Assembly: GCA_017462615.1 (NCBI GenBank)
Contig: JAFTQT010000046.1
Span: 26,892 to 90,891, forward strand
DNA length: 64,000 nucleotides
DNA from: Clostridia bacterium
GTDB taxonomy: Bacteria; Bacillota; Clostridia; Oscillospirales; CAG-272
Direction of reading: 5' to 3'
Each line of letters begins with the position of its first letter. Position 1 is the stretch's first letter. The notes under the pieces were generated by a model, which searched no databases, had not been told where the DNA came from, and saw only the letters and a list, made by a program, of their open reading frames with translations. Shown here one piece after another: positions 1 through 64,000 of the stretch. The position numbers and the translations under genes are program-made.

Positions 1-638
1 CCACGCTTCTCGCCGCCCACCACCAACAGTATTGGCTTTTTGAGAGGGGCATCATACATTGAAAGCGCGTTTCTGATACCCGCGCATGCCACAAGGTAGC
101 CTGCGGATCGGGCAGCAGAAATGGAGGTCATTACATCATCGGCGAACATTGGCAATGCCTCCGAAGCGCCCGCGGAAGCACGTGCCACAACGCCCGCAGC
201 AGTCATCCAATTGCGCTCGCCCAATAGCACGCCGTCACATCCGGCCGCGTAGAGAGAGCGCAGTGCATACCCGAAATTATAGGGATCCTCAATCCCCTCA
301 AGCAGGCATAAAAAGCCGCCGGAAGGCAGATTTTGAGGCGTGGGGCGGGGAAGCGTGCGCTCTCCGCAAATGGCGACGATACCACCGTGGGTATTACCAA
401 CGGTCAGCTTATCGATCTCCTCGGCGCTGACCTCTTCCAGCGGTATCCCCATTTCCGCGCATTTTGCGCTGAGAAAGGCCAATTCCCGGGCTTTTTTTAC
501 TTTTTTGGCACGATCAAACCAAATCTTGTGGATCACACGGTCGTTCGTACCGGCCGCTTTCGCCGCAAATAGCGCCGAAATGGAGGTCATACCCTCCATC
601 ACGTTAGAATTGGCAAAGCGAATGTCTTCCTTAATCAT
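1..638 (-). CDS. TrmH/SpoU-family RNA 2'-O-methyltransferase, 5' part (gene continues past left edge)
   Basis: Own minus-strand translation from ATG (cat 636-638) with GGAGG upstream: MIKEDIRF...LEGIEDPYNFGYALRSLYAAGCDGVLL...VARASAGASEALP...LLVVGGEKRG. This is the SpoU methylase motif pattern. The frame stays open to position 1, so the gene is absent from the ORF track. Confidence 0.75.
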   Translation of the reverse strand, partial: MIKEDIRFANSNVMEGMTSISALFAAKAAGTNDRVIHKIWFDRAKKVKKARELAFLSAKCAEMGIPLEEVSAEEIDKLTVGNTHGGIVAICGERTLPRPTPQNLPSGGFLCLLEGIEDPYNFGYALRSLYAAGCDGVLLGERNWMTAAGVVARASAGASEALPMFADDVMTSISAARSAGYLVACAGIRNALSMYDAPLKKPILLVVGGEKR

Positions 639-705
639 AAAGCGAGCCTCCGGTTCTGTTTGCGGGGAGAGCTGCATATGCTATATCAGCACCACCGCTT
701 TTTTC

Positions 706-728
706 GCTATACTACCTTTTAGTATAGC
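706..728. promoter_or_regulatory. 8-bp inverted repeat GCTATACT-N7-AGTATAGC in the divergent region upstream of spoIIID
   Basis: Read directly: 706-713 GCTATACT and 721-728 AGTATAGC. The left arm contains a TATACT -10-like hexamer. Function unknown. Confidence 0.3.
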
Positions 729-767
729 AGAAACGTGGAAAAATTTCAACAGAGAAGAGAAATTATT

Positions 768-1037
768 ATGCAAAACTTTGAGAACCGCAGCCGTCCGGAG
801 CAGCTGGGGCATTATATCACGCGCAACAAGGCGACCGTGCGTGATGCAGCAGCTTATTTTGGGATCAGTAAAAGCACGGTACATAAGGATGTGACCGTGG
901 AGCTTGCCAAACAAAACTACGGTTTGTTTTTGGAGGTAAACGGAATCTTGCAGTTCAACAAAAAGGAAAGGCACCTACGCGGAGGAGAGGCTACGCGTAA
1001 AAAATACGAGGAGGCAAAGAAAAGGGGAAGGCGTTGA
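768..1037 (+). CDS. spoIIID: Sporulation transcriptional regulator SpoIIID
   Basis: FGISKSTVHKDVT helix-turn-helix and C-terminal RHLRGGEATRKKY closely match my recollection of B. subtilis SpoIIID. I chose ATG 768 (89 aa, similar N-terminal length to SpoIIID) over the GTG at 735. Confidence 0.9.
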   Translation: MQNFENRSRPEQLGHYITRNKATVRDAAAYFGISKSTVHKDVTVELAKQNYGLFLEVNGILQFNKKERHLRGGEATRKKYEEAKKRGRR

Positions 1038-1058
1038 TTGGCCTTCCCTAATTGTTTT
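1025..1058 (+). terminator. Rho-independent terminator of spoIIID
   Basis: Stem GGGAAGGC (1025-1032) / GCCTTCCC (1041-1048) overlaps the stop codon and is followed by TAATTGTTTT. Confidence 0.6.
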
Positions 1059-1094
1059 CAATACACGAAATTATACAAAATGCAAATTTTGTAT

Positions 1095-1127
1095 AAAAAA
1101 GGGAATAAAAAACGCCCCAATAGGGGC
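1095..1127 (-). terminator. Orphan terminator-like hairpin plus T-run (minus strand)
   Basis: GCCCC-aata-GGGGC (1114-1127). On the minus strand it is followed by GTTTTTTATTCCCTTTTTT. No annotated minus-strand gene lies upstream of it. The stem is only 5 bp. Confidence 0.35.
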
Positions 1128-1283
1128 TTCGCAATGGGGTTCCACAGATATCTTTTTTTAGGGTTCTTTGTTTTTGCGTGAGGCGCTTCGCGTCACTTAA
1201 AATTCTTTCGTGATAGATCTTTATAGCAAAAAAACAATCCATCACTTTTGCTATGATGTGCGCGGAATCTGTAATTGGTGTTT

Positions 1284-1650
1284 TTGCCGCTAAAAATTTT
1301 TGTTGGCAACGGACTCTCCATTATCCGCATGAAAAATTTTTGTTCTACATGTTTGCGTAGCACGATCACCTCTGAATGACATTAAAAATTTTTTGTTGCA
1401 ACGGACACTTCATTGTCGAGCGCTAAAATTTTGGATCTGTGTTTTCGTCCTGCGCGATTTTGTTCGGACGACGTTAAAAATTTTTTATTGCAACGGACTC
1501 TTCATCGTTAAGCGCTATTATTTTCACTCCGCATTTTTGAGAAATTGCGCATTTTATCCAGGCTATCATAGGCAGGTGAAATTTATTTTTTACCGCGATG
1601 GACTCTCCATCATTTTTCTCTAAAATTTTGAGTGCCCATGTGATTCGGCA
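1284..1650. repeat. Degenerate bipartite tandem repeat array, 4 units of about 92 bp
   Basis: Motif TTAAAAATTTTTTGTTGCAACGGACNCTTCAT occurs with GGAC cores at 1311, 1403, 1495 and 1600. Copies at 1382-1423 and 1474-1515 match at 37 of 42 positions. A second motif, TAAAATTTTG, is interleaved at about 1331, 1424, 1517 and 1621. Confidence 0.75.
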
Positions 1651-1796
1651 TTTCTCTCTCCGCGCTCCCCATGTCAAATTCCCTCCAATATGATTTTGTA
1701 TAATTTTCAAGCTAAAAAGCTGCGTTATTTTTTTGTTCCAATCCACCAAAAAAGATCGCTTCTTTCTGTATCAAATGCCGAATTTTCAAAAAGTAT

Positions 1797-1825
1797 TTGC
1801 TTTGCTGACAAAGTTATGTTATACT
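1797..1825 (+). promoter_or_regulatory. Sigma-A-type promoter candidate for the 1923 gene
   Basis: TTGCTT (1797-1802), 17 nt, TATACT (1820-1825), with an extended TG at 1817-1818. Confidence 0.4.
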
Positions 1826-1922
1826 ATACTGGAAGACATGGGGGAAAGCCGCTGATTTAGCGCTTTGAGGCGCTGGCAGTACCCTTTTTGTGCTGAAAAT
1901 TTACATATCGGAGGTTTTTCCA

Positions 1923-2351
1923 ATGGCCATCAAAATGCGTGTTCTGTACGCTTCCAACAAGAAAAAGATCGTCTCTATGGCACAGATGATCAAGGCAGAG
2001 TTCGACCTGCCTGTGAACGCTGTAGACAAAATCGAGCAGCCCGCTTATCCCTGTGATAAGGAGCGCATCGTATTCCTGATGTTCTCCCTGAAGGGCGAGC
2101 CCAGCGACGTGGTACGTCGTTTCTGCGGTGAGCTGAACAAGGGTCGCGCCAACAACGTGGCACTGATCGTTGACGGCAATGAGGCCGCTGCCAACAAGAT
2201 GAAGGAGATCCTCTCCGCTGCCGGTACTTCTGTGGCCGACGAGGTATTCTATGTAAAAACCTCCTTCCTTTCCTTCCTGGATTCCATCACTCCCGAGGAA
2301 AAGGAAGCTCTGCTTGCCTACGCGCATCGTATCGTGGACAACCTGCAGTAA
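1923..2351 (+). CDS. Hypothetical protein (possibly flavodoxin-like fold)
   Basis: ORF-track frame 1890..2351. I chose ATG 1923, 8 nt after GGAGG (1910-1914). No family motif recognised. Confidence 0.65.
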   Translation: MAIKMRVLYASNKKKIVSMAQMIKAEFDLPVNAVDKIEQPAYPCDKERIVFLMFSLKGEPSDVVRRFCGELNKGRANNVALIVDGNEAAANKMKEILSAAGTSVADEVFYVKTSFLSFLDSITPEEKEALLAYAHRIVDNLQ

Positions 2352-2423
2352 TATTTGATTTTCCAAAGTCGCGTCGGCCTCTTCCCAGAAGCCAACGCGA
2401 CTTATTGGTTTCCGACAACAAAT

Positions 2424-2463
2424 AATGCCCCCGGCGCATAACTCCTTATGCGCCGGGGGCATT
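2424..2463. terminator. Bidirectional terminator hairpin between convergent genes
   Basis: Perfect 18-bp stem AATGCCCCCGGCGCATAA / TTATGCGCCGGGGGCATT with loop CTCC, between the stops at 2351 (+) and 2482 (-). Confidence 0.7.
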
Positions 2464-2481
2464 AAAAGTTTTAACAAAGCA

Positions 2482-2901
2482 TTACAAATTCATATACTTT
2501 TCGATCAGTGCATCAAATTGTTCTGCATTGCAGATAAAACGGGAGTTGCGACCAACAAAGCGACCATCTTCATCATATCGCATATGCTTGGATTCTATAG
2601 CGGAAATGATGTCGTATTCGCCATTTTCAAAAGTGATTACAAAACACTTTTTTCTGGGATACTTTAGGCTCCCTCCATATTTGGTCATTTCTAAATTTTC
2701 AATATCGCTGTATAACTGTTCGATAACATCCAAGCCCAATTCTTTTAGAACCGTATAAATATACGCATCTTCTGCCTCTACGATTTCAATTTTGGTTACA
2801 CACGAGGCGTCCTTTTCAAATTCCCAATGATAAATCGTATTATCTTTACAACCGGAACAAAGTATGACCACACAGAATAGGATTATCAAAAATCGTTTCA
2901 T
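2482..2901 (-). CDS. Hypothetical lipoprotein
   Basis: N-terminus MKRFLIILFCVVILCSGC is a signal peptide plus lipobox (L-C-S-G-C). The gene is AT-rich (33% G+C in a sampled line). Confidence 0.7.
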   Translation of the reverse strand: MKRFLIILFCVVILCSGCKDNTIYHWEFEKDASCVTKIEIVEAEDAYIYTVLKELGLDVIEQLYSDIENLEMTKYGGSLKYPRKKCFVITFENGEYDIISAIESKHMRYDEDGRFVGRNSRFICNAEQFDALIEKYMNL

Positions 2902-3001
2902 AATCTACCTCCACAATAATCAAGCTTTGAAATGAGGGCTTAATCAACTCGGCCAAATCCATTATACCACAAAGCTCTCATTTTGTCAAATTTTCCCCTA
3001 T

Positions 3002-3027
3002 GCCTGCCGTTTGGCGGGCGCTTTTTT
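3002..3027 (+). terminator. Orphan terminator-like hairpin
   Basis: GCCTGCC-gttt-GGCGGGC (one G-U pair), then GC and TTTTTT. It lies between divergent genes with no plus-strand gene directly upstream. Confidence 0.35.
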
Positions 3028-3088
3028 GTTCATTTACGCTTTCCTGCATTTCCAGCGCCGTTTTTTTGCAAAAAAACGCTCAAGAGTG

Positions 3089-3117
3089 TTGCTATATCCG
3101 CTTTTTTATGCTATAAT
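3089..3117 (+). promoter_or_regulatory. Sigma-A-type promoter candidate
   Basis: TTGCTA (3089-3094), 17 nt, TATAAT (3112-3117), with TGc directly upstream of the -10. Confidence 0.5.
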
Positions 3118-3150
3118 AAGATATTACATTACTATTAAGTGAGGTATCCC

Positions 3151-4365
3151 ATGAAATATTTTGTTCTCATACCGGACGGCATGGCCGACGAGTCCATTGC
3201 CACTCTGCAAGATAAGACTCCCATGGAAGCAGCAAACAAGCCCTGTATGGACGCGCTGGCCAAAACCGCCTTTGTAGGCACGGTCTCCAACGTACCGGAG
3301 GGCATGGTGCCCGAAAGCGACACCGCCAATCTTGCCATTCTTTCCTACGATCCCAAGACCTATTCCAAGGGTCGCTCTCCCCTGGAAGCCGTCAGCATGG
3401 GCATCGAAATGCAACCCGACGAGACCGCTTACCGCTGCAACGTAGTTACCCTCAGCGACGAGGGCGAGGATTACGACGACAAGATCATCCTTGACCACAG
3501 CGCCGACGAGATCACCACCGCCGAGGCTGATCAGCTGATCAAGGCTCTGCAAGCGCATTTCGGCAACGAGAGCCGCAAATTTTATACCGGCGTCAGCTAC
3601 CGCCATTGCCTCATCCGCAAAAACGGCAACGACACCTATCCCTTTATGCGTCCCCACGACATTCTTGGAAAGCGTATTGGCGAATATCTGCCTGCCAAGG
3701 AGGGCGACGGTCGCGAGTTTTACGACCTGATGCGGGAAAGCTTTGACATTTTGAATCATCATCCCGTCAACGAGGCGCGGAGAGCCCGCGGTCTGAAGCC
3801 AGCCAACTCCGCCTGGTTCTGGAGCCCCGGCAAAAAGCCGCAGCTCCCCTCCTTCCGTGAAAAATGGGGGCTTGGTGCCGCCGTGATTTCCGCCGTTGAC
3901 CTCATCAAGGGTATCGGCCTTTGCGCCGGTATGCGCTCTATTGACGTGGAGGGTGCCACCGGCAACGTACACACCAATTACGATGGCAAGGCTGCGGCTG
4001 CCATTGAGGCCTTCCGCGACGGATGCGATTTCGTTTACGTCCACGTGGAGGCGCCCGACGAGTGCGGCCACCGTGCGGAGCTCGAAAACAAGGTACGCTC
4101 CATTGAGTTGATCGATTCCAAGATCCTTGCCCCTGTGCTTGCATACCTAAAGGAGTGTGGCGAGGACTTCAAGGTCATGATCCTGCCCGATCACCCCACG
4201 CCCATCCGCCTGCGCACCCACACCATCGATCCCGTTCCCTTCCTCATTTATGCCTCCGATGCCACCTGCGAGGGCGTTTCCTGCTTCTCGGAGTGCACTG
4301 CCGCTGCCAAGCAGAACTACCTGCCAAACGGTTATCGGCTGCTTGAGTTACTCACGCAAAAATAA
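3151..4365 (+). CDS. Cofactor-independent phosphoglycerate mutase family protein (ApgM-like; 'proposed homoserine kinase' family)
   Basis: MKYFVLIPDGMADE...TPMEAANKPCMDALA...YVHVEAPDECGHRAE...ILPDHPTP is the archaeal-type iPGM/metalloenzyme pattern. ATG 3151 follows GTGAGG. Confidence 0.8.
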   Translation: MKYFVLIPDGMADESIATLQDKTPMEAANKPCMDALAKTAFVGTVSNVPEGMVPESDTANLAILSYDPKTYSKGRSPLEAVSMGIEMQPDETAYRCNVVTLSDEGEDYDDKIILDHSADEITTAEADQLIKALQAHFGNESRKFYTGVSYRHCLIRKNGNDTYPFMRPHDILGKRIGEYLPAKEGDGREFYDLMRESFDILNHHPVNEARRARGLKPANSAWFWSPGKKPQLPSFREKWGLGAAVISAVDLIKGIGLCAGMRSIDVEGATGNVHTNYDGKAAAAIEAFRDGCDFVYVHVEAPDECGHRAELENKVRSIELIDSKILAPVLAYLKECGEDFKVMILPDHPTPIRLRTHTIDPVPFLIYASDATCEGVSCFSECTAAAKQNYLPNGYRLLELLTQK

Positions 4366-4385
4366 TCTGCTATAAGGAGATTACT

Positions 4386-4982
4386 ATGTCAGAATCCAAG
4401 CAAAAAAATGCCTCGGTCAAAAAGCCCTTTGCTGTCGCGGCACTGGATTACGTGGAAATGTTCGTGCTGGCTACAGCCGTGGTCATACTGTTGCTGACCT
4501 TCTGCGCCCGGCTTTGCGTCGTAAGCGGTGATTCCATGAAAAACACGCTTTTCCACGGCCAGACCTTAGTCGTTTCCAATCTGTTTTATACACCGAAGTC
4601 CGGCGACATCATCGTGCTGCACCAGACGGGTGCCATTTACAACGAGCCTATCGTCAAGCGGGTCATTGCCACCGGCGGTCAGCACGTACGCATCGATTAT
4701 ATGAATAACAAGGTCTACGTCTCTGATGACGATGTCTTTACGGAGGACGAGATCATTGACGAAAGCAGTTACGCTTATTTTGATAAAGGAGGGCTCTGGA
4801 AGGAGGCTGCCAGCCTCACGCCTCCCGAGAATTTCGCCGTACCGGATGGTCACCTCTTTGTTTTGGGCGATAACCGCAACGTATCCGCCGACAGCCGTAC
4901 CGACGATATCGGTATGGTGGATGAACGCCGGGTACTGGGCAAGGTGCTTTTCCGCCTTGCGCCCTTTCAATCCTTTTCGTGA
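4386..4982 (+). CDS. lepB: Signal peptidase I
   Basis: N-terminal TM segment. Box B GDSMKNTL, box D VKRVIATGG and box E GDNRNVSADSR are present. Confidence 0.9.
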   Translation: MSESKQKNASVKKPFAVAALDYVEMFVLATAVVILLLTFCARLCVVSGDSMKNTLFHGQTLVVSNLFYTPKSGDIIVLHQTGAIYNEPIVKRVIATGGQHVRIDYMNNKVYVSDDDVFTEDEIIDESSYAYFDKGGLWKEAASLTPPENFAVPDGHLFVLGDNRNVSADSRTDDIGMVDERRVLGKVLFRLAPFQSFS

Positions 4983-4990
4983 GGTAAGCT

Positions 4991-5875
4991 ATGCCAACTG
5001 ATATCATACAATGGTTTCCCGGCCACATGGCCAAAACCAGACGACTGATAGAAGAAAATCTGAAGCACGTGGACGTCGTGATCGAGCTGCTGGATGCCCG
5101 TATCCCACAAAGCTCCCGCAACCCGGAGATCGAACGCCTCACCGCCGGAAAGCCCATCATCACCCTACTCAACAAATCCCAGCTGGCAGACCCTGCCGAA
5201 ACCGAAAAATGGGCGCGGCACTATACCGGAGAGGGGCGCATCTGCATCCCCTTTGATTGCGTTGGCAAAAAGGGTCTTGACAAGCTGATGCCTGCTATTC
5301 GTACCGTGCTTGCTGATAAAATTGAGCGTTACGAGCAAAAGGGCATGAGCGGCCGTCGCTTGAAGGCCATGGTCGTAGGTATTCCCAATGTGGGGAAATC
5401 CTCTCTGATCAATCTACTTGGAGGCACCAAAAAGGCCAAGGTAGAAAACCGTCCGGGCGTGACGCTCCGTCCTCAGTGGGTCTCTACGGACGCGGGGCTT
5501 GACTTGATGGATATGCCCGGCGTGCTTTGGCCTCGCTTTGACCACCGGGAAACCGGAGAAAATCTGGCCATTACCGGTGCCATCAAGGACGATGTGGTGG
5601 AGCTGCTGACCCTTGCTGTGACCCTTTGCCACAAGCTGCGCCGCGATTATCCCGATCAACTGGCTGCCCGCTATAAGCTCGACGTCGCTGAGGTAACGGG
5701 AGAACGCACAGACTACGAATTATTTGAATATATTGGCAAGAAACGCGGATTTCTCATCAGCGGCGGCGAGATCAACGAGGAGCGTACCGCCAATATGCTA
5801 TTAGACGAATTCCGCGCCGCCAAAATCGGCCGCATCACCCTGGACCGCATTCCGGAAGGAGGCCCTTCATGCTGA
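4991..5875 (+). CDS. rbgA: Ribosome biogenesis GTPase A (YlqF/RbgA)
   Basis: WFPGHMAKTRR start, circularly permuted GTPase motifs (LNKSQL, GIPNVGKSSLIN, DMPG), and the conserved position upstream of rnhB. Confidence 0.9.
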   Translation: MPTDIIQWFPGHMAKTRRLIEENLKHVDVVIELLDARIPQSSRNPEIERLTAGKPIITLLNKSQLADPAETEKWARHYTGEGRICIPFDCVGKKGLDKLMPAIRTVLADKIERYEQKGMSGRRLKAMVVGIPNVGKSSLINLLGGTKKAKVENRPGVTLRPQWVSTDAGLDLMDMPGVLWPRFDHRETGENLAITGAIKDDVVELLTLAVTLCHKLRRDYPDQLAARYKLDVAEVTGERTDYELFEYIGKKRGFLISGGEINEERTANMLLDEFRAAKIGRITLDRIPEGGPSC

Positions 5876-6468
5876 ATTACGAGCTGGAAGCAACCCTTGA
5901 GGCTGAGGGCTATACTGCCGTTTGCGGCGTGGATGAGGCGGGACGAGGCCCGCTCTGCGGTCCGGTAGCTGCCGCTGCCTGCATCCTGCCCACGGGTCTT
6001 GTGATCGAGGGGCTGAACGATTCCAAAAAGCTCACCGAGAAAAAGCGAGAGCTGCTTTACGACGAGATCTGCGAAAAGGCCATTGCCTATTGCGTAGTCC
6101 TCGGTAGCGTAGAGGAGATCAACGAAACTGATATTCTTTCCACCACGCTGCACGCCATGCGTCGCGCCATCGAGGGGCTTTCCGTCAAGGCGGATTACGC
6201 TCTCATTGACGGTAACATTACCCGCGGCTTTTCCCTGCCCTGCCGCGCCGTGGTGCATGGTGACGCCATCTCTCCCAGTATCGCAGCTGCCTCGATCCTG
6301 GCCAAGGTCACTCGTGATCGCATTTGTCTGGAGCTGGATGCCGCCCATCCGGAATACGGCATTGCCAAGCACAAGGGCTACGGCACCAAGGCACATATGG
6401 ATGCCTTACGCAAGCACGGTCCCTGTGAGATCTACCGCACCAAATTTATTCGTTTTCTTGACAAATGA
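5869..6468 (+). CDS. rnhB: Ribonuclease HII
   Basis: GVDEAGRGPLCGPV and LNDSKKL motifs. Overlaps the rbgA stop by 7 nt. Confidence 0.9.
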   Translation: MLNYELEATLEAEGYTAVCGVDEAGRGPLCGPVAAAACILPTGLVIEGLNDSKKLTEKKRELLYDEICEKAIAYCVVLGSVEEINETDILSTTLHAMRRAIEGLSVKADYALIDGNITRGFSLPCRAVVHGDAISPSIAAASILAKVTRDRICLELDAAHPEYGIAKHKGYGTKAHMDALRKHGPCEIYRTKFIRFLDK

Positions 6469-6866
6469 AAGCATACACCAGCCAAGAAATCGGAAAGATC
6501 GGCGAAAAGCTGGCCGCCCGCTATCTGAAGCGGCAAGGCTACCGCGTGCTGCATAAAAATCGCCATTTCGGCAAAAACGAGCTGGATCTGGTGGTTAAAA
6601 GCAAAACGCATATCGCCTTTGTGGAGGTCAAGACCCGCTCCTTTGAAAATGAAGGGGAAGCTATCACGCGTCCGGCACTTGCCGTAAATGCCGAAAAGCG
6701 TCGTCGCACCGTGGAAGCTGCCTTTGGATACCTGCACGCACATTCCACGCACCTCGTTCCGCGCTTCGACGTAGTGGAGGTCTATCTCAATCGTTCCCGT
6801 CGGATGAAGCCCTTCAAAATTCATCATATTCCCGACGCTTTTCGCGCCAACGGAGGGGTTCGATAA
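6465..6866 (+). CDS. YraN family (UPF0102) endonuclease-like protein
   Basis: GEKLAARYLKRQGYRVL...ELDLV...IAFVEVKTR pattern. ATGA overlap with the rnhB stop. Confidence 0.85.
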   Translation: MKAYTSQEIGKIGEKLAARYLKRQGYRVLHKNRHFGKNELDLVVKSKTHIAFVEVKTRSFENEGEAITRPALAVNAEKRRRTVEAAFGYLHAHSTHLVPRFDVVEVYLNRSRRMKPFKIHHIPDAFRANGGVR

Positions 6867-7805
6867 ATGAAGCTCATTGATTTTCATTGTGACACACCTG
6901 CCGCATTGTTTCGAAGCAAAGGGACGCTTCGCGTCAACCCAAAGCTGCAGGTCGATATCGAAAGAACCACCGTATTTGACGGCTACTGTCAAATAGCAGC
7001 CTGCTTTTGTCCATCGGCTCTTAATAACGAAGCGGGCTTTGCAATTGTGAAGCAGTATGCCGCCTATTTGCAAAGCGCCATTGCCGCCGAGCCCGATGCG
7101 ATGCTTATATCAAGCGGTAACGAAATGACAGCCACCATGGAAAGCGGAAAGCGTGCCTTTCTTCTTGCTACAGAGGATCTTCGCATTCTGAACGGCGATC
7201 TTTCCCGTGTCAAGCATCTACGGGAATTGGGGGTACGCTTTGCCACGTTGGTTTGGCGCGGCGTTTCCTGCATTGGAGGCGCCCACAACACGGACGAGGG
7301 TCTGTCCGCCTTCGGGCGGGAGGCGGTGACCGCGCTTCTTGAAAGCGGCATCGTGCCCGACGTTTCCCACGCCTCACGAGAAACGCTTCGTCAAACGGCA
7401 GAAATTTGCCACGCTCATAAAAAGCCCTTTGTGGCAACCCACTCCTGTGCCTTTGCGCTATGCTCTCACAGACGCAATCTAACGGATGAGGAGATTCGTC
7501 TGATTGCGGAAAGTGGCGGCGTCATTGGCGTCAATCTTTACCCGCCCTTCCTTCGCGCGGACGCACCCGCTACGCTTTCGGATATTACAGCACACGTGCG
7601 ACATCTGTTCCGTGTAGCCGGTACGGATGCCATAGTCATGGGAACCGATCTTGACGGCGTTGACCTGCTGCCGGAGGGCATCAAAGACGTAGCTGACCTT
7701 CCCCAAATTGTCGACGCCATGCAAAAAGCCGGCTTTACCACCAAGGAAATCGACAGGCTCTTTTACCAAAACGGCCTGCAATTTATAAAAAATCATCTCA
7801 ACTGA
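6867..7805 (+). CDS. Dipeptidase (M19 membrane-dipeptidase family)
   Basis: IDFHCDT, GLSAFGREAV...VPDVSHAS, PFVATHSCA...HRRNLTDEEI and GGVIGVN match the M19 motif order. Confidence 0.78.
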   Translation: MKLIDFHCDTPAALFRSKGTLRVNPKLQVDIERTTVFDGYCQIAACFCPSALNNEAGFAIVKQYAAYLQSAIAAEPDAMLISSGNEMTATMESGKRAFLLATEDLRILNGDLSRVKHLRELGVRFATLVWRGVSCIGGAHNTDEGLSAFGREAVTALLESGIVPDVSHASRETLRQTAEICHAHKKPFVATHSCAFALCSHRRNLTDEEIRLIAESGGVIGVNLYPPFLRADAPATLSDITAHVRHLFRVAGTDAIVMGTDLDGVDLLPEGIKDVADLPQIVDAMQKAGFTTKEIDRLFYQNGLQFIKNHLN

Positions 7806-7822
7806 TCAAAAGGAGTTTACTT

Positions 7823-9307
7823 ATGAAGTTTCAAAGCACCAGAGATAAAAGCGCTGCTAAATTTTCCGCCGCAGAGGTCATCAAGCAAGGCCTTGCTGCC
7901 GACGGCGGTCTGTTCGTTCCCGAAAGCCTGCCTACGCTGACCGAGACTGACATCAAGGCTCTTTGCGCAATGGATTATCCGGAGCGTGCCGCCACCGTTC
8001 TCGGCAAATTTCTGACCGACTATACCGCCGAGGAGTTGCTGGCCGATTGCCGCGCCGCATATGCGGAAAGCTCCTTTGTTGGCGGGGCCGCCCCCTTGCA
8101 CAAAATGGACGATACGATGTATTCCCTGGAGCTGTGGCACGGCCCCACGGCAGCCTTTAAGGATATGGCGCTGCAGATCATGCCTCGCCTGCTTTCCCGC
8201 GCATTGGTAAAGACCGGTGAGGAACGTACGGCTCTGATTTTGGTGGCCACCTCCGGCGATACCGGAAAGGCAGCTCTTGAAGGCTACAAGGACATTGAGC
8301 GCATCAAGATCATGGTATTTTATCCCGTGGATGGCGTCAGCACCGTGCAGAAGCTCCAAATGCAGACACAGACGGGTGATAATGTCAACGTCACCGCCAT
8401 CAAGGGTAATTTTGATGATGCCCAGACTGGCGTCAAGAAGATCTTTGGCAACGCAGAAACCGCAAAGAAGTTGGACGGGATGGGCTACTTCCTCTCCTCC
8501 GCCAATTCCATTAACTGGGGACGTCTCGCACCGCAGATCGTCTATTACGTTTCCGCTTACTGCGATCTGCTCACCAATGGTGCGCTGAAATACGGTGAGC
8601 CTATGAACGTAACGGTACCCACCGGCAACTTCGGCAATATTTTCGCCGCCTATCTAGCAAAGAAAATGGGTCTGCCTATCGATAAGCTGATCTGCGCATC
8701 CAACAAAAATCATATTTTGACCGATTTTCTCACCACGGGTACCTATGACCGCAACCGTGATTTTTACCTGACCATGTCCCCCTCCATGGATATTCTTATT
8801 TCCAGCAATTTGGAGCGTCTTCTCTATTTCGTTGCGGGCCCTGAGCGCACCGCTGCCTACATGAAGCAGCTCAATGAAAACGGTATCTATACCGTTGACG
8901 AAGATATCAAAAACGCCATTTCTCAAAGCTTCTATGGCTACTTTGCTGACGAGCAGCAAACCGCCGAAACCATTCGCCGTACGATGGATCGTTATCACTA
9001 TCTCATTGATACGCACACGGCCGTAGCCATTTCTGCTGCCGAACAATACGTAGAAGAAACCGGTGACCGCAAGCCGATGGTGATCGCTTCCACGGCCAGC
9101 CCCTACAAATTCGCCGCCGACGTGTACGCCTCTCTTTACGAGGGCACCTCTGCCTCTCCTCTGACCGCACTGGACGACCTCTCCGCCAAGAGTGGCACCG
9201 AGATCACCTATCCTCTCCGCGGCATTGGCGAGCGTACGGTCCGCTTCACCGACGTGGTAGAGGCGAGCGAAATGCAGGACGCCGTATTTGCTTATCTCGC
9301 AAAATAA
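7823..9307 (+). CDS. thrC: Threonine synthase (long form)
   Basis: MKFQSTR...GLAADGGLFVPE N-terminus, PLP-lysine motif PTAAFKDMALQ and TSGDTGKAA. Confidence 0.9.
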   Translation: MKFQSTRDKSAAKFSAAEVIKQGLAADGGLFVPESLPTLTETDIKALCAMDYPERAATVLGKFLTDYTAEELLADCRAAYAESSFVGGAAPLHKMDDTMYSLELWHGPTAAFKDMALQIMPRLLSRALVKTGEERTALILVATSGDTGKAALEGYKDIERIKIMVFYPVDGVSTVQKLQMQTQTGDNVNVTAIKGNFDDAQTGVKKIFGNAETAKKLDGMGYFLSSANSINWGRLAPQIVYYVSAYCDLLTNGALKYGEPMNVTVPTGNFGNIFAAYLAKKMGLPIDKLICASNKNHILTDFLTTGTYDRNRDFYLTMSPSMDILISSNLERLLYFVAGPERTAAYMKQLNENGIYTVDEDIKNAISQSFYGYFADEQQTAETIRRTMDRYHYLIDTHTAVAISAAEQYVEETGDRKPMVIASTASPYKFAADVYASLYEGTSASPLTALDDLSAKSGTEITYPLRGIGERTVRFTDVVEASEMQDAVFAYLAK

Positions 9308-9311
9308 AAAA

Positions 9312-9336
9312 GGATGCGGAGCGAGGCTCCGCATCC
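9312..9336. terminator. Bidirectional terminator (thrC / DUF1540 gene)
   Basis: GGATGCGGAGC-gag-GCTCCGCATCC, flanked by an A-run upstream and a short AAAATTT stretch downstream. Confidence 0.7.
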
Positions 9337-9343
9337 GCAAAAT

Positions 9344-9529
9344 TTAGTTTTGCTTGGGCTTGAAGGTCGCACAGATGGTATCAGTGCTGGAGGTGGCATA
9401 GCTAGGGCCTACAGCAATCTTCTGCGCGGTGCAATGGCAATCGCCCTGGTGATACTGGCAATTCTTCACATCACAGGTAATACCGTTGTTGATGTGGTCA
9501 CAGCAGTTTTTCTTTTCATTCATTTCCAT
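9344..9529 (-). CDS. DUF1540-like cysteine-rich small protein
   Basis: MEMNEKKNCCDHINNGITCDVKNCQYHQGDCHCTA has the DUF1540 Cys/His pattern. I chose ATG 9529, 8 nt after AGGAGAG. Confidence 0.7.
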   Translation of the reverse strand: MEMNEKKNCCDHINNGITCDVKNCQYHQGDCHCTAQKIAVGPSYATSSTDTICATFKPKQN

Positions 9530-9607
9530 TTTATTATCTCTCCTTTCGGGTGATAGTAACAGTATGCACCGTTTCACCCCTTTTTATTCTGCAGAAAGGA
9601 GCCGTTT

Positions 9608-10342
9608 ATGGCATTATATACCATTGCTGACCTGCATTTGTCGGCCACGTCAGATCATCCGATGGACGTGTTCGGCTCCCGCTGGCAGCACTATATGCAA
9701 AAAATTGAAAAAAACTGGCGCGCCGTGATCACACCGGAGGACACCGTCGTTTTACCCGGTGATATTTCCTGGGCTATGACGCTAAAGGAGGCGTTGGCTG
9801 ATTTCCAATTGCTCCATTCCCTTCCCGGAAAAAAACTGATCGGCAAGGGCAATCACGATTTCTGGTGGGAGACAGCCGCAAAGCAGCAGCGCTTTTTTGA
9901 TGAGCACGGCTTTGATAGCTTTTCTCTCCTTTATAATAACGCCTACGTAGTAGAGGATTTTATCGTGTGCGGAACCCGTGGCTGGTTTCTTGAAAAAACG
10001 CAGCAGGTCACCGTTGGCGAGGTAGATTACGCCAAAATCGTCAATCGAGAGCTTTTACGACTGAAGCTCAGCCTCAACGCAGCCAAAGCACTGAAGGAAT
10101 CGCACCCGGAAAAGGAAATTCTGGTCTTTCTGCATTTTCCGCCCCTGTGGGGAGACTTCATTTGTGCGGAATTCCTTGATACCATTCAGTCTTTTGGCGT
10201 AAAGCGTTGCTTTTTCGGTCACATTCACGGCAGCTACAACGCTCCCCCAAAACAGATTTATGGTGATCTTTCGCTGCACCTCATTTCGTCAGATTACCTG
10301 AATTTTATTCCTTTTCGCATCCACCAAATTGCAGAACTGTGA
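9608..10342 (+). CDS. Metallophosphoesterase
   Basis: Calcineurin-like phosphoesterase motifs in order: IADLHL, LPGDISW, GNHDFWW, LHFPP, GHIHG. Confidence 0.8.
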   Translation: MALYTIADLHLSATSDHPMDVFGSRWQHYMQKIEKNWRAVITPEDTVVLPGDISWAMTLKEALADFQLLHSLPGKKLIGKGNHDFWWETAAKQQRFFDEHGFDSFSLLYNNAYVVEDFIVCGTRGWFLEKTQQVTVGEVDYAKIVNRELLRLKLSLNAAKALKESHPEKEILVFLHFPPLWGDFICAEFLDTIQSFGVKRCFFGHIHGSYNAPPKQIYGDLSLHLISSDYLNFIPFRIHQIAEL

Positions 10343-10368
10343 ACTTTTTATTATTTTAACGAAAAGTC

Positions 10369-10397
10369 TTGACAAATTAAGGCAAAAACAGTAAAAT
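10369..10397 (+). promoter_or_regulatory. Sigma-A-type promoter candidate for tig
   Basis: TTGACA (10369-10374), 17 nt, TAAAAT (10392-10397). Confidence 0.55.
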
Positions 10398-10437
10398 ATA
10401 CTTTGTATGAATTTTTCTATCATCGGAGGAATTAAAA

Positions 10438-11754
10438 ATGAAATTGGTAAAGTCTGAAAAGATCGAGAACAGCAGATATGAGCTTCATATCTCGGTCGAT
10501 AAGGCTACCTTTGAGGAGGCCGTAAACAAGGCCTACCAGAAGGAAGGTAAAAAGATCAGCGTGCCCGGCTTCCGCAAGGGCAAGGCTCCTCGCTCCATCA
10601 TCGAGAAGATGTACGGCACCGGCGTGTTCTACGAAACCGCCATCAACGACCTCATCCCCGGCGCCTACAGCGAGGCACTGGACGAGTCCGGCATCTCTCC
10701 TGTGGCACAGCCTGAGTTTGACATCGTTTCCATTGACGAGAACGGCCTGCTCCTTTCCGCCAAGGTATATGTAAAGCCCGACGTAACTCTTTCTGATTAT
10801 ACCGGCATCGCTGTCAACCGCACCGTTGCTCCCGTTGAGGATGCAGAGGTTGAAAGCGAGATCAACACCGTTCGTGAGCGCAACTCCCGCGAGGCTGAGG
10901 TTCTTGGCCGCGCTGCCGAGTCCGGCGACACCGCTGTGATCGACTACGAGGGCTTCTGCGACGGCGTCGCTTTCGAGGGCGGCAAGGGCGAGGACTACGC
11001 TCTTAAGCTGGGCTCCAACACCTTCATTCCCGGCTTCGAGGATCAGATCATTGGCCACAAGGTTGATGATGAGTTCGACGTTAACGTCACCTTCCCCACC
11101 GAGTACCACTCCGCAGAGCTGGCCGGCAAGGAGGCTACCTTCAAGTGCAAGATCCACGCCCTCACCCGCGTAGAGCTCCCCGAGCTTGACGACGATTTTG
11201 CTAAGGATGTTTCCGAATTTGACACCATGGATGAATATAAGGCCGATCTGAAGGCAAAGATCGAGAAGAGACACCTTGATTCTGCCGACGCTGCCGTTGG
11301 CGAGCAGCTGGTGGATGCCCTCATCGAGAAGATGGAGGCCGACATTCCCGCTCCTATGTACGATGCCGAGACCGAGAACTTCCTGCGCGACTACGACAAC
11401 AGACTGCGCATGTCCGGTCTTGACCTCAACACCTATATCAAGTACACCGGCATGACCCTGGAGAAGCTCCGCGAGGAGTTCCGTCCCCAGGCCGAGCGCC
11501 AGGTAAAGGCACGCCTTGCTCTCGAGAAGGTTGCCGAGCTTGAAAAGGTTGAGGTGACCGAGGAGGATATCAACGGCGAATACGAGCGCATTGCCGCCGC
11601 ATATAGTATGACGGCCGACAAGGTGAAGGAAAGCCTGCCTGCTGACGTGATCGTAGAGGACCTCCGCGTCAAGAAGGCAATGGACCTCGTCCGCGAAAAG
11701 GCTGTTGTAACCGACGTTGCTCCCGAGGAAAAGAAGACTGAAGAAGAGGCTTGA
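10438..11754 (+). CDS. tig: Trigger factor
   Basis: GFRKGKAP ribosome-binding signature, FKBP-type PPIase middle region, and position upstream of clpP-clpX. Confidence 0.95.
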   Translation: MKLVKSEKIENSRYELHISVDKATFEEAVNKAYQKEGKKISVPGFRKGKAPRSIIEKMYGTGVFYETAINDLIPGAYSEALDESGISPVAQPEFDIVSIDENGLLLSAKVYVKPDVTLSDYTGIAVNRTVAPVEDAEVESEINTVRERNSREAEVLGRAAESGDTAVIDYEGFCDGVAFEGGKGEDYALKLGSNTFIPGFEDQIIGHKVDDEFDVNVTFPTEYHSAELAGKEATFKCKIHALTRVELPELDDDFAKDVSEFDTMDEYKADLKAKIEKRHLDSADAAVGEQLVDALIEKMEADIPAPMYDAETENFLRDYDNRLRMSGLDLNTYIKYTGMTLEKLREEFRPQAERQVKARLALEKVAELEKVEVTEEDINGEYERIAAAYSMTADKVKESLPADVIVEDLRVKKAMDLVREKAVVTDVAPEEKKTEEEA

Positions 11755-11775
11755 TCGCCTTTTCCTAAACAAAAT

Positions 11776-11804
11776 CGGTAGCCGCGACATCGTCGCGGCT
11801 ACCG
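11776..11804 (+). terminator. GC-rich 13-bp hairpin between tig and clpP (no U-tract on plus strand)
   Basis: CGGTAGCCGCGAC-atc-GTCGCGGCTACCG. The plus-strand tail is CGCTCTATA, so it is at best a partial terminator or an RNA-processing/stability element. Confidence 0.35.
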
Positions 11805-11849
11805 CGCTCTATACCTAAAATATCAAATAATGGAGGTTTTGAAAGAATT

Positions 11850-12455
11850 ATGATGGATTTTTTCCGCAATAACGCATTAGTGCCCATGGTCGTCGAGCAG
11901 ACCGGCCACGGCGAGCGTTCCTTTGACATTTTCTCCCGACTCCTCAATGACCGCATCGTTTTTCTCTCCGATGAGGTAAATGACACCACCGCATCTCTTG
12001 TTGTGGCACAGATGCTCTTTTTGGAGGCACAGGATCCCGACAAGGATATCAGCTTTTATATCAACAGCCCCGGCGGCTCCGTGACTGCCGGTATGGCCAT
12101 CTACGACACCATGAATTACATCAAGTGCGATGTTTCCACCATCTGCATCGGCATGGCCGCCTCCATGGGTGCCTTCCTGCTCTCCTCCGGTGCCAAGGGC
12201 AAGCGCTTCGCGCTCCCCAACAGCGAAATTATGATCCACCAGCCCCTCGGCGGTGCCAAGGGCCAGGCTTCTGATATCAAGATCCAGGCTGATCTCATTC
12301 TGCGCACCAGAGACACCCTCAACCGCATCCTGGCCGAGAACACCGGTAAGACCGTCGAGGAGATCGCGAGAGACACCGACCGTGACCACTTTATGACCGC
12401 GAGCGAGGCCCTGGACTACGGCCTTGTGGACAAGGTTCTGGCCAAGCGCGCCTGA
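11850..12455 (+). CDS. clpP: ATP-dependent Clp protease proteolytic subunit
   Basis: [22 protein letters not shown], catalytic GMAASMGA, and IMIHQPLGG. Confidence 0.95.
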
Positions 12456-12471
12456 TTTTTCAGAGGTTACT

Positions 12472-13785
12472 ATGGCAAACAATAACAACAAGAGCGGGCG
12501 TTATTGCTCCTTTTGCGGCCGAAACGAAAGCCAGGCAAACTACCTTATCCCCTCCCCCACCGGCCTTTATATCTGCGATTTTTGCGTGGATGCCTGTGCA
12601 GAGCTGATTGAAGAGACCGAGGAGCTGCAGGCCGAGGGCACCAATCAGGGCGCCTTTACGCTGGATACCCTTCCCCGCCCCACGCAGATTAAAGCGGCGC
12701 TGGACCAGTACGTCATTGGCCAGGATGAGGCCAAGATCGCGCTGTCCGTAGCGGTTTATAATCACTACAAGCGTGTCCTGTATGCCGACCAGGTCAACGG
12801 CGGCAAAAAGGGCAAAAAGGAAGAGGTTGAGGAGACCGACAGCATCGAGCTGCAAAAGAGCAACGTGCTGCTGCTGGGTCCTACCGGTGTAGGTAAAACC
12901 TATCTGGCCCAAACGCTGGCAAAGACGTTACAGGTGCCTTTCGCCATTGCCGACGCCACCACGCTGACTGAGGCGGGCTACGTGGGCGAGGACGTAGAGA
13001 ACATCCTTCTGCGCCTCATTCAAGCCGCCGACTTTGATATTTCCCTTGCTGAGCGCGGCATCATCTATATCGATGAGATCGACAAGATCGCCCGCAAGAG
13101 CGAGAACCGCTCTATCACCCGCGACGTATCGGGCGAGGGCGTGCAGCAGGCTCTGCTGAAAATTCTCGAAGGTACGGTGGCAAATGTGCCTCCCCAAGGC
13201 GGACGCAAGCACCCTAACCAGGAGTTCATCCACATCAACACCAAAAACATTCTCTTTATCTGCGGCGGTGCCTTTGATGGGCTGGAGGCCGTAATCGAAA
13301 AGCGCAAGGGCAACCAGACGGTTGGCTTTGGCGGCGAGATCCTGAAGAAAGAGGAAAAGAAGAAGGCCGGACTTTACCGCGACGTGCTGCCGCAGGATAT
13401 TGTAAAATACGGTCTGATCCCCGAGCTGGTAGGACGCGTTCCCGTGATGGTTTCCCTCACGGAGCTTGACCGTGACGCGCTGGTGCGCATCATTCGCGAG
13501 CCGAAAAATTCCTTGGTGCGCCAGTATCAGAAGCTCTTTGATATGGACGGCGTAAAGCTCACCTTTGCGGAAGGCGCCATGGAGGCTGTGGCCGAGCTGG
13601 CTCTCGCCCGCAACACCGGTGCCAGAGGTCTGCGCGCCATTATGGAAAATCTGATGCTTTCCGCCATGTATGAGATCCCCGCCCGCAAGGACGTCTGTGA
13701 GGTGCAGATCACACCGGCATCCGTACGCGGCGAGGAAAAGCCCCGTTACGTGCTGCTGCGCGATACGGCGGCCCTCGAGGCATAA
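12472..13785 (+). CDS. clpX: ATP-dependent Clp protease ATP-binding subunit ClpX
   Basis: Zinc-binding CSFCG...CDFC N-terminus and Walker [10 protein letters not shown] chose ATG 12472 ([16 protein letters not shown]); the track ORF extends upstream into clpP. Confidence 0.95.
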
Positions 13786-13793
13786 AACAATTC

Positions 13794-13830
13794 AAAAAGT
13801 CGGAGGAAATCCTCCGACTTTTTGAATTTT
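13794..13830 (+). terminator. Rho-independent terminator of clpX
   Basis: AAAAAGTCGGAGG-aaat-CCTCCGACTTTTT followed by GAATTTT. Confidence 0.85.
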
Positions 13831-13847
13831 ACATCACGAACATATTT

Positions 13848-14273
13848 TTAGACCAAATGTTTGGCTGTTTGAAAGCGCAGCAGCAAGCAATAGATGCATA
13901 TTATTATAGCCAAAAGAGAAAAAAGCGTTCCAGATATTCTTAACCGAACAGAGTTTAATAATACCGCTGCTATAAAATCGATGAATGTTGATATCGTCAT
14001 TAATATGAGGAAACAATCTTTAGCCCAAGAGAATTTTTTGCCTAAAAGCAACATTATAGTGTTAGAAAACCATAGAAGAGTTACAATCCCGATCGTAACG
14101 CGACATAAAAGCAATAAATGTTCTTCATAGGCAGCAAAACAACACAGAGGGATAGAGACGATGGAAAACGGGACCAGAACCAGCGAAAGAGTAAAAAGAA
14201 CTCCAATAGTGCAACTAATTTTTATTGCGTATAATAATTTGACAATATTGTACATTTTTTTATACATTCTCAT
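13848..14273 (-). CDS. Hypothetical 4-TM membrane protein (AT-rich island)
   Basis: Four hydrophobic stretches. ATG lies 5 nt after GAGG. No recognisable family. Confidence 0.6.
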   Translation of the reverse strand: MRMYKKMYNIVKLLYAIKISCTIGVLFTLSLVLVPFSIVSIPLCCFAAYEEHLLLLCRVTIGIVTLLWFSNTIMLLLGKKFSWAKDCFLILMTISTFIDFIAAVLLNSVRLRISGTLFSLLAIIICIYCLLLRFQTAKHLV

Positions 14274-14344
14274 TGTCGCCTCGCTTTTTAGAATTTATGG
14301 CATACAATTGTCTTTATAAAAATGACGATCATGCGCCAACAGAA

Positions 14345-14806
14345 TCAAGGCTTGATCTGTTCCGCGATATGTGACAAAAAGCCTAACAACACCTGCCGCC
14401 TATTGGTAGGGCGAATAAAATTACAGAGACACAAGCCTACAGCGGGAATTGTCAACAGCACGAAGCTTGCATCTTCTATTACAAAGCATCCAAACAGCAT
14501 TGCGGCAATCATCAATGCTGGCAACAGCCGAGTAACGATAATGGCTTCTAAGGTGCGCTTAAAACGACATTGAGCTCTTCCATTCGCATCAATCGTTCCG
14601 CTTAAATATTCATCGCTAAAGGTTTGCCACCCGCGTGGCGTTTTTTTAATTTGCAATCTGAACGTATCATTTGAAAGAGAGCCGTAAATTTCTCCAACTT
14701 CTATTTCAAAGGGCGTCGCCGGAACATTTCTCTGCCAGTAAAAGCGGAATTTTTCAATTGGAACTTGAAAATCAAATTCGTGCGATGCTTTTGATATATT
14801 TTTCAT
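14345..14806 (-). CDS. Hypothetical protein with soluble N-domain and two C-terminal TM segments (AT-rich island)
   Basis: Track frame 14345..14851. I chose ATG 14806 (MKNISKASHEF), 10 nt after AAAGGAGG. Confidence 0.6.
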   Translation of the reverse strand: MKNISKASHEFDFQVPIEKFRFYWQRNVPATPFEIEVGEIYGSLSNDTFRLQIKKTPRGWQTFSDEYLSGTIDANGRAQCRFKRTLEAIIVTRLLPALMIAAMLFGCFVIEDASFVLLTIPAVGLCLCNFIRPTNRRQVLLGFLSHIAEQIKP

Positions 14807-14852
14807 TCCTTGCGTTCCTCCTTTGAATATTTGATTACATAAAATTGACATC

Positions 14853-15224
14853 TCATTTCATATCGTCGTGCAAGCAAATGACTTTGGTTTTGGCCCATTG
14901 ATCACCCAAGCGTGAAACATAATCCTCTCGCAATAAATGAAATTCATAAGCAGGAATAACCAGCGATGGTATATTACGAATAATCAACTGCCGCACTCTG
15001 GGTTTTCCTTCCCCCTCTGCATGCACAACCCTTAAAGAAACGCACACCTTTCCCAAGCTTGCGTTGCCAAAAACAATATCCTTGAACAACCAACAGCAAA
15101 TAACTAACATGATCAAAAGGTAAGGCGAAAACCACTTCCCTGAAAATACGACCGATATGGGGCCCAAAATCGCACCAATAACAAACGTATCGATAAATGC
15201 CGCCGCGATTCTTTTGTTAAACAT
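14853..15224 (-). CDS. RDD family membrane protein (AT-rich island)
   Basis: KRIAAAFIDTFVIG...SLGKVCVSLRVV...IIRNI resembles the RDD-domain pattern. Confidence 0.6.
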   Translation of the reverse strand: MFNKRIAAAFIDTFVIGAILGPISVVFSGKWFSPYLLIMLVICCWLFKDIVFGNASLGKVCVSLRVVHAEGEGKPRVRQLIIRNIPSLVIPAYEFHLLREDYVSRLGDQWAKTKVICLHDDMK

Positions 15225-15253
15225 AATGTATCACGATGCTCCAATCTATATTT

Positions 15254-15613
15254 TTAATTTCGCGAAACGATTCTGTCGTAAGAATAAATATCTGTGTCTA
15301 TTTGTTCAAAATTGTATCGCAGATACACCTCATAAACCATGCCACTGGAAACAGTAACAAGACAAGGAATCACGCATTCTTTATTGTGGATTTTTTGTAT
15401 GTGCTGATCAGGAATCAATGTTACGGATGCTACAGCACCATACTGTTTGACAAATTCATCGTCAGAAACAATAAAAGCATTCGCCTGATAAATCAACGCT
15501 TTTTCAACGGAATATTCAGTATATTTTTCTACCAATACATGCGCACCAATACCCAAAATAGCCAATATGGCAGCACAAGTCAGTGCAATGATAATAAAAT
15601 TCTTTTTAGACAT
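15254..15613 (-). CDS. Hypothetical N-terminally anchored small protein (AT-rich island)
   Basis: MSKKNFIIIALTCAAILAILGIG anchor. ATG 15613 is downstream of AAAGGAG; the track start at 15622 is a TTG only 3 nt from the SD. Confidence 0.55.
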   Translation of the reverse strand: MSKKNFIIIALTCAAILAILGIGAHVLVEKYTEYSVEKALIYQANAFIVSDDEFVKQYGAVASVTLIPDQHIQKIHNKECVIPCLVTVSSGMVYEVYLRYNFEQIDTDIYSYDRIVSRN

Positions 15614-15684
15614 TTTACGCAAATACTCCTTTCCAATTTAGTAAAACCTTGCAAATTTATTTAGACAACAAAGCTTCCTTCCTT

Positions 15685-16158
15685 TTAATAGTGATCTGAA
15701 CTCTTGAAATATACTGTTAGTGGGAATTTTTCACTAGATGTTCTTTTTTCAATTACAGTTTGCGGATAAATAACCAGTCCTTTCTCCAACAAAACTATTT
15801 TATTGCTATCGCACCTAAATTCATAGAGAAAGTTTCCGTCCTTATCCACAAACACAATTCTTTGGATGTTTTCACTTTGTCCTGATTTCACTTGAGCAAT
15901 CGAAATATCTAAGTCGTACCTTTGCGCAAATCCTTCTCCCGATATATAACAATCATCAAAAATGTATGCTCGGTCAAATTCAAACGAAAAAATATCTTGA
16001 ACACGTATTTGCTCTTTTCCTTTTAGAGCAGAAATAAGTCTATCGCTATAATTTATCCTGCTTCGTCGCATAATTGTACACGTTACGATTAAAGATAATG
16101 TTAAAACCAATGTTAAGACTATGCATATAATTATTTTACGGTTTAATCTCATATTCAT
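15685..16158 (-). CDS. Hypothetical N-terminally anchored small protein (AT-rich island)
   Basis: MNMRLNRKIIICIVLTLVLTLSLIV anchor. ATG 16158 lies 5 nt after AAAAGGAAA. Confidence 0.55.
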   Translation of the reverse strand: MNMRLNRKIIICIVLTLVLTLSLIVTCTIMRRSRINYSDRLISALKGKEQIRVQDIFSFEFDRAYIFDDCYISGEGFAQRYDLDISIAQVKSGQSENIQRIVFVDKDGNFLYEFRCDSNKIVLLEKGLVIYPQTVIEKRTSSEKFPLTVYFKSSDHY

Positions 16159-16221
16159 AATAGTTTCCTTTTCCACTAAAAGCTGCCCCTTCAATATTTC
16201 GAATGCCCCAAGTTCATTATA

Positions 16222-17019
16222 TCAAAACGAAGATCGCTTGTCAACATACGCCCCGTCCCTGCCGAGCATCTGCTCGCGGAAGTGGGTAGGGCTGGTGCCA
16301 TAGTGCTTATGGAAGGCATTGGAGAAATAATAGGCGTTCTGATAACCGCAGAGTGCTGCGATCTCGTTCACCTTCATTTTTCCCTCCAAGAGCAGCTGCT
16401 TGGCGTATTGCAGCCGCATACGACTAAGCAGCTCCGACGGTGTACAGCCTACGTGGCGCTTGCATTTCCAGATCAACCCCACGTGAGAAAGATGCACCTC
16501 GGCGGCCAGCTCCTCAATGCTGATCTTTTCCGCCAGATGCTCCGAAAAATAGGCAAGCATAAAGGCAATATCCGGATCTCTTGCCCCCTCGGCCATGGGG
16601 GCAGTGCCGTTAAAAATATTGTATTCCAAAATCACCGTTTTCACCGCGTGCAGAAAAATATCATTGGCGTTTTCGGGTAAGGTTAAAGCCGTTTCGTCCA
16701 AATATTCGATCAGGGCGCGCACGTGACTTTTGGGTAAATTCAGTTTTCCTGCAGGCAGCTTTTGCAGGATCGTCTCGTCATCGCTCAAAAAACCCATCTG
16801 ATGAAAGCCGATGGGTGTAATTACGCGCCTTTCAAAGGGGATATTCTTTGGAAAAAATAGAATTTCATCCGCCTCGGCAATATGCTCCTCCCTGTCAAAT
16901 CGCACACAGCACGAGCCCGCCGTTAGAATCAACAGCATATGCCAGCGCCGCGAGCCCTCCGTCATTTCGAAAAAGGAACGTCGCTGAAAGCTGTTATGAA
17001 AAATCAAATGCAGATCCAT
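16222..17019 (-). CDS. AraC family transcriptional regulator
   Basis: C-terminal double HTH: IEELAAEVHLSHVGLIWKCKRHVGCTP...VNEIAALCGYQNAYYFSNAFHKHYGTSPTHFR. Confidence 0.85.
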   Translation of the reverse strand: MDLHLIFHNSFQRRSFFEMTEGSRRWHMLLILTAGSCCVRFDREEHIAEADEILFFPKNIPFERRVITPIGFHQMGFLSDDETILQKLPAGKLNLPKSHVRALIEYLDETALTLPENANDIFLHAVKTVILEYNIFNGTAPMAEGARDPDIAFMLAYFSEHLAEKISIEELAAEVHLSHVGLIWKCKRHVGCTPSELLSRMRLQYAKQLLLEGKMKVNEIAALCGYQNAYYFSNAFHKHYGTSPTHFREQMLGRDGAYVDKRSSF

Positions 17020-17034
17020 CTCATATCACCAACT

Positions 17035-17098
17035 ATAAATTATTATATTTTAATTATAAATTATTTTATTGTATTTGTCAAGCGCGCGTGATAGAATG
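17035..17098 (+). promoter_or_regulatory. Direct-repeat operator plus promoter candidate for the FAD oxidoreductase gene
   Basis: TATAAATTATT occurs at 17035-17045 and 17056-17066, 21 bp apart. Then TTGTAT (17070-17075), 17 nt, TAGAAT (17093-17098). Confidence 0.45.
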
Positions 17099-17126
17099 GA
17101 GGCAACAACACAAAAGGAGTATGTCT

Positions 17127-18932
17127 ATGAATCCCAATCTGCCTCACGAAACGCTTACCTGCGACCTTTGTATCATCGGCGGCGGCCTTTCCGGCTCCTT
17201 CGCCGCTCTTGCCGCCGCAAGACACGGCGCCAAGGTCATTTTGATGCAGGATCGCCCCATGCTGGGTGGTAACGCCTCCTCCGAGATCCGAATGTGGGTG
17301 CGCGGCGCCAAAAATCCCTTCGACCGCGAAACTGGCTACATCTCCGAGCTGGAGCAGCGCAATATTTACGGCAACCCCACGCTGGTGCCCTCCCTTTTTG
17401 ACGCCACGCTTTACGGCATGCTCCGCGAAAACGAAAACATCAGGCTTCTGCTGAACACTTCTTGCACCGACGCCAAAGCAGAAAACGGCAAAATCATCAG
17501 CGTTACCGGCTGGCAGGGCACCACCTACACCTGGTTTACGGTGGAGGCAAGGCTCTTTGCCGACTGCTCCGGAGACAGTATTCTGGCGCCCCTTGTAGGT
17601 GCGGAATACCGAAAGGGGCGCGAATCCAAAGAGGAGTTTGGCGAAACCCTCGCCCAGCCCGAGGCCGACACCCACACCATGGGCATGTCCGTGCTGCTGG
17701 CCGCCAGGGAAACCGACCATCCCGTCAAATTCATCCCGCCCGCCTTCGCCAACGTGTATCCAACGGACGAGTCCTTCTCCGGCGACGTGGGCGCCAGCAT
17801 TCATGCCCAGGTGCGAGATCACAAGATCGGAACCAGCGGCGGCAACCTCTGGTGGGTGGAGCTTGGCGGCGAATGCGACACCATCTTTGATGCGGATCGC
17901 ATGCGAGACGAGCTGTTGGCGGCCATTTACGGCGTTTGGGATCACATCAAAAACCGGGATGACCACGGCTTTGAAAATTGGGAGCTGGAGTGGGTCGGAT
18001 TTTTGCCCGGCAAACGGGAATCCCGCCGCTACGTGGGTGACGTGCTGATGAACGAGCACGACGTGCTTTCCGGCGGGCATTTTGAGGACGAGATCGCCTT
18101 TGGTGGCTGGCCGCTGGATGACCACAACCCTTACGGCATGCGAAAAAACGAGGGCAGCAACATCGCCTCAATGATGATTCCCGTGAATGAGATCTATGGT
18201 ATCCCCTACCGCGCGCTCTACTCCAAAAACGTGAAAAATCTGATGTTTGCCGGCAGAAATATCAGCGTCACCCATGTGGCGCTTTCCTCCACCCGCGTGA
18301 TGGGTACCTGTTCCCTCATCGGGCAGGCTATGGGCACCGGAGCGGCACTGGCACTCCGCTACGGCTGTACCCCCCGCGAGGTCTATCCGACACACATCGA
18401 CGAGCTGCAGCAAATGCTGCTTTGCGACGGCATATTTCTGCCCCACGTACCGCGCAGAGTCAGCAACCTCACGACCTGTGCCACGGTCAATCTGAGCGCC
18501 GAGGAGCGCGCCGTGCTTTTCAACGGCATTGAGCGCCCCCGTACCTATTTCGGCGAAAACGCTATTGTCAAAGCACCCGGTGAAAGTCTGATATTTGATT
18601 TCGGTGAGGAAAAGGAGCTTCACACGCTCCGGTTGCATTTTGACCCTGACTACGAGCGTCTTTCTATCTCCGACAACAAAAAAATGCGCGTATTTGCCAT
18701 GAAGCTGCATACCGGTAAGGATTTCCGTCCCGTGCGCGTGGCTGCTACCATTCTCAAGCGCTTTGCGGTACTGGCTGACGATAAGGAAATCTATCGCGCC
18801 GAAAATAACTACCTGTCTCTGGTAAAGATCCCCCTTCACCTCACGGCAAGCAAAATTGAAATCAAGCTGCTGGAAACCAACGGTGCCGACACCGTCCGCA
18901 TCTACGGCGCAGATTTTATCGAAGAATACTGA
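17127..18932 (+). CDS. FAD-dependent oxidoreductase
   Basis: Dinucleotide-binding start CDLCIIGGGLSGSFAALAAARHGAKVILMQDRPMLGGNASSE. I chose ATG 17127, 7 nt after AAGGAG; the track ORF (16848) runs through the promoter region and into the AraC gene. Confidence 0.8.
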   Translation: MNPNLPHETLTCDLCIIGGGLSGSFAALAAARHGAKVILMQDRPMLGGNASSEIRMWVRGAKNPFDRETGYISELEQRNIYGNPTLVPSLFDATLYGMLRENENIRLLLNTSCTDAKAENGKIISVTGWQGTTYTWFTVEARLFADCSGDSILAPLVGAEYRKGRESKEEFGETLAQPEADTHTMGMSVLLAARETDHPVKFIPPAFANVYPTDESFSGDVGASIHAQVRDHKIGTSGGNLWWVELGGECDTIFDADRMRDELLAAIYGVWDHIKNRDDHGFENWELEWVGFLPGKRESRRYVGDVLMNEHDVLSGGHFEDEIAFGGWPLDDHNPYGMRKNEGSNIASMMIPVNEIYGIPYRALYSKNVKNLMFAGRNISVTHVALSSTRVMGTCSLIGQAMGTGAALALRYGCTPREVYPTHIDELQQMLLCDGIFLPHVPRRVSNLTTCATVNLSAEERAVLFNGIERPRTYFGENAIVKAPGESLIFDFGEEKELHTLRLHFDPDYERLSISDNKKMRVFAMKLHTGKDFRPVRVAATILKRFAVLADDKEIYRAENNYLSLVKIPLHLTASKIEIKLLETNGADTVRIYGADFIEEY

Positions 18933-18938
18933 AAAAAG

Positions 18939-18976
18939 CTCCCGCACGATTCTTCGTGCGGGAGTTTTTGTATTTT
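18939..18976 (+). terminator. Rho-independent terminator
   Basis: CTCCCGCACG-attctt-CGTGCGGGAG followed by TTTTTGTATTTTT. Confidence 0.85.
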
Positions 18977-18999
18977 TCAATGTTTTTTATAGACGATCA

Positions 19000-19028
19000 T
19001 TGATTTTTATCTCGGCTTATGTTATAAT
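19000..19028 (+). promoter_or_regulatory. Sigma-A-type promoter candidate
   Basis: TTGATT (19000-19005), 17 nt, TATAAT (19023-19028), preceded by TGt (extended -10). Confidence 0.5.
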
Positions 19029-19097
19029 AATTAAGTATCGCTCTCAAAAGTATAAATCGGCACTTATCTCCATAGATTTTCCTATGGAGGTGATGCT

Positions 19098-19625
19098 GTG
19101 CATTCCGGAACAACAGTCCTGTTGCGGCAGGATCTTTACGTACGCTTGTTTTTTCGCTTTTTGGTGTGCTATCTTCTGACCTTGACGATCGGCTATGTCT
19201 GCGCTGCCAAGGGACTTGGCTTTCTGTGGCGCGATCACATCGCACGCTCCGTGCCGCTCTTCGTCGTGCTGGCATTGATTGGCGGCTTTTCCAGCATTTC
19301 CAATATTTATCTGTTGCTGCTCACTGCCGTTAAGGCTTTGTGGGAGGCACAGATCGTATATCGTGCCGTTTTACTTATTCAAGCCGGAAGCATGATGCTT
19401 CTCACCGCCAACGCGTGCCTGCTTTCACTTTGCTTTTCCCTGCTCGTCTTTACGGCAGCTGCAGCGCTCGCTTGCCGTTTTGCCTTTGAAAACCGCCTGC
19501 GCGATCTGCGATTACTTTGCTCCCGCTCGGGCGCACGATATCTCTTACAATCGCTATGCCTTTTTTCCCTTGCCCTATTATCATATCTGCTTTGGTCGCA
19601 CCTATTAAGCCTCTCCCCTCTGTAG
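19098..19625 (+). CDS. Hypothetical polytopic membrane protein
   Basis: GTG start 7 nt after GGAGG. About 5 hydrophobic segments. No family recognised. Confidence 0.6.
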   Translation: MHSGTTVLLRQDLYVRLFFRFLVCYLLTLTIGYVCAAKGLGFLWRDHIARSVPLFVVLALIGGFSSISNIYLLLLTAVKALWEAQIVYRAVLLIQAGSMMLLTANACLLSLCFSLLVFTAAAALACRFAFENRLRDLRLLCSRSGARYLLQSLCLFSLALLSYLLWSHLLSLSPL

Positions 19626-19637
19626 AAAGGAATCATT

Positions 19638-20594
19638 ATGAAAAACGAAGGAAAAAGAAAATTTTTATTTTCCCAAAAGGATCGTCCTGATCTTCTGCCG
19701 GAGGATACGACGCCTAATCTCGCCTATTTCTTTAAGCTTCTGGGCCGAAAAGCCGGTAAGCTTCTGTCCCTCAATCTGATGATGGTATTTCAGATCCTGC
19801 CTATCGTTATTGCCGTTTTTGTGTATATGATGGGCGAAAAGATCCCCACGGTGGAAAGTCCGATGTACGCTTCTCTGCTTGGCGCCTACACGGCGGGTGA
19901 CTCTCCCATTGCGGGTACGCTGCTCGGTCTGTTTGGCAGACAATTAGAGATCCCCGTACTGACCACCGGCCGTCTTATCACCATTCTTTGCCTTTTGGGT
20001 GTAACCATGCTCACCTGGGGCTGGCAAAACGTAGGCGCCGTATATAATTTGCGCAGCATGGTACGTGGCGACTCCTGCTTCCTGTGGTCTGACTTCTTCT
20101 ACGCCATTCGTCGAAATCTGAAGCAAGGATTTCTCTTTGGTCTCATTGATTTTGTCGCCATTGCGCTGCTTGGCTTCAATATTTATTTTTACTTTACGCT
20201 TTCTGCGGAATTTTCCTACGGCGTCATGTACGCCGTCTCTATCGCAATTGCTGTTTTTTACATCTGCATGCGCGCTTATATCTATCCAATGATGATCACC
20301 TTTGATCTCTCCATCTATAAGCTTCTCAAAAACGGTCTGATCTTTTCCCTGCTTGGTATCAAGCGCAACATCATGATGCTGCTGGGGATGCTTGTGGTGG
20401 TCGCCCTTACTCTGGCATTGGTCTTTGGCGGTCTTTCCTCCGGCCTTTCCTTCACGTTGATTCTTCCCTTCTTCTACTTCCTGCCGCTGGTAGGCTTCAT
20501 CGCCACTTATGCCGCTTACCCCAATATCAAGCGATACATGATCGACCCCTATGAGCAACCGGAAGCCGAGGAGTCGGAACCCGAGGAGACCTAA
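19638..20594 (+). CDS. Polytopic membrane protein (N-terminal region reminiscent of DUF624/YesL)
   Basis: LLGRKAGKLLSLNLMMVFQILPIVIAVFVY resembles the DUF624 start. Acidic C-terminal tail. The family call is tentative. Confidence 0.6.
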   Translation: MKNEGKRKFLFSQKDRPDLLPEDTTPNLAYFFKLLGRKAGKLLSLNLMMVFQILPIVIAVFVYMMGEKIPTVESPMYASLLGAYTAGDSPIAGTLLGLFGRQLEIPVLTTGRLITILCLLGVTMLTWGWQNVGAVYNLRSMVRGDSCFLWSDFFYAIRRNLKQGFLFGLIDFVAIALLGFNIYFYFTLSAEFSYGVMYAVSIAIAVFYICMRAYIYPMMITFDLSIYKLLKNGLIFSLLGIKRNIMMLLGMLVVVALTLALVFGGLSSGLSFTLILPFFYFLPLVGFIATYAAYPNIKRYMIDPYEQPEAEESEPEET

Positions 20595-21277
20595 TCCTCC
20601 AGAAGTCTGCTTACCGTAACAAATTCATAGCCCGATTCCTGAAGCATCGGTATGATCTGCCGTAGCGCTTCCGGGGTCGGGCTATTTTTTCCAATGAAAT
20701 CGTGCATTAGAATAATAGAGCCGTTACCGGTATTGGCACGCACGTTCCGAACGATCTCCCAAACGGTTGGATGCGCCCAATCCCGCGTGTCAACGCTCCA
20801 TAGCACGATAGTATATCCCATCGCACTGCAAATATTTTTAACGTCGGCGCTGCAAACGCCCTCCGGAGGCCGAAAAAAACGCGGTGCCTCGCCCGTGATC
20901 CTCTGCAAGCATTCATCACAAGCCCGCACGTCCTTTTCTAAGGCCTCGCCGCTCATGGCGGGCGTGTGATAGTGGTTGTAGGTGTGGTTGCCGATCTCGT
21001 GCCCCTCGGCAAGAATACGGTGAATCAGCTTCGGATACGTTTCCGCATTGGTTCCAACCACAAAAAAGGTGGCCTCAACACCAAATTCTGCCAATATATC
21101 TAATATTTGTGGCGTGTAGCGTGGATGCGGCCCATCGTCAAAGGTAAGCGCCACACGCATACCGCCATTTGCAGATGCATGCTTATAAACAATTTTAGGC
21201 AAAGCTCCCGCTGGCAACACCGTAACCATCAGTAAACCAAGCGCTAAAGTAAAGCATAGCCATCTATACCATTTCAT
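20591..21277 (-). CDS. Polysaccharide deacetylase (NodB domain), secreted
   Basis: ALTFDDGPHP, FFVVG and GHEIGNHTYNH motifs with signal peptide MKWYRWLCFTLALGLLMV. ATG 21277 forms an ATGA overlap with the upstream stop; the alternative ATG is 21289. Confidence 0.82.
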   Translation of the reverse strand: MKWYRWLCFTLALGLLMVTVLPAGALPKIVYKHASANGGMRVALTFDDGPHPRYTPQILDILAEFGVEATFFVVGTNAETYPKLIHRILAEGHEIGNHTYNHYHTPAMSGEALEKDVRACDECLQRITGEAPRFFRPPEGVCSADVKNICSAMGYTIVLWSVDTRDWAHPTVWEIVRNVRANTGNGSIILMHDFIGKNSPTPEALRQIIPMLQESGYEFVTVSRLLED

Positions 21278-22053
21278 CTCACGCCGCATAATTCGTCCAA
21301 GGTACCGAACCGATACCCATCCGCTTTCAGCCGGTGAATGACTTCTCCGAGAATGGCCGCATTGGTGGCCGAGGTGGGATGAAGCAAAAGCACTGCACCG
21401 TTGTGGACGTTGGCAAGGATTCGCTCCAGGGCGGCATCCGGCGCCATCTGCCGGTCGTTATCCCAATCTGCATACGCAAAACTCCAAAATATTGTTTTAT
21501 AGCCAAGTGCTTGTACCGTCTGCAGCATATCACGCGAAAAGCTGCCCTCAGGTGGCCGAAAATACGGCGCACAACTCTTTCCCGTCACCTCAAAAACTGC
21601 GGCCTCCAGAGCCTTGATTTCGGCCTCTATAATATCTGTCTTGACATTAGCAAGGTTGGGATGATTGGCCGTATGGTTACAGATCAAGTGCCCCTCCTCC
21701 TGCATTCGTTGAATCAGATCTTCGTTTGCCTCTACAAAATGCTTCAAAACAAAAAATGCGCCAGGCGTGCTTGTATCACGCAAAACGTTTAGAATTTTTT
21801 CCACGTTACCATTTTCATAACCCGCATCAAAGGTCAGATACACAACGCGATCTGCATTTTCGTCATTGTGAATGTGATCGATATAATATCCGCCAAGCTC
21901 TTCTACAAATCGAAGCTCCAGGGCCGCCAGCGCTTGCCGATGGTCCTTAGCCCGGGTAGTATACCAATTCATGGATTCAGCCGCCCACACAGATACTGTT
22001 GACAGACATAACAAGATGCTGAACAGGCTAATGAGTAGACCTCTTTTTTTCAT
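21274..22053 (-). CDS. Polysaccharide deacetylase, PdaA-like (delta-lactam-type)
   Basis: VYLTFDAGYENGN and GHLICNHTANHPN with a signal peptide. ATG 22053 lies 5 nt after GGAGGTG. Confidence 0.78.
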   Translation of the reverse strand: MKKRGLLISLFSILLCLSTVSVWAAESMNWYTTRAKDHRQALAALELRFVEELGGYYIDHIHNDENADRVVYLTFDAGYENGNVEKILNVLRDTSTPGAFFVLKHFVEANEDLIQRMQEEGHLICNHTANHPNLANVKTDIIEAEIKALEAAVFEVTGKSCAPYFRPPEGSFSRDMLQTVQALGYKTIFWSFAYADWDNDRQMAPDAALERILANVHNGAVLLLHPTSATNAAILGEVIHRLKADGYRFGTLDELCGVR

Positions 22054-22126
22054 AGAATCACCTCCTGCTTTGAATAGCATTGGATAAAACGACGCACTCT
22101 ACTCTGCAAAAAAATTGGATAGAAAG

Positions 22127-22159
22127 AAGCCGCTCACTTTCATTGGTAGCGAGCGGCTT
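22127..22159. terminator. Hairpin downstream of the 22169 gene
   Basis: AAGCCGCTC-N15-GAGCGGCTT. A T-run follows directly on the plus strand; on the minus strand the T-run is 12 nt further on. Confidence 0.45.
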
Positions 22160-22168
22160 TCTATATTT

Positions 22169-22840
22169 TTATTTTTTCATTACGTAGCGATTGAGATTAT
22201 TTTTGACGTAGTTGAAAATACGACCCTCAAAGCAACGCTTGTTGCGCTGGAAGAAGTTGACCACGTGAGCCTGCTCGTCGCTGCCGAAGCGGCGCTTCAG
22301 GCTGAAGATGTACTGTGCCATATCCTTATCTCCGGCAGACTCAACGATGCGACAAACGTAAGAAACAATGCCTTCGTTAGCGTCACCAAAGTAACGCAGA
22401 ATTTCGTCGGGAGAAAGAAGAGAAAGCTCATGCAGCATGCGGAAAACAATGGGGGCACGGAACGCTTCGTTCTTCTGCAGATTTTCGCGAAGCGCGGCAG
22501 GAATTCCCTCCCACAGGGAGATTGGAGAATGAACGTAATCCGCAAGATAACGAGAAAGATTGTCATTGACAAATTCAAAGGACAGATCTTTTTCGTTAAT
22601 GCTCTTTTTGCTTTCCCGATCATAAAGGAAATAATTGAAGTGAGTGGCGTCGTCGCGCAAGCTGCTCACCAGGATCCACGCGCTGATGATAAAGGCGGAA
22701 AGAGAAAGAGAAATCCAGAGCGCCAGCAGAACCATGTTGTCTTTTGCAAAAAAGATCAAAACCAGGAAAACGACAGCTACGAGAGCCACGATCATTGCCT
22801 GCACCTTCGGGTCGTGCAGTAAGCTTTTCTTGTTTTTCAT
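22169..22840 (-). CDS. Hypothetical protein, two N-terminal TM segments plus cytoplasmic domain
   Basis: Good SD (AGAGG, 6 nt, ATG). No family recognised. Confidence 0.65.
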   Translation of the reverse strand: MKNKKSLLHDPKVQAMIVALVAVVFLVLIFFAKDNMVLLALWISLSLSAFIISAWILVSSLRDDATHFNYFLYDRESKKSINEKDLSFEFVNDNLSRYLADYVHSPISLWEGIPAALRENLQKNEAFRAPIVFRMLHELSLLSPDEILRYFGDANEGIVSYVCRIVESAGDKDMAQYIFSLKRRFGSDEQAHVVNFFQRNKRCFEGRIFNYVKNNLNRYVMKK

Positions 22841-22858
22841 TTTTTACCTCTTATCATT

Positions 22859-25258
22859 TTATATTTTTTGTAGTTTTGCATAGGTAGCCATCAATTTTTT
22901 GGTACCCTTGGTATCAAAGGCGATCTCATAAAGATAATCCGTACCCATTTTTTGTACACTAAGCACCTCGCCCTCACCAAACAACATATGCTTTACACGA
23001 TCTCCGGCGGCGAGTATCTCGCGTGGCGCCGCAGGCTTGGCTTGTGCTTTGCCCACGGTAATGCGATCAGCAGCGGCGGTTTCTCGCGCGGTGCGGTATC
23101 CCCCATCCTTACTATAGCCGGCATATGTATTGGTCATCCGCTGCTTGATGGCAGGACGACTCAGCAAATGCTCAGGGATTTCATCCAAAAAACGGGATGC
23201 AGGGTTGGCTGCAGTACGACCGTAAATAGTACGCGAGGCGGTATGCAAGATATAAAGCTCGTCCTTGGCTCTCGTGATCGCCACATAGGCAAGTCGTCGT
23301 TCCTCCTCTATTTCCTCGGGGCCGGCTATTACCGTTTGCATGCCCGGGAAAAGCCCTTCCTCAAAGCCCGGCAGAAATACTTGTGGGAACTCCAATCCCT
23401 TGGCACTATGAATGGTCATCATCACAACGGCATCCGCCGTATCATCATAGCGATCTACATCTGCCACAAGTGCGGTTTCCTCCAAAAACTCCGTTAATGT
23501 GGGGGAATCCGTGCTCTTCATATATTCTACCACATTTGATATGAATTCGTCAAGGTTATCTAAGCGATCTGCCTCCTCCGGACCCAAATTTTTTATCATT
23601 TGGCGGTAACCGGAAAGGTCTAATACTTGATTCACGAACTTATCCAGCGGCGCTTCGTCAAGCAACAGCGTTAATTCGTTGATAAGGCCAGCAAATTCCA
23701 TCAAGGTTTTGGCGGAGCGGGAAAGCGCAAGATACTGATCCGCATGCTCCATCACCGCAAACACGCTACAGCTCTCCATCACGGCGATCTCCTGCAAAGC
23801 AGCCAGTGTTTTCTCGCCAAGACCGCGCCGCGGCTCGTTGATGATACGCAGCAGCCGATCCCGGTCGTCATGGTTATTGATCAGCTGCAAATATGCCACC
23901 AGATCGCGGATTTCCTTTCGATCAGAGAAGCGTACGCCTCCCAGCATACGGTAAGGCACCGCACTACGGGCAAAGGCCATTTCCAAGGCGTTGGACTGGG
24001 CGTTGGTGCGATACAGCACCGCAAAATCCCGATAGCGGAGCCCTTCGGTGGCAACCTTCTTTTGGATAATATCCAAAATTTCTCTCGCCTCGGCGTTTTG
24101 GTGCTCCGGATTCAACACATGTATCTTACTACCATTTCCCCGATTTGTCCACAGGGTCTTCCCCTTGCGTCCCTCGTTATGAGAAATCACTGCATTGGCA
24201 GCATCAAGAATGGATTGCGTGGAGCGATAGTTCTGCTCCAAGCGAATGACGGTTGCGTCGTCAAACACGCGGTCAAACTCCAAAATATTGGCAATCGTGG
24301 CACCGCGAAATTTGTAAATGCTCTGATCATCGTCTCCAACCACCATCAGATTGCGCCAACCGCCCGAAAGCAAGGCAGTCAAGCGAAATTGTGCAATGTT
24401 GGTATCCTGGTACTCATCCACGGAAACGTAGCGGAACTGGCTTTGATAGCTTTGTAAAATCTCCTGATGCGTTTCAAGCAAACGAACCGTCCGACAGATA
24501 ATATCGTCGAAATCCAAGGCGTTGGAATCGGAAAGGCGTTGCTGATATGCCTCATAGACCTTGGCGATCTGCTTCATTCGAAAATCGTTACCGAATTCGA
24601 GCAAAAAGCCATCAGGGTCGATCAGCTTGTCCTTTGCCCTGCTGATGTAGCTTTGTGCACTTTTGACGGGCAGCACCTTGTCGTCGATCCGCAGATCCTT
24701 CAAAACGGCCTGCATGGCTTTTTTGGTGTCATCGGTATCGTAAATGGTGAAGCCCTCGCGAAGCCCCGCCTCGGCATAATACCGACGCAAAATACGCATA
24801 CAAATGGAATGGAAGGTTCCGGCCCAAATGCCACCCACAAGATCGGGATCCTCCGGAAAGACGGCAGCCAGGCGCGCCTTGATCTCGCCTGCTGCTTTAT
24901 TCGTAAAAGTGATGGCAAGCAGTCGCCACGGCGGGCAAGGATTATTGGAAAACTCGCAAAGCAACGCGCCAAGCTCCTCATCGGTAATAGGAGCACTCAC
25001 AGCACTTTCCAGGGACGTCACGTGTGCTTCATCCATATCGAATGGCACGTAATCGCTGTGATAAGCGTTGCCGTAGCGGATCATATACGCAATCCGGCGC
25101 ACCAGAACGGTTGTTTTTCCGCTTCCGGCCCCCGCCAGAATCAGCAACGGACGGTTGATATGATACACCGCCGCACGCTGCTGCTCATTCAAAGAACGGT
25201 AATAGCGGTCAAACAAGGCACGCTTGGCCCGCAAATATCGTTCAGAAAGCTCAGACAT
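22859..25258 (-). CDS. pcrA: ATP-dependent DNA helicase PcrA/UvrD
   Basis: LNEQQRAAV, AGAGSGKTTVL, TFTNKAAGE, VDEYQDTN and TIHSAKGLEF are SF1 helicase motifs in order. Confidence 0.92.
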   Translation of the reverse strand: MSELSERYLRAKRALFDRYYRSLNEQQRAAVYHINRPLLILAGAGSGKTTVLVRRIAYMIRYGNAYHSDYVPFDMDEAHVTSLESAVSAPITDEELGALLCEFSNNPCPPWRLLAITFTNKAAGEIKARLAAVFPEDPDLVGGIWAGTFHSICMRILRRYYAEAGLREGFTIYDTDDTKKAMQAVLKDLRIDDKVLPVKSAQSYISRAKDKLIDPDGFLLEFGNDFRMKQIAKVYEAYQQRLSDSNALDFDDIICRTVRLLETHQEILQSYQSQFRYVSVDEYQDTNIAQFRLTALLSGGWRNLMVVGDDDQSIYKFRGATIANILEFDRVFDDATVIRLEQNYRSTQSILDAANAVISHNEGRKGKTLWTNRGNGSKIHVLNPEHQNAEAREILDIIQKKVATEGLRYRDFAVLYRTNAQSNALEMAFARSAVPYRMLGGVRFSDRKEIRDLVAYLQLINNHDDRDRLLRIINEPRRGLGEKTLAALQEIAVMESCSVFAVMEHADQYLALSRSAKTLMEFAGLINELTLLLDEAPLDKFVNQVLDLSGYRQMIKNLGPEEADRLDNLDEFISNVVEYMKSTDSPTLTEFLEETALVADVDRYDDTADAVVMMTIHSAKGLEFPQVFLPGFEEGLFPGMQTVIAGPEEIEEERRLAYVAITRAKDELYILHTASRTIYGRTAANPASRFLDEIPEHLLSRPAIKQRMTNTYAGYSKDGGYRTARETAAADRITVGKAQAKPAAPREILAAGDRVKHMLFGEGEVLSVQKMGTDYLYEIAFDTKGTKKLMATYAKLQKI

Positions 25259-25276
25259 AAAAACCTCTCTTTCGTA

Positions 25277-26662
25277 TTATTCGTAGTAATGCCTTGCCTC
25301 TATTTGAATAGAGATGGTTGAAAGCAAATAGCAGAAATAGGCAGCAAAAATAATAGCAAACAGAAAATCCGGCATCCAAAGAAATTCCAGAATGCGATAG
25401 ATGCGCTTTTCCGGCCAAACCTTAATATAATCGTAAAGGAAGGAAAAAAGCGCGCTGATAAAGCCAAGCATAAAGCACTTGATCAGCATACCGTCAAACT
25501 CCTCGCGCAAACGAGTAAGGCTGCGCGATTCAAAATTGCCGTCGGTATGCTCCGGCACGTAGCCGGCATAATGACGAATCGTGTAGCGCAGCAGCACCAG
25601 CAGCATCGCGAGAAATACGAGAAACGTCAGCATTTCGCCAAGGGCACTGAACCAAAGATTGAAATAGGCATAGGCAGCCTTCTCGCTTTTTTCAATCGCC
25701 GCAGGGGCAAAATCCATATAAAAGCGATAAGAAAACCGGAAAGAGATGGTAGCGATCACTCCAAAGCCGGCTGCTGCTGCCGCAACGGGTAAGCGATAAC
25801 TCCACGGTGCCTTTAGTAAAAGCACACCCATCAAAAGGAAAAGCGCCGCAATCGCATCCGGTATGATATTTTGGAAATCGAGATAAAAATCCAGCGTGAA
25901 TGCAGATCCAAGTCCAAGTAATATAAACGCAACCAAATGCCGCGCCCGGATGGTTACGCCGGGGTGGGCATCCATATAAGCAGCATAAGCCTCGGAAAGC
26001 TGCAGCCGGAACTCGCGCAGGCGCAGGAAACGCACAAAATACGCAATCACACGAACAAGATAGATCACGCCGGCAATAAACACGGGAATGGCAGCGAGCA
26101 AACGCATCACGCCAATATAGTCATAGAGCCATACCATGCCGGAATCCACGTATGCGCTGTTGAGAAGTGCTGCAAATTCGGGCAAGAGGCTGATCACCTC
26201 ACGCAGAACGAGGAATACGCGAATAAAACGCTTCAAGCGCTCGGTGGAGGAATAACGACCGCGCGTGACGGCGTAAAGCGGCTTGCAATCATACGTAAGG
26301 GCCAGATACTCAATGCCATCAAACAGAGAGTTTACCGCGGGTAGAAAGAAGAAAAGGCCGAGAGAGGCGCTGCAGAATGCGGCAATCAAAAGCATGGTGG
26401 GCTGTTCATTGGAGGCGCCCATACCAAAAATGACCAGCAGCATCAAATTCTTAACGGCATCCGCAAAGGTCAGCTTCAAAAAGGCTCTGCGGGCATCGGA
26501 CATGGGCTCGCTGATGCGCGCGTAGGGTAAAAGCCCGATCCAGATCAACAGGGCGCCGATAAAATCCGGCAAAAGATCAAGGGCAGCAAAGTAAGGATTG
26601 AAAAAGAAGCAGAAGCCTGCAAATATCAATCCAAGCCCCATGGGGCGAAATTTTTTTGACAT
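25277..26662 (-). CDS. Hypothetical polytopic membrane protein (about 10-12 TM)
   Basis: AAGGAG, 7 nt, ATG. N-terminus (P)MGLGLIFAGF resembles that of the upstream neighbour. No family recognised. Confidence 0.65.
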   Translation of the reverse strand: MSKKFRPMGLGLIFAGFCFFFNPYFAALDLLPDFIGALLIWIGLLPYARISEPMSDARRAFLKLTFADAVKNLMLLVIFGMGASNEQPTMLLIAAFCSASLGLFFFLPAVNSLFDGIEYLALTYDCKPLYAVTRGRYSSTERLKRFIRVFLVLREVISLLPEFAALLNSAYVDSGMVWLYDYIGVMRLLAAIPVFIAGVIYLVRVIAYFVRFLRLREFRLQLSEAYAAYMDAHPGVTIRARHLVAFILLGLGSAFTLDFYLDFQNIIPDAIAALFLLMGVLLLKAPWSYRLPVAAAAAGFGVIATISFRFSYRFYMDFAPAAIEKSEKAAYAYFNLWFSALGEMLTFLVFLAMLLVLLRYTIRHYAGYVPEHTDGNFESRSLTRLREEFDGMLIKCFMLGFISALFSFLYDYIKVWPEKRIYRILEFLWMPDFLFAIIFAAYFCYLLSTISIQIEARHYYE

Positions 26663-26663
26663 A

Positions 26664-27278
26664 TTATTTCTCCTTATTGCGCACGCTGCCCATCAGATTC
26701 GGGAGCTGCGGCGTCGTGTCGCTGCCCTCCGGCAATATGGTACGATAGCAACAGTAAAAGAGCCATAGATTGCAAAAAACACAAACCAATCGGAGTATGG
26801 CAATGGGAAGTGAAAGCAACCCGACGTTATTTTGAATAAACGCAAAGGGAAGCTTCGCGAACAAGTAAAATAAATGATAGATCACCACAAATATCATATT
26901 ACGCAGCGCCCCTGCCTGCAGCTTAACGATTTCAAGCTCTTGAGAGAGTCGGAAAACGGCATACAGAAGCAAAAGCTGAAGCAATAGCGTATAGGCAAAA
27001 TACGCCCAGTCAACAGCAGCATCCAGCGCGGACGTGAACAACGCTATTTCCGGCAAAACGTGTATTGTGGTCAATCCGTATACGGTATAGTAAACAGCGA
27101 ACGGCAAGGCAAGAAAGGACAAATTTCTGCATTGATAAAAAAGCTTGTGATAGGGAGCAAGGCGAAAAAAAGCAACGACCATCAAGCCATATCCGATCAG
27201 CATGGCTGCCGACAGCGGCGGATAAATCGCGATCATGTTGACGGCAAAGTAACCCATCAGTAACAGACCAAAGCCCAT
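26664..27278 (-). CDS. Hypothetical polytopic membrane protein
   Basis: I chose ATG 27278 (MGFGLLLMGYF), 7 nt after GAAGGGAGG; the track start at 27296 is a TTG inside that SD. The stop lies 1 nt before the next gene's ATG. Confidence 0.65.
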   Translation of the reverse strand: MGFGLLLMGYFAVNMIAIYPPLSAAMLIGYGLMVVAFFRLAPYHKLFYQCRNLSFLALPFAVYYTVYGLTTIHVLPEIALFTSALDAAVDWAYFAYTLLLQLLLLYAVFRLSQELEIVKLQAGALRNMIFVVIYHLFYLFAKLPFAFIQNNVGLLSLPIAILRLVCVFCNLWLFYCCYRTILPEGSDTTPQLPNLMGSVRNKEK

Positions 27279-27302
27279 ATTCAAGCCTCCCTTCAAGCTG
27301 TC

Positions 27303-30053
27303 TTACGCCCGATCGGTTCCACCGGTGGCTCCACAGCATTTCTTGTATTTTTTACCGCTGCCACAAGGACAGAGGTCGTTGCGGCCGACCTTCTCGGCCT
27401 TGCGCACCACAACGGTCCGTTTCCCTTCTCCGCTGCCTTCAAAGCCTTCCTGCAGCGGCCGCGCGATCTGTACGCGCTGTACGAGCTGAGGACGAGGCAT
27501 AACGGAAAGCACGTGGCGTACCGTCTCCTCACGGATCTCGGCCACCATCTCCTCAAACATAGCAGAGCCCTGCAGCCGATATTCATTAACGGGATCACGC
27601 TGGGCATAGGCCTGCAGGCCAATACTGCCCTTCAGATCGTCCATTGCATCAATGTGCTCCATCCAATGGCGGTCAACCGATTGCAGCAGCAGCGAGCGCT
27701 CAATCTCCTTAAAGGTCTCCGCCCCAAACAGCTCCTCCTTTTCGGCATAAAGACGCTCTGCCTTTTCGACCAGCAGCTCCACCAGATCCTCAGATTTCAT
27801 GTTCTTCTCCGCAAACGCATCTGCGTCCAGATCCTCGGGCTGCAGCAAATAAGAGCGATAGGCAGAAGCCAAGGCCTCCAGATTCCACTCCGCCGGATCA
27901 TCCCCGGAGGCAAACAGAGATACGTTTTCCTCAATGGTAGAGCGGATCATCGTGCGAATGGTTTCACTGATATCCTCACCGTTGAGTACCTCCAGGCGCT
28001 GGCTGTAGATCAGATTGCGCTGCTGATTCATCACGTCGTCGTAGGTGAGCACGTACTTACGGCGCTTGAAGTTATTGTCCTCGATCTGCTTCTGCGCCCG
28101 CTCGATAGAATTGGACAACAGCGAATGATTGATCGGCTGATCCTCAGGAAGTCCCAAACGCTCCACAAGACCGGAAATACGATCCGCACCGAACAAGCGC
28201 ATCAGATCATCCTCCAGAGACAGGAAAAACCGGGATTCACCGGGGTCCCCCTGACGTCCTGAACGGCCGCGTAGCTGGTTATCAATACGGCGGCTCTCAT
28301 GACGCTCCGTACCAAGGATATAAAGACCACCGGCCTCCCTTACCTGCTCGGCCTCGGGCTCGATCTCCTTCTTGAACTTAGCAAAATGGGCGTGAAATAC
28401 TTCGCGTGCCGCACGTACCTCGTCATCCTCAATATCGGTGGTACCGGTTGCCATAACGATCAGCTCCTCGGCATAGCCTTCTTTGCGCATTTCGTTTTTG
28501 GCCATAAATTCGGGGTTTCCACCCAGCATGATGTCCGTACCGCGTCCCGCCATATTAGTGGAGATCGTCACGGCACCCAGCTTACCGGCCTGTGCTACGA
28601 TTTCCGCTTCGCGCTCGTGATGCTTGGCATTCAGCACGTTGTGCTTGATGCCCTCACGCTTCAGCTTGGCAGAAAGCTCCTCGGATTTATCCACACTGAC
28701 CGTGCCCACCAAAACGGGCTGTCCCTTTTCGTGGCATGCCTTCACCTGCTCTACGATCGCATCGTATTTTCCGCTGACGGTCTTATAAACGGCGTCATCG
28801 TGATCCAAGCGAACCATAGGCTTGTTGGTGGGCACCTCTACCACGTCGAGAGAATAGATCTCGCGGAATTCCAGCTCCTCGGTGAGTGCCGTGCCCGTCA
28901 TGCCAGAAAGCTTACCGTACATACGGAAATAATTCTGGAATGTGATGGTGGCAAGGGTGCGGTTTTCCTTTTGAACCTGCACGCCCTCTTTAGCCTCGAT
29001 AGCCTGGTGGAGACCGTTGGAATACCGACGGCCGGGCATAATACGACCTGTGAAGGAATCCACGATCATCACGCCGTTTTCGTTGACCACATAGTCCACG
29101 TCCCGGCGCATGACGCCCCAGGCATGAATGGCCTGATTGATATGGTGCGACAACTCGGAATTTGCGGGATCAGTAAGGTTATCTACGCCAAAATACTCCT
29201 CCGCGTGCTTGGCGCCCATCGGCGTCAATACAGCATTGCGACCCTTCTCGTCCACTACGTAATCCGCATCTACGTCGTCCAGCGCTTCCTTTTTGTCAAG
29301 CTCCTTGCGCACCTGCTTCTTCATGGTGCGCACCAGCGTATTGGCACGGTCGTAAAGATCCGTGGACTTTTCTCCTGCACCGGAAATAATCAAGGGCGTT
29401 CTCGCCTCATCGATCAGTATGGAGTCTACCTCATCCACGATGGCGAATACGTGGCCGCGCTGTACCATGTCTTTTTTATAGACAACCATATTGTCGCGCA
29501 GGTAGTCAAAGCCGAACTCGTTATTGGTACCGTAGGTAATATCGGCATTATAGGCGGCCTGTTTTTCTTCCGGCGTAAGACCGTGCACCACAAGTCCGGT
29601 GGAAAGGCCCATGAAGGCGTACACACGTCCCATTTCCTCAGAGTCACGGCGCGCCAAATAATCGTTGACCGTCACCACGTGCACGCCGCGTCCGGTCAGC
29701 GCGTTCAGATAGGCGGGCATCGTCGCTACCAGCGTTTTTCCTTCGCCGGTCTTCATTTCTGCAATGCGCCCCTGGTGCAGAATGATACCGCCCAAAAGCT
29801 GTACGTAAAAGGGGCGCTTGCCAAGCACACGCTCGTCCGCCTCGCGAACGGCAGCAAAGGCATCACACAAAATATCATCCAGCGTTTCACCTGCGGCAAG
29901 ACGCTCCTTCAGCTTTACGGTTGTATGTGCCAGCTCCTCGTTGCTCATGGCTGCATATTGCGGTGCCAGCTCCTCGATTTGATCCGCGATACGACGCAGC
30001 TTTTTGATCTGACGGTCACTGTAAGTGCCAAATATTTTCGTAAGCAATCCCAT
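27303..30053 (-). CDS. secA: Preprotein translocase ATPase SecA
   Basis: MKTGEGKTLVA Walker A, DEVDSILIDEARTPLIISG, and C-terminal zinc motif CPCGSGKKYKKCCG. ATG 30053 lies 5 nt after GGAGG. Confidence 0.95.
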   Translation of the reverse strand: MGLLTKIFGTYSDRQIKKLRRIADQIEELAPQYAAMSNEELAHTTVKLKERLAAGETLDDILCDAFAAVREADERVLGKRPFYVQLLGGIILHQGRIAEMKTGEGKTLVATMPAYLNALTGRGVHVVTVNDYLARRDSEEMGRVYAFMGLSTGLVVHGLTPEEKQAAYNADITYGTNNEFGFDYLRDNMVVYKKDMVQRGHVFAIVDEVDSILIDEARTPLIISGAGEKSTDLYDRANTLVRTMKKQVRKELDKKEALDDVDADYVVDEKGRNAVLTPMGAKHAEEYFGVDNLTDPANSELSHHINQAIHAWGVMRRDVDYVVNENGVMIVDSFTGRIMPGRRYSNGLHQAIEAKEGVQVQKENRTLATITFQNYFRMYGKLSGMTGTALTEELEFREIYSLDVVEVPTNKPMVRLDHDDAVYKTVSGKYDAIVEQVKACHEKGQPVLVGTVSVDKSEELSAKLKREGIKHNVLNAKHHEREAEIVAQAGKLGAVTISTNMAGRGTDIMLGGNPEFMAKNEMRKEGYAEELIVMATGTTDIEDDEVRAAREVFHAHFAKFKKEIEPEAEQVREAGGLYILGTERHESRRIDNQLRGRSGRQGDPGESRFFLSLEDDLMRLFGADRISGLVERLGLPEDQPINHSLLSNSIERAQKQIEDNNFKRRKYVLTYDDVMNQQRNLIYSQRLEVLNGEDISETIRTMIRSTIEENVSLFASGDDPAEWNLEALASAYRSYLLQPEDLDADAFAEKNMKSEDLVELLVEKAERLYAEKEELFGAETFKEIERSLLLQSVDRHWMEHIDAMDDLKGSIGLQAYAQRDPVNEYRLQGSAMFEEMVAEIREETVRHVLSVMPRPQLVQRVQIARPLQEGFEGSGEGKRTVVVRKAEKVGRNDLCPCGSGKKYKKCCGATGGTDRA

Positions 30054-30151
30054 AGGATCCTCCATTTTACTAATATCTTTTTTATTATACTACATATTAA
30101 GAAAAATTGCTATACCTAAACAAAAAAAATTGCAAAAAATTTAGATATCTC

Positions 30152-30180
30152 TTGCATCTTACGACGGTTTTCGTTATAAT
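30152..30180 (+). promoter_or_regulatory. Sigma-A-type promoter candidate for trmL-mnmA
   Basis: TTGCAT (30152-30157), 17 nt, TATAAT (30175-30180). Confidence 0.55.
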
Positions 30181-30212
30181 AGAGATGTCAAACCACACCA
30201 AAGGCGGTTTTT

Positions 30213-30725
30213 ATGTCAAAAATCCATATTGTATTACACGAGCCTGAGATTCCCCAAAACACCGGCAATATTGCCAGGACCTGTGCCGCTACCGGCGCTG
30301 CTCTGCATCTGATACGTCCCATGGGCTTTACCGTAGACGATAAAAAGCTGAAGCGGGCAGGACTGGATTACTGGGATAAGCTGGACATTACCTATTACGA
30401 CGGCCTCGCTGATTTTTACACGCGTCATCCAGATGCGGAAATCTATTATTTTTCTACCAAGGCGCAGCACACGCACACCGACGTCACCTACCCTGAGGAG
30501 GTCTTTTTAATGTTTGGCAAGGAAAGCGCGGGGTTACCCGAGGAGCTTTTGCTGCAAAACGCTTCTCACACCGTGCGTATCCCCATGCGTGATACACTTC
30601 GCAGCCTCAATCTTTCTAACGCCGCTGCCATTGCCGTTTACGAGGTGCTGCGGCAGCAAAATTTTGCGGGATTAAGAGAGGACGGCGCCCTTACCAAATA
30701 CGATTGGAGCGACGCCTATGAATGA
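30213..30725 (+). CDS. trmL: tRNA (cytidine/uridine(34)-2'-O)-methyltransferase TrmL
   Basis: IHIVLHEPEIPQNTGNIARTCAATG...LIRPMGF...FGKESAGLP is the SpoU-type TrmL pattern, at about 170 aa. Confidence 0.88.
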   Translation: MSKIHIVLHEPEIPQNTGNIARTCAATGAALHLIRPMGFTVDDKKLKRAGLDYWDKLDITYYDGLADFYTRHPDAEIYYFSTKAQHTHTDVTYPEEVFLMFGKESAGLPEELLLQNASHTVRIPMRDTLRSLNLSNAAAIAVYEVLRQQNFAGLREDGALTKYDWSDAYE

Positions 30726-31773
30726 TGCCGTTATGATCGCCATGAGCGGCGGCGTGGACAGCGCCGTAGCCGCCCATCTCGTTGCCTCCTCGCACACCGC
30801 CGCAGGCGTTACAATGGAGCACCTTTCCTATGAGAGCGAGGCGATGCGTCTTGCTGCTCAAACGGATATTGCGGATGCCGCTGCCGTTTGCAACGTCCTT
30901 GGTATTCCGCACTACGTGGCAGACCTGCGTGAGGAGTTCAAGCAATTCGTCACCGATCCCTTTATTGCCGCCTATGTGGCCGGCGAGACCCCCAATCCCT
31001 GTATTTTATGCAATCAAAGGATCAAATTTGGTGCCCTTGCGGATTTTGCAGCGAAAAAAGGCTACGATCGTCTCGCCACCGGGCACTACGCACGCATAGA
31101 GCGAGCCGAAAACGGGCGCTATCTGCTGCGTCGTGCCAAGGATGCCGAAAAGGATCAGACCTACGTACTCTACACCTTAACACAGCAAATGCTGACTACA
31201 ACATTCTTTCCGCTGGGCGAGCTTACAAAGGCTGAGGTGCGGGAGCTTGCCGCACAATTACAATTTTCTGCCGCCAAAAAGGGAGATAGCCAGGATATCT
31301 GCTTCATCCCGGACGGCGACTATGCCGCCTTTATTGGCCGCAAAACAGGTACGACTTTCCCTCCCGGAGATTTTCTTTCCATGGATGGCCGCGTGCTTGG
31401 ACGCCATCGCGGTATCATTCACTATACTCCCGGTCAGCGCAAGGGGCTTGGTATCGCGTTGGGTAAACCCGCTTACGTGGTTTCAAAATCCGCCGAGGAA
31501 AATACCGTCGTTCTTGGTGATAACGATGATCTGTTTTCCCGCCGTCTGACCGTCAAAAATATAAATCTTATTCCCCTTGAAAGTATTGCCACCCCCATGC
31601 GCCTGCACGCCAAGGCGCGTTATAAGCAAGCACCTGCCCCCGCCCGTGTGGAGCAAACCGCTCCCAATGAGCTGACGGTAGAATTTGAGGAGCCGCAACG
31701 CGCCATTGCACCGGGGCAAGCCCTGGTGCTCTATGACGATGATTACGTGGTCGGTGGCGGCACCATTTGTTAA
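30718..31773 (+). CDS. mnmA: tRNA 2-thiouridine(34) synthase MnmA
   Basis: PP-loop AMSGGVDSAV, NPCILCN, ATGHYAR and DQTYVL. Confidence 0.92.
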   Translation: MNDAVMIAMSGGVDSAVAAHLVASSHTAAGVTMEHLSYESEAMRLAAQTDIADAAAVCNVLGIPHYVADLREEFKQFVTDPFIAAYVAGETPNPCILCNQRIKFGALADFAAKKGYDRLATGHYARIERAENGRYLLRRAKDAEKDQTYVLYTLTQQMLTTTFFPLGELTKAEVRELAAQLQFSAAKKGDSQDICFIPDGDYAAFIGRKTGTTFPPGDFLSMDGRVLGRHRGIIHYTPGQRKGLGIALGKPAYVVSKSAEENTVVLGDNDDLFSRRLTVKNINLIPLESIATPMRLHAKARYKQAPAPARVEQTAPNELTVEFEEPQRAIAPGQALVLYDDDYVVGGGTIC

Positions 31774-31790
31774 CGTGAAAGGAGTTATCT

Positions 31791-31976
31791 ATGAAGCTGC
31801 TGAAATGGATTTTTATAATTGGGTGCATCCCTCTTGTGCTTGGTGATGCTTTTATCGTCATCAACGCCGTCGCCGGCCCCATTCTTCCCTACCCTGTGGT
31901 AGCCGTGCTGATCCTGCTGGGGATCGTAGGCATCTTTGCCGGCATCGTATACTGCAAGCCCCAAAAAGAACAATAA
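31791..31976 (+). CDS. Small two-TM membrane protein
   Basis: AAAGGAG, 6 nt, ATG; 61 aa, hydrophobic. Confidence 0.55.
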   Translation: MKLLKWIFIIGCIPLVLGDAFIVINAVAGPILPYPVVAVLILLGIVGIFAGIVYCKPQKEQ

Positions 31977-31984
31977 CAAAAAAT

Positions 31985-32015
31985 ACCTTGCGGCGTTGCC
32001 GCAAGGTGTTTTTTT
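31985..32015. terminator. Bidirectional terminator
   Basis: ACCTTGCGGC-gtt-GCCGCAAGGT flanked by an A-run and GTTTTTTT. Overlaps the PBP gene stop. Confidence 0.85.
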
Positions 32016-34395
32016 ATGCTCCTAAAAACGCTCGCCTTCTCCAGAATTCATCCGGGTTTCCGTGGGCTTGACAAATACGGTTATAGGGTAACAGATCAAG
32101 CTCTATGCCAAAATGGGTATTGGGCGCGTAGCGAACTGCATAATACGGCTCGTATTCCGTTGCGATACGCCCACCGGCCTCATAAAATCCATCAAAGGTA
32201 TAGGGTGCGTCCAGCACTCGTATCTGACACGGAAAGGAGCGCTTCACGCGGAGCAGTGCAACCTTGGTGCGCGTGGCATTGGGACAATTCTCGGTTGCAA
32301 TCCCGCCGTGATCACAGTAATCGATCAACACGTGACAATCACAAAATCCGGAGGGCTCGGTTCCTCTCTTAAAATAACCGATCTCCGTCCGATCGCCCCG
32401 CGGGTCGTACCGACAAGCCTCGGATATCAGCTTGCCGGAATCCTTGCAGTATCGAACCGCCACCACATCTCCGTTATTTTCAAAGCTCGTCCGCGTGATA
32501 CCTCGCTCCAGCACAACCTTTTCCATAACCGCATCAAAAACAGAAAGCGAGGGATTCCCCTTGATGCTGCTGAGCGACTCCGGGTAATCCATCCCGCACC
32601 ACACGCCTGCCAAAAGCTCCGGTGTGTATCCGACAAACCACTTGTCGCAATTGTTGCTGCTGGTACCCGTTTTTCCTGCCACATCCACTATTTTTTTCAG
32701 CACAGACTCCTTAGCAGTCCCCTCCCGCATAACATGGCGCAGCATCATGGTCATGATCGACGTCGTGGCACCATCAAGGACAAGCCGTTCTTCCCCGTCG
32801 CGAGCGAGCAAAACGCTACCAAAGCTATCCTCCACCCTATAAAAGCTTCGCAGACCGCGATACGTGCCGTTTCCTGCCAGCACGGTATAACCTCCCAGCA
32901 ATTCGCGCAAGGAAACACCCGTTGATTGCTGTCCCAGCGCCAAAGCGGCAGCACCGATATCCATCTCAGCATCAAGCGTCCTAAACCCCAGCTCCTTGCT
33001 CAAAAAATCAAAGGAGGCGCGATGCCCCAACCGCTTGAGCACGGAAACGCTGACCGTATTCACGGAATGCGTCAACGCTTCGTTGACATTAACAAGCCCG
33101 CGGTACAGATTGGGAGCGTTTCGTGGCCAGGGCGCTCCGTTTTTCCGATATTGCAGCGGCACATCATCAAAAACAGTGGCGTAGGTGATAAGATTTTTTT
33201 GTAGCGCCGGCGCATAAACCGAAAGCGGCTTGATTACGGAGCCGGATGGACGCTTGGTGTCGGTGGCAAAGCTTTGCACGCGATTGGAGCTTTTGGGGCC
33301 TACGGCGCCCGCAACCGCCAAAATGGCGCCGCTATGGGGATCCACAAGCATCATTGCGCTTTCCACCTGCTTCCCGTCACTCGTTTTGGGAAAATGTGTG
33401 ATATCCGCATAATATTCCTCTACGATCTCTTGAAGCGAGGGCGCTACCATCGTATAGATCTTCAGACCACCGCAATATACCAATCGCGAGGCTTCGGCAC
33501 GGGTCATTCCCTTTTCTGTTATCAGGGCTTCGATCACATCTGATGTCACCATATCCGCATACCAGGAATTGATACGTCCGGACATGCTCTCCCGATTGAT
33601 CCGCAGCTTTGTATCAGATTTGATCGCCTCCTCAAAGCTCCTTTTCTCGATCATTCCCTGCTCATGCATTTCCGTCAGTATCAGATCCCGCCGTTTACGA
33701 TTCTCCTCCGGATGTAGGATGGGATCATACCGGGCGGGATTATTGGTAATTGCCGCAATACAAGCAGCCTCGCAAAGCGTTAACTCGGACGGCTCCTTAG
33801 AAAAATACGCATTGGCCGCCGTTTTTACACCGTAGCAATTTTCTGAAAGATTCACGACGTTCAAATACGCCTCCAGAATCTCCTCCTTACTCATTCGCCT
33901 TTCCAACCGCGCGGCGCGCATCAGCTCCCCCATTTTGCGTCGGGCGCTTTTTTCACTATCTCCCGTGAGATTTTTCACCAGCTGCTGCGTAATCGTGGAG
34001 CCGCCAAAAGAGCTGTCGCCTGCAAAATATCCCTTTACGGCCGCCAGCGTTCGGTACCAGTCAACACCGCCGTGATCGTAAAAACGTTTATCCTCAATGG
34101 CAATGAACGCATTCTGCAAATGCGCTGGTATCTCTGAAATAGGACAATACAGCGCGTTTTCATATCCGCTAATGCGATTGTCTACCCATTCTAATTCATT
34201 GCCGCCTTGATCCGTATAATATAGGCGCGTGGTGCGATCGCTTTTGACATTCAGAATGATCTGATTCTCTACGTCGCGAGGTAGGGTCAGCGCCCAGCCG
34301 GTAAATGCAAGCAAGCTTATCATCCCAAGAATCATTCCCACAAGTGTCATGGAAAGAATCGCAACAAGCGCACGGCTTGCCCATTTTTTTAACAT
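32014..34395 (-). CDS. Class A penicillin-binding protein (PBP1A family: glycosyltransferase plus transpeptidase)
   Basis: GT51 motifs IAIEDKRFYDHGGVD, GGSTITQQLVKN and RKxxE, transpeptidase SGSVIKP and KTGT. ATG 34395 follows GGGGGTGA. Confidence 0.9.
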   Translation of the reverse strand: MLKKWASRALVAILSMTLVGMILGMISLLAFTGWALTLPRDVENQIILNVKSDRTTRLYYTDQGGNELEWVDNRISGYENALYCPISEIPAHLQNAFIAIEDKRFYDHGGVDWYRTLAAVKGYFAGDSSFGGSTITQQLVKNLTGDSEKSARRKMGELMRAARLERRMSKEEILEAYLNVVNLSENCYGVKTAANAYFSKEPSELTLCEAACIAAITNNPARYDPILHPEENRKRRDLILTEMHEQGMIEKRSFEEAIKSDTKLRINRESMSGRINSWYADMVTSDVIEALITEKGMTRAEASRLVYCGGLKIYTMVAPSLQEIVEEYYADITHFPKTSDGKQVESAMMLVDPHSGAILAVAGAVGPKSSNRVQSFATDTKRPSGSVIKPLSVYAPALQKNLITYATVFDDVPLQYRKNGAPWPRNAPNLYRGLVNVNEALTHSVNTVSVSVLKRLGHRASFDFLSKELGFRTLDAEMDIGAAALALGQQSTGVSLRELLGGYTVLAGNGTYRGLRSFYRVEDSFGSVLLARDGEERLVLDGATTSIMTMMLRHVMREGTAKESVLKKIVDVAGKTGTSSNNCDKWFVGYTPELLAGVWCGMDYPESLSSIKGNPSLSVFDAVMEKVVLERGITRTSFENNGDVVAVRYCKDSGKLISEACRYDPRGDRTEIGYFKRGTEPSGFCDCHVLIDYCDHGGIATENCPNATRTKVALLRVKRSFPCQIRVLDAPYTFDGFYEAGGRIATEYEPYYAVRYAPNTHFGIELDLLPYNRICQAHGNPDEFWRRRAFLGA

Positions 34396-34473
34396 AAAAT
34401 CACCCCCGCCTGTATTTTTGACAGGTAGGGGTGATCGATACTTGTTTTTATCTGGCACAGACAGCGTTTTTTG

Positions 34474-37400
34474 TTATTTCAGCACCACGTTTTCCGCGCC
34501 GAGAAGAGCGACCAATTCGTTGACAGTAAACTGAGTCGGATCAAAGCCGATCTCTTGACGATGATAACTGCTTGTCACATTATCATAAACCGCAACCGGA
34601 ACGACACCTTCAAAAATTTCCAAAATGGTTTTCACCTTTTTCCATATAGGATCTTCAAGGCTCGGTACGCGAAGATAAATGATACGCGCACGCTCCGGTG
34701 CGACGCCGGACCTCGGCGGTTGCGTCGCAATTGGCTTCGGCTTTTCCGCTTCAGCTGTTTTTTTCAAAGAGACGTTATTTTCCTTTGTTTGCTGCGGACC
34801 GCGATAAGCATCGTTTTCCTCCAACAAATGACAGGTCTGCACAATCACCTTGGGCGGCTCGTCCTCTCGCACCGAGAGTGTTCCCGTCACGCGCACTACC
34901 GCATCAGTGCGCACGCTGTCAGACAGCGATAACAGCACCTTGGGAAAAGCGATACACTCCATCTCGGCGTAGCGATCCTCCAGCGTGAAAAACACCATTC
35001 GCTCATCATTTTTCGTGGTTTTGGAGGTCAGCGCGGTAATGATTCCCGCTACCGTGACACGCTCACGATCGTGATGCAACCAGTCGCCATCCTCATCGGT
35101 GCGACAAAGCTCCTTGATTTCGGAAATACCGGGCTCGGAAAGCGCTTTGGAGAAGCCATCCAGAATATGGCCGGAAAAATACATCCCCGCGGCGTCCTTT
35201 TCCTGCATCAAAAGCTCACGCAGGCCGTATTCCGGCAGCTCCGGATAGGTCACCGAAGGCCGTTCCGCGTAGGCCTCGGAAAACATATCCAGCTGCCCTG
35301 TAAGATTGCTGCGATTCTTGCTTTGCAGCTGATCGATCATAGATTCGTACGCCGCCATCAGTCGACTGCGATAAATTCCAAGCGAATCAAAGGCTCCCGC
35401 CTTGATAAGTGATTCGACCTGCCGTTTGTTCAGATCGTACCCTGCCATTCTTTCGAGGAAATCGTCAAAGGAACGGAAAAGCCCGCTCTTGCTTCGTTCC
35501 GAAACGACATTTTCCAGAAAGATCCTACCCACGTTCTTTAACGCAAGAAGGCCAAAGCGGATATGCTCACCACTGACGCTGAAATTGATATCCGATTCGT
35601 TGATATCCGGAGGCAGCACCCGCACACCCCGCTTGCCCACCTCGGCAATATACTCCGCGATTTTAGGCATGTTGCCAAGCTCCGAGGTCAGAAGCGCAGC
35701 AAAATATGCCTTCGGTGCATGCTCCTTCAGATATGCCGTACGGTAAGATATCACCGCATAGGCTGCCGCGTGGCTCTTGTTGAAAGCGTAGTTGGCAAAG
35801 GCAGAAAGCTCGTCAAACAGCGCCGAGGCATCCGCCCTATCGATACCGTTTTTCTCACAGCCGTCAAGGAAGCATTCCCGTTCCGATTCCATCACATCAG
35901 CCTTTTTCTTGGCCATGGCGCGACGCACCACGTCGGCGTGCCCGAAGGTATAACCCGCCAACTCGCGGAAGATCTGCATCACCTGCTCCTGGTACACCAC
36001 GCAGCCGTAGGTGGTGCGTAAGATAGGCTCCAGAGCCGGAATGCGGTAGGTGACAGTCTCCGGATGCTGATGATTTTCAATGAACGTAGGAATGGACTCC
36101 ATGGGTCCCGGGCGATACAGCGCAATGGCTGCCACGATATCCTCAAAGCAAGTGGGAGCCAGATTCATCAGCACCTGTCGCATACCACCGGACTCCAGCT
36201 GAAAGATACCGGCAGTAGCGCCCTTAGCGATCAAACGATAGGTATCTGCATCATCCAACGGAATCCGCTCAATATCAAAACCGGGATCTGTCTTGCGTAC
36301 CGCCTGCACTGCGTCATCTACGATGGTCAGATACCGCAAGCCCAGGAAGTCAAATTTCAGCAGACCTAACGCTGCCACGGTATCCATATCATATTGCGTC
36401 ACCACCGCGCCGTTGCTGGCCGCAAGCGGCAAATAATCCGAAAGCGGCCGCTCCGTGATCACAATGCCGGCCGCGTGGATCGAGACGTTGCGCGGCATTC
36501 CCTCCAGCGCCATGGAAAGATCGATCAGCTGTCGCATTTCCGGCCTGCTCTGGTAAAGGTTTTTCAGATCCGGCAGCTTCATCGCATCCGCAATGGTAAT
36601 GCCAAGCTCCCGAGGAATGGCCTTTGCGACCGCATCCACCTCGTTGTAAGGAATGCCAAGTGCCCGACCCACGTCGCGTATAGCAGCACGCGCCGCCAAC
36701 GTACCGAAGGTCACGATCTGCGAAACGTGATCGGCGCCATAGCGCTCCGAAACGTATCGGATTACCTCATCACGCCGGTTGTAGCAAAAGTCCACGTCGA
36801 TATCCGGCATGCTGACACGCTCGGGATTCAGAAAGCGCTCGAAAAGCAGGTCAAAGCTCAAGGGATCCACATCCGTGATACCCAAAAAATACGCCACCAC
36901 GCTTCCGGCACCGGAGCCACGGCCGGGGCCAACGGGGATTTGCTTGCTTTTGGCAAAATTAACGTAATCCTGCACGATCAGGAAATAATCGTCATAGCCC
37001 ATTCCCTCAATCACGGAAAGCTCATAATCCATTCGCTGGCGGTAATCCTGCGCCGTATGCCGGGAAAGATCAAGCGCGCCTGCTGTCTGCCTGGTGGCAA
37101 ATCCGGCCTCCGACAATTGTCTCAAATAAGCCGCCGCGCTTATACCGGAGGGACAAGGAAATTTCGGCAAAAAGGACTTATCAAAATCGAAATGAAAATC
37201 ACATTTTTCCGCAATTTTTACCGTGTTTTCAAGCGCCCCCTCGTACGCGCCAAGCAGCATCCGCATTTCGGCAGTATCTTTATAATAAAACTCGTCGGTT
37301 TCAAAGCCGATCGGTCTACCGTCAGCCAGGCGGCTGTTGGTTTGAATACACATGAGCACCGCCTGGGTTTCCGCGTCCGCACGCCGCAGATAATGGCAGT

Positions 37401-38013
37401 CGTTGGTGGCAACCATCGGCAATGCGCACTCTGCCGCCAATTTCGCAAGCAAGGGCAGAATTTGCTTTTGCTCCGGCAGTCCGTGATCCTGCAATTCAAT
37501 GTAAAAATGCTCTTTGCCAAAGATGGCGGAAAGCTCACGGGCAAAATGGCATGCGCCTGAAAAATCACCGCTGAGCAACAGCTGCGGGATCCGACCCGCA
37601 AGGCATCCGGACAGCGCGATCAAACCCTCGGCATGCTTTTGAAGCAGCTCCATATCCACTCTCGGCTTCGAGTAAAAGCCTTCGGTAAAGCCAAGAGAGA
37701 CCATTTTGATCAGATTGCGATAGCCAATTTCGTTTTCGCACAGCAGCACCAGATGCGTCGGGTGCGCGTCCGCGCCGGTCTTTCCAAAGCGGGAGCGCGG
37801 TGCCACATAGACCTCGCACCCAATAATAGGCTTTATCCCCTCCGCAACGCAGGCCTTATAGAACGCTACCGCGCCATACATCACCCCGTGATCAGTGAGC
37901 GCCACCGCAGAATGTCCGCATTCCTTCGCGCGACGCGGAATATCGCTGATGCGGCACGCACCGTCCAGCAAGCTGTATTCACTGTGTAAATGCAGGTGCA
38001 CAAAGTCGGACAT
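34474..38013 (-). CDS. dnaE: DNA polymerase III alpha subunit (DnaE type)
   Basis: PHP start FVHLHLHSEYSLLDGA, PDIDVDF, GLLKFDFLGL. ATG 38013 lies 4 nt after AAGGAGAG. Confidence 0.95.
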   Translation of the reverse strand: MSDFVHLHLHSEYSLLDGACRISDIPRRAKECGHSAVALTDHGVMYGAVAFYKACVAEGIKPIIGCEVYVAPRSRFGKTGADAHPTHLVLLCENEIGYRNLIKMVSLGFTEGFYSKPRVDMELLQKHAEGLIALSGCLAGRIPQLLLSGDFSGACHFARELSAIFGKEHFYIELQDHGLPEQKQILPLLAKLAAECALPMVATNDCHYLRRADAETQAVLMCIQTNSRLADGRPIGFETDEFYYKDTAEMRMLLGAYEGALENTVKIAEKCDFHFDFDKSFLPKFPCPSGISAAAYLRQLSEAGFATRQTAGALDLSRHTAQDYRQRMDYELSVIEGMGYDDYFLIVQDYVNFAKSKQIPVGPGRGSGAGSVVAYFLGITDVDPLSFDLLFERFLNPERVSMPDIDVDFCYNRRDEVIRYVSERYGADHVSQIVTFGTLAARAAIRDVGRALGIPYNEVDAVAKAIPRELGITIADAMKLPDLKNLYQSRPEMRQLIDLSMALEGMPRNVSIHAAGIVITERPLSDYLPLAASNGAVVTQYDMDTVAALGLLKFDFLGLRYLTIVDDAVQAVRKTDPGFDIERIPLDDADTYRLIAKGATAGIFQLESGGMRQVLMNLAPTCFEDIVAAIALYRPGPMESIPTFIENHQHPETVTYRIPALEPILRTTYGCVVYQEQVMQIFRELAGYTFGHADVVRRAMAKKKADVMESERECFLDGCEKNGIDRADASALFDELSAFANYAFNKSHAAAYAVISYRTAYLKEHAPKAYFAALLTSELGNMPKIAEYIAEVGKRGVRVLPPDINESDINFSVSGEHIRFGLLALKNVGRIFLENVVSERSKSGLFRSFDDFLERMAGYDLNKRQVESLIKAGAFDSLGIYRSRLMAAYESMIDQLQSKNRSNLTGQLDMFSEAYAERPSVTYPELPEYGLRELLMQEKDAAGMYFSGHILDGFSKALSEPGISEIKELCRTDEDGDWLHHDRERVTVAGIITALTSKTTKNDERMVFFTLEDRYAEMECIAFPKVLLSLSDSVRTDAVVRVTGTLSVREDEPPKVIVQTCHLLEENDAYRGPQQTKENNVSLKKTAEAEKPKPIATQPPRSGVAPERARIIYLRVPSLEDPIWKKVKTILEIFEGVVPVAVYDNVTSSYHRQEIGFDPTQFTVNELVALLGAENVVLK

Positions 38014-38024
38014 TTTTCTCTCCT

Positions 38025-38888
38025 TCATCTATTTTCACTCGTAGTTTTCAAATTCGCTGCAAATTGTATGATTTTTTGCAGCCGATGATTCAATCCCGAT
38101 TTGGTAATGGGAGGATTATGCATCTTGGCAAGCTCACTCAGCGAAGCATTGGGATTGGCCACACGCAGCGTGGCCGTTTCCTGCAGCTCGGTTGTCAATG
38201 AGTCAAATTTTGCAGCGATACGGATCGTCTCTACCGCCGCGCAAACCTCGGATGCGGCATCCACCGTTTTTCCGATATTTTTCATAACGCAGTTCGTCGC
38301 TCTGTTTTCCGCGTTGCGGATATCGCGCTCTATTTTGGCGTTTATCAAAGCAAACAAAGCATTGTTTGCCCCAAGCAGCGTCAAGATCTCCTCGATCACC
38401 GTGCTGTTTTTGAAATACAGACTCACGCCTCGCGCGGTGGCTCGGCTCTTCCCCTTCCAATTCTCGTCCAGCATCAGCAGCGTATCAGCGAGAAGTGGCA
38501 GGTTTTCCGTATCCGAGAGTCGATACTCCATGTGGTACCCCTTTGTCGGCTCCGTTACGGATCCGCACGAGATCAGAGCACCGCGCAGAAAATGCGCCGC
38601 GCAATGCGGACAAGCAAAGATCGGTGGCGCTTGGGTCAGCTCCTCGTAGAGCGCATCAGAGGCGAATAACACCGTGCTGCCGTCCATCAAAGCCTCTCTC
38701 CGATACATTTCTCGAAACAAACGGGCACATTCCTGCCGGACATCCACCGACGCGATCCGCAGCACGATACCCTTTTTGCTGGTTTGCGCCGCATCCAAAA
38801 ACAGACCGCGCAGATACGCAGCCTTGCAGCATCCGCCGCGTGGTGCGCCCTCGATCAATTCTGCCTTCAAGCGTAGAGAAAAATTCAT
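38025..38888 (-). CDS. whiA: DNA-binding protein WhiA
   Basis: MNFSLRLKAEL...CCKAAYLRGLF start and C-terminal HTH LSELAKMHNPPITKSGLNHRLQKI. Confidence 0.9.
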   Translation of the reverse strand: MNFSLRLKAELIEGAPRGGCCKAAYLRGLFLDAAQTSKKGIVLRIASVDVRQECARLFREMYRREALMDGSTVLFASDALYEELTQAPPIFACPHCAAHFLRGALISCGSVTEPTKGYHMEYRLSDTENLPLLADTLLMLDENWKGKSRATARGVSLYFKNSTVIEEILTLLGANNALFALINAKIERDIRNAENRATNCVMKNIGKTVDAASEVCAAVETIRIAAKFDSLTTELQETATLRVANPNASLSELAKMHNPPITKSGLNHRLQKIIQFAANLKTTSENR

Positions 38889-38890
38889 GG

Positions 38891-39793
38891 TTATGTGATC
38901 TCCTGAAACTCCGGTATTAAATGAATTCCGGTTTTTTCTTCAACGATTTTTTGCACGGCGACGGTCAATTCCTTCACATCCCGCGCTGTCGCTCCCCCCA
39001 GGTTGACGATAAAGCCGGCGTGCTTTTCCGATATGGCAGCCCCACCCCTTCGAAGGCCCTTCAGTCCCAGATCATCCAATAATTTTCCGATAGCAATATC
39101 CGGTGCAGGCCTTCGAAAAGCGCTACCGACACTGGGCATTTCCAGCGGTTGTGAAGACGCTCTTTTTTTAATATTCAGTCGCATTACATCTAAAATTTCG
39201 TCCTTTTTCGTAATCAGCTCAAGCCGAAGGCTTGCACGCAAAACAACTTCATTTCCGGATTGAAATCTGCTGTTACGATAAGAATAATTCAATTCTTTAT
39301 TAAAATACGTTCTGATTTCGCGCCGCAAGGGGTCATAAACCTCTACCCAAGTCACAAGAGACGAAAATTCCTTCCCCAGCGCACCGGCGTTCATATAAAC
39401 AGCCCCGCCAACGCTGCCGGGAATTCCCACCGCAAAGGCAAGATCGGCATATCCGAGCGCCGCCACCTTTCTCGCCAAGCGCGGCAAGCTGCAGCCGCAT
39501 TGAACCAGAGCATATCCTGCCCCGATTTCGGCAGCGTCCAAAAGATCCGTCTTGATCAACAAGGCTTCGATCCGATCATCTCCGAACAAAAGATTGCTCC
39601 CACGTCCGATAATCCTATATGCGTGATCGTGATATGCACAATAGGTCGTAAGCTCCATTAGCTGCTGCAGACAGACGGGGGTTGCAACATCGCATACCCC
39701 ACCGATCCGAAAGGTAGACAGGGTCGCCGCCGACACTCCGGAACGATACGGAATATCCTTTTCTTTCAAAAATTCCTCAACGTGCCCCCGCAT
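38891..39793 (-). CDS. murB: UDP-N-acetylenolpyruvoylglucosamine reductase
   Basis: TFRIGG, IIGRGSNLLF and GSVGGAVYMNAGA motifs. ATG 39793 overlaps the upstream TGA by 1 nt (the track start is the adjacent TTG). Confidence 0.9.
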   Translation of the reverse strand: MRGHVEEFLKEKDIPYRSGVSAATLSTFRIGGVCDVATPVCLQQLMELTTYCAYHDHAYRIIGRGSNLLFGDDRIEALLIKTDLLDAAEIGAGYALVQCGCSLPRLARKVAALGYADLAFAVGIPGSVGGAVYMNAGALGKEFSSLVTWVEVYDPLRREIRTYFNKELNYSYRNSRFQSGNEVVLRASLRLELITKKDEILDVMRLNIKKRASSQPLEMPSVGSAFRRPAPDIAIGKLLDDLGLKGLRRGGAAISEKHAGFIVNLGGATARDVKELTVAVQKIVEEKTGIHLIPEFQEIT

Positions 39794-40482
39794 CAATCAA
39801 GAACCAGAGGAAGAATCTCCTCCAGCCTTTGCACCACGTAGGTGATGGGCATATTTTCCGGCACCGCGCTCCCCTTTGGGTTAAACCAACAGGTATCGAT
39901 ACCGACGTTGATGCCTCCGCGGATATCGGAGGAAAGCGAGTCACCAACGATCAGCGTCTTTTCCGGCAAGAAGGAGGGAATGCGGTTTGCCACCTCGTCA
40001 AAGTACGCCTTGTGCGGCTTTTCAGCCCCCATTTCTTCCGAAATGAAAGCGTCGAGAAACAGCGGCGCCAAAGGTGTTGCGGAAAACCTGCGTTCCTGCA
40101 CGAATTTCAATCCGTTTGTGATAACGTATAGTCTGCAATGCACAGCGAGGCGTCGGCATGTTTCCAAAGCGCCATCCATTAAATAGGCCTTTTGTGACAA
40201 AAAATCCGTATATGAGGATGCCATTTTGCAAACGTCAAGCTGCCAGCCGTAGCACCTGGCAAATTCTTCAAATCTTGCCACGCGCAGCGCTGCCTTTTCG
40301 ATCTCACCGCGCTCCAGCTTTTTCCACATAGCGTCATTGATGGCGCTGTATTTGGCAATCATTTCCTCGTCCGGCACTATCCCCATCAGATGCAGCGTAT
40401 CGATCAAAGCGTCCCGCTCCGATCTCGTAAAATCCAGCAGCGTGTTGTCCGCATCAAAGAGTATGGTTGTGTAACGACTCAT
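39793..40482 (-). CDS. HAD-superfamily hydrolase (YjjG-like)
   Basis: ILFDADNTLLDF (DxDxT) and VGDSLSSDIRGG. I chose ATG 40482 after AAGGGTGAG. Confidence 0.8.
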   Translation of the reverse strand: MSRYTTILFDADNTLLDFTRSERDALIDTLHLMGIVPDEEMIAKYSAINDAMWKKLERGEIEKAALRVARFEEFARCYGWQLDVCKMASSYTDFLSQKAYLMDGALETCRRLAVHCRLYVITNGLKFVQERRFSATPLAPLFLDAFISEEMGAEKPHKAYFDEVANRIPSFLPEKTLIVGDSLSSDIRGGINVGIDTCWFNPKGSAVPENMPITYVVQRLEEILPLVLD

Positions 40483-40572
40483 CTTCTCACCCTTTCTCTC
40501 ACTCTTTTTTATATTATAACGGATTTTGATGAAAAATTCAAGAGAAAACCCCAATATATCCTATCTTTTCTC

Positions 40573-40601
40573 TTGCATTTTCGCATAAAATGTAGTATAA
40601 T
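40573..40601 (+). promoter_or_regulatory. Sigma-A-type promoter candidate
   Basis: TTGCAT (40573-40578), 17 nt, TATAAT (40596-40601). Confidence 0.55.
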
Positions 40602-40636
40602 AATATGTAATAATATTTTGAAGGGAGCATCTCGCC

Positions 40637-41782
40637 TTGAAAAAGCAAGAAATTCGCATTGGTCTCATCGGCTTTGGCGCTATGGGCAAGACCCATACCT
40701 ACGCAGTACAAAATCTGCCGCTTTTTATTTCCGATCTTCCCTTCACCGCTAAAATTACAGGTGTTTGCACCCGCACGTTGGAAAAATCGCAAAGAATCGC
40801 CGACGCCTTCCGGTTCCCCATTGCTACCGACTGCGAGGATGAGCTGATCCGCAACCCCGATATTGACGTCATCGACATCTGTACCCCCAACATCTGCCAC
40901 TACGAAACCGCCCTGAAGGCGCTGGCAGCAGGCAAGCATCTTTATTGCGAAAAGCCGCTTTGTGACAACGCTGCGGATGCCTTAGCATTAGCAGAGCGCG
41001 CCCGTAGCAGCGGCAGAATCTGTACCACCGTTTTCAACAATCGGCATCTTGCCGCCGTCATGCGCACAAAGCAGCTGATCGACGAAGGGCGCATCGGACG
41101 CATTCTTCACTTCGATTTTGCCTACCTGCACAATTCCTGCACCGATCCCGACAAGGCTGCCGGATGGAAGCAGGATGCTACCGTATGCGGAAAGGGCGGC
41201 GTACTTTTCGATCTCGGCTCTCACATCCTGGATCTTGCCGTTTTCCTTTGCGGCAAATTCCGCACCATCCAAGGTAAAGGTCAGATCGCCTTTCCAACGC
41301 GCCGGGGACTCGACGGCAACCCTTGGCAAACCGACGCTCCCGAGGCTTTTTATATGATGGTTGAAACTGCCGCGGGCGCTCACGGAATGCTGACTGCCAG
41401 CAAGCTTACCACCGGTGTCAATGACGACCTGAATTTCGCCATTTACGGTGAGCGGGGTGCCCTCCGCTTTTCTCTCATGGACCCGAATTTCCTTGAATTT
41501 TACGACGCAACGACTCCCGCAGCCCCCATTGGCGGTGAGCGCGGCTTTACGCGCATTGAATGCGTGGGCAGATATCCGGAGCCTGCGGGTGCCTTCCCTT
41601 CTCCCAAAGCGGCCAGCGGGTGGCTCAGAGGGCATCTGATGAGCATGTATCACTTCCTTGATGCCGTTTATACAGGAAAACAAAAAGCGCCCGACTTTAC
41701 CGACGGTGCCTACGTTCAGCATTTGATGGATCTGGCAATGCGCTCCGACGCTGACGGTACCGCAAAGGCGGTTGAGCTATGA
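40637..41782 (+). CDS. Gfo/Idh/MocA family oxidoreductase
   Basis: Rossmann start IRIGLIGFGAMGKTH and the EKP motif (YCEKPL). TTG start 9 nt after AAGGGAG. Confidence 0.85.
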   Translation: MKKQEIRIGLIGFGAMGKTHTYAVQNLPLFISDLPFTAKITGVCTRTLEKSQRIADAFRFPIATDCEDELIRNPDIDVIDICTPNICHYETALKALAAGKHLYCEKPLCDNAADALALAERARSSGRICTTVFNNRHLAAVMRTKQLIDEGRIGRILHFDFAYLHNSCTDPDKAAGWKQDATVCGKGGVLFDLGSHILDLAVFLCGKFRTIQGKGQIAFPTRRGLDGNPWQTDAPEAFYMMVETAAGAHGMLTASKLTTGVNDDLNFAIYGERGALRFSLMDPNFLEFYDATTPAAPIGGERGFTRIECVGRYPEPAGAFPSPKAASGWLRGHLMSMYHFLDAVYTGKQKAPDFTDGAYVQHLMDLAMRSDADGTAKAVEL

Positions 41783-42393
41783 AGATTATCGGATTGACCG
41801 GTCCAAGCGGCGCGGGAAAAGGAGAAGCCTCCCGCATCTTTGCCCAATACGGCATCCCCGCCGTTGATACCGATGCTGTTTACCATGCAATTCTTTCCAA
41901 TTCCCAACATCCCTGCACAGCAGAGCTCTCTGCAGCCTTTGGAGCTTCGATCCTTGATGCTGAGGGGCTTGTTGACCGCAAAATTCTGTCGAAAACGGTT
42001 TTTGGCAAACAAAATACCCCCGCGCTGCTGCATACCTTGAACACCATCACCCATAAATATATTATGGCAGAAACCCGGACAGTGCTGCAAAGGTACGAAA
42101 AGAACGGTGCGCGAGCCGCACTGATCGACGCGCCACAGCTTTTTGAGGCACACGCGGATCGCGAATGCGATCTCGTTGTTGCGGTCCTTGCACCGCAAGA
42201 GCTGCGTCTTGCGCGAATTGTCACAAGAGACGGCATTACAGAAGAAGCAGCCACACGCCGCATCGATGCCCAGCATGACGATGCGTTCTTCAAGGAGCGC
42301 TGCGATGCCGTTTTGATAAACGACGGTAACACAGCTTCTCTTGCGGAGCAGATTCGGGCATTTCTGATCAAATATAACGTGGGGTTATCGTGA
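41779..42393 (+). CDS. coaE: Dephospho-CoA kinase
   Basis: IIGLTGPSGAGKGE P-loop, about 200 aa, ATGA overlap with the upstream stop. Confidence 0.9.
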   Translation: MKIIGLTGPSGAGKGEASRIFAQYGIPAVDTDAVYHAILSNSQHPCTAELSAAFGASILDAEGLVDRKILSKTVFGKQNTPALLHTLNTITHKYIMAETRTVLQRYEKNGARAALIDAPQLFEAHADRECDLVVAVLAPQELRLARIVTRDGITEEAATRRIDAQHDDAFFKERCDAVLINDGNTASLAEQIRAFLIKYNVGLS

Positions 42394-42956
42394 CGAAAGC
42401 AACAAAAGCTCTGGCGCTTGCCCTCATCGCAGCGCTTTGCCTATCCCTTCTCTCTATTCTGGCAGTCGATGCACTGAATGCTGCGTTGCGACACCGTCGT
42501 GAGCAGCTTTACTATCATCAGGTTTTGCTGGCTGCCGCCGAATTTGACGTTCCCGCTCCCTTGATTTTAGCCGTCATCCGCACGGAAAGCGATTTTCGCC
42601 CACGCGCGATGTCCTCCGCCGGTGCCATAGGCTTGATGCAGCTGCTACCGGATACGTTTACCGATGTCGGTGAGCGCTTGCTGCAAGAGTCATCCGACGA
42701 TATCCAAATCTACACGCCCTCCGTCAATATCCGTTACGGAACCTGTTACCTTTCCTACCTGTATCGCCAATTTGGTGATTGGGAAACGGCCTTGGCCGCC
42801 TATAATGCTGGTGAAGGCCGCGTACGCACCTGGCTTGCAGACAAAACGCTCTCCCCAGAGGGTGATCTGCTAACCATCCCCTACCCGGAAACTGCCCGGT
42901 ATGTGCAGAGTGTGTTGCACGCCCTTGCGTATTACCGCGACAAATATAATTTTTAG
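42390..42956 (+). CDS. Lytic transglycosylase (SLT domain), membrane anchored
   Basis: AVIRTESDFRPRAMSSAGAIGLMQL...AYNAGEG. GTGA overlap with the coaE stop. Confidence 0.85.
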   Translation: MTKATKALALALIAALCLSLLSILAVDALNAALRHRREQLYYHQVLLAAAEFDVPAPLILAVIRTESDFRPRAMSSAGAIGLMQLLPDTFTDVGERLLQESSDDIQIYTPSVNIRYGTCYLSYLYRQFGDWETALAAYNAGEGRVRTWLADKTLSPEGDLLTIPYPETARYVQSVLHALAYYRDKYNF

Positions 42957-42966
42957 GAGTATAAAA

Positions 42967-44358
42967 ATGAGCACTGCAAAAGAACTGAGTGAAAAGCTGT
43001 TTTACCGCAAAAAGAGCGTTTACGCCGCTGCCGGCGAGGAAGTCGTCCAGGGCGCTTATGAGTACGCCAAGGGCTACGCCCAATATCTCGACGCCGCTAA
43101 AACCGAGCGTGAGGCTGTTGCCGAATCCATTCGTCTTGCCGAGGCCAAGGGCTTTTCCGCTTACAAAATGGGCGATCCCATGGTAAAGGGCGGCAAGTAT
43201 TACTATAACAATCGTGACAAAAATCTTTTTCTCTTCACCATTGGCTCCGATCCCGTGGAAAACGGCATCCGCATCTGCGCGGCGCACATCGATTCCCCCC
43301 GCATCGATCTGAAGCAATGCCCTCTTTACGAGGATGGTGGCATGAGCTTCTTCAAGACCCACTACTACGGCGGTATTCTGAAGTATCAATGGATGGCCAC
43401 TCCCCTTGCGTTGCACGGTGTCATCGTCAAAAAGGACGGTACTCGTATTAACGTCACAGTGGGCGAGGATGATTCCGATCCTGTATTTTATATCAACGAT
43501 CTGTTGCCTCACCTTGGTCACGACCAGGCCAGAAAGCCCCTGGGCGAGGCAATTCCCGGCGAGAAGCTGAACGTGCTGATCGGCAGCCGTCCCTTTGATA
43601 CCGAGTGCGATTCCGACGCCATTAAGCTGAACACGATGGTACTGCTCAACGAAAAATACGGTATCACCGAGGACGATTTCCTTTCCTCCGAGCTGTGTGT
43701 GGTTCCTGCCTTCAAGGCTCGTGATATCGGCTTTGACCGCTCTCTTATCGGCGCATACGGTCACGATGACCGCGTTTGCGCTTACCCCGCCCTTTCCGCT
43801 ATTCTGGAGGCCGAGGCTCCCAAGAACACGCTGATGTGCATCCTTGCCGACAAGGAAGAAACCGGCAGCGACGGCAATACGGGCATGAAGAGTGATCTGA
43901 TGCTGGATCTCATCAACGAGATCGCGCGCGCCATGGATGCCAATCCCGGTATCGTGCGTGCCAACTCCAAGTGCCTGTCCGCCGATGTTTCCGCTTCCTT
44001 TGACCCCAACTTCCCCGACGTATTTGAGAAGCGCAATACCCCCCTGCTGTCCGCCGGTGTGGTGCTGACCAAGTTTACCGGCGCGAGAGGCAAATCCGGC
44101 ACCAATGATGCAAGCGCCGAGTATATCGGCTGGCTGCGCGGCGTCATGGAGAATGCCGGTGTAGTATGGCAGGCCGGTGAGCTTGGCAAGGTCGATTGCG
44201 GCGGTGGAGGCACCGTGGCCAAGTTCATTGCAGAGCACAACATCGAAACCGTTGATCTGGGTGTTCCGGTTATTTCCATGCACGCTCCCTACGAGGTCAT
44301 TGCCAAGGTTGACCTCTATGAGGCATACCGCGCATTCCGCGCCTTTTGCCACGCTTAA
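42967..44358 (+). CDS. M18-family aminopeptidase
   Basis: AAHIDSPRIDLK, YGHDDRVC and ADKEETGS are M18 signatures. ATG 42967 follows AGGAG. Confidence 0.85.
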   Translation: MSTAKELSEKLFYRKKSVYAAAGEEVVQGAYEYAKGYAQYLDAAKTEREAVAESIRLAEAKGFSAYKMGDPMVKGGKYYYNNRDKNLFLFTIGSDPVENGIRICAAHIDSPRIDLKQCPLYEDGGMSFFKTHYYGGILKYQWMATPLALHGVIVKKDGTRINVTVGEDDSDPVFYINDLLPHLGHDQARKPLGEAIPGEKLNVLIGSRPFDTECDSDAIKLNTMVLLNEKYGITEDDFLSSELCVVPAFKARDIGFDRSLIGAYGHDDRVCAYPALSAILEAEAPKNTLMCILADKEETGSDGNTGMKSDLMLDLINEIARAMDANPGIVRANSKCLSADVSASFDPNFPDVFEKRNTPLLSAGVVLTKFTGARGKSGTNDASAEYIGWLRGVMENAGVVWQAGELGKVDCGGGGTVAKFIAEHNIETVDLGVPVISMHAPYEVIAKVDLYEAYRAFRAFCHA

Positions 44359-45425
44359 TGCTCGATAAATTAAAATCTATCGAAGCACGCTTCAGAGAGC
44401 TGGAAATCAAAAGCAACGACCCCGTGGTCTGCGCTGATAGTAAGGCTTACAGCGCCTTGATGAAGGAATATCGTCAGCTCTCTCCCGTAGCCGAAAAGTA
44501 CAGAGAGTGGCTTCGTGTAAAAGAAGCGTCCGCCGAAGCAAAATTGTTGGCTGATACCGCAGAAGAGCTTGAGCTACGTGAGCTGGCCGAGTCTGAATGG
44601 AAGGATTGCGAGGAGAAGCTGAAGGAGCTGGAGGCGGAATTGAAGCTTTTACTGCTGCCTCGTGATCCCAACGATAACCGCAACGTGATTGTGGAGATCC
44701 GTGCGGGTGCCGGAGGCGAAGAGGCTGCTCTATTTGCCGCCGTGCTTTACCGGATGTACAGCATGTATGCCGCCTCTGCCGGTTTTCGCGTTTCACCCCT
44801 TTCCGCCAACGAAACCGAGCTTGGCGGCTTTAAGGAGATCGTTTTTAACGTTGAGGGCGACGGTGCCTATTCCCGCTTTAAGTTTGAATCGGGTGTTCAC
44901 CGCGTGCAACGTGTTCCTGTTACAGAATCACAAGGGCGCATCCAGACCTCTACTGTGACCGTGGCCGTCCTGCCGGAGGCGGAGGAGGTAGAGGTGGAGA
45001 TCAATCCCGCCGATATTATCATGGAATCCTGCAAGAGCAGCGGTGCAGGCGGTCAGCACATCAACAAGACGGAATCTGCCGTACGTCTCACCCACAAGCC
45101 CACCGGCATCGTGGTGGAGTGTCAGGAGGAGCGCAGCCAATTCAAAAACCGCGACAAGGCCATGCGCATGCTTCGCACTCGCCTTCTGGATATACAGCTT
45201 ACTGCCCAGCAAAACGAGATTGCAAGTGCTCGTCGTATGCAGGTGGGCACTGGTGACAGAAGCGAGCGCATCCGCACCTATAATTACCCGCAAGGGCGCT
45301 TGACCGATCACCGCATCGGTCTGACGCTCTACACGTTGGACCGCATTCTGGACGGTGCTATTGGCGATCTGATAGACGCGCTGATCACCGCCGATACGGC
45401 AAAGAAAATGCAAAGCGAAGAATAA
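44358..45425 (+). CDS. prfA: Peptide chain release factor 1
   Basis: RVPVTESQGRIQTS (RF1-type tripeptide region) and GAGGQHINKTESAVRLTH (GGQ). TAATG overlap with the upstream stop. Confidence 0.92.
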   Translation: MLDKLKSIEARFRELEIKSNDPVVCADSKAYSALMKEYRQLSPVAEKYREWLRVKEASAEAKLLADTAEELELRELAESEWKDCEEKLKELEAELKLLLLPRDPNDNRNVIVEIRAGAGGEEAALFAAVLYRMYSMYAASAGFRVSPLSANETELGGFKEIVFNVEGDGAYSRFKFESGVHRVQRVPVTESQGRIQTSTVTVAVLPEAEEVEVEINPADIIMESCKSSGAGGQHINKTESAVRLTHKPTGIVVECQEERSQFKNRDKAMRMLRTRLLDIQLTAQQNEIASARRMQVGTGDRSERIRTYNYPQGRLTDHRIGLTLYTLDRILDGAIGDLIDALITADTAKKMQSEE

Positions 45426-45437
45426 GGAGTTTATTCC

Positions 45438-46478
45438 TTGAAAACCGAAATTTTAACCATTTCTCCCCTTGCGATAGATGAATCGGCCATAGAGAAGGCT
45501 GCCGACATCATCCGTGGCGGCGGGTTGGTGGTTTTTCCCACCGAAACCGTCTACGGTATCGGCGGAGACGCTACCAACGCCGACGCAGCAAGGGCCATTT
45601 ACGAGGCCAAGGGGCGCCCGTCCGATAATCCTCTGATCATACATATCGCAAAGCCGGAGGATGCGGAGGCATACGCGCAAACCAGCCCCACCTACTATCA
45701 GCTGGCTAAGCAATTTATGCCGGGGCCCTTGACGGTGATCCTTCCAAAGAAAAACACGATACCGTCCTCGGTAACGGGGGGCCTTGATACCGTTGCCGTC
45801 CGCTGCCCCGCACATCCGATTGCTCGCGCTTTGATTGAAAAAGCCGGCGTACCCATTGCAGCCCCTTCCGCCAATCGATCCGGCAAGCCCTCCCCTACCC
45901 TTACCTCCCACGTCATTGAGGATCTCAACGGGCGCGTGAATATGATTATTGACGGCGGCCCCTCGGAGGTGGGGCTGGAATCTACCATTGTGACTTTGAA
46001 CGGTGACGAGGGCACCCTGCTCCGTCCCGGCGCCATCACCTATGATGCACTCTGCTGCGTACTCTCCAAGGTCACTACCGCCCCTGCCGTGACGGCGCAG
46101 CTTGCCGAAAACGAGCGTGTTCTTTCCCCGGGAATGAAATACCGGCATTACGCGCCCAGCGCCCCCTTGATCCTTTTGGACGGAACAAAGGAAAACGTTA
46201 GTGCCTTCATGCAGCAGGTAGCATCGGATCCTACTGTGGGTCTGCTTTGCTATGACGAGGAGCTGCCACTGTTAAGAGGCAAGGCTACGCTTCTGCCTAT
46301 CGGGAAAGAAAACGATCTGGAGACCCAGGCCAAACGACTGTTTGCTACCCTGCGCGAAGCAGACAGCCACCCGGATATTGATACCCTCTATGCGCCCCTC
46401 CCGCCCCGCGAAGGGCTTGGCTTGGCGCTTTATAATCGCTGCATCCGCGCAGCAGCTCATACGATCAAGAAAGTCTAA
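45438..46478 (+). CDS. L-threonylcarbamoyladenylate synthase (Sua5/YwlC long form)
   Basis: VVFPTETVYGIGGDA, KGRPSDNPLIIHI and SANRSGKPSP. TTG start 8 nt after AAGGAG. Confidence 0.9.
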   Translation: MKTEILTISPLAIDESAIEKAADIIRGGGLVVFPTETVYGIGGDATNADAARAIYEAKGRPSDNPLIIHIAKPEDAEAYAQTSPTYYQLAKQFMPGPLTVILPKKNTIPSSVTGGLDTVAVRCPAHPIARALIEKAGVPIAAPSANRSGKPSPTLTSHVIEDLNGRVNMIIDGGPSEVGLESTIVTLNGDEGTLLRPGAITYDALCCVLSKVTTAPAVTAQLAENERVLSPGMKYRHYAPSAPLILLDGTKENVSAFMQQVASDPTVGLLCYDEELPLLRGKATLLPIGKENDLETQAKRLFATLREADSHPDIDTLYAPLPPREGLGLALYNRCIRAAAHTIKKV

Positions 46479-46504
46479 AACCGAAAGGAAGGCTCGAAAA
46501 CGAG

Positions 46505-48760
46505 ATGGCAAAGAAAAAGAACTCTCCCGTTACCGAACTGTCCCGCATTCCACCGGCTCCGGCTACTCCTCAGCCGATTACCGAAACCATAGAGAAAAAC
46601 TACATGCCCTACGTCATGAGCGTCATCATTTCACGTGCCATACCTGAGATCGACGGCCTCAAGCCCTCCCACCGCAAGCTGCTTTACACCATGTACAAAA
46701 TGGGGCTTTTGACGGGCAGCAAAACAAAAAGCGCCAATATTGTCGGCCAGACGATGAAATTGAACCCCCACGGCGACGCTGCCATTTATGAAACGATGGT
46801 GCGTCTTACTCGTGGCAACGCAGCCTTGCTGCACCCGCTGGTCGATTCCAAGGGTAGCTTTGGTAAGCAGTATTCCAGCAATATGAAATATGCCGCCTCC
46901 CGTTACACGGAAGCAAAGCTCGATCCCATTTGCACCGAGCTCTTCAGCGGCATCGATAAGGACGCCGTGGATCTGGTGGATAACTACGACGGCTCTATGA
47001 AGGAGCCCGTGCTGCTGCCCACGACCTTCCCTAACGTGCTGGTTACCCCCAACGTGGGTATCGCCGTCGGTATGGCGTCCAATATCTGCTCCTTTAATCT
47101 GGCGGAGGTATGTGACGGCGCCATCGCGCTGCTTCGAAACCCTAAAACTGATATTGAAAAAATTCTGGATATCATCAAGGCGCCCGATTTCTCCGGTGGC
47201 GGTCTCATCATCTATGATAGAGATCAGATGCGTCACATTTACGAAACCGGACAAGGCTCCTTCCGTGTGCGCTCCAGATATAGCTACGATAAAGAAGCCA
47301 ATTGCATCGACATCCTGCAAATTCCCTACTCCACTACCATCGAAGCAATTCTGGAAAGCGTGGATGCCCTGGTCAAGGACGGCAAGGTCAAGGAAATTGT
47401 AGATGCCCGTGACGAGATCGACCTGAACGGCTTCAAGCTGACGTTGGATCTGCGCCGCGGCACAGATCCCGATAAGCTGATGAATCGCCTCTTCAAGCTG
47501 ACTCCCCTGGAGGATAGCTTCAAGTGCAATTTCAACGTGCTGATCAATTCCGCACCGCAGCAGCTGGGTGTTTTGGACATCTTGAAGGAATGGATCAAAT
47601 TCCGCCTCGGTTGTGTTACCCGCGAGCTACGCTTTGATTTGAAAAAGAAGCAGGATCGCTTGCACTTGGTCACCGGTCTTGGAAAAATATTGTTGGATAT
47701 CGATAAGGCCGTCCGCATCATTCGTCACACCGAAAGTGACGACATGGTAGTGCCCGAGCTGATGAAGGGCTTCTCCATCGACGAGCTGCAGGCTGAATAT
47801 ATCGCCAACATCAAGCTGCGCAACCTGAATAAGAAGTATATTCTTAACTGCGTACAGGAGATGGAAAGCCTCAAAAAAGAAATTGCCGAGATTGAGGAAA
47901 TTCTTGGCGATGAGCTGAAGCAGCGCTCCCTTGTAGCCAAGCAGCTTACCGAGATCAAGAAAAAGTACGGTCAACCCCGTCGGAGCCAACTGATCTTTGC
48001 ATCGGATATCACAGAAGCAACCGAGGAGGACCCCGTAGAAAATTATCCTGTACGGCTTGTACTCTCCAAGGAAGGCTACTTCAAAAAGATCACCATGCAA
48101 TCCTTGCGCGGCAACGACGAGCAAAAATTCAAGGATGGAGACAGCCTCCTGCAAATGATTGACGCCGAAAACCGCGATAATCTCTTGATCTTCACTGATC
48201 AAGCACAGGTATACCGCGTTTCGGTAGATGATTTTGACTCCACAAAGGCCTCTGCTATGGGTGATTTTCTGAATGCAAAGCTGGGGATGGAGAAGGACGA
48301 GCGCCCCATCTTCCTGCGCATACAAAACACCTATCCCGAGGGCGAAAATATGGTGTTTATATTTGAAAATGGCAAGGGCGTGCGTATTCCCATTACCGCT
48401 TATATCGCCAAGGGAAACCGCCGCAAGCTGACCGGTGCTTACTCCAAGGCCTCTCCTATCGTGGGCATCTTCTACGAAACCGAAAAGGAGCCCGTCGATA
48501 TTTTGATGCTTTCGGATGCCGATCGTGCCATCGTCTTCAAATCCGCTCTGATTCCCGTGATGAGCACCCGAACCTCCGGCGGCGTTACACTGATGACGCT
48601 TGGGCGTCGTGAAAAGCGTGTGGTTGAGGCTCTGACCAACTACACGGATCGCTTTGGAGATTCCAAGGGATACCGCAAAATCAAGCTTCCCGCAACCGGT
48701 GTGTTGCTCAATGAAAAAAATTTGGACGCCATGCAAATTTCCATGGACGACAATTTATAA
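46505..48760 (+). CDS. Type IIA topoisomerase subunit A (ParC/GyrA-like)
   Basis: YVMSVIISRAIPEIDGLKPSHRKLLY, NPHGDAAIYETMVRL and active-site AASRYTEAKL (Tyr). At 751 aa it is shorter than a typical GyrA. Confidence 0.85.
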   Translation: MAKKKNSPVTELSRIPPAPATPQPITETIEKNYMPYVMSVIISRAIPEIDGLKPSHRKLLYTMYKMGLLTGSKTKSANIVGQTMKLNPHGDAAIYETMVRLTRGNAALLHPLVDSKGSFGKQYSSNMKYAASRYTEAKLDPICTELFSGIDKDAVDLVDNYDGSMKEPVLLPTTFPNVLVTPNVGIAVGMASNICSFNLAEVCDGAIALLRNPKTDIEKILDIIKAPDFSGGGLIIYDRDQMRHIYETGQGSFRVRSRYSYDKEANCIDILQIPYSTTIEAILESVDALVKDGKVKEIVDARDEIDLNGFKLTLDLRRGTDPDKLMNRLFKLTPLEDSFKCNFNVLINSAPQQLGVLDILKEWIKFRLGCVTRELRFDLKKKQDRLHLVTGLGKILLDIDKAVRIIRHTESDDMVVPELMKGFSIDELQAEYIANIKLRNLNKKYILNCVQEMESLKKEIAEIEEILGDELKQRSLVAKQLTEIKKKYGQPRRSQLIFASDITEATEEDPVENYPVRLVLSKEGYFKKITMQSLRGNDEQKFKDGDSLLQMIDAENRDNLLIFTDQAQVYRVSVDDFDSTKASAMGDFLNAKLGMEKDERPIFLRIQNTYPEGENMVFIFENGKGVRIPITAYIAKGNRRKLTGAYSKASPIVGIFYETEKEPVDILMLSDADRAIVFKSALIPVMSTRTSGGVTLMTLGRREKRVVEALTNYTDRFGDSKGYRKIKLPATGVLLNEKNLDAMQISMDDNL

Positions 48761-48772
48761 GAGAGGTAAATT

Positions 48773-48961
48773 ATGAAAAACGTTGAAAAAACAAGCAAAG
48801 CAAAGCTTGCCGCACGCATCCTTGCCATCGTGCTGGCGGTCCTTATGGTTACCGGCATAGCGTACTACACCATTTACATGCTGGTTCTGAAGGCACAGGA
48901 CGATGACGACAAGACCAATACCGCTGCCGTCACCGAAATTGTAACCAGTGATCTACTTTGA
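48773..48961 (+). CDS. Small single-TM protein with acidic tail
   Basis: AGAGAGG, 6 nt, ATG; 62 aa. Confidence 0.55.
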   Translation: MKNVEKTSKAKLAARILAIVLAVLMVTGIAYYTIYMLVLKAQDDDDKTNTAAVTEIVTSDLL

Positions 48962-48969
48962 ACAAAACG

Positions 48970-49009
48970 ACAGAAGGGGCGCAAGCTGCATAGCTTGCGC
49001 CCCTTCTGT
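48970..49009. terminator. 18-bp hairpin between convergent genes
   Basis: ACAGAAGGGGCGCAAGCT-gcat-AGCTTGCGCCCCTTCTGT. The T-rich tail (CGTTTTGTT) is on the minus strand. Confidence 0.7.
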
Positions 49010-49024
49010 CTGTATCCAACACGC

Positions 49025-49468
49025 TCATCTTTTTATTTTTCTTTTGAAATAACCCCAAAGCCGTCTAGGAAAAAATCGCACGTGTCGCCAAGGCATAAAG
49101 CAATGCACGCGCACGTAAAAACGATAGGAAAACGTAGTAACAGAGCACTTTTTATCGCCTTGGTAGATGGCATTGACGCGAGCGATGATCTGATCAGTGG
49201 GAATGCCATGTTCAAAAATCAACTGATTATCTCCGCAAAAGATAGGTTCGCCTTCAGGCGTCCATTTCATCAAGCGGTGCAAAACGAACTGTCCGTTTGC
49301 TCTTTGATACAGGCAGATATCATATTTTTGCGGGTTTGTTACCGCCTCCAATACCACGGAGTCCCTTCCCTGTTGAATCAATGGCAGCATACTTGTACCC
49401 CTGGGATAAAAACGAAACTCACCGCCGCTTTCCAGCACCTCTGTCAGCACCGGATACAACTCCGCCAT
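49025..49468 (-). CDS. S26/S24-type serine peptidase homologue without membrane anchor
   Basis: Box B GTSMLP, box D VLHRL (His at the Lys position) and box E GDNQ. I chose ATG 49468, 7 nt after AAGGA; the track start at 49489 is a TTG overlapping the upstream gene. Confidence 0.72.
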   Translation of the reverse strand: MAELYPVLTEVLESGGEFRFYPRGTSMLPLIQQGRDSVVLEAVTNPQKYDICLYQRANGQFVLHRLMKWTPEGEPIFCGDNQLIFEHGIPTDQIIARVNAIYQGDKKCSVTTFSYRFYVRVHCFMPWRHVRFFPRRLWGYFKRKIKR

Positions 49469-49478
49469 CGTCAGATCC

Positions 49479-49745
49479 TTATTCAACAACGGCTCCGACT
49501 CCCTTCAAGGTATCGATAAAGCCCAAGGCATCCTTTTGCGCGGTTTCGGCGTCAATATCATAGTACTCCGTCATCGCTTGAACAAGCTCGTCGATCGTAA
49601 TGTCCTTTTCCAGCTGATCCCAGATAAAGCTACCGGTAGAGTTTACGGAAATCATACCGCTGAATTTTTTGCTGGCAGCTCCCACGGCAACGATTACAAA
49701 CTGGGTGCCGATCTTGCGCTTAATGAATTCCTTGCTTCTAATCAT
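49479..49745 (-). CDS. PqqD-family protein (RiPP-recognition-element-like)
   Basis: NSTGSFIWDQLEKDITIDELVQAMTEYYDIDAETAQKDALGFIDTLKGVGAVV matches the PqqD pattern. Confidence 0.78.
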   Translation of the reverse strand: MIRSKEFIKRKIGTQFVIVAVGAASKKFSGMISVNSTGSFIWDQLEKDITIDELVQAMTEYYDIDAETAQKDALGFIDTLKGVGAVVE

Positions 49746-49746
49746 A

Positions 49747-50454
49747 TTATTTCTCCTTCTGCATTCCCGAAAAGGCTACCGTAGCAGCGTCATCGTTCAT
49801 GTTACATCCCAAAAGATATACGGGGGTTTTTGTGATCAAATCGTCAAGCAGGGTCAAAAACAGCTCCGTCATAGCGGCTTCGCCCGGCAACAGAACCTGA
49901 TGAAAGAGACGCCCCACGGCCTCCTCATCACTCAGAGGTGCAATGCGATTTTGCTCCGCGCGCGTAAGAAAGCAAAGTGCCTGCAACGGAGCGGCAGCGT
50001 TGGTTCCCCAATGCTCCTTCCCTTGCCACGGTGTGCCGTAAGCGTACCATCCCTTTTCCGTCAAACGGAAGATGGGCTTATCCCCGTTGATCACGCGCGC
50101 GCGATCGCCAAACACCTTCAGCCACAGCTTGGTATGCGTAGATTTACCCGTACCGCTGGGGGCGGCAAAAGCGTAGGCTTTGCCGTCGCACTCCACCACC
50201 GAAGCATGGAATACAAAAGCACCAAACTGCGGCAAGCGAAGTGCGATATGGCGGTAAACGCAAACCGCCTCATAATATCCGATAGGAAACGCGCTTTGGC
50301 TTGCGGCCTTTTCCGCCAAGATCTCCTCTTCGGTAACCGCAACCTCGATATCTGCCGTGTCGAACTCCGTGCGGTATGCGGCACAAAAGCTCTCGCAATA
50401 CGGGTAGATATTATGAATTAAAATATTCAGTTCTGCCACACGTATCTTAAACAC
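49747..50454 (-). CDS. HPr-kinase-like P-loop protein
   Basis: FVFHASVVECDGKAYAFAAPSGTGKSTHTKLW...ARVINGDKP parallels the HprK/P C-terminal kinase domain. The Walker A motif is encoded at 50137-50163. GTG start. Confidence 0.62.
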   Translation of the reverse strand: MFKIRVAELNILIHNIYPYCESFCAAYRTEFDTADIEVAVTEEEILAEKAASQSAFPIGYYEAVCVYRHIALRLPQFGAFVFHASVVECDGKAYAFAAPSGTGKSTHTKLWLKVFGDRARVINGDKPIFRLTEKGWYAYGTPWQGKEHWGTNAAAPLQALCFLTRAEQNRIAPLSDEEAVGRLFHQVLLPGEAAMTELFLTLLDDLITKTPVYLLGCNMNDDAATVAFSGMQKEK

Positions 50455-50472
50455 GGCAAATTCCTTTCTTCA

Positions 50473-51888
50473 TCAGAACGCGATCTTGTTCTCGATATAG
50501 GACTTCAGTTCGGCAATCGGAATACGAACCTGCTCCATGGTATCGCGATCGCGCACGGTCACGCAGTTATCGGCAGGCTTCTCGGCGTCGCCAACAGTAT
50601 CAAAGTCGATGGTAACGCAAAGAGGCGTACCAATTTCATCCTCGCGGCGATAACGCTTACCAATAGAGCCGGTCTCGTCGTAGTCAACGGCAAAATATTT
50701 AGCAAGCTCGTCGCGTACCTCCAGAGCCTTATCGGAAAGCTTTTTAGAAAGGGGCAGCACGGCTACCTTATAGGGAGCGAGAGCGGGATGAAGGTGCAGC
50801 ACCACGCGCACGTCGTTCTTCTCCGCATCGATCACTTCCTCGTCGTAGGCGTCTACAAGGAACGCCAGTGCCACGCGGTCGGCACCAAGAGAGGGCTCTA
50901 CCACGTAAGGAACGTAACGCTCGTTGGTTTCGGGATCAAAATAGGTCATATCCTTTCCGCTGTGCTCAGCGTGCTGGCTGAGATCGTAATCAGTACGGTC
51001 AGCAATACCCCACAGCTCGCCCCACCCAAACGGGAACATAAACTCAAAGTCCGTGGTGCCCTTGGAGTAGAAGGCCAGCTCCTCCGGATCGTGGTCACGC
51101 AGACGGAGGTTCTCCTCGCGCATGCCGAGATCAAGCAGCCACTTCTTGCAGAAATCCTTCCAATAAGCAAACCATTCCAGATCGGTACCGGGCTTGCAGA
51201 AGAACTCCAGCTCCATCTGCTCAAACTCACGAGTACGGAACACAAAGTTACCGGGAGTGATCTCGTTACGGAAGGATTTACCAATCTGGCAAACCCCGAA
51301 GGGCAGCTTGCGACGGGTGGAGCGCTGAATGCCGGGGAAGTTAACGAAAATACCCTGTGCAGTCTCGGGACGCAGATATACGGTATTGGTATTGTCCTCG
51401 GTAACGCCGATAAAGGTCTTGAACATCAGGTTGAACTTCTTGATGGCAGTAAAGTCCTGCTTACCACAGGTGGGGCAAACGATACCCTTTTCCTGAATGT
51501 ACTCAGACATCTGTTCAAAGCTCCAACCCGCGGGATTATCCTCAAGACCGTTTTCAAAGGCATACTCCTCGATCAACTTGTCGGCACGGTGACGCGCCTT
51601 GCAGCTCTTGCAGTCCATCAAGGGATCGGAGAAGCCGCCGACGTGGCCGGAAGCCACCCATGCCTCGGGATTCATAATAATAGCACTGTCAAGACCCACG
51701 TTATAGCGGCTCTCCTGTACAAACTTCTTCCACCAGGCGCGCTTGACGTTGTTCTTGAACTCAACGCCAAGAGGGCCGTAGTCCCAAGAGTTGGCAAGAC
51801 CGCCGTAGATCTCGGAGCCGGGGAAAATGAAGCCGCGATTTTTACAAAGGGCAACAATTTTATCCATCGTTTTTTCTTGATTTCTCAT
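50473..51888 (-). CDS. glyQS: Glycine--tRNA ligase (alpha2 GlyQS type)
   Basis: [36 protein letters not shown] and class II motifs. GAGGTG, 5 nt, ATG. Confidence 0.95.
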
Positions 51889-51919
51889 AGTAACACCTCA
51901 AAATTATAATAATGTTTAT

Positions 51920-51948
51920 ATTTTACTCTATTCGCCGATTTTTGTCAA
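51920..51948 (-). promoter_or_regulatory. Sigma-A-type promoter candidate for glyQS
   Basis: On the minus strand: TTGACA (51948-51943), 17 nt, TAAAAT (51925-51920). Confidence 0.55.
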
Positions 51949-51971
51949 GTGCTTTGTACGCTTATGATACG

Positions 51972-52448
51972 TTAAACCGCACAAATATCTGCAGTTTTTG
52001 CACCGACAAAGGAAACCAGCTCAGCAACGGACAAAAGCAGCTGTGCACCGCGCACGCCGGAGCTGACCGTAATTTTTTCAAATTGTAATGCAGATTCGTG
52101 CAGATAGGTAGGAAACTGCTTTTTCATTCCAATGGGAGAACAGCCACCCCGAATGTATCCCGTCAAGGCCAGCAGATCCTTCACGTGCACCATTTCAATC
52201 TTTTTGTTATCGGTCACCCGCGCTGCCTTTTTTAGATCGATCTCCTTGTCGCAAGGAATGCAAAGCACCACCGGACCGGTGCGATCCCCTTTGGCAACAA
52301 GCGTCTTGAATACAACCTCGTAGGGCAATCCGATCTCGTCGGCAATGTGCGTGCCGGAAAGATCGCTTTCGTCCACCTCGTATTCAAAAACCTCATAAGG
52401 AATCTTTGCTGCGTCTAATCGACGCATAGCGTTGGTCTTGCTTTTCAT
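51972..52448 (-). CDS. ybaK: Cys-tRNA(Pro)/Cys-tRNA(Cys) deacylase YbaK
   Basis: TNAMRRLDAAKIPYEV...FKTLV...GGCSPIG pattern. ATG 52448 forms an ATGA overlap with the recN stop. Confidence 0.85.
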   Translation of the reverse strand: MKSKTNAMRRLDAAKIPYEVFEYEVDESDLSGTHIADEIGLPYEVVFKTLVAKGDRTGPVVLCIPCDKEIDLKKAARVTDNKKIEMVHVKDLLALTGYIRGGCSPIGMKKQFPTYLHESALQFEKITVSSGVRGAQLLLSVAELVSFVGAKTADICAV

Positions 52449-54118
52449 CGGTAGCACTTCCCTTCCGCAATCATCTCACCCGCAGCCACGCGTTGTGCCT
52501 CGGTGATAGAGAGGCCGCCCAGAATACGCGCCACTTCACCTACACGCTCCTCGTCGTTCAATTCCCGAACGGTGGATACGGCGCGACCATCCAACTCAGA
52601 TTTGGAAATTTTATAGTGTACGGTAGCAAGTGAAGCGACCTGCGCGGAATGCGTGACACAAAAGATCTGTGTCCGCTTGCCGATCTCGGAAAGCTTAATA
52701 CCGATCTTTCTCGCCGTTTTACCGGAAATGCCCGTATCAACCTCGTCAAACACCGCCGTTTGCACGCCGTCGCGATCGTTCAAAACGCTCTTCAATGCAA
52801 GCATTACGCGGGAAAGCTCGCCACCGGAGGCGATCTTTGCCAGAGGCAGTAGCGGCTCACCGGGATTGGTGGCAATGGCAAAGCAGATATCATCCTGTCC
52901 AAGAGGGCCAAAGTCCGCAACACGATCTACCGTTATGGCAAAACGCACGCCCGGCATATCCAAAAAGATCAACTCCTCGCAAACGCGATCACCAAGGCTC
53001 TTTGCCGCTTTAACACGAGCCTCATGTAATATCAAGGAGAGCTTTTGCATCTCCGCTTCGGTGTCGCGGATGATTTTTTCCAAGCGCTCGATCTCTTCAT
53101 CCGCATTATCCAACGTGTTCAAACGAGCAAAGGCCTCCTCGCGGAACTGCAGCACCGAGGGGATATCCGCACCGTATTTGCGGCAAAGCTTGGTGATGGC
53201 GTTCAGTCTCCCCTCCACCTTGTCCAATGCCTTGGAGGGATCGCCATCGGCATCCTCTGCATAATCGCGCACGGTATTGGCAATATCCTCCACCTCGTAA
53301 CGCATTTCGGTCAGCTTAGCCGAAAGCTCTCCCGCTTCCGGGATCACGTGGGAGATCTGTGCCAAGGATTGTGCCGCACGCTCTAAGATCAGCGTTGCCG
53401 CACCCTTCTCGCTTCCGTGCAGTACACGGTAGGTAAAATTGGATTGCGTTGCAATTTTTTCCGCATTCTGCAGCTTGACACGGCGAGAGAGCAGTTCTTC
53501 CTCTTCGCCCGGCTTCAGATGCGCCGCGTCAATCTCCTTCACTTGAAATTGCAGAATGTCGCGCAGTCTGTTTTTTTCAGCACTATCCCGACTCAGCTCC
53601 TCAAGCTCTTTCTTGGCAGCGGCACGCGTCTCGTACAAGCGTTGATAATCGGAAAGCGTGCTGCCAAAATCCGCAATGGTGTTCAGGATCCGCTCTTGGG
53701 CGGCTTTTTGCAGTAAAAGCTGGTTGTCGTTTTGACCGTGCACGCTAACGAGATATTTTGCCAATTCGCGAAGCATCGCAAGCGGTAAAACGCGGCCGTT
53801 CAGTCTCGCCTGTGTTTTTCCTTCTGCGGTAAGCGTGCGTTGCAGCAGCAGCTCCTCACCTTCCTCAAGGCCATTCTCGCGCAAATAGGAGAGGCAATCC
53901 ACACCAACGTCCGAAAACGTGGCGCTGACAATCCCCTTATCCGCACCGCCTCGCACCAGATCCCGGGCGGGCTTGCCACCCAAAAGGAACAAAATGCAAT
54001 CGATCATTACGGATTTGCCCGAGCCGGATTCACCCGTGATCACCGAAAGCCCTTCCCGAAAATCCACGTCCAGACGAGAGATGACCGCCATGTTTTCAAT
54101 ATGAAGCGATTCCAGCAT
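52445..54118 (-). CDS. recN: DNA repair protein RecN
   Basis: ITGESGSGKS Walker A, long coiled-coil region, ASGGELSRVMLALK signature, FDEVDTGISG. Confidence 0.92.
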   Translation of the reverse strand: MLESLHIENMAVISRLDVDFREGLSVITGESGSGKSVMIDCILFLLGGKPARDLVRGGADKGIVSATFSDVGVDCLSYLRENGLEEGEELLLQRTLTAEGKTQARLNGRVLPLAMLRELAKYLVSVHGQNDNQLLLQKAAQERILNTIADFGSTLSDYQRLYETRAAAKKELEELSRDSAEKNRLRDILQFQVKEIDAAHLKPGEEEELLSRRVKLQNAEKIATQSNFTYRVLHGSEKGAATLILERAAQSLAQISHVIPEAGELSAKLTEMRYEVEDIANTVRDYAEDADGDPSKALDKVEGRLNAITKLCRKYGADIPSVLQFREEAFARLNTLDNADEEIERLEKIIRDTEAEMQKLSLILHEARVKAAKSLGDRVCEELIFLDMPGVRFAITVDRVADFGPLGQDDICFAIATNPGEPLLPLAKIASGGELSRVMLALKSVLNDRDGVQTAVFDEVDTGISGKTARKIGIKLSEIGKRTQIFCVTHSAQVASLATVHYKISKSELDGRAVSTVRELNDEERVGEVARILGGLSITEAQRVAAGEMIAEGKCYR

Positions 54119-54123
54119 AGAAA

Positions 54124-54579
54124 TTATCCAGCCTTCATCATAATGCGAATGCGTTCGCTGATATTTTTGGCGGCATTGTCATGCTTAGTTACGATCATGA
54201 TGGTATCGTCGCCCGCAACACACCCAAGCACGTCTGCCAAGGTCAAATTGTCCACGCCCGTGGCAACCGCTTGCGCCAATCCCGGAATGGTTTTGACAAC
54301 GATAATATTGGAAGCATATTCCACATGAGTAATAGAATCGACCAATGCGGTGTTGAACTTCAGCCCGGTTACCATATCCTCGCGCTTGGGAGCCACGTAG
54401 CGGTACGTTCCCTTACCGGTCAGAACCTTTGTCAGCTGCAGCTCTCTGATATCTCGCGAAATGGTGGCCTGTGTAACGTTGTAGCCCTCGGTCATCAAGC
54501 GGTCAATCAGATCATCCTGGGTCTCTACATGGTAGCGATTGACGATTTCAAGGATCTTTTTCTGTCTGTTGACTTTCAT
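54124..54579 (-). CDS. argR: Arginine repressor
   Basis: RQKKILEIV...TQDDLIDRL...GYNVTQATISRDIREL winged helix and C-terminal GTIAGDDT-like GCVAGDDTIM. Confidence 0.9.
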   Translation of the reverse strand: MKVNRQKKILEIVNRYHVETQDDLIDRLMTEGYNVTQATISRDIRELQLTKVLTGKGTYRYVAPKREDMVTGLKFNTALVDSITHVEYASNIIVVKTIPGLAQAVATGVDNLTLADVLGCVAGDDTIMIVTKHDNAAKNISERIRIMMKAG

Positions 54580-54595
54580 TTCTACACCTCTACTA

Positions 54596-55465
54596 TTAAG
54601 AATTCATCTTGTGTTGTAATCTGCTGTAAAAACCGCCTTGGCGGATACGGATTAGACTTGTAATCATATCCGAACGCGTTACTCGCACCACGTCACCGCG
54701 GTAGAGCTCAAAATTGATACGACCGTCCACCGTCAGATAAAGCATCTTCTCTCGCTGGCAAACGTTTTTGATCTCAAGCTGCGCGTCATCACGGAAAATA
54801 ATGGGGCGAGCCGTCAAGGAATGGGGGCAAACAGGCGTGACGCAAATGCAGTTCAGCTGCGGATCGGCAATCGAGCCACCTGCTGACATAGAATAAGCGG
54901 TAGAACCAGTGGGCGTTGAAACGATGAGGCCATCTGCTCGATAGGGTGTGACCATTTCACCGCTTTCATATAGTTCAATATCCACGATACGGGAAACCGA
55001 TCCATTGGAAATCACCGCATCATTCAGAGCGAAGGATTCCGCCTTCACAGCGCCGTTTTGGTTTTTTACCTGAATTTGAAGCATAGAACGCTTATCCAGC
55101 GTATATTCTCCGGAAAAGAGCCTTGAAAGCAGAGGAATTTCTGTGATCTCAAGCTCTGTCATGTAGCCGAGTCTGCCCATATTGATACCCAGCAGCGGCT
55201 TTTTTAGCGGCGCGGCGCGCCTTGCCGCATCCAGCAAGGAGCCGTCTCCGCCCAACACAATAATGCAGTCAGCAGATTTATAGACCTCGTCGATGGGAAG
55301 GTATACGTATTCTCTGCGATTGCGACGCATCCGAAAAATGCGATCCTTATTGATAGAGGCAAGCAGGATCTGCGCACCGTGATGTACCAGCTCCTCTGCC
55401 ACGTCCAGCGCAGCAGCTGCCTTATCGTAAATATTAAAATTGGTGATCAAAGCTATGTTTTTCAT
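54596..55465 (-). CDS. nadK: NAD kinase
   Basis: VLGGDGSLL, NMGRLGY and TPTGSTAYSMSAGG. ATGA overlap with the tlyA stop. Confidence 0.9.
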   Translation of the reverse strand: MKNIALITNFNIYDKAAAALDVAEELVHHGAQILLASINKDRIFRMRRNRREYVYLPIDEVYKSADCIIVLGGDGSLLDAARRAAPLKKPLLGINMGRLGYMTELEITEIPLLSRLFSGEYTLDKRSMLQIQVKNQNGAVKAESFALNDAVISNGSVSRIVDIELYESGEMVTPYRADGLIVSTPTGSTAYSMSAGGSIADPQLNCICVTPVCPHSLTARPIIFRDDAQLEIKNVCQREKMLYLTVDGRINFELYRGDVVRVTRSDMITSLIRIRQGGFYSRLQHKMNS

Positions 55466-56250
55466 TTGATCTTTATCACCACCTTTTCCTTCACAGTTTT
55501 TTGAATTGAAATATGTCCGTTTGAGACGGGAGAAGCCTGCACCTCAAAGCAGGCAAGGAATTCCTCGTTGCCATCCCCCCCAAAAATGGGCGAAGGAGCA
55601 AGTCCAATGCAATACAATCCGGCAGCGCCGGCAGCATCCAAAACGCGAGAAATAGCAAAAATGCGATCCTTTTCCTCCCGCACGATCCCCTGCTTGTTGA
55701 GCGCTCCTCTTCCGGCCTCGAATTGCGGCTTGATCAAGGAAATGAGATGCCCGCCCACAGATACGACGTCCGCAATCCGCGGCAGAATATACGTCTGGGA
55801 AATAAAGGAAACGTCCATCACCGCAAGTTCCACCGTGCCTACGTCGGCTGCGGAAAGGTTCCGCGCGTTATATTTTTCAATATTACGCACCCGCGGATCA
55901 GAAAGAAGCTTGGGGTGCAGCTGCCCAAATCCGGCATCCACGGCCACAACCGATGCAGCACCGTGCTGCAAAAGACAATCCGTAAAGCCTCCGGTAGAAG
56001 CACCGATATCAATGGTAAGCTTTCCGGATGGATCAATTCCAAAAAGCTGCAGCGCGCCCTCCAGCTTTTCACCGCCGCGTCCCACAAATTTCGGCTCGCG
56101 GACGGCAATTTCGGGGGTGCCGATCACGTCGTAGGACGGCTTCGTTACAACAACGCCATCCACCGTCACGTCGCCGTTCGCAACCAGTCGCTTGGCGCGC
56201 TCCCGACTCTCAGCAAAACCGTTTTGCTGCAAATATACATCCAATCTCAT
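55462..56250 (-). CDS. tlyA: TlyA family rRNA (cytidine-2'-O)-methyltransferase
   Basis: S4-like start MRLDVYL...RERAKRLV, GGEKL and SAM motif DIGASTGGFTDCLL. Confidence 0.88.
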   Translation of the reverse strand: MRLDVYLQQNGFAESRERAKRLVANGDVTVDGVVVTKPSYDVIGTPEIAVREPKFVGRGGEKLEGALQLFGIDPSGKLTIDIGASTGGFTDCLLQHGAASVVAVDAGFGQLHPKLLSDPRVRNIEKYNARNLSAADVGTVELAVMDVSFISQTYILPRIADVVSVGGHLISLIKPQFEAGRGALNKQGIVREEKDRIFAISRVLDAAGAAGLYCIGLAPSPIFGGDGNEEFLACFEVQASPVSNGHISIQKTVKEKVVIKIK

Positions 56251-56256
56251 ACAGCA

Positions 56257-56754
56257 TCAAAAGATCAGAGGAAAAAACCAATACTGACACAAAAATGCCA
56301 TCAAAACGCCAAGAAGCGCACCGAACAACACCTGCAGAGGGGTATGTCCAAGCAGCTCAGTCAAGGTAACCTCTACAAAATCCTTCCAGTTCTTGCGCAG
56401 CTCTCGTGACATCAGGTTGATGGCAGCAGCCTGCTTGCCGGACTCTCTTCGTACGCCGGAAGCATCCCGCATCACCACCACCGCCAGCACGGCAGAAATA
56501 GCAAACAAGGCGCTGTTAAAGCCATGCAAGATGCCCGTAGAAAAGGCACAGGCCATCACCACCGCAGAGTGTGAGCTGGGCATGCCACCACTTCCCACTA
56601 AAAAGCGCATAAGGCTTGTTTTCTCATTGCGCCGCAGTCCGGTAAAGATTTTGATAAACTGAGCGACGAACCAGGAAAAAATAGAGCACAGCAAGATCCG
56701 ATTTGTAAAAAACTCAACAAAATGCCGCTGCATTTCTTGAAAATTCAATACCAT
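56257..56754 (-). CDS. Divergent PAP2 family (DUF212) membrane protein
   Basis: SGGMPSSHSAVV and RDASGVRRESG...GHTPLQV match the acid-phosphatase/vanadium-haloperoxidase-related pattern. Confidence 0.8.
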   Translation of the reverse strand: MVLNFQEMQRHFVEFFTNRILLCSIFSWFVAQFIKIFTGLRRNEKTSLMRFLVGSGGMPSSHSAVVMACAFSTGILHGFNSALFAISAVLAVVVMRDASGVRRESGKQAAAINLMSRELRKNWKDFVEVTLTELLGHTPLQVLFGALLGVLMAFLCQYWFFPLIF

Positions 56755-56757
56755 AGC

Positions 56758-57645
56758 TTAATACTTTCTCCGCGTTAAATAATCTGCAAAATCAAGCAAA
56801 AAGGTCGCGTTGGGCAGGGCAGCAATGGCCTCCTTTGCCTTGAGCGTGACGCGATCAGCAAAGGCCAAGGCCGCCTCAGGCGTGTAGTAGGTCAAAAAGG
56901 TAGTCTTTCCTCGCTGCGCATCCGATCCGGTGGTTTTACCGGTGGTTTCCACGTCGGAGGTAGCATCCAACACATCATCCACGATCTGGAAGGCGAGTCC
57001 AATACCTGCCGCGTACCGCTGTGCCATAGCTGCCTCAGCACTATCTGCCGCATACCCGGCTGCAAGGCAACCAAGTAAGGCGGAAACGGATATCAAAGCG
57101 CCGGTTTTGTTGCGATGCAATTTGAGCAGTTCCTCCTCGGAAAGGCGCGTTTTTTCGCCCGCCAGATCCATCACCTGCCCGCCGATCATGCCAAAGGAAC
57201 CGGCAGCCTCTGAAAGAGCCGATACGGCAGCGCAAATAAGCGTGGGCTCCACAGCCTGATTGGAGGCCGCAACACCAAAAGCGCGGGTTAAAAGTCCGTC
57301 TCCCGCCAAGAGTGCCGTAGATTCGCCAAACGCCTTGTGACATGTGGGACGTCCTCTGCGATAATCGTCATCATCCATGCAAGGAAGATCGTCGTGAATG
57401 AGCGAATAAGTGTGGATCATTTCTATCGCTGCCGCGAAAGGCAGCGCAGCCTCGTCGCTACCGCCCAAAAGACGGCAGAACTCCAATACAAGCGTAGGGC
57501 GGATGCGCTTGGCACGCGGTGCCAAAAGGCTGTAACGCTCTGCGTCCAGCACTGCTTTGAAATCTGCATCCTCACGCTGCGTCAAGCGGTCAAGGGTAGC
57601 CTCAACCAAAGCCGCGTTTTCGGCAAGTCGTTTCTCAATCATCAT
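56758..57645 (-). CDS. ispA: Polyprenyl (farnesyl/geranylgeranyl) diphosphate synthase
   Basis: LIHDDLPCMDDDDYRRG (first DDxxD) and FQIVDDVLD (second). ATG 57645 overlaps the end of xseB. Confidence 0.88.
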   Translation of the reverse strand: MMIEKRLAENAALVEATLDRLTQREDADFKAVLDAERYSLLAPRAKRIRPTLVLEFCRLLGGSDEAALPFAAAIEMIHTYSLIHDDLPCMDDDDYRRGRPTCHKAFGESTALLAGDGLLTRAFGVAASNQAVEPTLICAAVSALSEAAGSFGMIGGQVMDLAGEKTRLSEEELLKLHRNKTGALISVSALLGCLAAGYAADSAEAAMAQRYAAGIGLAFQIVDDVLDATSDVETTGKTTGSDAQRGKTTFLTYYTPEAALAFADRVTLKAKEAIAALPNATFLLDFADYLTRRKY

Positions 57646-57865
57646 GTTCTTCCTCACCCGCAGTTCCGTTTTCTTCCCCAAGACGAATATGCTCCACCTT
57701 CTGCTCTGCCGCATCCAGCCGGTCGTTGCATAGACGTATCAGCTTCATTGCTTCCTCATAAAGAGCAAGGGATTTATCTAACTCTACGTTTCCGGCCTCC
57801 AGGCTGCTGACAACCTCCTCCAGGCGGGAAAGCGCTTCTTCAAATTTCAATTTTTTCGTCGCCAT
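57635..57865 (-). CDS. xseB: Exodeoxyribonuclease VII small subunit
   Basis: FEEALSRLEEVVSSLEAGNVELDKSLALYEEAMKL is the typical XseB pattern; 76 aa. Confidence 0.88.
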   Translation of the reverse strand: MATKKLKFEEALSRLEEVVSSLEAGNVELDKSLALYEEAMKLIRLCNDRLDAAEQKVEHIRLGEENGTAGEEEHDD

Positions 57866-57867
57866 AT

Positions 57868-59079
57868 CTACTCGCTTTCTTTTTTACCGACGATAAGGGC
57901 ATCGACCGAACCGTCACAAAAACGAATTTCCACATGCTGCCCCGGAGACAGCAATGCGCTTTTGGTGATAGCGCCGCCCGCATCATCCAGCACGGCGGTA
58001 TAACCTCGGGCAAGAACTCCGAGTGGGTTCAGCGCCTCTAATTTGGCAGCCAAAGCTCCAAGAACGCTGCGCTTGCCTGTGGCGATTCCACTCTGCGCAC
58101 GCTGCAGCCTTTCCGTCATATAGGAAAGCTGCATCCGTTGATCCTCCAAATAGGCCTGTGGCATCCGCAGCACGCGTGCCTCCCGCAATGCGGCAAGACG
58201 CTTGCGCTCTGCCTCCAGTCGATGACGCATCATAGCAGCAAGACGCACTTCTATTGCATTCAGCGTAGCCTTCAGCTCCAGCTGATCCGGCACCGCCAGC
58301 TCTGCTGCCGCAGAAGGGGTGGGCGCACGCAGATCCGCCACGAAATCACAGATCGTCACATCGGTTTCGTGCCCCACAGCAGAGATCACCGGAATACGCG
58401 ATGCGGCAACGGTGCGCGCCAACGTTTCGTCGTTAAAAGCCCACAGATCCTCCGTAGAGCCGCCGCCACGACCGAGAATAATCACATCCACGGGACGCTG
58501 CTCATTAAAATACCGCACACCGGTCACGAGGCTGGGCGCCGCGCCCGCGCCCTGTACGAGAGCAGGATACAAAACCACCCTCGCCAACGGATAACGTCGG
58601 CCTAAAATGTGCATCACATCCCGAACCGCAGCACCGGTAGGCGAGGTGATCACACCAACGGTTTCCGGATACGGTGGTAACGGACGCTTGCGGGTCGGGT
58701 CAAATAAGCCTTCCGACTCCAGCTTACGCCGTAATTGCTCGTAGGCGATCCAAAGAGCGCCCACGCCATCCGGCTGCATGTCGTCCACGTAGATCTGGTA
58801 CTGTCCGTCACGCGGAAAAACCGAAACTCTACCGTGCACGATCACCTTCATGCCGTTCTCCGGCAAAAAGGAGAGCCGCTGCGCATAAGAGCGGAACATG
58901 ACGCCACGCACGGCACCGCTTTCATCCTTCAGAGAGAAATAGAAATGTCCCGTTTTATAGTGATTGGTGAAATTGGAGATCTCACCCTTCACGTAAAGAT
59001 TGGCAAGCAAGGGATTGCCATCCATCAGCATTTTCAGATATTCGTTTAATTCCGTAACCGTCAACAAAGCGTCCCGCAT
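57868..59079 (-). CDS. xseA: Exodeoxyribonuclease VII large subunit
   Basis: TVTELNEYLK...GEISNF...GHFYFSLKD OB-fold start and GRGGGSTEDLWAFN. ATG 59079 lies 6 nt after GGAGGG. Confidence 0.9.
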   Translation of the reverse strand: MRDALLTVTELNEYLKMLMDGNPLLANLYVKGEISNFTNHYKTGHFYFSLKDESGAVRGVMFRSYAQRLSFLPENGMKVIVHGRVSVFPRDGQYQIYVDDMQPDGVGALWIAYEQLRRKLESEGLFDPTRKRPLPPYPETVGVITSPTGAAVRDVMHILGRRYPLARVVLYPALVQGAGAAPSLVTGVRYFNEQRPVDVIILGRGGGSTEDLWAFNDETLARTVAASRIPVISAVGHETDVTICDFVADLRAPTPSAAAELAVPDQLELKATLNAIEVRLAAMMRHRLEAERKRLAALREARVLRMPQAYLEDQRMQLSYMTERLQRAQSGIATGKRSVLGALAAKLEALNPLGVLARGYTAVLDDAGGAITKSALLSPGQHVEIRFCDGSVDALIVGKKESE

Positions 59080-59108
59080 AGCGCACCCTCCTTCCATGCT
59101 TTTTGAAT

Positions 59109-60065
59109 TTATCCGTTGGTAGCCGCATCTCTGCAAAGCAGCGCGATGCCGGCCGCATTATCCGCCGAAAAGGCAGGTTCGGAAAAATATACCTCTCCGG
59201 TCAAGCGCCGCTTCAAATCTGTAGCAATCAAGCGGTTGGACATGACGCCGCCCGCAAAAACCAGCGGCAGTCCGGGGTAAAGACTGCGCAAATGCTCAGC
59301 CATTTTATATAGTGTATCAGCAAGAAACTGCAGAACAAAGGCAGCTACCAGCGGTTTGTCTTCGGTTTCGCTATAGAGCTTCATGGCCAAATTTTCAAGC
59401 CCGGAAAGATGACAGCTTCCTTCTTTTACAGAGACACGCGGCGGAGGAACGGGCTTATGGTTCCGCATTGCCAGCTGCTCCAGCGCAGGCCCCGCAGGAA
59501 AGGAAAGTCCCATGGCGACACCGATGCGATCCACAGCCTGTCCCGCATGAAGGTCAAGCCCTTCACCGCACAGTGCAACGTGAAAGCCTCTTGCAACGGG
59601 CGTCACGTGCACCATCTCCGTGGTGCCGCCCGATACGTGAAAGGCACCGAATTCTCGATGGCGCAGCGTATTGAGCGCACCCGAGCCATAAAGCGCGGCC
59701 ATAATATGTCCATTCTGATGCGAAAACTCATAAATGGGCAATCGCCGCTCTGCCGCGATTGCGTGCGCAGCCACCATACCGGATAAAAAGCAGGGCATAT
59801 AAGAGTCCTTTGCATCACGAGGGCGGGCGGAAACGCCAATAGCAACAGGGGAATAATCCCGTAGCACCTCGCTCAGCTGATCCAGCAATCCGGGCAGATT
59901 TTTGGTATGCGCAAACACCGCGTCGCTTTGCCTGAGACCACGCTCTCCTTCTTTTACAGGAAGAGGGGCCTTAAGATTTGCAATCACCTCACCGGCGGCA
60001 TTTGCCAACGACACCGAGGTGGTGTAATTACTGGTATCAATACCGATATAGCAGGCCTCAGCCAT
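59109..60065 (-). CDS. Kae1/TsaD-family (glycoprotease M22-like) paralogue
   Basis: IGIDTSNYTTS ASKHA start, metal motif SHQNGH (HxxxH), and FAGGVMSNRLI. ATG 60065 lies 6 nt after GGAG and overlaps the nusB end by 8 nt. Confidence 0.7.
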   Translation of the reverse strand: MAEACYIGIDTSNYTTSVSLANAAGEVIANLKAPLPVKEGERGLRQSDAVFAHTKNLPGLLDQLSEVLRDYSPVAIGVSARPRDAKDSYMPCFLSGMVAAHAIAAERRLPIYEFSHQNGHIMAALYGSGALNTLRHREFGAFHVSGGTTEMVHVTPVARGFHVALCGEGLDLHAGQAVDRIGVAMGLSFPAGPALEQLAMRNHKPVPPPRVSVKEGSCHLSGLENLAMKLYSETEDKPLVAAFVLQFLADTLYKMAEHLRSLYPGLPLVFAGGVMSNRLIATDLKRRLTGEVYFSEPAFSADNAAGIALLCRDAATNG

Positions 60066-60477
60066 TTTGCGCTCCGCTGATTTCATTTTTGATGCTGTTG
60101 AGCACGCCGTTTACAAAGGGGCGGGCATTTTCATCATCAAAGGTCTTGCAAAGCTCTATGGCCTCATTGAGGGACACGTTGCTGGGAATATCGTCACAAT
60201 AGAGCATCTCATACACGCAAAGACGCAAAAGCGAGCGGGAAACGCGGGAAATACGTGTGGTCTTCCAACCGCGTGCATGCTTATTGATCAGCTCGTCGAT
60301 TTCTGCGAGATGCTCACAGACGCCGAAATATGCCGCACGCACGTAAGCATCCTCACCGATCTCGCGAACGTCCACAGAAAGGGCGTAAATATCTTCCCTT
60401 GCCTCCTCCGTGCGAAATTCCGTTTCAAACAGAAGGTGGAAAACCGCTTCTCTTGCTTCTCTTCTATTCATACTCAT
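60058..60477 (-). CDS. nusB: Transcription antitermination factor NusB
   Basis: RREAREAVFHLLFE...W...RISRVSRSLLRLCVYEML...FVNGVL. ATG 60477 follows AGAGGA. Confidence 0.9.
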   Translation of the reverse strand: MSMNRREAREAVFHLLFETEFRTEEAREDIYALSVDVREIGEDAYVRAAYFGVCEHLAEIDELINKHARGWKTTRISRVSRSLLRLCVYEMLYCDDIPSNVSLNEAIELCKTFDDENARPFVNGVLNSIKNEISGAQNG

Positions 60478-60527
60478 AATATCCTCTTTTCTATAAAAAA
60501 GCATATAGTTATATTGATATATAAAAT

Positions 60528-60556
60528 ATTATACCCTTTCTTGCTCCAAAAGTCAA
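60528..60556 (-). promoter_or_regulatory. Sigma-A-type promoter candidate for the nusB operon
   Basis: On the minus strand: TTGACT (60556-60551), 17 nt, TATAAT (60533-60528). Confidence 0.55.
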
Positions 60557-60646
60557 CAAGAAAATGAATATTTTCATCGAAAATTGCATAAAAATCGATT
60601 TCAAATACTGCCTCGCAAATTACCGGCTCGCATTGTCACAGAATAT

Positions 60647-60682
60647 AAAAAAGCTCCGAGCGTTTTTCGCTCGGAGCTTTTT
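60647..60682. terminator. Bidirectional terminator downstream of rubredoxin
   Basis: A6-GCTCCGAGCG-ttttt-CGCTCGGAGC-T5. Confidence 0.85.
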
Positions 60683-60729
60683 ATGCAGACTGTCGTCTGC
60701 GCGATGCGGCAAGCACCTTTTGCGGCAGC

Positions 60730-60900
60730 TTACTCGCTATCGGGCATTTTTTCAAAATCCTCTTTGGCAGCTCCGCACAAGGGACAAACGTAGTCCTCGG
60801 GCAGATCCTCAAACTCCGTTCCCTCCGAGATACCGTTTTCGGGATCGCCGTTTCGCGGATCATACTCGTAGCCACACAGTGCACAAACATAAATAGCCAT
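60730..60900 (-). CDS. Rubredoxin (56 aa; not in the ORF track)
   Basis: Own translation: [56 protein letters not shown]. It has the two CxxCG knuckles. AAGGAGG, 7 nt, ATG. Confidence 0.9.
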
Positions 60901-60941
60901 AAAACATACCTCCTTTTGCTTTCTGATTCATCGCATTATAT

Positions 60942-60970
60942 ATCATAATCAGCAAAGCCCGTCTTGTCAA
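60942..60970 (-). promoter_or_regulatory. Sigma-A-type promoter candidate for rubredoxin
   Basis: On the minus strand: TTGACA (60970-60965), 17 nt, TATGAT (60947-60942). Confidence 0.55.
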
Positions 60971-61008
60971 GTACATTTTTCATCTTTTGGCATATTTTTT
61001 TGAAAAAT

Positions 61009-61653
61009 TTATATTTGTTTCTGCTCAGGCGTCTCGGAAAGATAGATTTTGGCAACATCGGCAATCATCCGCGCACACCCCTCGATACCCAGCAAGGAGC
61101 TGTCGAGCGAGAGATGATAGTTGTCGAATTTGCCCCATTTTCTGCCGGTATAAAAATTATAATAGTTTACGCGACTCTTGTCGGTCTTGTTGATCATATT
61201 GATCGCTTCGTCGCGGTCAACGCCGTGCTGCTCACAAACGCGATGAATACGCGCTTCCTTGTCAGCATAGATAAAAACGCTGATGCGGGCGGGATGATTG
61301 CGCAGCACGTAATCGGCACAGCGGCCAATGAACACGCAGGACTCCTCCTCCACGGCGTTTTTCATAATTTCCGTCTGGGTAATAAACAGCTGATCGTTGA
61401 TGGGCACATCCACGCCAAAATTGCGTGCGCCATAAAGGGAGGAGCCAAGTGCCAGCGTATAGAGCAAGCTGTTTGTGGCCTTTTCGTCCACTCTGCGAAG
61501 ATAATCGGCGTTGATCCCGTTCTTTTCTGCGGCCATAAGCAGAAGCTCCTTGTCGTACACGCGGAAGCCAAGAATCTCTCCAACGCGCTTACCGATCTCA
61601 CGACCGCCGCTGCCGAATTGCCGTCCAATGGTGATAGCTAACTTTTCTGCCAT
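61009..61653 (-). CDS. Cytidylate kinase-like family protein
   Basis: ITIGRQFGSGGREIGKRVGEILGFRVYDKEL is typical of the cytidylate-kinase-like (AAA_28/Cytidylate_kin2) family. ATG 61653 follows AAGGAGGG. Confidence 0.78.
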   Translation of the reverse strand: MAEKLAITIGRQFGSGGREIGKRVGEILGFRVYDKELLLMAAEKNGINADYLRRVDEKATNSLLYTLALGSSLYGARNFGVDVPINDQLFITQTEIMKNAVEEESCVFIGRCADYVLRNHPARISVFIYADKEARIHRVCEQHGVDRDEAINMINKTDKSRVNYYNFYTGRKWGKFDNYHLSLDSSLLGIEGCARMIADVAKIYLSETPEQKQI

Positions 61654-61669
61654 GTGAAATCCCTCCTTT

Positions 61670-61683
61670 TGGAAACGTTTCCA
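61670..61683. promoter_or_regulatory. Perfect 14-bp palindrome TGGAAACGTTTCCA (LacI/CcpA-type operator candidate)
   Basis: Read directly. It sits between the candidate -10 (61689-61694) and the SD of the 61653 gene, and matches the cre consensus TGWAANCGNTNWCA at 12 of 14 positions. Confidence 0.45.
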
Positions 61684-61688
61684 TTTAT

Positions 61689-61717
61689 AGTTTAACACAT
61701 TTTTGCGAAAATGTAAA
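61689..61717 (-). promoter_or_regulatory. Sigma-A-type promoter candidate for the cytidylate-kinase-like gene
   Basis: On the minus strand: TTTACA (61717-61712), 17 nt, TAAACT (61694-61689), with TGt upstream. Confidence 0.45.
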
Positions 61718-61773
61718 GAGAAAATATGTGATAGAACAGGATTTTTTTGAATAAAGTTTTTTGAGGTGATAAA

Positions 61774-63384
61774 ATGCAGACTAAAAAACAGTATATGATG
61801 AACGCGCTTCTGCTGACAGCAGTTGCGTTTCTGATGCGAACGGTATCCGTTGGATTCAACATTTACATCTCCGGCCTTGTGGGCGCAGAAACAATGGGGC
61901 TCTTATCCTTAATATCCGGAGTATATGGATTTGCCACCACGCTTGCCACCTCCGGCATCCATCTTGCCACGGTTCGTATCATATCGGAGCGTTTACAAAA
62001 AACGGGAGGCAGCGAATGTAAAAGATGCCTTACAGCTTGTCTTTGTTATGCTGCGTTTTTTGGAACGCTCGCCACACTTCTGTTGGCTGCGCTGGCACGT
62101 CCCATCGGACTTTTTGTTCTGAAGGATCCGCGCACGGTTCGCGCGCTGCTCTTGCTTTCCGCCACACTACTGCCTATTGCCCTTTCGTCGGTGTTGAACG
62201 GTTATTTCACCGCCGTTCGTCGGGCATTCAAAAATGCCATTTCGCAAGTGATGGAGCAATTTGTAAAAATTGCGCTTACTACCTATCTTTTGATCGTGAT
62301 CGCACCCAAAACCGTGGAGGGCAGCGTTATTGCCGTGCTGATGGGCGGTGCTGTGGCCGAAAGCGCCTCTCTTTGTCTCAATTTGCTACTATATCTGTTT
62401 GACAAACGCCATTTCAAAAACGTATCTCAGAGAAAATACGGTACACCCTTGCGCGTAGTCTCCGTGGCCATGCCCGTGGCGATCAGCGCCTATATCCGCT
62501 CCGGACTGCTGACCCTGGAGCATGTGTTGATCCCAATCGGGCTGAAATCCTACGGCATCGATTACGCCGCCGCGCTTTCCTCATATGGCGCGCTGCACAG
62601 CATGGCACTTCCCGTGGTACTTTATCCGGCAGCGCTCCTTTCCTCTTTTGCCGCCCTGCTGATCCCGGAGATTACGGAGCAGGAAAGCGCGGGCAATCGG
62701 CGGGAAATCCGTTACATTGCCGGTCGGGTATATCAAATGACGCTGCTATTCGCTGTCGGAGCATCTGCCATAATGCTGTTTCTCTCAGGAGAGCTGGGAC
62801 AGGTTCTTTACGAAAACAAAGAGGTGTCCTACTTCATCAAATGGCTGGCACCGCTGGTGCCGATCATGTATATGGATACTGCTACGGATGCAATGCTGAA
62901 GGGACTGGGACAGCAAGTATATTCTATGAACGTCAATATCATCGATGCGCTGATTTCCGTTCTCTCGGTGTGGATACTTGTGCCTCGCATGGGGATTATG
63001 GGTTACCTTGTTACCATATATATTACGGAAATCCTCAATGCCACCTGCAGCGTTTGTCGACTGCTGAAAATCAGCGGCTACGTACCCAGCCCCACCAAGC
63101 TCCTCCTGCGTCCGATAATTTCTGCCATAGGCGCAACTTGCATTTCAAATCTGTTATTGATAGTGGGCAAGCAAAGCGATGCTCCCTGCCCTCTTTCACT
63201 CACAATGCACATTTTGCTGGTCTGTGTTTTCTATATGACCCTTTTGGCCACCACAAATGCTTTCGGGCAAGCTGAATGGAGATGGCTTCACTCACTATTC
63301 CTCAACCAGGAAAGTGCGAGCAGAAAAAGCTGCACTCATCACCTTTTTTTCAAAAAAAAGCCCAAAACAACGTCAAAGCAATAG
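61774..63384 (+). CDS. spoVB: Stage V sporulation protein B-like MOP-family flippase
   Basis: N-terminus LLLTAVAFLMRTVSVGFNIYISGLVGAETMGLLSLI and about 14 TM segments resemble SpoVB. GAGGTG, 5 nt, ATG. Confidence 0.75.
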   Translation: MQTKKQYMMNALLLTAVAFLMRTVSVGFNIYISGLVGAETMGLLSLISGVYGFATTLATSGIHLATVRIISERLQKTGGSECKRCLTACLCYAAFFGTLATLLLAALARPIGLFVLKDPRTVRALLLLSATLLPIALSSVLNGYFTAVRRAFKNAISQVMEQFVKIALTTYLLIVIAPKTVEGSVIAVLMGGAVAESASLCLNLLLYLFDKRHFKNVSQRKYGTPLRVVSVAMPVAISAYIRSGLLTLEHVLIPIGLKSYGIDYAAALSSYGALHSMALPVVLYPAALLSSFAALLIPEITEQESAGNRREIRYIAGRVYQMTLLFAVGASAIMLFLSGELGQVLYENKEVSYFIKWLAPLVPIMYMDTATDAMLKGLGQQVYSMNVNIIDALISVLSVWILVPRMGIMGYLVTIYITEILNATCSVCRLLKISGYVPSPTKLLLRPIISAIGATCISNLLLIVGKQSDAPCPLSLTMHILLVCVFYMTLLATTNAFGQAEWRWLHSLFLNQESASRKSCTHHLFFKKKPKTTSKQ

Positions 63385-63397
63385 CTTACAAACCATT

Positions 63398-63427
63398 TTT
63401 GCAAGAATTAAATCAAAATCTTGCAAA
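63398..63427. promoter_or_regulatory. 9-bp inverted repeat TTTGCAAGA-N12-TCTTGCAAA
   Basis: Read directly, 14 nt after the spoVB stop and upstream of the PEPCK promoter. No T-run follows, so it is either a weak terminator or a protein-binding site. Confidence 0.3.
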
Positions 63428-63507
63428 TTCGATATATATATAAAGGTATATTTCCCATTTTTCTGCAATTTTAATTGTGAACAATCTGTAACTTTTGAAA
63501 GTTCCTA

Positions 63508-63536
63508 TTGCAAATTGTGCAAAAATGTAGTAAAAT
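63508..63536 (+). promoter_or_regulatory. Sigma-A-type promoter candidate for PEP carboxykinase
   Basis: TTGCAA (63508-63513), 17 nt, TAAAAT (63531-63536). Confidence 0.5.
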
Positions 63537-63588
63537 GATATCTGTAGAACGACTGTCCAAACAGTCCTAAATACAGGAGGAGAAAATT

Positions 63589-64000
63589 ATGAAGCACCTG
63601 ACCACTAACAAGTATGTTGTTTCTTGGATCGAGGAAATGGCCGCTATGACCAACCCCGACAAGATCGTCTGGATCGACGGCACTGAGGAACAGGCCGAGG
63701 CTCTGCGCGCAGAGGCTTGCTCTACCGGCGAGATGATCAAGCTCAACCAGGATCTGCTGCCCAACTGCTACCTGCACCGCACCGCCATCAACGACGTTGC
63801 CCGTGTAGAGGACAGAACCTTTATCTGCACCGAGAAGAAAGAGGACGCAGGTAATATCAACAACTGGATGGCTCCTGCCGAGATGAAGGAAAAGCTCTTC
63901 AAGCTCTACAAAAACTCCATGAAGGGTCGTACCATGTACGTGATTCCCTACTCCATGGGCGTTGTAGGCTCCGACTTCGCCAAGTACGGCATCGAGCTGA
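63589..64000 (+). CDS. pckG: Phosphoenolpyruvate carboxykinase (GTP), 5' part (runs off right edge)
   Basis: Own translation: MKHLTTNKYVVSWIEEMAAMTNPDKIVWIDGTEEQ...NCYLHRTAINDVARVEDRTFICTEKKEDAGNINNWMAPAEMK. This is the GTP-PEPCK N-terminal pattern. AGGAGG, 8 nt, ATG. Confidence 0.88.
   Translation, partial: MKHLTTNKYVVSWIEEMAAMTNPDKIVWIDGTEEQAEALRAEACSTGEMIKLNQDLLPNCYLHRTAINDVARVEDRTFICTEKKEDAGNINNWMAPAEMKEKLFKLYKNSMKGRTMYVIPYSMGVVGSDFAKYGIEL

Follow-up and report, generated by a model that had tools for sequence, protein, structure and literature searches.

Hardly any work has addressed conserved non-coding elements of uncultured gut Clostridia, and the interval between spoIIID and a gene for a 142-aa protein in one member of the Oscillospirales (CAG-272) raises the question of what a four-copy array of diverged repeats in such a place might be. 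It could be the remnant of a local duplication, a locus for small RNAs or peptides, the cargo of a mobile element, or a set of sites that a protein recognises. Here, we have analysed this array in a window of 64,000 nt (the whole stretch of DNA examined, from contig JAFTQT010000046.1), together with further contigs of the species, the corresponding loci of related genomes and some viral contigs, all of which are given L numbers below (L011 being the sister species). An original prediction, made from the letters of the window, had considered the array to be a non-coding repeat and had left its nature open between a protein-binding array, a structured or small RNA and a decayed cassette duplication.

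The array, its units and its neighbours

The gap between the two genes (1038-1922) is 885 nt long and has a GC content of 38% vs 51% for the window, in agreement with the AT-rich gap of about 880 bp that had been described downstream of spoIIID. The features of the locus are as follows.

768..1037, plus strand: spoIIID (Pfam PF12116, 98.5 bits), the usual but not obligatory upstream neighbour of the array
1071..1105, no strand assigned: palindrome P1, TTATACAAAAT-GCAA-ATTTTGTATAA (1071-1096, perfect), with the conserved tail AAAAGGGAA
1284..1650, plus strand: the whole array, four units with periods of 92, 92 and 105 nt
1290..1347, plus strand: unit 1, with box L at 1292-1301 (AAAAATTTTT), core CAACGGACTCTCCATTATC and box R at 1332-1341 (AAAAATTTTT); nhmmer match 1287-1352, E=1e-12; CM match 1282-1362, 63.7 bits
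1382..1439, plus strand: unit 2, with box L at 1384-1394, core CAACGGACACTTCATTGTC and box R at 1425-1432; nhmmer E=9e-14; CM 68.3 bits; best match in the sister species: unit c of L011 (72% identity)
1474..1531, plus strand: unit 3, with box L at 1476-1486, core CAACGGACTCTTCATCGTT and a degenerate box R (TATTATTTT, ~1517); nhmmer E=1e-12; CM 64.9 bits; 79% identical to unit 2
1579..1636, plus strand: unit 4, with a degenerate box L (AAATTTATTTTTT), core GATGGACTCTCCATCATT and box R at 1622-1629; nhmmer E=1e-10; CM 53.6 bits; counterpart is L011 unit e (71% identity)
1693..1703, plus strand: solitary third P1 arm, ATTTTGTATAA, bracketing the array on its right; also found in L002, L011 and L019
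1797..1825, plus strand: predicted sigma-A-type promoter of the 142-aa gene, read from sequence (TTGCTT, 17 nt, TG-n-TATACT)
1923..2351, plus strand: the 142-aa gene, present wherever the array is found; predicted flavodoxin-like fold

A repeat search resolved a family of four copies in the gap (1296-1350, 1388-1442, 1480-1534 and 1585-1639), spaced by 92, 92 and 105 nt and 62-76% identical to the reference copy, with GGAC cores starting at 1311, 1403, 1495 and 1600, exactly where they had been placed before. The five differences in 42 positions between copies 2 and 3 were also recovered, as was a second, shorter A/T motif in each copy, which starts at 1332, 1425, ~1517 (the degenerate case) and 1622. 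Across the complete units, pairwise identity is 57-79%, and the entire 92-nt periods of units 2 and 3 can be aligned at 72% identity, indicating that whole periods are homologous and not the two motifs alone. The core of unit 4 is a perfect 6-3-6 palindrome (GATGGA-CTC-TCCATC). When up to three mismatches were allowed, a consensus 29-mer matched twice in the window vs no match in 100 shuffles. Tandem Repeats Finder, one of the checks originally suggested, did not report the array, whose copies are too divergent for it. The terminator-like element that had been noticed on the minus strand is present as a hairpin with a T-run at 1127-1114.

The 142-aa protein belongs to no Pfam, NCBIfam or PADLOC family. 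Its AlphaFold2 model (pLDDT 88.4) predicts a confidently folded, flavodoxin-like domain, the best Foldseek matches in the PDB being short-chain flavodoxins (TM 0.62-0.67, 12-17% identity). The predicted promoter of this gene lies approximately 160 nt downstream of the last unit, which places the units 160-540 nt upstream of it, and the promoter motif TTTGC...TGTTATACT recurs in L012, L013, L016, L018 and L089. Together with its 5′ leader and promoter region, the gene is 92-99% identical to that of L011, compared with approximately 80% for the neighbouring genes.

Variation within the species was sampled in ten metagenome contigs that encode an identical SpoIIID. Contigs spanning the gap carry either four units (L003 and L005) or five (L002); in L002, one further unit of 92 nt stands between units 2 and 3, and the size of an N-gap in L001 matches it. 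The copy number difference between strains is exactly one 92-nt period. Indels of 1 nt also occur inside units, in the right box of unit 4 in L003 and in the core of unit 4 in L005. Polymorphism affects 5 of 236 sites within units vs 16 of 649 outside them and is not lower in the units, although such a comparison has low power. Several contigs of the same species end inside or just short of the array.

Conservation and anatomy of the module

Relatives were collected by searching species-representative genomes with the 142-aa protein and by adding contigs of more distant homologues, which yielded approximately 20 related loci from MAGs of uncultured Oscillospiraceae or 'Eubacteriales'. Conservation in relatives, which the original prediction had put forward as a check, was found by profile search in approximately 12 related species, where the module occurs at the same place upstream of the 142-aa gene, in one orientation and in one to five copies: five in L011, three each in L012, L014, L017, L022 and L081, two each in L083 and L089, and one each in L015, L019 and L020. 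Partial units are present in L013, L077 and L087. The same search detected no units in a few closer relatives (L016, L018, L079, L085 and L088) or at loci whose protein is 50-55% identical (L023-L030).

Units were matched with E values from 1e-10 down to 1e-15 where identity of the 142-aa protein is just 66-89%, and across species blastn could align nothing in the gap except the P1 palindrome. Even in comparison with the sister species, identity in the array region is 43-64%, vs approximately 80% in the flanking genes; window units 1, 2 and 4 nevertheless have recognisable counterparts in L011 (71-76% identity). Since the module is kept at one place in approximately 12 relatives whose other intergenic DNA cannot be aligned, it is, as judged by sequence comparison, under selection for both its sequence and its internal spacing, and it matches no known element. 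An alignable module of 58 nt that is tied to one gene across so many species makes the search for a new regulator-operator pair, or for a new RNA, tractable.

The 31 units that were aligned are essentially gap-free across the module, which has a fixed length of 58 nt and consists of an A4-5T4-5 box, 9 variable nt, the core (A)CGGACTCTCCATCGTT, 7 variable nt and a second A4-5T4 box that is followed by NAAYGC and a T-run. The consensus of these units reads CG-n-T-n-AAAATTTTT, 9 variable nt, (A)CG-n-AC-n-CT-n-CATCGTTTT, approximately 5 variable nt, and AAAAATTTT-n-AAYGC-n-T-n-TTTT. Eighteen columns, located within the two A/T boxes and the core, are conserved in at least 90% of units, and information content is highest in both A/T boxes and in the AC, CT and CATCGT parts of the core, whereas the T-run 3′ of the right box shows moderate conservation. 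Approximately 20 bp separate the centre of the core from that of each box. The distance from one unit to the next varies between 53 and 224 nt (start to start), and an analysis of these spacings showed no helical phasing between units.

All significant matches in the 317 kb searched, comprising the window and the flanks of the relatives' loci, fall in this gap and on the strand of the 142-aa gene; neither the nhmmer profile nor the CM detected a unit elsewhere in the 64-kb window or in the remainder of these 317 kb. The units follow the downstream and not the upstream gene, in that they stay with the 142-aa gene both in L077, where a different gene replaces spoIIID, and in L089, where a 6-kb prophage parts spoIIID from them. 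A metagenome scan with CTCCATCGTT-N7-AAAATTTT returned 46 matches, which look like chance matches since none is a full unit. Two scans of IMG/VR with unit patterns gave zero and one match, the latter weak and partial, and a literature search with the core string found nothing relevant.

The P1 palindrome and mobile DNA

The 11-mer ATTTTGTATAA had been described as bracketing the array, and it does occur at both positions (1086-1096 and 1693-1703), but it is not a part of the array: its left copy is the right arm of P1, whose left arm is an inverted copy at 1071-1081, and P1 is an element separate from the array. P1 was found in all examined relatives that hold the gap, including those without units, always with arms 15 nt apart. 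Variants or inverted copies of the third arm are present in L012, L013, L079 and L087.

Several observations connect P1 with insertions. The prophage of L089 lies exactly at P1 between two direct copies of a 22-nt repeat, GTTTTGTATAAAAAAGGGGAGT; its nine genes point leftward and include those for a Rep_OBD protein and a DNA methyltransferase, with no recognisable integrase among them, and it shows weak protein similarity to 'bajarodino' viruses of 4.7-8.5 kb. L004, which encodes an identical SpoIIID, continues from the centre of P1 as unrelated, GC-rich DNA, and P1 is also where contigs L006 and L007 stop. In addition, 18 viral contigs of IMG/VR contain the 11-nt arms around 4-nt centres of varied sequence, compared with approximately 0.01 expected by a rough estimate. 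One of them, L091, is inovirus-like (Zot, G2P-type Rep), and its P1 palindrome has a gene for a tyrosine recombinase beside it; L103, also among them, is a fragment of a tailed phage.

Sites of the dif type have an 11-6-11 architecture with inner ATAA/TTAT ends, are unique at the terminus and are used by integrase-less elements. P1 resembles such Xer/dif sites and IMEX systems in its 11-nt inverted arms around a short variable centre, in the exact agreement of the arm ATTTTGTATAA with a XerC arm of Acinetobacter pdif sites, in the recombinase gene beside the palindrome of L091 and in the integrase-less, small Rep-encoding prophage that was inserted with a duplicated arm in L089. It differs from them in its 'inside-out' arms, with ATAA outward, and in lacking an XerD-like arm. 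Moreover, GC skew stays uniformly negative throughout the window, to the left as well as to the right of the gap, with no switch, and on this ground a replication origin with iterons or a terminus was also rejected for the array; a single DnaA-box-like site was found by eye (8/9, TTATCCGCA). In view of the reversed arms and the constant sign of the skew, we call P1 an insertion hotspot and not a dif site. Small phages appear to share it as a landing site, which, if true, would account for the breaking of metagenome assemblies at this point and might establish P1 as an attachment site that integrase-less phages use in this family.

Candidate functions of the modules

Any reading of the array has to be reconciled with its conservation. 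A neutral, decaying local tandem duplication without function agrees with the homology of units 2 and 3 over their full period, with the polymorphic copy number and with a level of within-species polymorphism that is not reduced in the units. Against this, the motif and its internal spacing persist in approximately 12 species in which the remainder of the gap can no longer be aligned, and even between sister species the identity of the array region is down to 43-64%. Survival of the motif within unalignable intergenic DNA disfavours the unconstrained cassette duplication of the original prediction, which cross-species conservation has already largely refuted and which we regard as very improbable. 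The notion that the units encode small peptides, either ...NDGESVAxKNF-stop on the minus strand or (M/L)KIFxxxGLSIVFxKNF-stop on the plus strand, hardly deserves credence. It is true that three window units read ...(N/D)(D/N)(G/E)ES(V/I)AxKNF-stop on the minus strand, as had been noticed before, and that a start codon is, contrary to what had been stated, not confined to the ORF 1474..1749, since a minus-strand ORF through unit 1 (1290..1382) begins with ATG; this ATG overlaps the stop of unit 2 as TAATG, and 31 codons minus the 1-nt overlap make exactly 92 nt. A plus-strand ORF of 17 codons has its ATG in 5 of the 31 units and an in-frame TAA in 8. In most units of the relatives, however, a stop codon lies 4-13 codons upstream and a start codon is lacking; moreover, the two A/T boxes, although identical, would be translated in different frames (KIL/KIF vs KNF), as would be expected if a DNA motif and not a peptide were conserved, unit spacings are not multiples of 3, and strains L003 and L005 carry their 1-nt indels inside units. 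The stops and missing starts on both strands, together with these indels, confirm that the repeat is non-coding, and the array as a whole is, on present comparisons, a locus-specific, orientation-fixed, non-coding and conserved element without a described counterpart. A mobile origin was considered as well, in which a mobile module without genes would have left the array at P1 as its cargo or scar, with 1097-1692 bracketed by direct copies of the P1 arm in the manner of the L089 prophage; the units would then serve such elements, or a P1 recombination system, as accessory or origin-like sites. Direct arm copies (those at 1086 and 1693 in the window and their equivalents in L002 and L011), a second P1-like palindrome that closes the array in L013, the demonstrated use of P1 as an insertion point (L089 and L004) and the patchy occurrence of the array (absent from L079, L085, L088, L016 and L018) compared with the universal occurrence of P1 are all in line with this idea, as is the identity of ATTTTGTATAA with a XerC arm of Acinetobacter pdif modules (PMC12907356). 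Yet in L089 and L019 the second arm copy is situated to the left of the units, so that the bracket does not enclose them; neither a unit nor the core motif was found in the L089 prophage, in the 18 P1-carrying viral contigs or by the IMG/VR scans, and the units of the window and L011 look orthologous one to one, which suggests vertical inheritance. A phage origin of the units was rejected on the same absence from the L089 prophage and the P1-carrying viral contigs, and the mobile origin is, in our judgement, a distinctly small chance.

The main alternative is that the array acts as a plus-strand RNA, in which the A/T boxes would form an A-U-rich hairpin that presents a CU-rich core (CUCUCCAUCG) and is followed by a U-run. 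The units might then separate the flavodoxin-like gene from spoIIID, or from prophages at P1, as a series of weak terminators or insulators, or they might be non-coding RNA modules that titrate a protein or Shine-Dalgarno sequences. All units have one orientation relative to the gene, the T-run beyond the right box is partly conserved, and the core contains an anti-Shine-Dalgarno-like CUCC; box and flank together form helices of 13-17 bp in L014, L015, L017, L019, L020 and L083, with flanks that vary by unit (CGTTA/TAACG, GCATTT/AAATGC and GAATG/TATTC), and inner ACGG/TCGT pairs on the same dyad axis are 70-75% paired. The A/T boxes are self-complementary and can always pair, however, and the statistics offer no support for the structured RNA that had been envisaged. 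RNAalifold gave a consensus of 0 pairs, and a 19-pair model had 76.5-76.7% of its cells paired vs 74.9% in shuffled data. The covariation score of 0.164-0.170 vs 0.137-0.146 in shuffles was reached by 11-17 of 500 shuffles and gives no support for a helix, since it falls within the range of related sequences without structure, and four of the six flanking pairs (6-66, 7-65, 9-63 and 11-61) are unpaired in approximately half of the units. Duplex energies favoured one strand in 15 units and the other in 16 (p = 0.75), and this equality of the two strands means that no G-U signature, that is, no bias of G-U over A-C, is present. The window array folds like its shuffles (z = -1.1 and -0.1), its own stems being A-U helices of just 5-11 bp, and across species there is neither a conserved promoter upstream of the array nor a terminator downstream. 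The Infernal search against Rfam that had been suggested returned no family for the window or for ten relatives' loci: the best match overlapping the array in the window was RF01934 (16 bits vs a gathering score of 50), and the relatives' gaps matched only a miRNA model (31.6 bits vs a gathering score of 100). An RNA role seems rather unlikely, if less so than a mobile origin.

Recognition as double-stranded DNA is favoured because the signal resides in sequence and not in pairing and because there is no strand asymmetry, and the possible roles accordingly appear to narrow towards a binding array recognised by sequence. We tentatively propose, at somewhat below an even chance, that the array consists of protein-binding DNA modules upstream of the flavodoxin-like gene. 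Such modules would act in cis, far upstream in the regulatory region of this gene, and would be recognised by their sequence, and not by an RNA fold, by a DNA-binding protein or a nucleoprotein complex. Each 58-bp module would present three conserved patches, namely the A4-5T4-5 box, the core ACnCTnCATCGT, and the A4-5T4 box with NAAYGC, which could face the same side of the helix, as a distance of approximately 20 bp between their centres corresponds to roughly two helical turns. Unequal recombination may add or remove modules, giving rise to the one to five copies with 53-224 nt between starts, and the number of bound modules might tune the expression of the downstream promoter or insulate it. 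Several points count against this reading, including the location of the units 160-540 nt away from the promoter, a long distance for a bacterial operator, the lack of helical phasing between units, the T-run after the right box and the 13-17-bp helices in several relatives, which would suit an RNA hairpin or terminator, and the unit polymorphism within the species, which is not reduced (at low power).

Known operator consensus sequences were compared with the units (SpoIIID, Rex, CodY, Spo0A, ARG box and DnaA box), and none of them fits. The GGAC cores had been likened to a SpoIIID half-site, with the reservation that they fall short of the full consensus; the reservation holds, and a link with SpoIIID is not supported. 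The B. subtilis SpoIIID box is said to be WWRRACAR-Y, as reportedly given by Halberg and Kroos in 1994. In C. difficile, the box is KRTAACARK (PMC5025042). By eye, the best matches in the units reach 6-7 of 9 positions in an A/T-rich context, and GGACTC and GGACAC fail the ACAR part; moreover, the units hold their place beside the downstream gene without an adjacent spoIIID (absent in L077 and 6 kb off in L089), which argues against an array of SpoIIID sites. For Rex, the half-sites fit by eye and the spacing is 2 bp too long, for CodY only one half-site was seen by eye, and Spo0A, ARG box, CIRCE and DnaA box showed no fit by eye. A sigma-70 promoter within the unit (GGACW-16-TAAAAT in units 2 and 4) was likewise discarded by eye, the relatives' -10 reading AAAAAT or TAAAAA, and the consensus sequences for sporulation sigma factors, ECF factors and sigma-54 gave no consistent fit. 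The likeness of the core and right box (TGGACTCT..., AAAAATTTAACGCG) to the f1 phage origin is within chance expectation. It is conceivable, although rather doubtful, that the array represents a new lineage-specific element of gut Oscillospiraceae with a dedicated ligand, which would be either the regulator-operator system of a divergent flavodoxin or a multi-module non-coding RNA (sponge or insulator) beside a hotspot for small Rep-encoding phages, buffering a conserved gene cluster.

Comparison with known repeat systems gives partial likenesses. CRISPR arrays similarly alternate a conserved segment (here approximately 30 nt) with a more variable one (approximately 60 nt) and gain or lose whole periods between strains; however, the repeats here are imperfect, the 'spacers' are mutually homologous (72%), the period is irregular in relatives and no cas gene is among the flanking genes shown, so that the near-identical repeats of 23-47 nt with unrelated spacers that define a CRISPR array are not seen. 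Type III toxin-antitoxin systems (ToxI/CptI-like) share the one to five repeats in one orientation directly upstream of a small conserved gene. Their ToxI-type repeats are contiguous, near-identical and 34-45 nt long, whereas the units here are 57-79% identical and irregularly spaced at 53-224 nt, and the downstream protein is predicted to be flavodoxin-like, with its own promoter and no match to ToxN or a defence model; an antitoxin array was rejected because the repeats are neither contiguous nor near-identical and no toxin gene of the ToxN/AbiQ/CptN/TenpN type is present. REP/BIME elements resemble the array in their imperfect dyad symmetry, their intergenic location, their tandem clusters of variable copy number and the breaking of contigs within them, but REPs are dispersed in tens to hundreds of copies, in contrast to a module that occupies one locus in 317 kb and is anchored to one gene across species. 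Tandem operator or activator arrays (for example those of the Lrp/AsnC or RemA type, with A/T-rich sites) differ in that the modules here, at 58 bp, are long, stand 160-540 nt away from the promoter and show no helical phasing; neither a consensus match nor a cognate regulator was found. Such arrays and the present one are alike in having A/T-flanked motif copies upstream of one promoter, a variable copy number and conservation of the sequence only. Should the array be only a far-upstream operator cluster, it would be an ordinary kind of thing with a new sequence.

A conserved palindrome downstream of spoIIID

The interval between spoIIID and the gene for a 142-aa protein contains, separately from the array (four copies of a 58-nt non-coding module, 1284-1650), a palindrome designated P1:

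Window 1071-1105: perfect palindrome P1, TTATACAAAAT-GCAA-ATTTTGTATAA, then AAAAGGGAA

P1 is kept in every relative examined that holds this interval, and its arms are also present in 18 viral contigs. Comparison with a published sequence revealed that the P1 arm is identical to a XerC arm of Acinetobacter pdif, but both the orientation of its arms and the GC skew are a misfit for a dif site. GC skew stays below zero across the whole window (1-64000; -0.02 to -0.13) and the large ORFs are of mixed orientation; there is no origin or terminus signal in these 64,000 nt.

In a related-species locus (L022, 2925-3133), a dense tandem repeat of approximately 200 nt directly follows P1, which differs from the array unit and is built of a 28-nt unit, GGGTTTTGCGTGTTTTTCCGTGTTTTTC, with sub-periods of 9-10 nt.

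A prophage and foreign DNA at the palindrome

P1 behaves as an insertion hotspot: a prophage in one related species, foreign DNA in one contig of the window's species (L004) and the ends of two further contigs of that species (L006 and L007) all coincide with it. The prophage and the foreign DNA are:

L089 2340-8320: integrated element of approximately 6 kb, between spoIIID and the array
L004 4316-4880: GC-rich DNA beyond the P1 centre, on a contig with an identical SpoIIID

The L089 prophage sits at P1 with 22-nt repeats on its flanks, and all nine of its genes point leftward. Among their products are a Rep_OBD protein of 202 aa, another that resembles DNA methyltransferases, one of 498 aa and several of 56-74 aa; none of the nine codes for an integrase. 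The element bears a weak resemblance to the 'bajarodino' viruses, which are small and come from the faeces of rodents. The GC-rich DNA of L004, which begins at the centre of P1, includes a promoter-like TTGACA...TATACT of its own and a hairpin resembling a terminator, and probably represents one end of a further inserted element.

Minus-strand signals around the array

Two predicted signals were located on the minus strand:

Window 1097-1070, minus: good sigma-70-like promoter, TTTATA, 16 nt, TATAAT, inside P1
Window 1686-1610, minus: strong Shine-Dalgarno GGAGGG and ATG, running into the array from the right

The promoter is directed into the 3′ end of spoIIID, where it could drive an antisense transcript, and it is found again in the sister species (L011) and in L012 because the palindrome itself is conserved. 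Neither length nor position is kept for the ORF that follows the Shine-Dalgarno sequence when the window (20 aa), strain L003 (4706-4903; 65 aa after a 1-nt deletion) and L011 (about 3740-3650; 30 aa, with SD and ATG placed differently) are compared. The original prediction of an orphan minus-strand terminator-like element holds within the species, in which a GC-rich hairpin with a T-run lies at 1114-1127 (its stem being a variant in L005), but does not extend to L011, L012 or L013, where it is not conserved.

Hairpins in relatives and the 142-aa gene

Directly 5′ of the first unit, two relatives possess a GC-containing hairpin whose stem resembles GTTGCAAC within the array units of the window:

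L012 289-318 and L081 1800-1818: hairpin, stem GCGTTGC/GCAACGC and T-run

The 142-aa flavodoxin-like gene (1923-2351), together with its 5′ leader and promoter region (1800-1922), shows 92-99% DNA identity to L011, whereas flanking genes are approximately 80% identical and SpoIIID is 84% identical at the protein level, which, as judged from these identities, indicates either unusual constraint or recent exchange.

Follow-up and report, generated by a model that had tools for sequence, protein, structure and literature searches.

The window (the whole 64-kb stretch of DNA analysed) contains a five-gene island that is probably, at a likelihood we put near 0.6, a small and heterogeneous polyimmunity (orphan immunity) locus, lodged in a strain-variable slot between two core genes, araC and clpX. 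What we observe is an atypical base composition, an operon layout, three alleles of the slot, an excess similarity of the gene g1 between lineages, and homologues of g5 and g2 that lie next to toxin genes elsewhere. Loci of this kind are already known, whereas the protein families that build this one are not yet catalogued. Interbacterial toxin warfare has been well studied in Bacteroidales and Proteobacteria, and far less so in the uncultured Clostridia that are dominant in the guts of ruminants and other animals.

Composition, gene content and signals of the island

The variable segment (positions 13825-16208, minus strand) spans 2384 bp and has 36.7% G+C, compared with about 56% in its flanks and 51.2% in the whole window. 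In 300-nt windows the G+C content is 31.7-43.0% over 13800-16199, 55-62% in clpX (12150-13799) and 57-63% from 17100 on. GC3 is 0.27-0.46 in the five island genes, 0.71-0.75 in clpX, clpP, tig and the FAD oxidoreductase gene and 0.61 in araC, and the codon adaptation index relative to core genes is 0.38-0.54 in the island and 0.72-0.76 in the core genes themselves. These measures bear out the original prediction, made from the letters alone, of a sharply bounded, AT-rich and foreign-looking block; while its value of 68% G+C for clpX came from a single line and the whole gene has about 57%, the contrast with the island stands, and its bounds of 13831-16221 are nearly equal to those given by strain comparison. 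Composition is also uneven inside the block (32-35% G+C in g5, g4 and g1, and 42% in g3 and g2), which suggests several sources.

The minus strand carries all five genes, in the order g5, g4, g3, g2, g1 (Table 1), downstream of araC and in the same direction, and convergent with clpX, with intergenic gaps of 29-71 nt and Shine-Dalgarno sites at four of the five. With start codons as chosen, their products of 157, 119, 123, 153 and 141 aa are exact matches to database entries (NCBI MBQ8339313-16, 'MAG: Clostridia bacterium'). ORFs and transmembrane (TM) predictions agree with the earlier description of five small membrane or anchored proteins, and these are mutually unrelated: their architectures differ, they have no Pfam family in common, and phmmer gives no cross-matches among them. 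Searches of the five proteins against Pfam, NCBIfam, PADLOC and PHROGs return the RDD family only, in g3 and above the Pfam cut-off, which upholds the one family call made beforehand and leaves the block otherwise free of matches to well-characterised families.

The placement of the block between the clpX terminator and araC is confirmed at both ends. The 19-bp inverted-repeat terminator on the clpX side is kept in all three slot alleles, and the consensus element on the araC side, which probably acts as the island promoter, is also present in the two other alleles, one with an ankyrin (Ank) protein gene (L038) and one with g1 only (L079). The expectation of same-strand genes can accordingly be refined to a minus-strand set, read in the direction from araC to clpX and with a consensus promoter of its own.

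Table 1. Features of the araC-clpX slot and its flanks, in window coordinates
Feature	Position	Strand	Basis
clpX, conserved right flank, convergent with the island	12472..13785	+	ORF/translation; Pfam families precomputed for the syntenic gene
Perfect 19-bp inverted repeat, bidirectional terminator common to clpX and the island, right slot boundary	13789..13828	.	Repeat/consensus scan
g1, 141 aa, four TM segments	13848..14273	-	ORF; sole cargo in L079-L083
Four-gene block g5-g4-g3-g2, missing from the g1-only allele	14270..16208	-	L079 homology resumes exactly at the g1 ATG, window position 14269
Weak terminator-like hairpin directly after g2, within the four-gene insertion	14323..14338	-	Consensus scan only: 5-bp stem, then T run
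g2, 153 aa, cytoplasmic N-domain of ~88 aa, TM hairpin, C-terminal helix	14345..14806	-	ORF, homologues
g3, 123-aa short RDD-family membrane protein	14853..15224	-	Pfam RDD (PF06271), 37.1 bits against a cut-off of 24.1, 4.7e-9
g4, 119 aa, N-terminally anchored, species-restricted orphan	15254..15613	-	Word-index search
g5, 157 aa, N-terminal TM anchor and conserved domain of ~110 aa	15685..16158	-	ORF, 78 homologues
Putative island promoter, TTGACA-17 nt-TATAAT with extended -10 TG, overlapping the araC stop codon	16216..16244	-	12/12 match to the sigma-70 consensus
araC-family regulator gene, conserved left flank	16222..17019	-	Pfam HTH_18, 1.9e-21
Promoter of araC itself, 12/12 consensus	17053-17081	-	Promoter scan

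Alleles of the slot and exchange of its cargo

Syntenic contigs with flanks 82-98% identical carry three alleles of the slot: the five-gene allele (the window and L001-L003), an allele with a single membrane-anchored ankyrin protein (L038, L039 and L084), and an allele with g1 only, which belongs to a sister lineage (L079-L083, representing 11 contigs). The block is not common to all relatives, as an ancestral core region would be, and the slot is a swap site between two core genes, with contents that differ among strains. L038 is 97.7% identical to the window down to position 16209 and 98.6% identical from 13824 on, with a different insert of 934 bp in between; ankyrin repeats, as found in this alternative cargo, are a recognised immunity class.

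The g1-only allele lacks the other four genes as a single block (Table 1), and the island is on this comparison a composite of a g1 cassette and a four-gene insertion. Between the window and the sister lineage g1 has 98.1% nucleotide identity (8 differences in 420 nt, dS 0.054), as against dS values of 0.36-0.65 for the flanking core genes clpX, clpP and araC in the same comparison (binomial p = 7e-9 for g1). Judged by these distances, g1 is a separately exchanged cassette that was swapped recently.

No integrase, transposase or phage genes were found among the window ORFs near the island; the island region holds no tRNA, no flanking repeats beyond the terminator hairpin, no attC-like or repeated inter-cassette elements and no Rfam match. 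The syntenic contigs are likewise free of integrases, transposases, tRNAs and flanking repeats. The ORF list and the tRNA and repeat searches are in this respect in agreement with the original prediction, which had seen no integrase, transposase, tRNA or flanking direct repeat. An integron cassette array was considered and rejected, there being no IntI integrase ORF and no attC sites. For the five proteins PADLOC gave no match at E <= 1 and the best PHROGs E-value was 0.057; 2.9 million viral contigs held no relatives of them, no plasmid record matched g5, and no phage record matched the island DNA. The five genes were never found together outside their own species, which argues that the five proteins are not subunits of one machine.

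Homologues that adjoin RHS toxins

Proteins of the g5 family are of two sorts, some with an N-terminal TM anchor and others with a lipobox (such as LAAC, LASC or LTSC), and the lipoboxes indicate that the domain faces outward. In an AF2 model of g5 (pLDDT 91), two or three helices precede six strands; a Foldseek search of the PDB with this model gave no match at E <= 0.001 and no BamE among the top 50. In four MAG species (L012/13, L017, L028 and L011) g5 homologues lie directly after DUF6973 domains. The toxin of L028 is intact, a 2038-aa RHS protein with a Sec signal peptide and DUF6973 at its end (1.7e-22), and the g5 homologue starts 3 nt later; in L012/13 the g5 homologue is overlapped by an orphan C-terminal module of RHS type (Rhs_assc_core 4.4e-16, DUF6973 9.5e-26), and in L017 and L011 decayed DUF6973 remnants lie just upstream of the homologue. 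Altogether a toxin is next door in 4 of 18 distinct g5-family loci, the remainder being stand-alone, and the neighbours of the stand-alone homologues match none of the catalogued Imm families. DUF6973 is preceded by a TM helix and has a local match to the periplasm-acting effector BteO (E = 9e-5, over a 42-residue motif block), together with weak, sub-threshold matches to Wnt (E = 0.003-0.01). The gene neighbourhoods support a putative role for g5 as an immunity protein, tethered at the surface, that counters RHS toxin tips of the DUF6973 (Min-Wnt-like) type. Its family has a low G+C content (29-39%) irrespective of host G+C, and one member is a 0.7-kb cassette found, at 96-98% identity, in three unrelated genomic contexts; to judge from these sequences, g5-family genes behave as mobile cassettes.

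For g2, a word-index protein search returned its own cluster only, and the family was recovered by an exhaustive HMMER search, which found 26 distant homologues of the same length. The AF2 model of g2 has a pLDDT of 91.5; neither it nor the g5 model matches a solved immunity protein. In L036 a g2 homologue lies 18 nt downstream of an RHS C-terminal fragment, and in L032 one follows a related toxin C-terminus at a distance of 12 nt, the toxin C-termini that precede the homologues being related to each other (pairwise E = 3e-4), and in L031 a g2 homologue is adjoined by a PT-HINT cassette within a PT-HINT toxin cassette array. Toxins are adjacent in two or three of the five g2-family contigs examined (L031-L037), and the other homologues are stand-alone. 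This supports g2 as a putative immunity protein that would counter a second type of RHS toxin. Envelope function, immunity and phage exclusion had all been listed beforehand as possible roles of the island; immunity now gains contextual evidence for g5 and g2, and for phage exclusion we found no evidence.

Toxin-linked homologues were not found for g1 or g4. Across lineages g1 keeps an intact reading frame, with a dN/dS of 0.18 from 8 changes; the gene has no distant homologues, and its product shows no relation to the 4-TM family common to L017 and L029 (hhalign probability 0.3%). A word-index protein search found no g4 homologues outside its own cluster, and g4 is frameshifted in strain L003; a proposed relationship of g4 to a 116-aa protein, encoded upstream of the RDD gene in L029, was rejected (BLASTP E = 13). 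In L029, a 124-aa homologue of g3 (39% identity over 69 aa) belongs to an array of small genes that follows an orphan C-terminal module of RHS type. The arrays of small TM protein and lipoprotein genes that follow RHS genes in L017 and L029 resemble the island in make-up, that of L029 having a short RDD gene. An immunity role may be inferred for g1, g3 and g4, in the case of g4 from its position only.

When metagenomes were scanned with the RDD pair, the matches were all generic RDD genes of environmental origin, set among housekeeping genes and away from any RHS gene, so that the scan says nothing on g3. RDD proteins elsewhere are mostly housekeeping-like, and the toxin link of g3 is one locus (L029). 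Within the 64-kb window there are no RHS, DUF6973 or PT-HINT sequences and no toxin remnants; the 'orphan' status of the island holds for this window only.

Proposed function, alternatives and related systems

In the mechanism that we favour, the consensus promoter at the araC end would drive whatever cargo occupies the slot and the clpX terminator would end the transcript, while homologous recombination in the conserved flanks would, we infer, exchange one cargo for another. The products, situated in or on the cytoplasmic membrane, would neutralise toxin domains of RHS/YD polymorphic toxins from competing gut Clostridia: g5, anchored so as to face outward from the membrane, would bind DUF6973-type toxin tips resembling Min-Wnt/Lipocone domains and the envelope-acting BteO, and g2, with its TM hairpin and cytoplasmic domain, would counter a second, glycine-rich RHS toxin tip. 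Much more tentatively, the araC-clpX slot could be a recombinase-free 'expression dock', in which a promoter and a terminator embedded in core genes express an incoming immunity cassette at once and homologous recombination swaps it. The cargo would then comprise several uncatalogued immunity families, including the first for RHS-borne DUF6973/Min-Wnt-like toxins in gut Clostridia, plus short RDD and 4-TM proteins as immunities to membrane-acting toxins.

The slot might instead be a hotspot for unrelated accessory genes, in which g5 and perhaps g2 act in immunity and g1, g3 and g4 have other roles, for example as small transporters or stress proteins. This is suggested by the want of toxin-linked homologues of these three genes, apart from the single RDD gene of L029, by the several sources to which the differences in G+C within the block point, and by the g4 frameshift in one strain. 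We nevertheless think it unlikely, given that five small membrane or anchored proteins are encoded in one closely spaced operon with a consensus promoter, that the alternative cargo is likewise anchored and of a known immunity class, and that the post-RHS arrays of L017 and L029 have the same make-up, with a short RDD gene in L029. The island could also be an envelope or membrane-homeostasis operon under the adjacent AraC regulator, responding to a signal and remodelling or protecting the membrane; its genes are directly downstream of araC in the same direction, every product is a membrane protein, and one RDD protein is reportedly a cation/proton antiporter. Such an operon is decidedly improbable, as the island genes occur elsewhere singly and in unrelated contexts, the cargo is wholly replaced between 98%-identical strains, the island is not fused to araC transcription but has a consensus promoter to itself, and araC is kept in all three alleles whatever the cargo.

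While genes for superinfection exclusion typically look like this, with small AT-rich membrane proteins in a variable islet, we regard it as very improbable that the island encodes phage-exclusion, abortive-infection or prophage-remnant membrane proteins, with no PADLOC match, no PHROGs match below E = 0.05, no relatives on the viral contigs, no match to g5 in plasmid records or to the island DNA in phage records, and no phage genes, integrase or att repeats nearby. That the reading frames are spurious products of AT-rich non-coding DNA is scarcely credible: although g1 and g4 are without distant homologues and the AT-rich DNA has few stop-free frames, g5 and g2 are conserved families with high-confidence models (pLDDT 91), g3 exceeds its Pfam cut-off, g1 is kept across lineages with its frame intact and a low dN/dS, and the genes are tightly packed on one strand, most of them with Shine-Dalgarno sites.

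The polyimmunity reading has close parallels. Polyimmunity loci are reported in Firmicutes, with four genes as the threshold for an 'extended' locus (Zhang et al. 2012, PMC3482391); like the island, they are tandem, same-strand and probably polycistronic sets of structurally unrelated small genes, with contents that vary among strains and with some members (here the g5 and g2 families) that adjoin toxin tips elsewhere. Unlike them, the island with its five genes barely reaches that threshold, has no catalogued Imm match, is membrane-bound throughout and has no recombinase nearby; toxin adjacency is seen for g5 (L012, L017, L028, L011) and g2 (L036, L032, L031), in one array for g3 (L029), and for neither g1 nor g4. 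AID clusters (Ross et al. 2019, bioRxiv 10.1101/471110) and a putative T6SS islet of Salmonella Typhi (PMC7400221) are likewise orphan immunity arrays without a cognate toxin nearby, and such arrays are exchanged horizontally among gut bacteria, with protection against the toxins of other strains as their proposed role (bioRxiv 10.1101/471110; PMC7400221). The AID clusters, however, counter T6SS effectors in Gram-negative Bacteroidales and lie on mobile elements or in recombinase-associated arrays, whereas the island is in a Clostridia MAG, is linked to RHS/YD toxins, and occupies a fixed chromosomal slot with no mobility gene. In Staphylococcus aureus and other Firmicutes, esaG and tsaI immunity paralogues form chromosomal strings that are strain-variable and evolve by homologous recombination (PMC9484751); like the putative immunity array of the island, they differ among strains of a Firmicute, but they are homogeneous and lie beside T7SS loci, while the island is heterogeneous and has no secretion system or toxin nearby.

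The known immunities to Lipocone (Min-Wnt, TelC) toxins, namely TipC, Imm-BamE, Imm-Jellyroll and Imm-4TM, are without exception TM proteins or lipoproteins with an extracellular or membrane site of action (Burroughs et al. 2025, PMC12419801). The g5 family resembles them in being anchored or lipidated and encoded at once after a Wnt-like toxin tip, and g1 in having four TM segments; but g5 has no BamE-like Foldseek match and, in the window, no adjoining toxin, and g1 has no sequence link to any toxin locus. Membership of DUF6973 in Min-Wnt would depend on Wnt matches that are sub-threshold (E = 0.003-0.01), and the supplements of the Lipocone paper (PMC12419801) list neither the window accessions nor DUF6973. 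In the BteO-BtiO system of the Bacteroides fragilis GA3 T6SS, the effector has a TM helix followed by a C-terminal domain whose toxicity shows only when it is outside the cytoplasm, the immunity protein is exported, and the target is OmpA (PMC12541434). DUF6973 likewise follows a TM helix and has the 42-residue motif block in common with BteO, but BteO is delivered by the T6SS and the match is local only.

DUF6973, which Pfam lists as a domain of unknown function and which appears Wnt-like and BteO-like, forms with the anchored g5 family a candidate toxin-immunity pair, and the second RHS toxin tip with the TM-hairpin g2 family a further one; both immunity families are apparently not yet in metagenome toxin/immunity marker sets. 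The slot would also be an example of change in an immunity repertoire without a mobile element at the site, with three alleles behind one fixed promoter, and if the immunity assignment were wrong the locus would still be a clean recombination hotspot between core genes.

Composition and organization of the island

The sharp compositional change on which the original prediction was built is evident by every measure used. In 300-nt windows the G+C content is 31.7-43.0% over 13800-16199, compared with 55-62% in clpX, 53% in araC and 57-63% past 17100; the island as a whole averages 36.7% and the window 51.2%. At third codon positions G+C is 0.27-0.46 across the five island genes as opposed to 0.71-0.75 in clpX, clpP, tig and the adjoining FAD oxidoreductase gene, and the codon adaptation index relative to core genes is 0.38-0.54, with the core genes themselves at 0.72-0.76. 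The five predicted ORFs, with start codons picked here by Shine-Dalgarno spacing, are all present; their products are identical to deposited proteins of 157, 119, 123, 153 and 141 aa ('MAG: Clostridia bacterium') and have the membrane or anchored architectures that had been proposed. Searches of the island found no tRNA, flanking repeat or Rfam element, in agreement with the earlier failure to see a tRNA target or flanking direct repeat.

The gene order on the minus strand is araC, g5, g4, g3 (an RDD gene), g2 and g1, convergent with clpX and with intergenic gaps of 29-71 nt. Two predicted promoters with perfect consensus matches lie less than 900 nt apart, the second within the last codons of araC. 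From this promoter, the terminator shared with clpX and the short gaps, the island looks like one transcription unit with a strong predicted promoter of its own. A mechanical clpX ORF begins at a TTG overlapping clpP (12424-12471); the conserved clpX start, likewise in the sister lineage, is the ATG at 12472.

Coordinates of features in the window and in other loci carrying homologues
Feature	Sequence	Positions	Strand	Remarks
Sigma-70 promoter, 12/12 match	Window	17081-17053	minus	Upstream of araC; TTGACA-17 nt-TATAAT
Sigma-70 promoter, 12/12 match, extended -10 TG	Window	16244-16216	minus	Overlaps araC stop; TTGACA-17 nt-TATAAT
Perfect 19-bp inverted repeat	Window	13789-13828		Ends island array, also terminates clpX
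g5-g2 block	Window	14270-16208		
Predicted lipoprotein gene	Window	2482-2901	minus	139 aa
Frameshifted g4	L003	4693-5048		
P0095 cassette	L014	7850-8582		
P0095 cassette	L015	1227-1927		
P0095 cassette	L016	1-705		
g5 homologue and small ORFs downstream of ppdK	L021	1082-3161		
g5 homologue and small ORFs downstream of ppdK	L023	2057-3604		
g5 homologue and small ORFs downstream of ppdK	L024	551-2035		
g5-domain fusion	L028	7931-9070		379 aa
DUF6973	L012	7096-8022		
DUF6973	L028	7302-7925		
RHS module and small-gene array	L029	308-12323		
4-TM family gene	L017	9995-10462		
4-TM family gene	L029	2944-3399		
Lactamase_B + GDPD gene and g2 homologue	L034	6536-8456		Also in L035

Alleles of the araC-clpX slot

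Comparison of syntenic contigs, drawn like all of the data used here from MAGs and metagenome contigs, reveals three or more alleles of the slot. In contigs of the same species the same block is found, with 99.6-99.8% nucleotide identity; three others (L038, L039 and L084), whose two flanks match the window at 97.7% and 98.6% identity, carry, bounded by the promoter and terminator that the window has, a different 934-bp insert (41% G+C) encoding a 277-aa ankyrin-repeat (Ank) protein with an N-terminal TM anchor; and in a sister lineage (L079-L083; 11 contigs with flanks 82-89% identical) g1 is alone in the slot. The promoter is kept in all three alleles, and the leader and Shine-Dalgarno site are common to the Ank and g1-only alleles. 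Homology between the window and the sister lineage picks up exactly at the g1 start codon (14269), and the g5-g2 block is therefore an insertion relative to the g1-only allele.

The g1 genes of the two lineages are 98.1% identical (dS 0.054; 8 differences in 420 nt), compared with dS values of 0.36 for clpX, 0.65 for clpP and 0.59 for araC; the binomial probability of so few differences at the clpX rate is 7e-9, and identity falls stepwise going into clpX. Exchange of g1 is thus more recent than divergence of the flanks, a pattern that would be expected for homologous replacement via conserved flanks. This timing excludes the reading of the block as an ancestral core region.

Toxin genes adjoining the g5 and g2 families

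There are 78 homologues of g5 with 39-66% identity, and those with source names are from Clostridia MAGs of the animal or human gut. No Pfam domain was found in the family. In the alignment, members begin with a TM anchor, replaced in one branch by a lipobox (LAAC, LASC or LTSC), and continue into a well-conserved domain of ~110 aa, which from this arrangement should therefore face outward. The AF2 model of g5 has a pLDDT of 91, and structure and sequence searches gave no relative in the PDB.

In RHS proteins the domain past the core motif is a toxin and the next gene encodes its immunity protein (Zhang et al. 2012, PMC3482391). In L028 a 2038-aa protein with a signal peptide, YD repeats and the RHS core end (...RYYDPVTGRF...NNPVNRKDPSGQGW) terminates in a TM helix and DUF6973 (1.7e-22), and a g5 homologue begins 3 nt past it; in L012 and L013 an orphan RHS C-terminal module (Rhs_assc_core 4.4e-16, DUF6973 9.5e-26), within an array of such modules, overlaps the start of the homologue; and immediately 5' of the homologues in L017 and L011 are remnants of DUF6973 that are frameshifted or truncated. 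Of 18 distinct loci, those of four independent MAG species show such adjacency; the remaining homologues are stand-alone. Genes of the family have 29-39% G+C regardless of host G+C, and one identical protein (P0095) is found in three unrelated neighbourhoods, moving as a ~0.7-kb cassette (96-98% identical) of an upstream hairpin, a promoter-like sequence (TTGAAC...TGCTAAAAT), a Shine-Dalgarno site and the gene. Some members are fusions: a 379-aa protein of L028 joins an anchor and a g5 domain to ~200 aa forming an additional domain. Another member, P0096 (236 aa), has two tandem g5 domains and recalls 'polyimmunity proteins'. In three MAG species g5 homologues lie directly downstream of the ppdK 3' end, accompanied by differing small AT-rich ORFs, and no catalogued Imm family was matched among these neighbours; the ppdK 3' end seems to be another variable slot of this kind.

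Among solved structures, the N-flank of DUF6973 is similar to the C-terminal core of RHS and Tc toxins; DUF6973 itself aligns locally with PDB 9UU0 over 42 residues (E = 9e-5). This is BteO, a Bacteroides fragilis T6SS effector with a TM helix and a C-terminal domain, which is toxic only in the periplasm, is neutralized by an exported immunity protein, and for which its authors found no homology to known enzymes (PMC12541434). DUF6973 also gives reproducible, though sub-threshold, matches (E = 0.003 and 0.01), both falling in the same part of the Wnt profile of Pfam. These sequence matches, short for BteO and sub-threshold for Wnt, suggest that DUF6973, BteO and the bacterial Min-Wnt (Lipocone) toxins may be one family. 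The predicted targets of the Lipocone toxins are the head groups of lipid carriers at the membrane, and every one of the corresponding immunity proteins is a TM protein or a lipoprotein (Imm-BamE, Imm-Jellyroll and Imm-4TM; Burroughs et al. 2025, PMC12419801). The predicted topology of g5 fits these by analogy; the supplements of that paper mention neither DUF6973 nor the accessions of the window's proteins.

A word-index search with g2 returned g2 alone; exhaustive searching with HMMER recovered 26 proteins of ~150 aa (24-42% identity) of uniform layout, with a cytoplasmic alpha/beta N-domain, a TM hairpin and a C-terminal helix; the AF2 model has a pLDDT of 91.5, and Foldseek gave no PDB match for it. 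In L036 and L037 the homologue begins 18 nt past an orphan, glycine-rich RHS C-terminal fragment (...GYNMYAYCWNNPVMNFDVLG..., ending AIVNWIKSWWD) that is matched by the tail of the Rhs_assc_core profile (E = 0.0024), and in L032 it begins 12 nt past an ORF ending SIGDWISSWFD; these toxin C-termini align (pairwise E = 3e-4). An orphan PT-HINT toxin cassette lies downstream of the homologue in L031. Neither an RHS nor a PT-HINT toxin adjoins it in the remaining contexts, where it is stand-alone (L033) or begins 13 nt past a 483-aa Lactamase_B + GDPD protein with no recognizable trafficking domain (L034 and L035). Tox-GDPD is a listed polymorphic-toxin domain (Zhang et al. 2012, PMC3482391).

Only their company and architecture point to a possible immunity role for g1, g3 and g4. 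The one informative relative of g3, a short RDD protein, is a 124-aa RDD protein (39% identity over 69 aa) in L029, from a human-gut Ruminococcaceae MAG, where an orphan RHS C-terminal module with a glycine-zipper-like tip is followed by ~15 same-strand genes for small TM proteins or lipoproteins; these include a g5 homologue and the short RDD gene, which a gene for an N-anchored 116-aa protein overlaps by 11 nt. The RDD genes found in environmental metagenomes, which are more distant, lie among housekeeping genes. No homologue of g4 beyond its own species was found by word-index search, and the gene is frameshifted in one otherwise 99.8%-identical strain (L003), so it is dispensable and may be decaying. 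The product of g1 is a 4-TM orphan. Both RHS-adjacent arrays (L017 and L029) contain a 4-TM family (151-155 aa, 32% identity), to which hhalign showed no relation of g1.

Proposed function and its alternatives

In its layout the island agrees with the definition published for heterogeneous polyimmunity loci, being likewise a tandem, same-strand and strain-variable set of unrelated members, with g5 and g2 as putative and g1, g3 and g4 as presumptive immunity genes; such loci are known in Firmicutes (Zhang et al. 2012, PMC3482391). It would work like the Bacteroidales AID clusters (Ross et al. 2019, 10.1101/471110), although the mobile-element carriage and T6SS targets that define these are both absent. 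We propose that a constitutive-looking promoter at the araC end drives the slot cargo, the products of which would be embedded in the membrane or attached to it and intercept toxin tips as they arrive, g5 countering tips of the DUF6973 type at the outer face and g2, within the membrane, the glycine-rich tip; turnover of the cargo would occur by homologous recombination through araC and clpX. No RHS, DUF6973 or PT-HINT sequence was found within the 64-kb window, so the island genes would locally be orphan immunity genes.

A less probable though plausible alternative is a mixed accessory hotspot, with immunity genes limited to g5 and g2, the two families with adjoining toxins. The position next to araC might suggest an AraC-controlled envelope operon, but this is unlikely given that island genes are found singly elsewhere and that near-identical strains swap the cargo yet keep araC. 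Phage exclusion, among the functions listed in the original prediction, gains no support from PADLOC, PHROGs or the viral, phage and plasmid collections, and spurious ORFs are excluded for g5, g2 and g3 and unlikely for g1. Apart from RDD, the protein families of the island are new to Pfam, NCBIfam and PADLOC; new too are the pairing, by gene position, of a Pfam DUF (DUF6973) with a putative immunity family, and a fixed promoter-terminator slot with three alleles.

The sole other patch of comparable AT-richness in the 64 kb is at 1001-3000. Inside it (37-39% G+C) is the gene for a predicted lipoprotein (MKRFLIILFCVVILCSGC...), which may be another small accessory or immunity-like gene.
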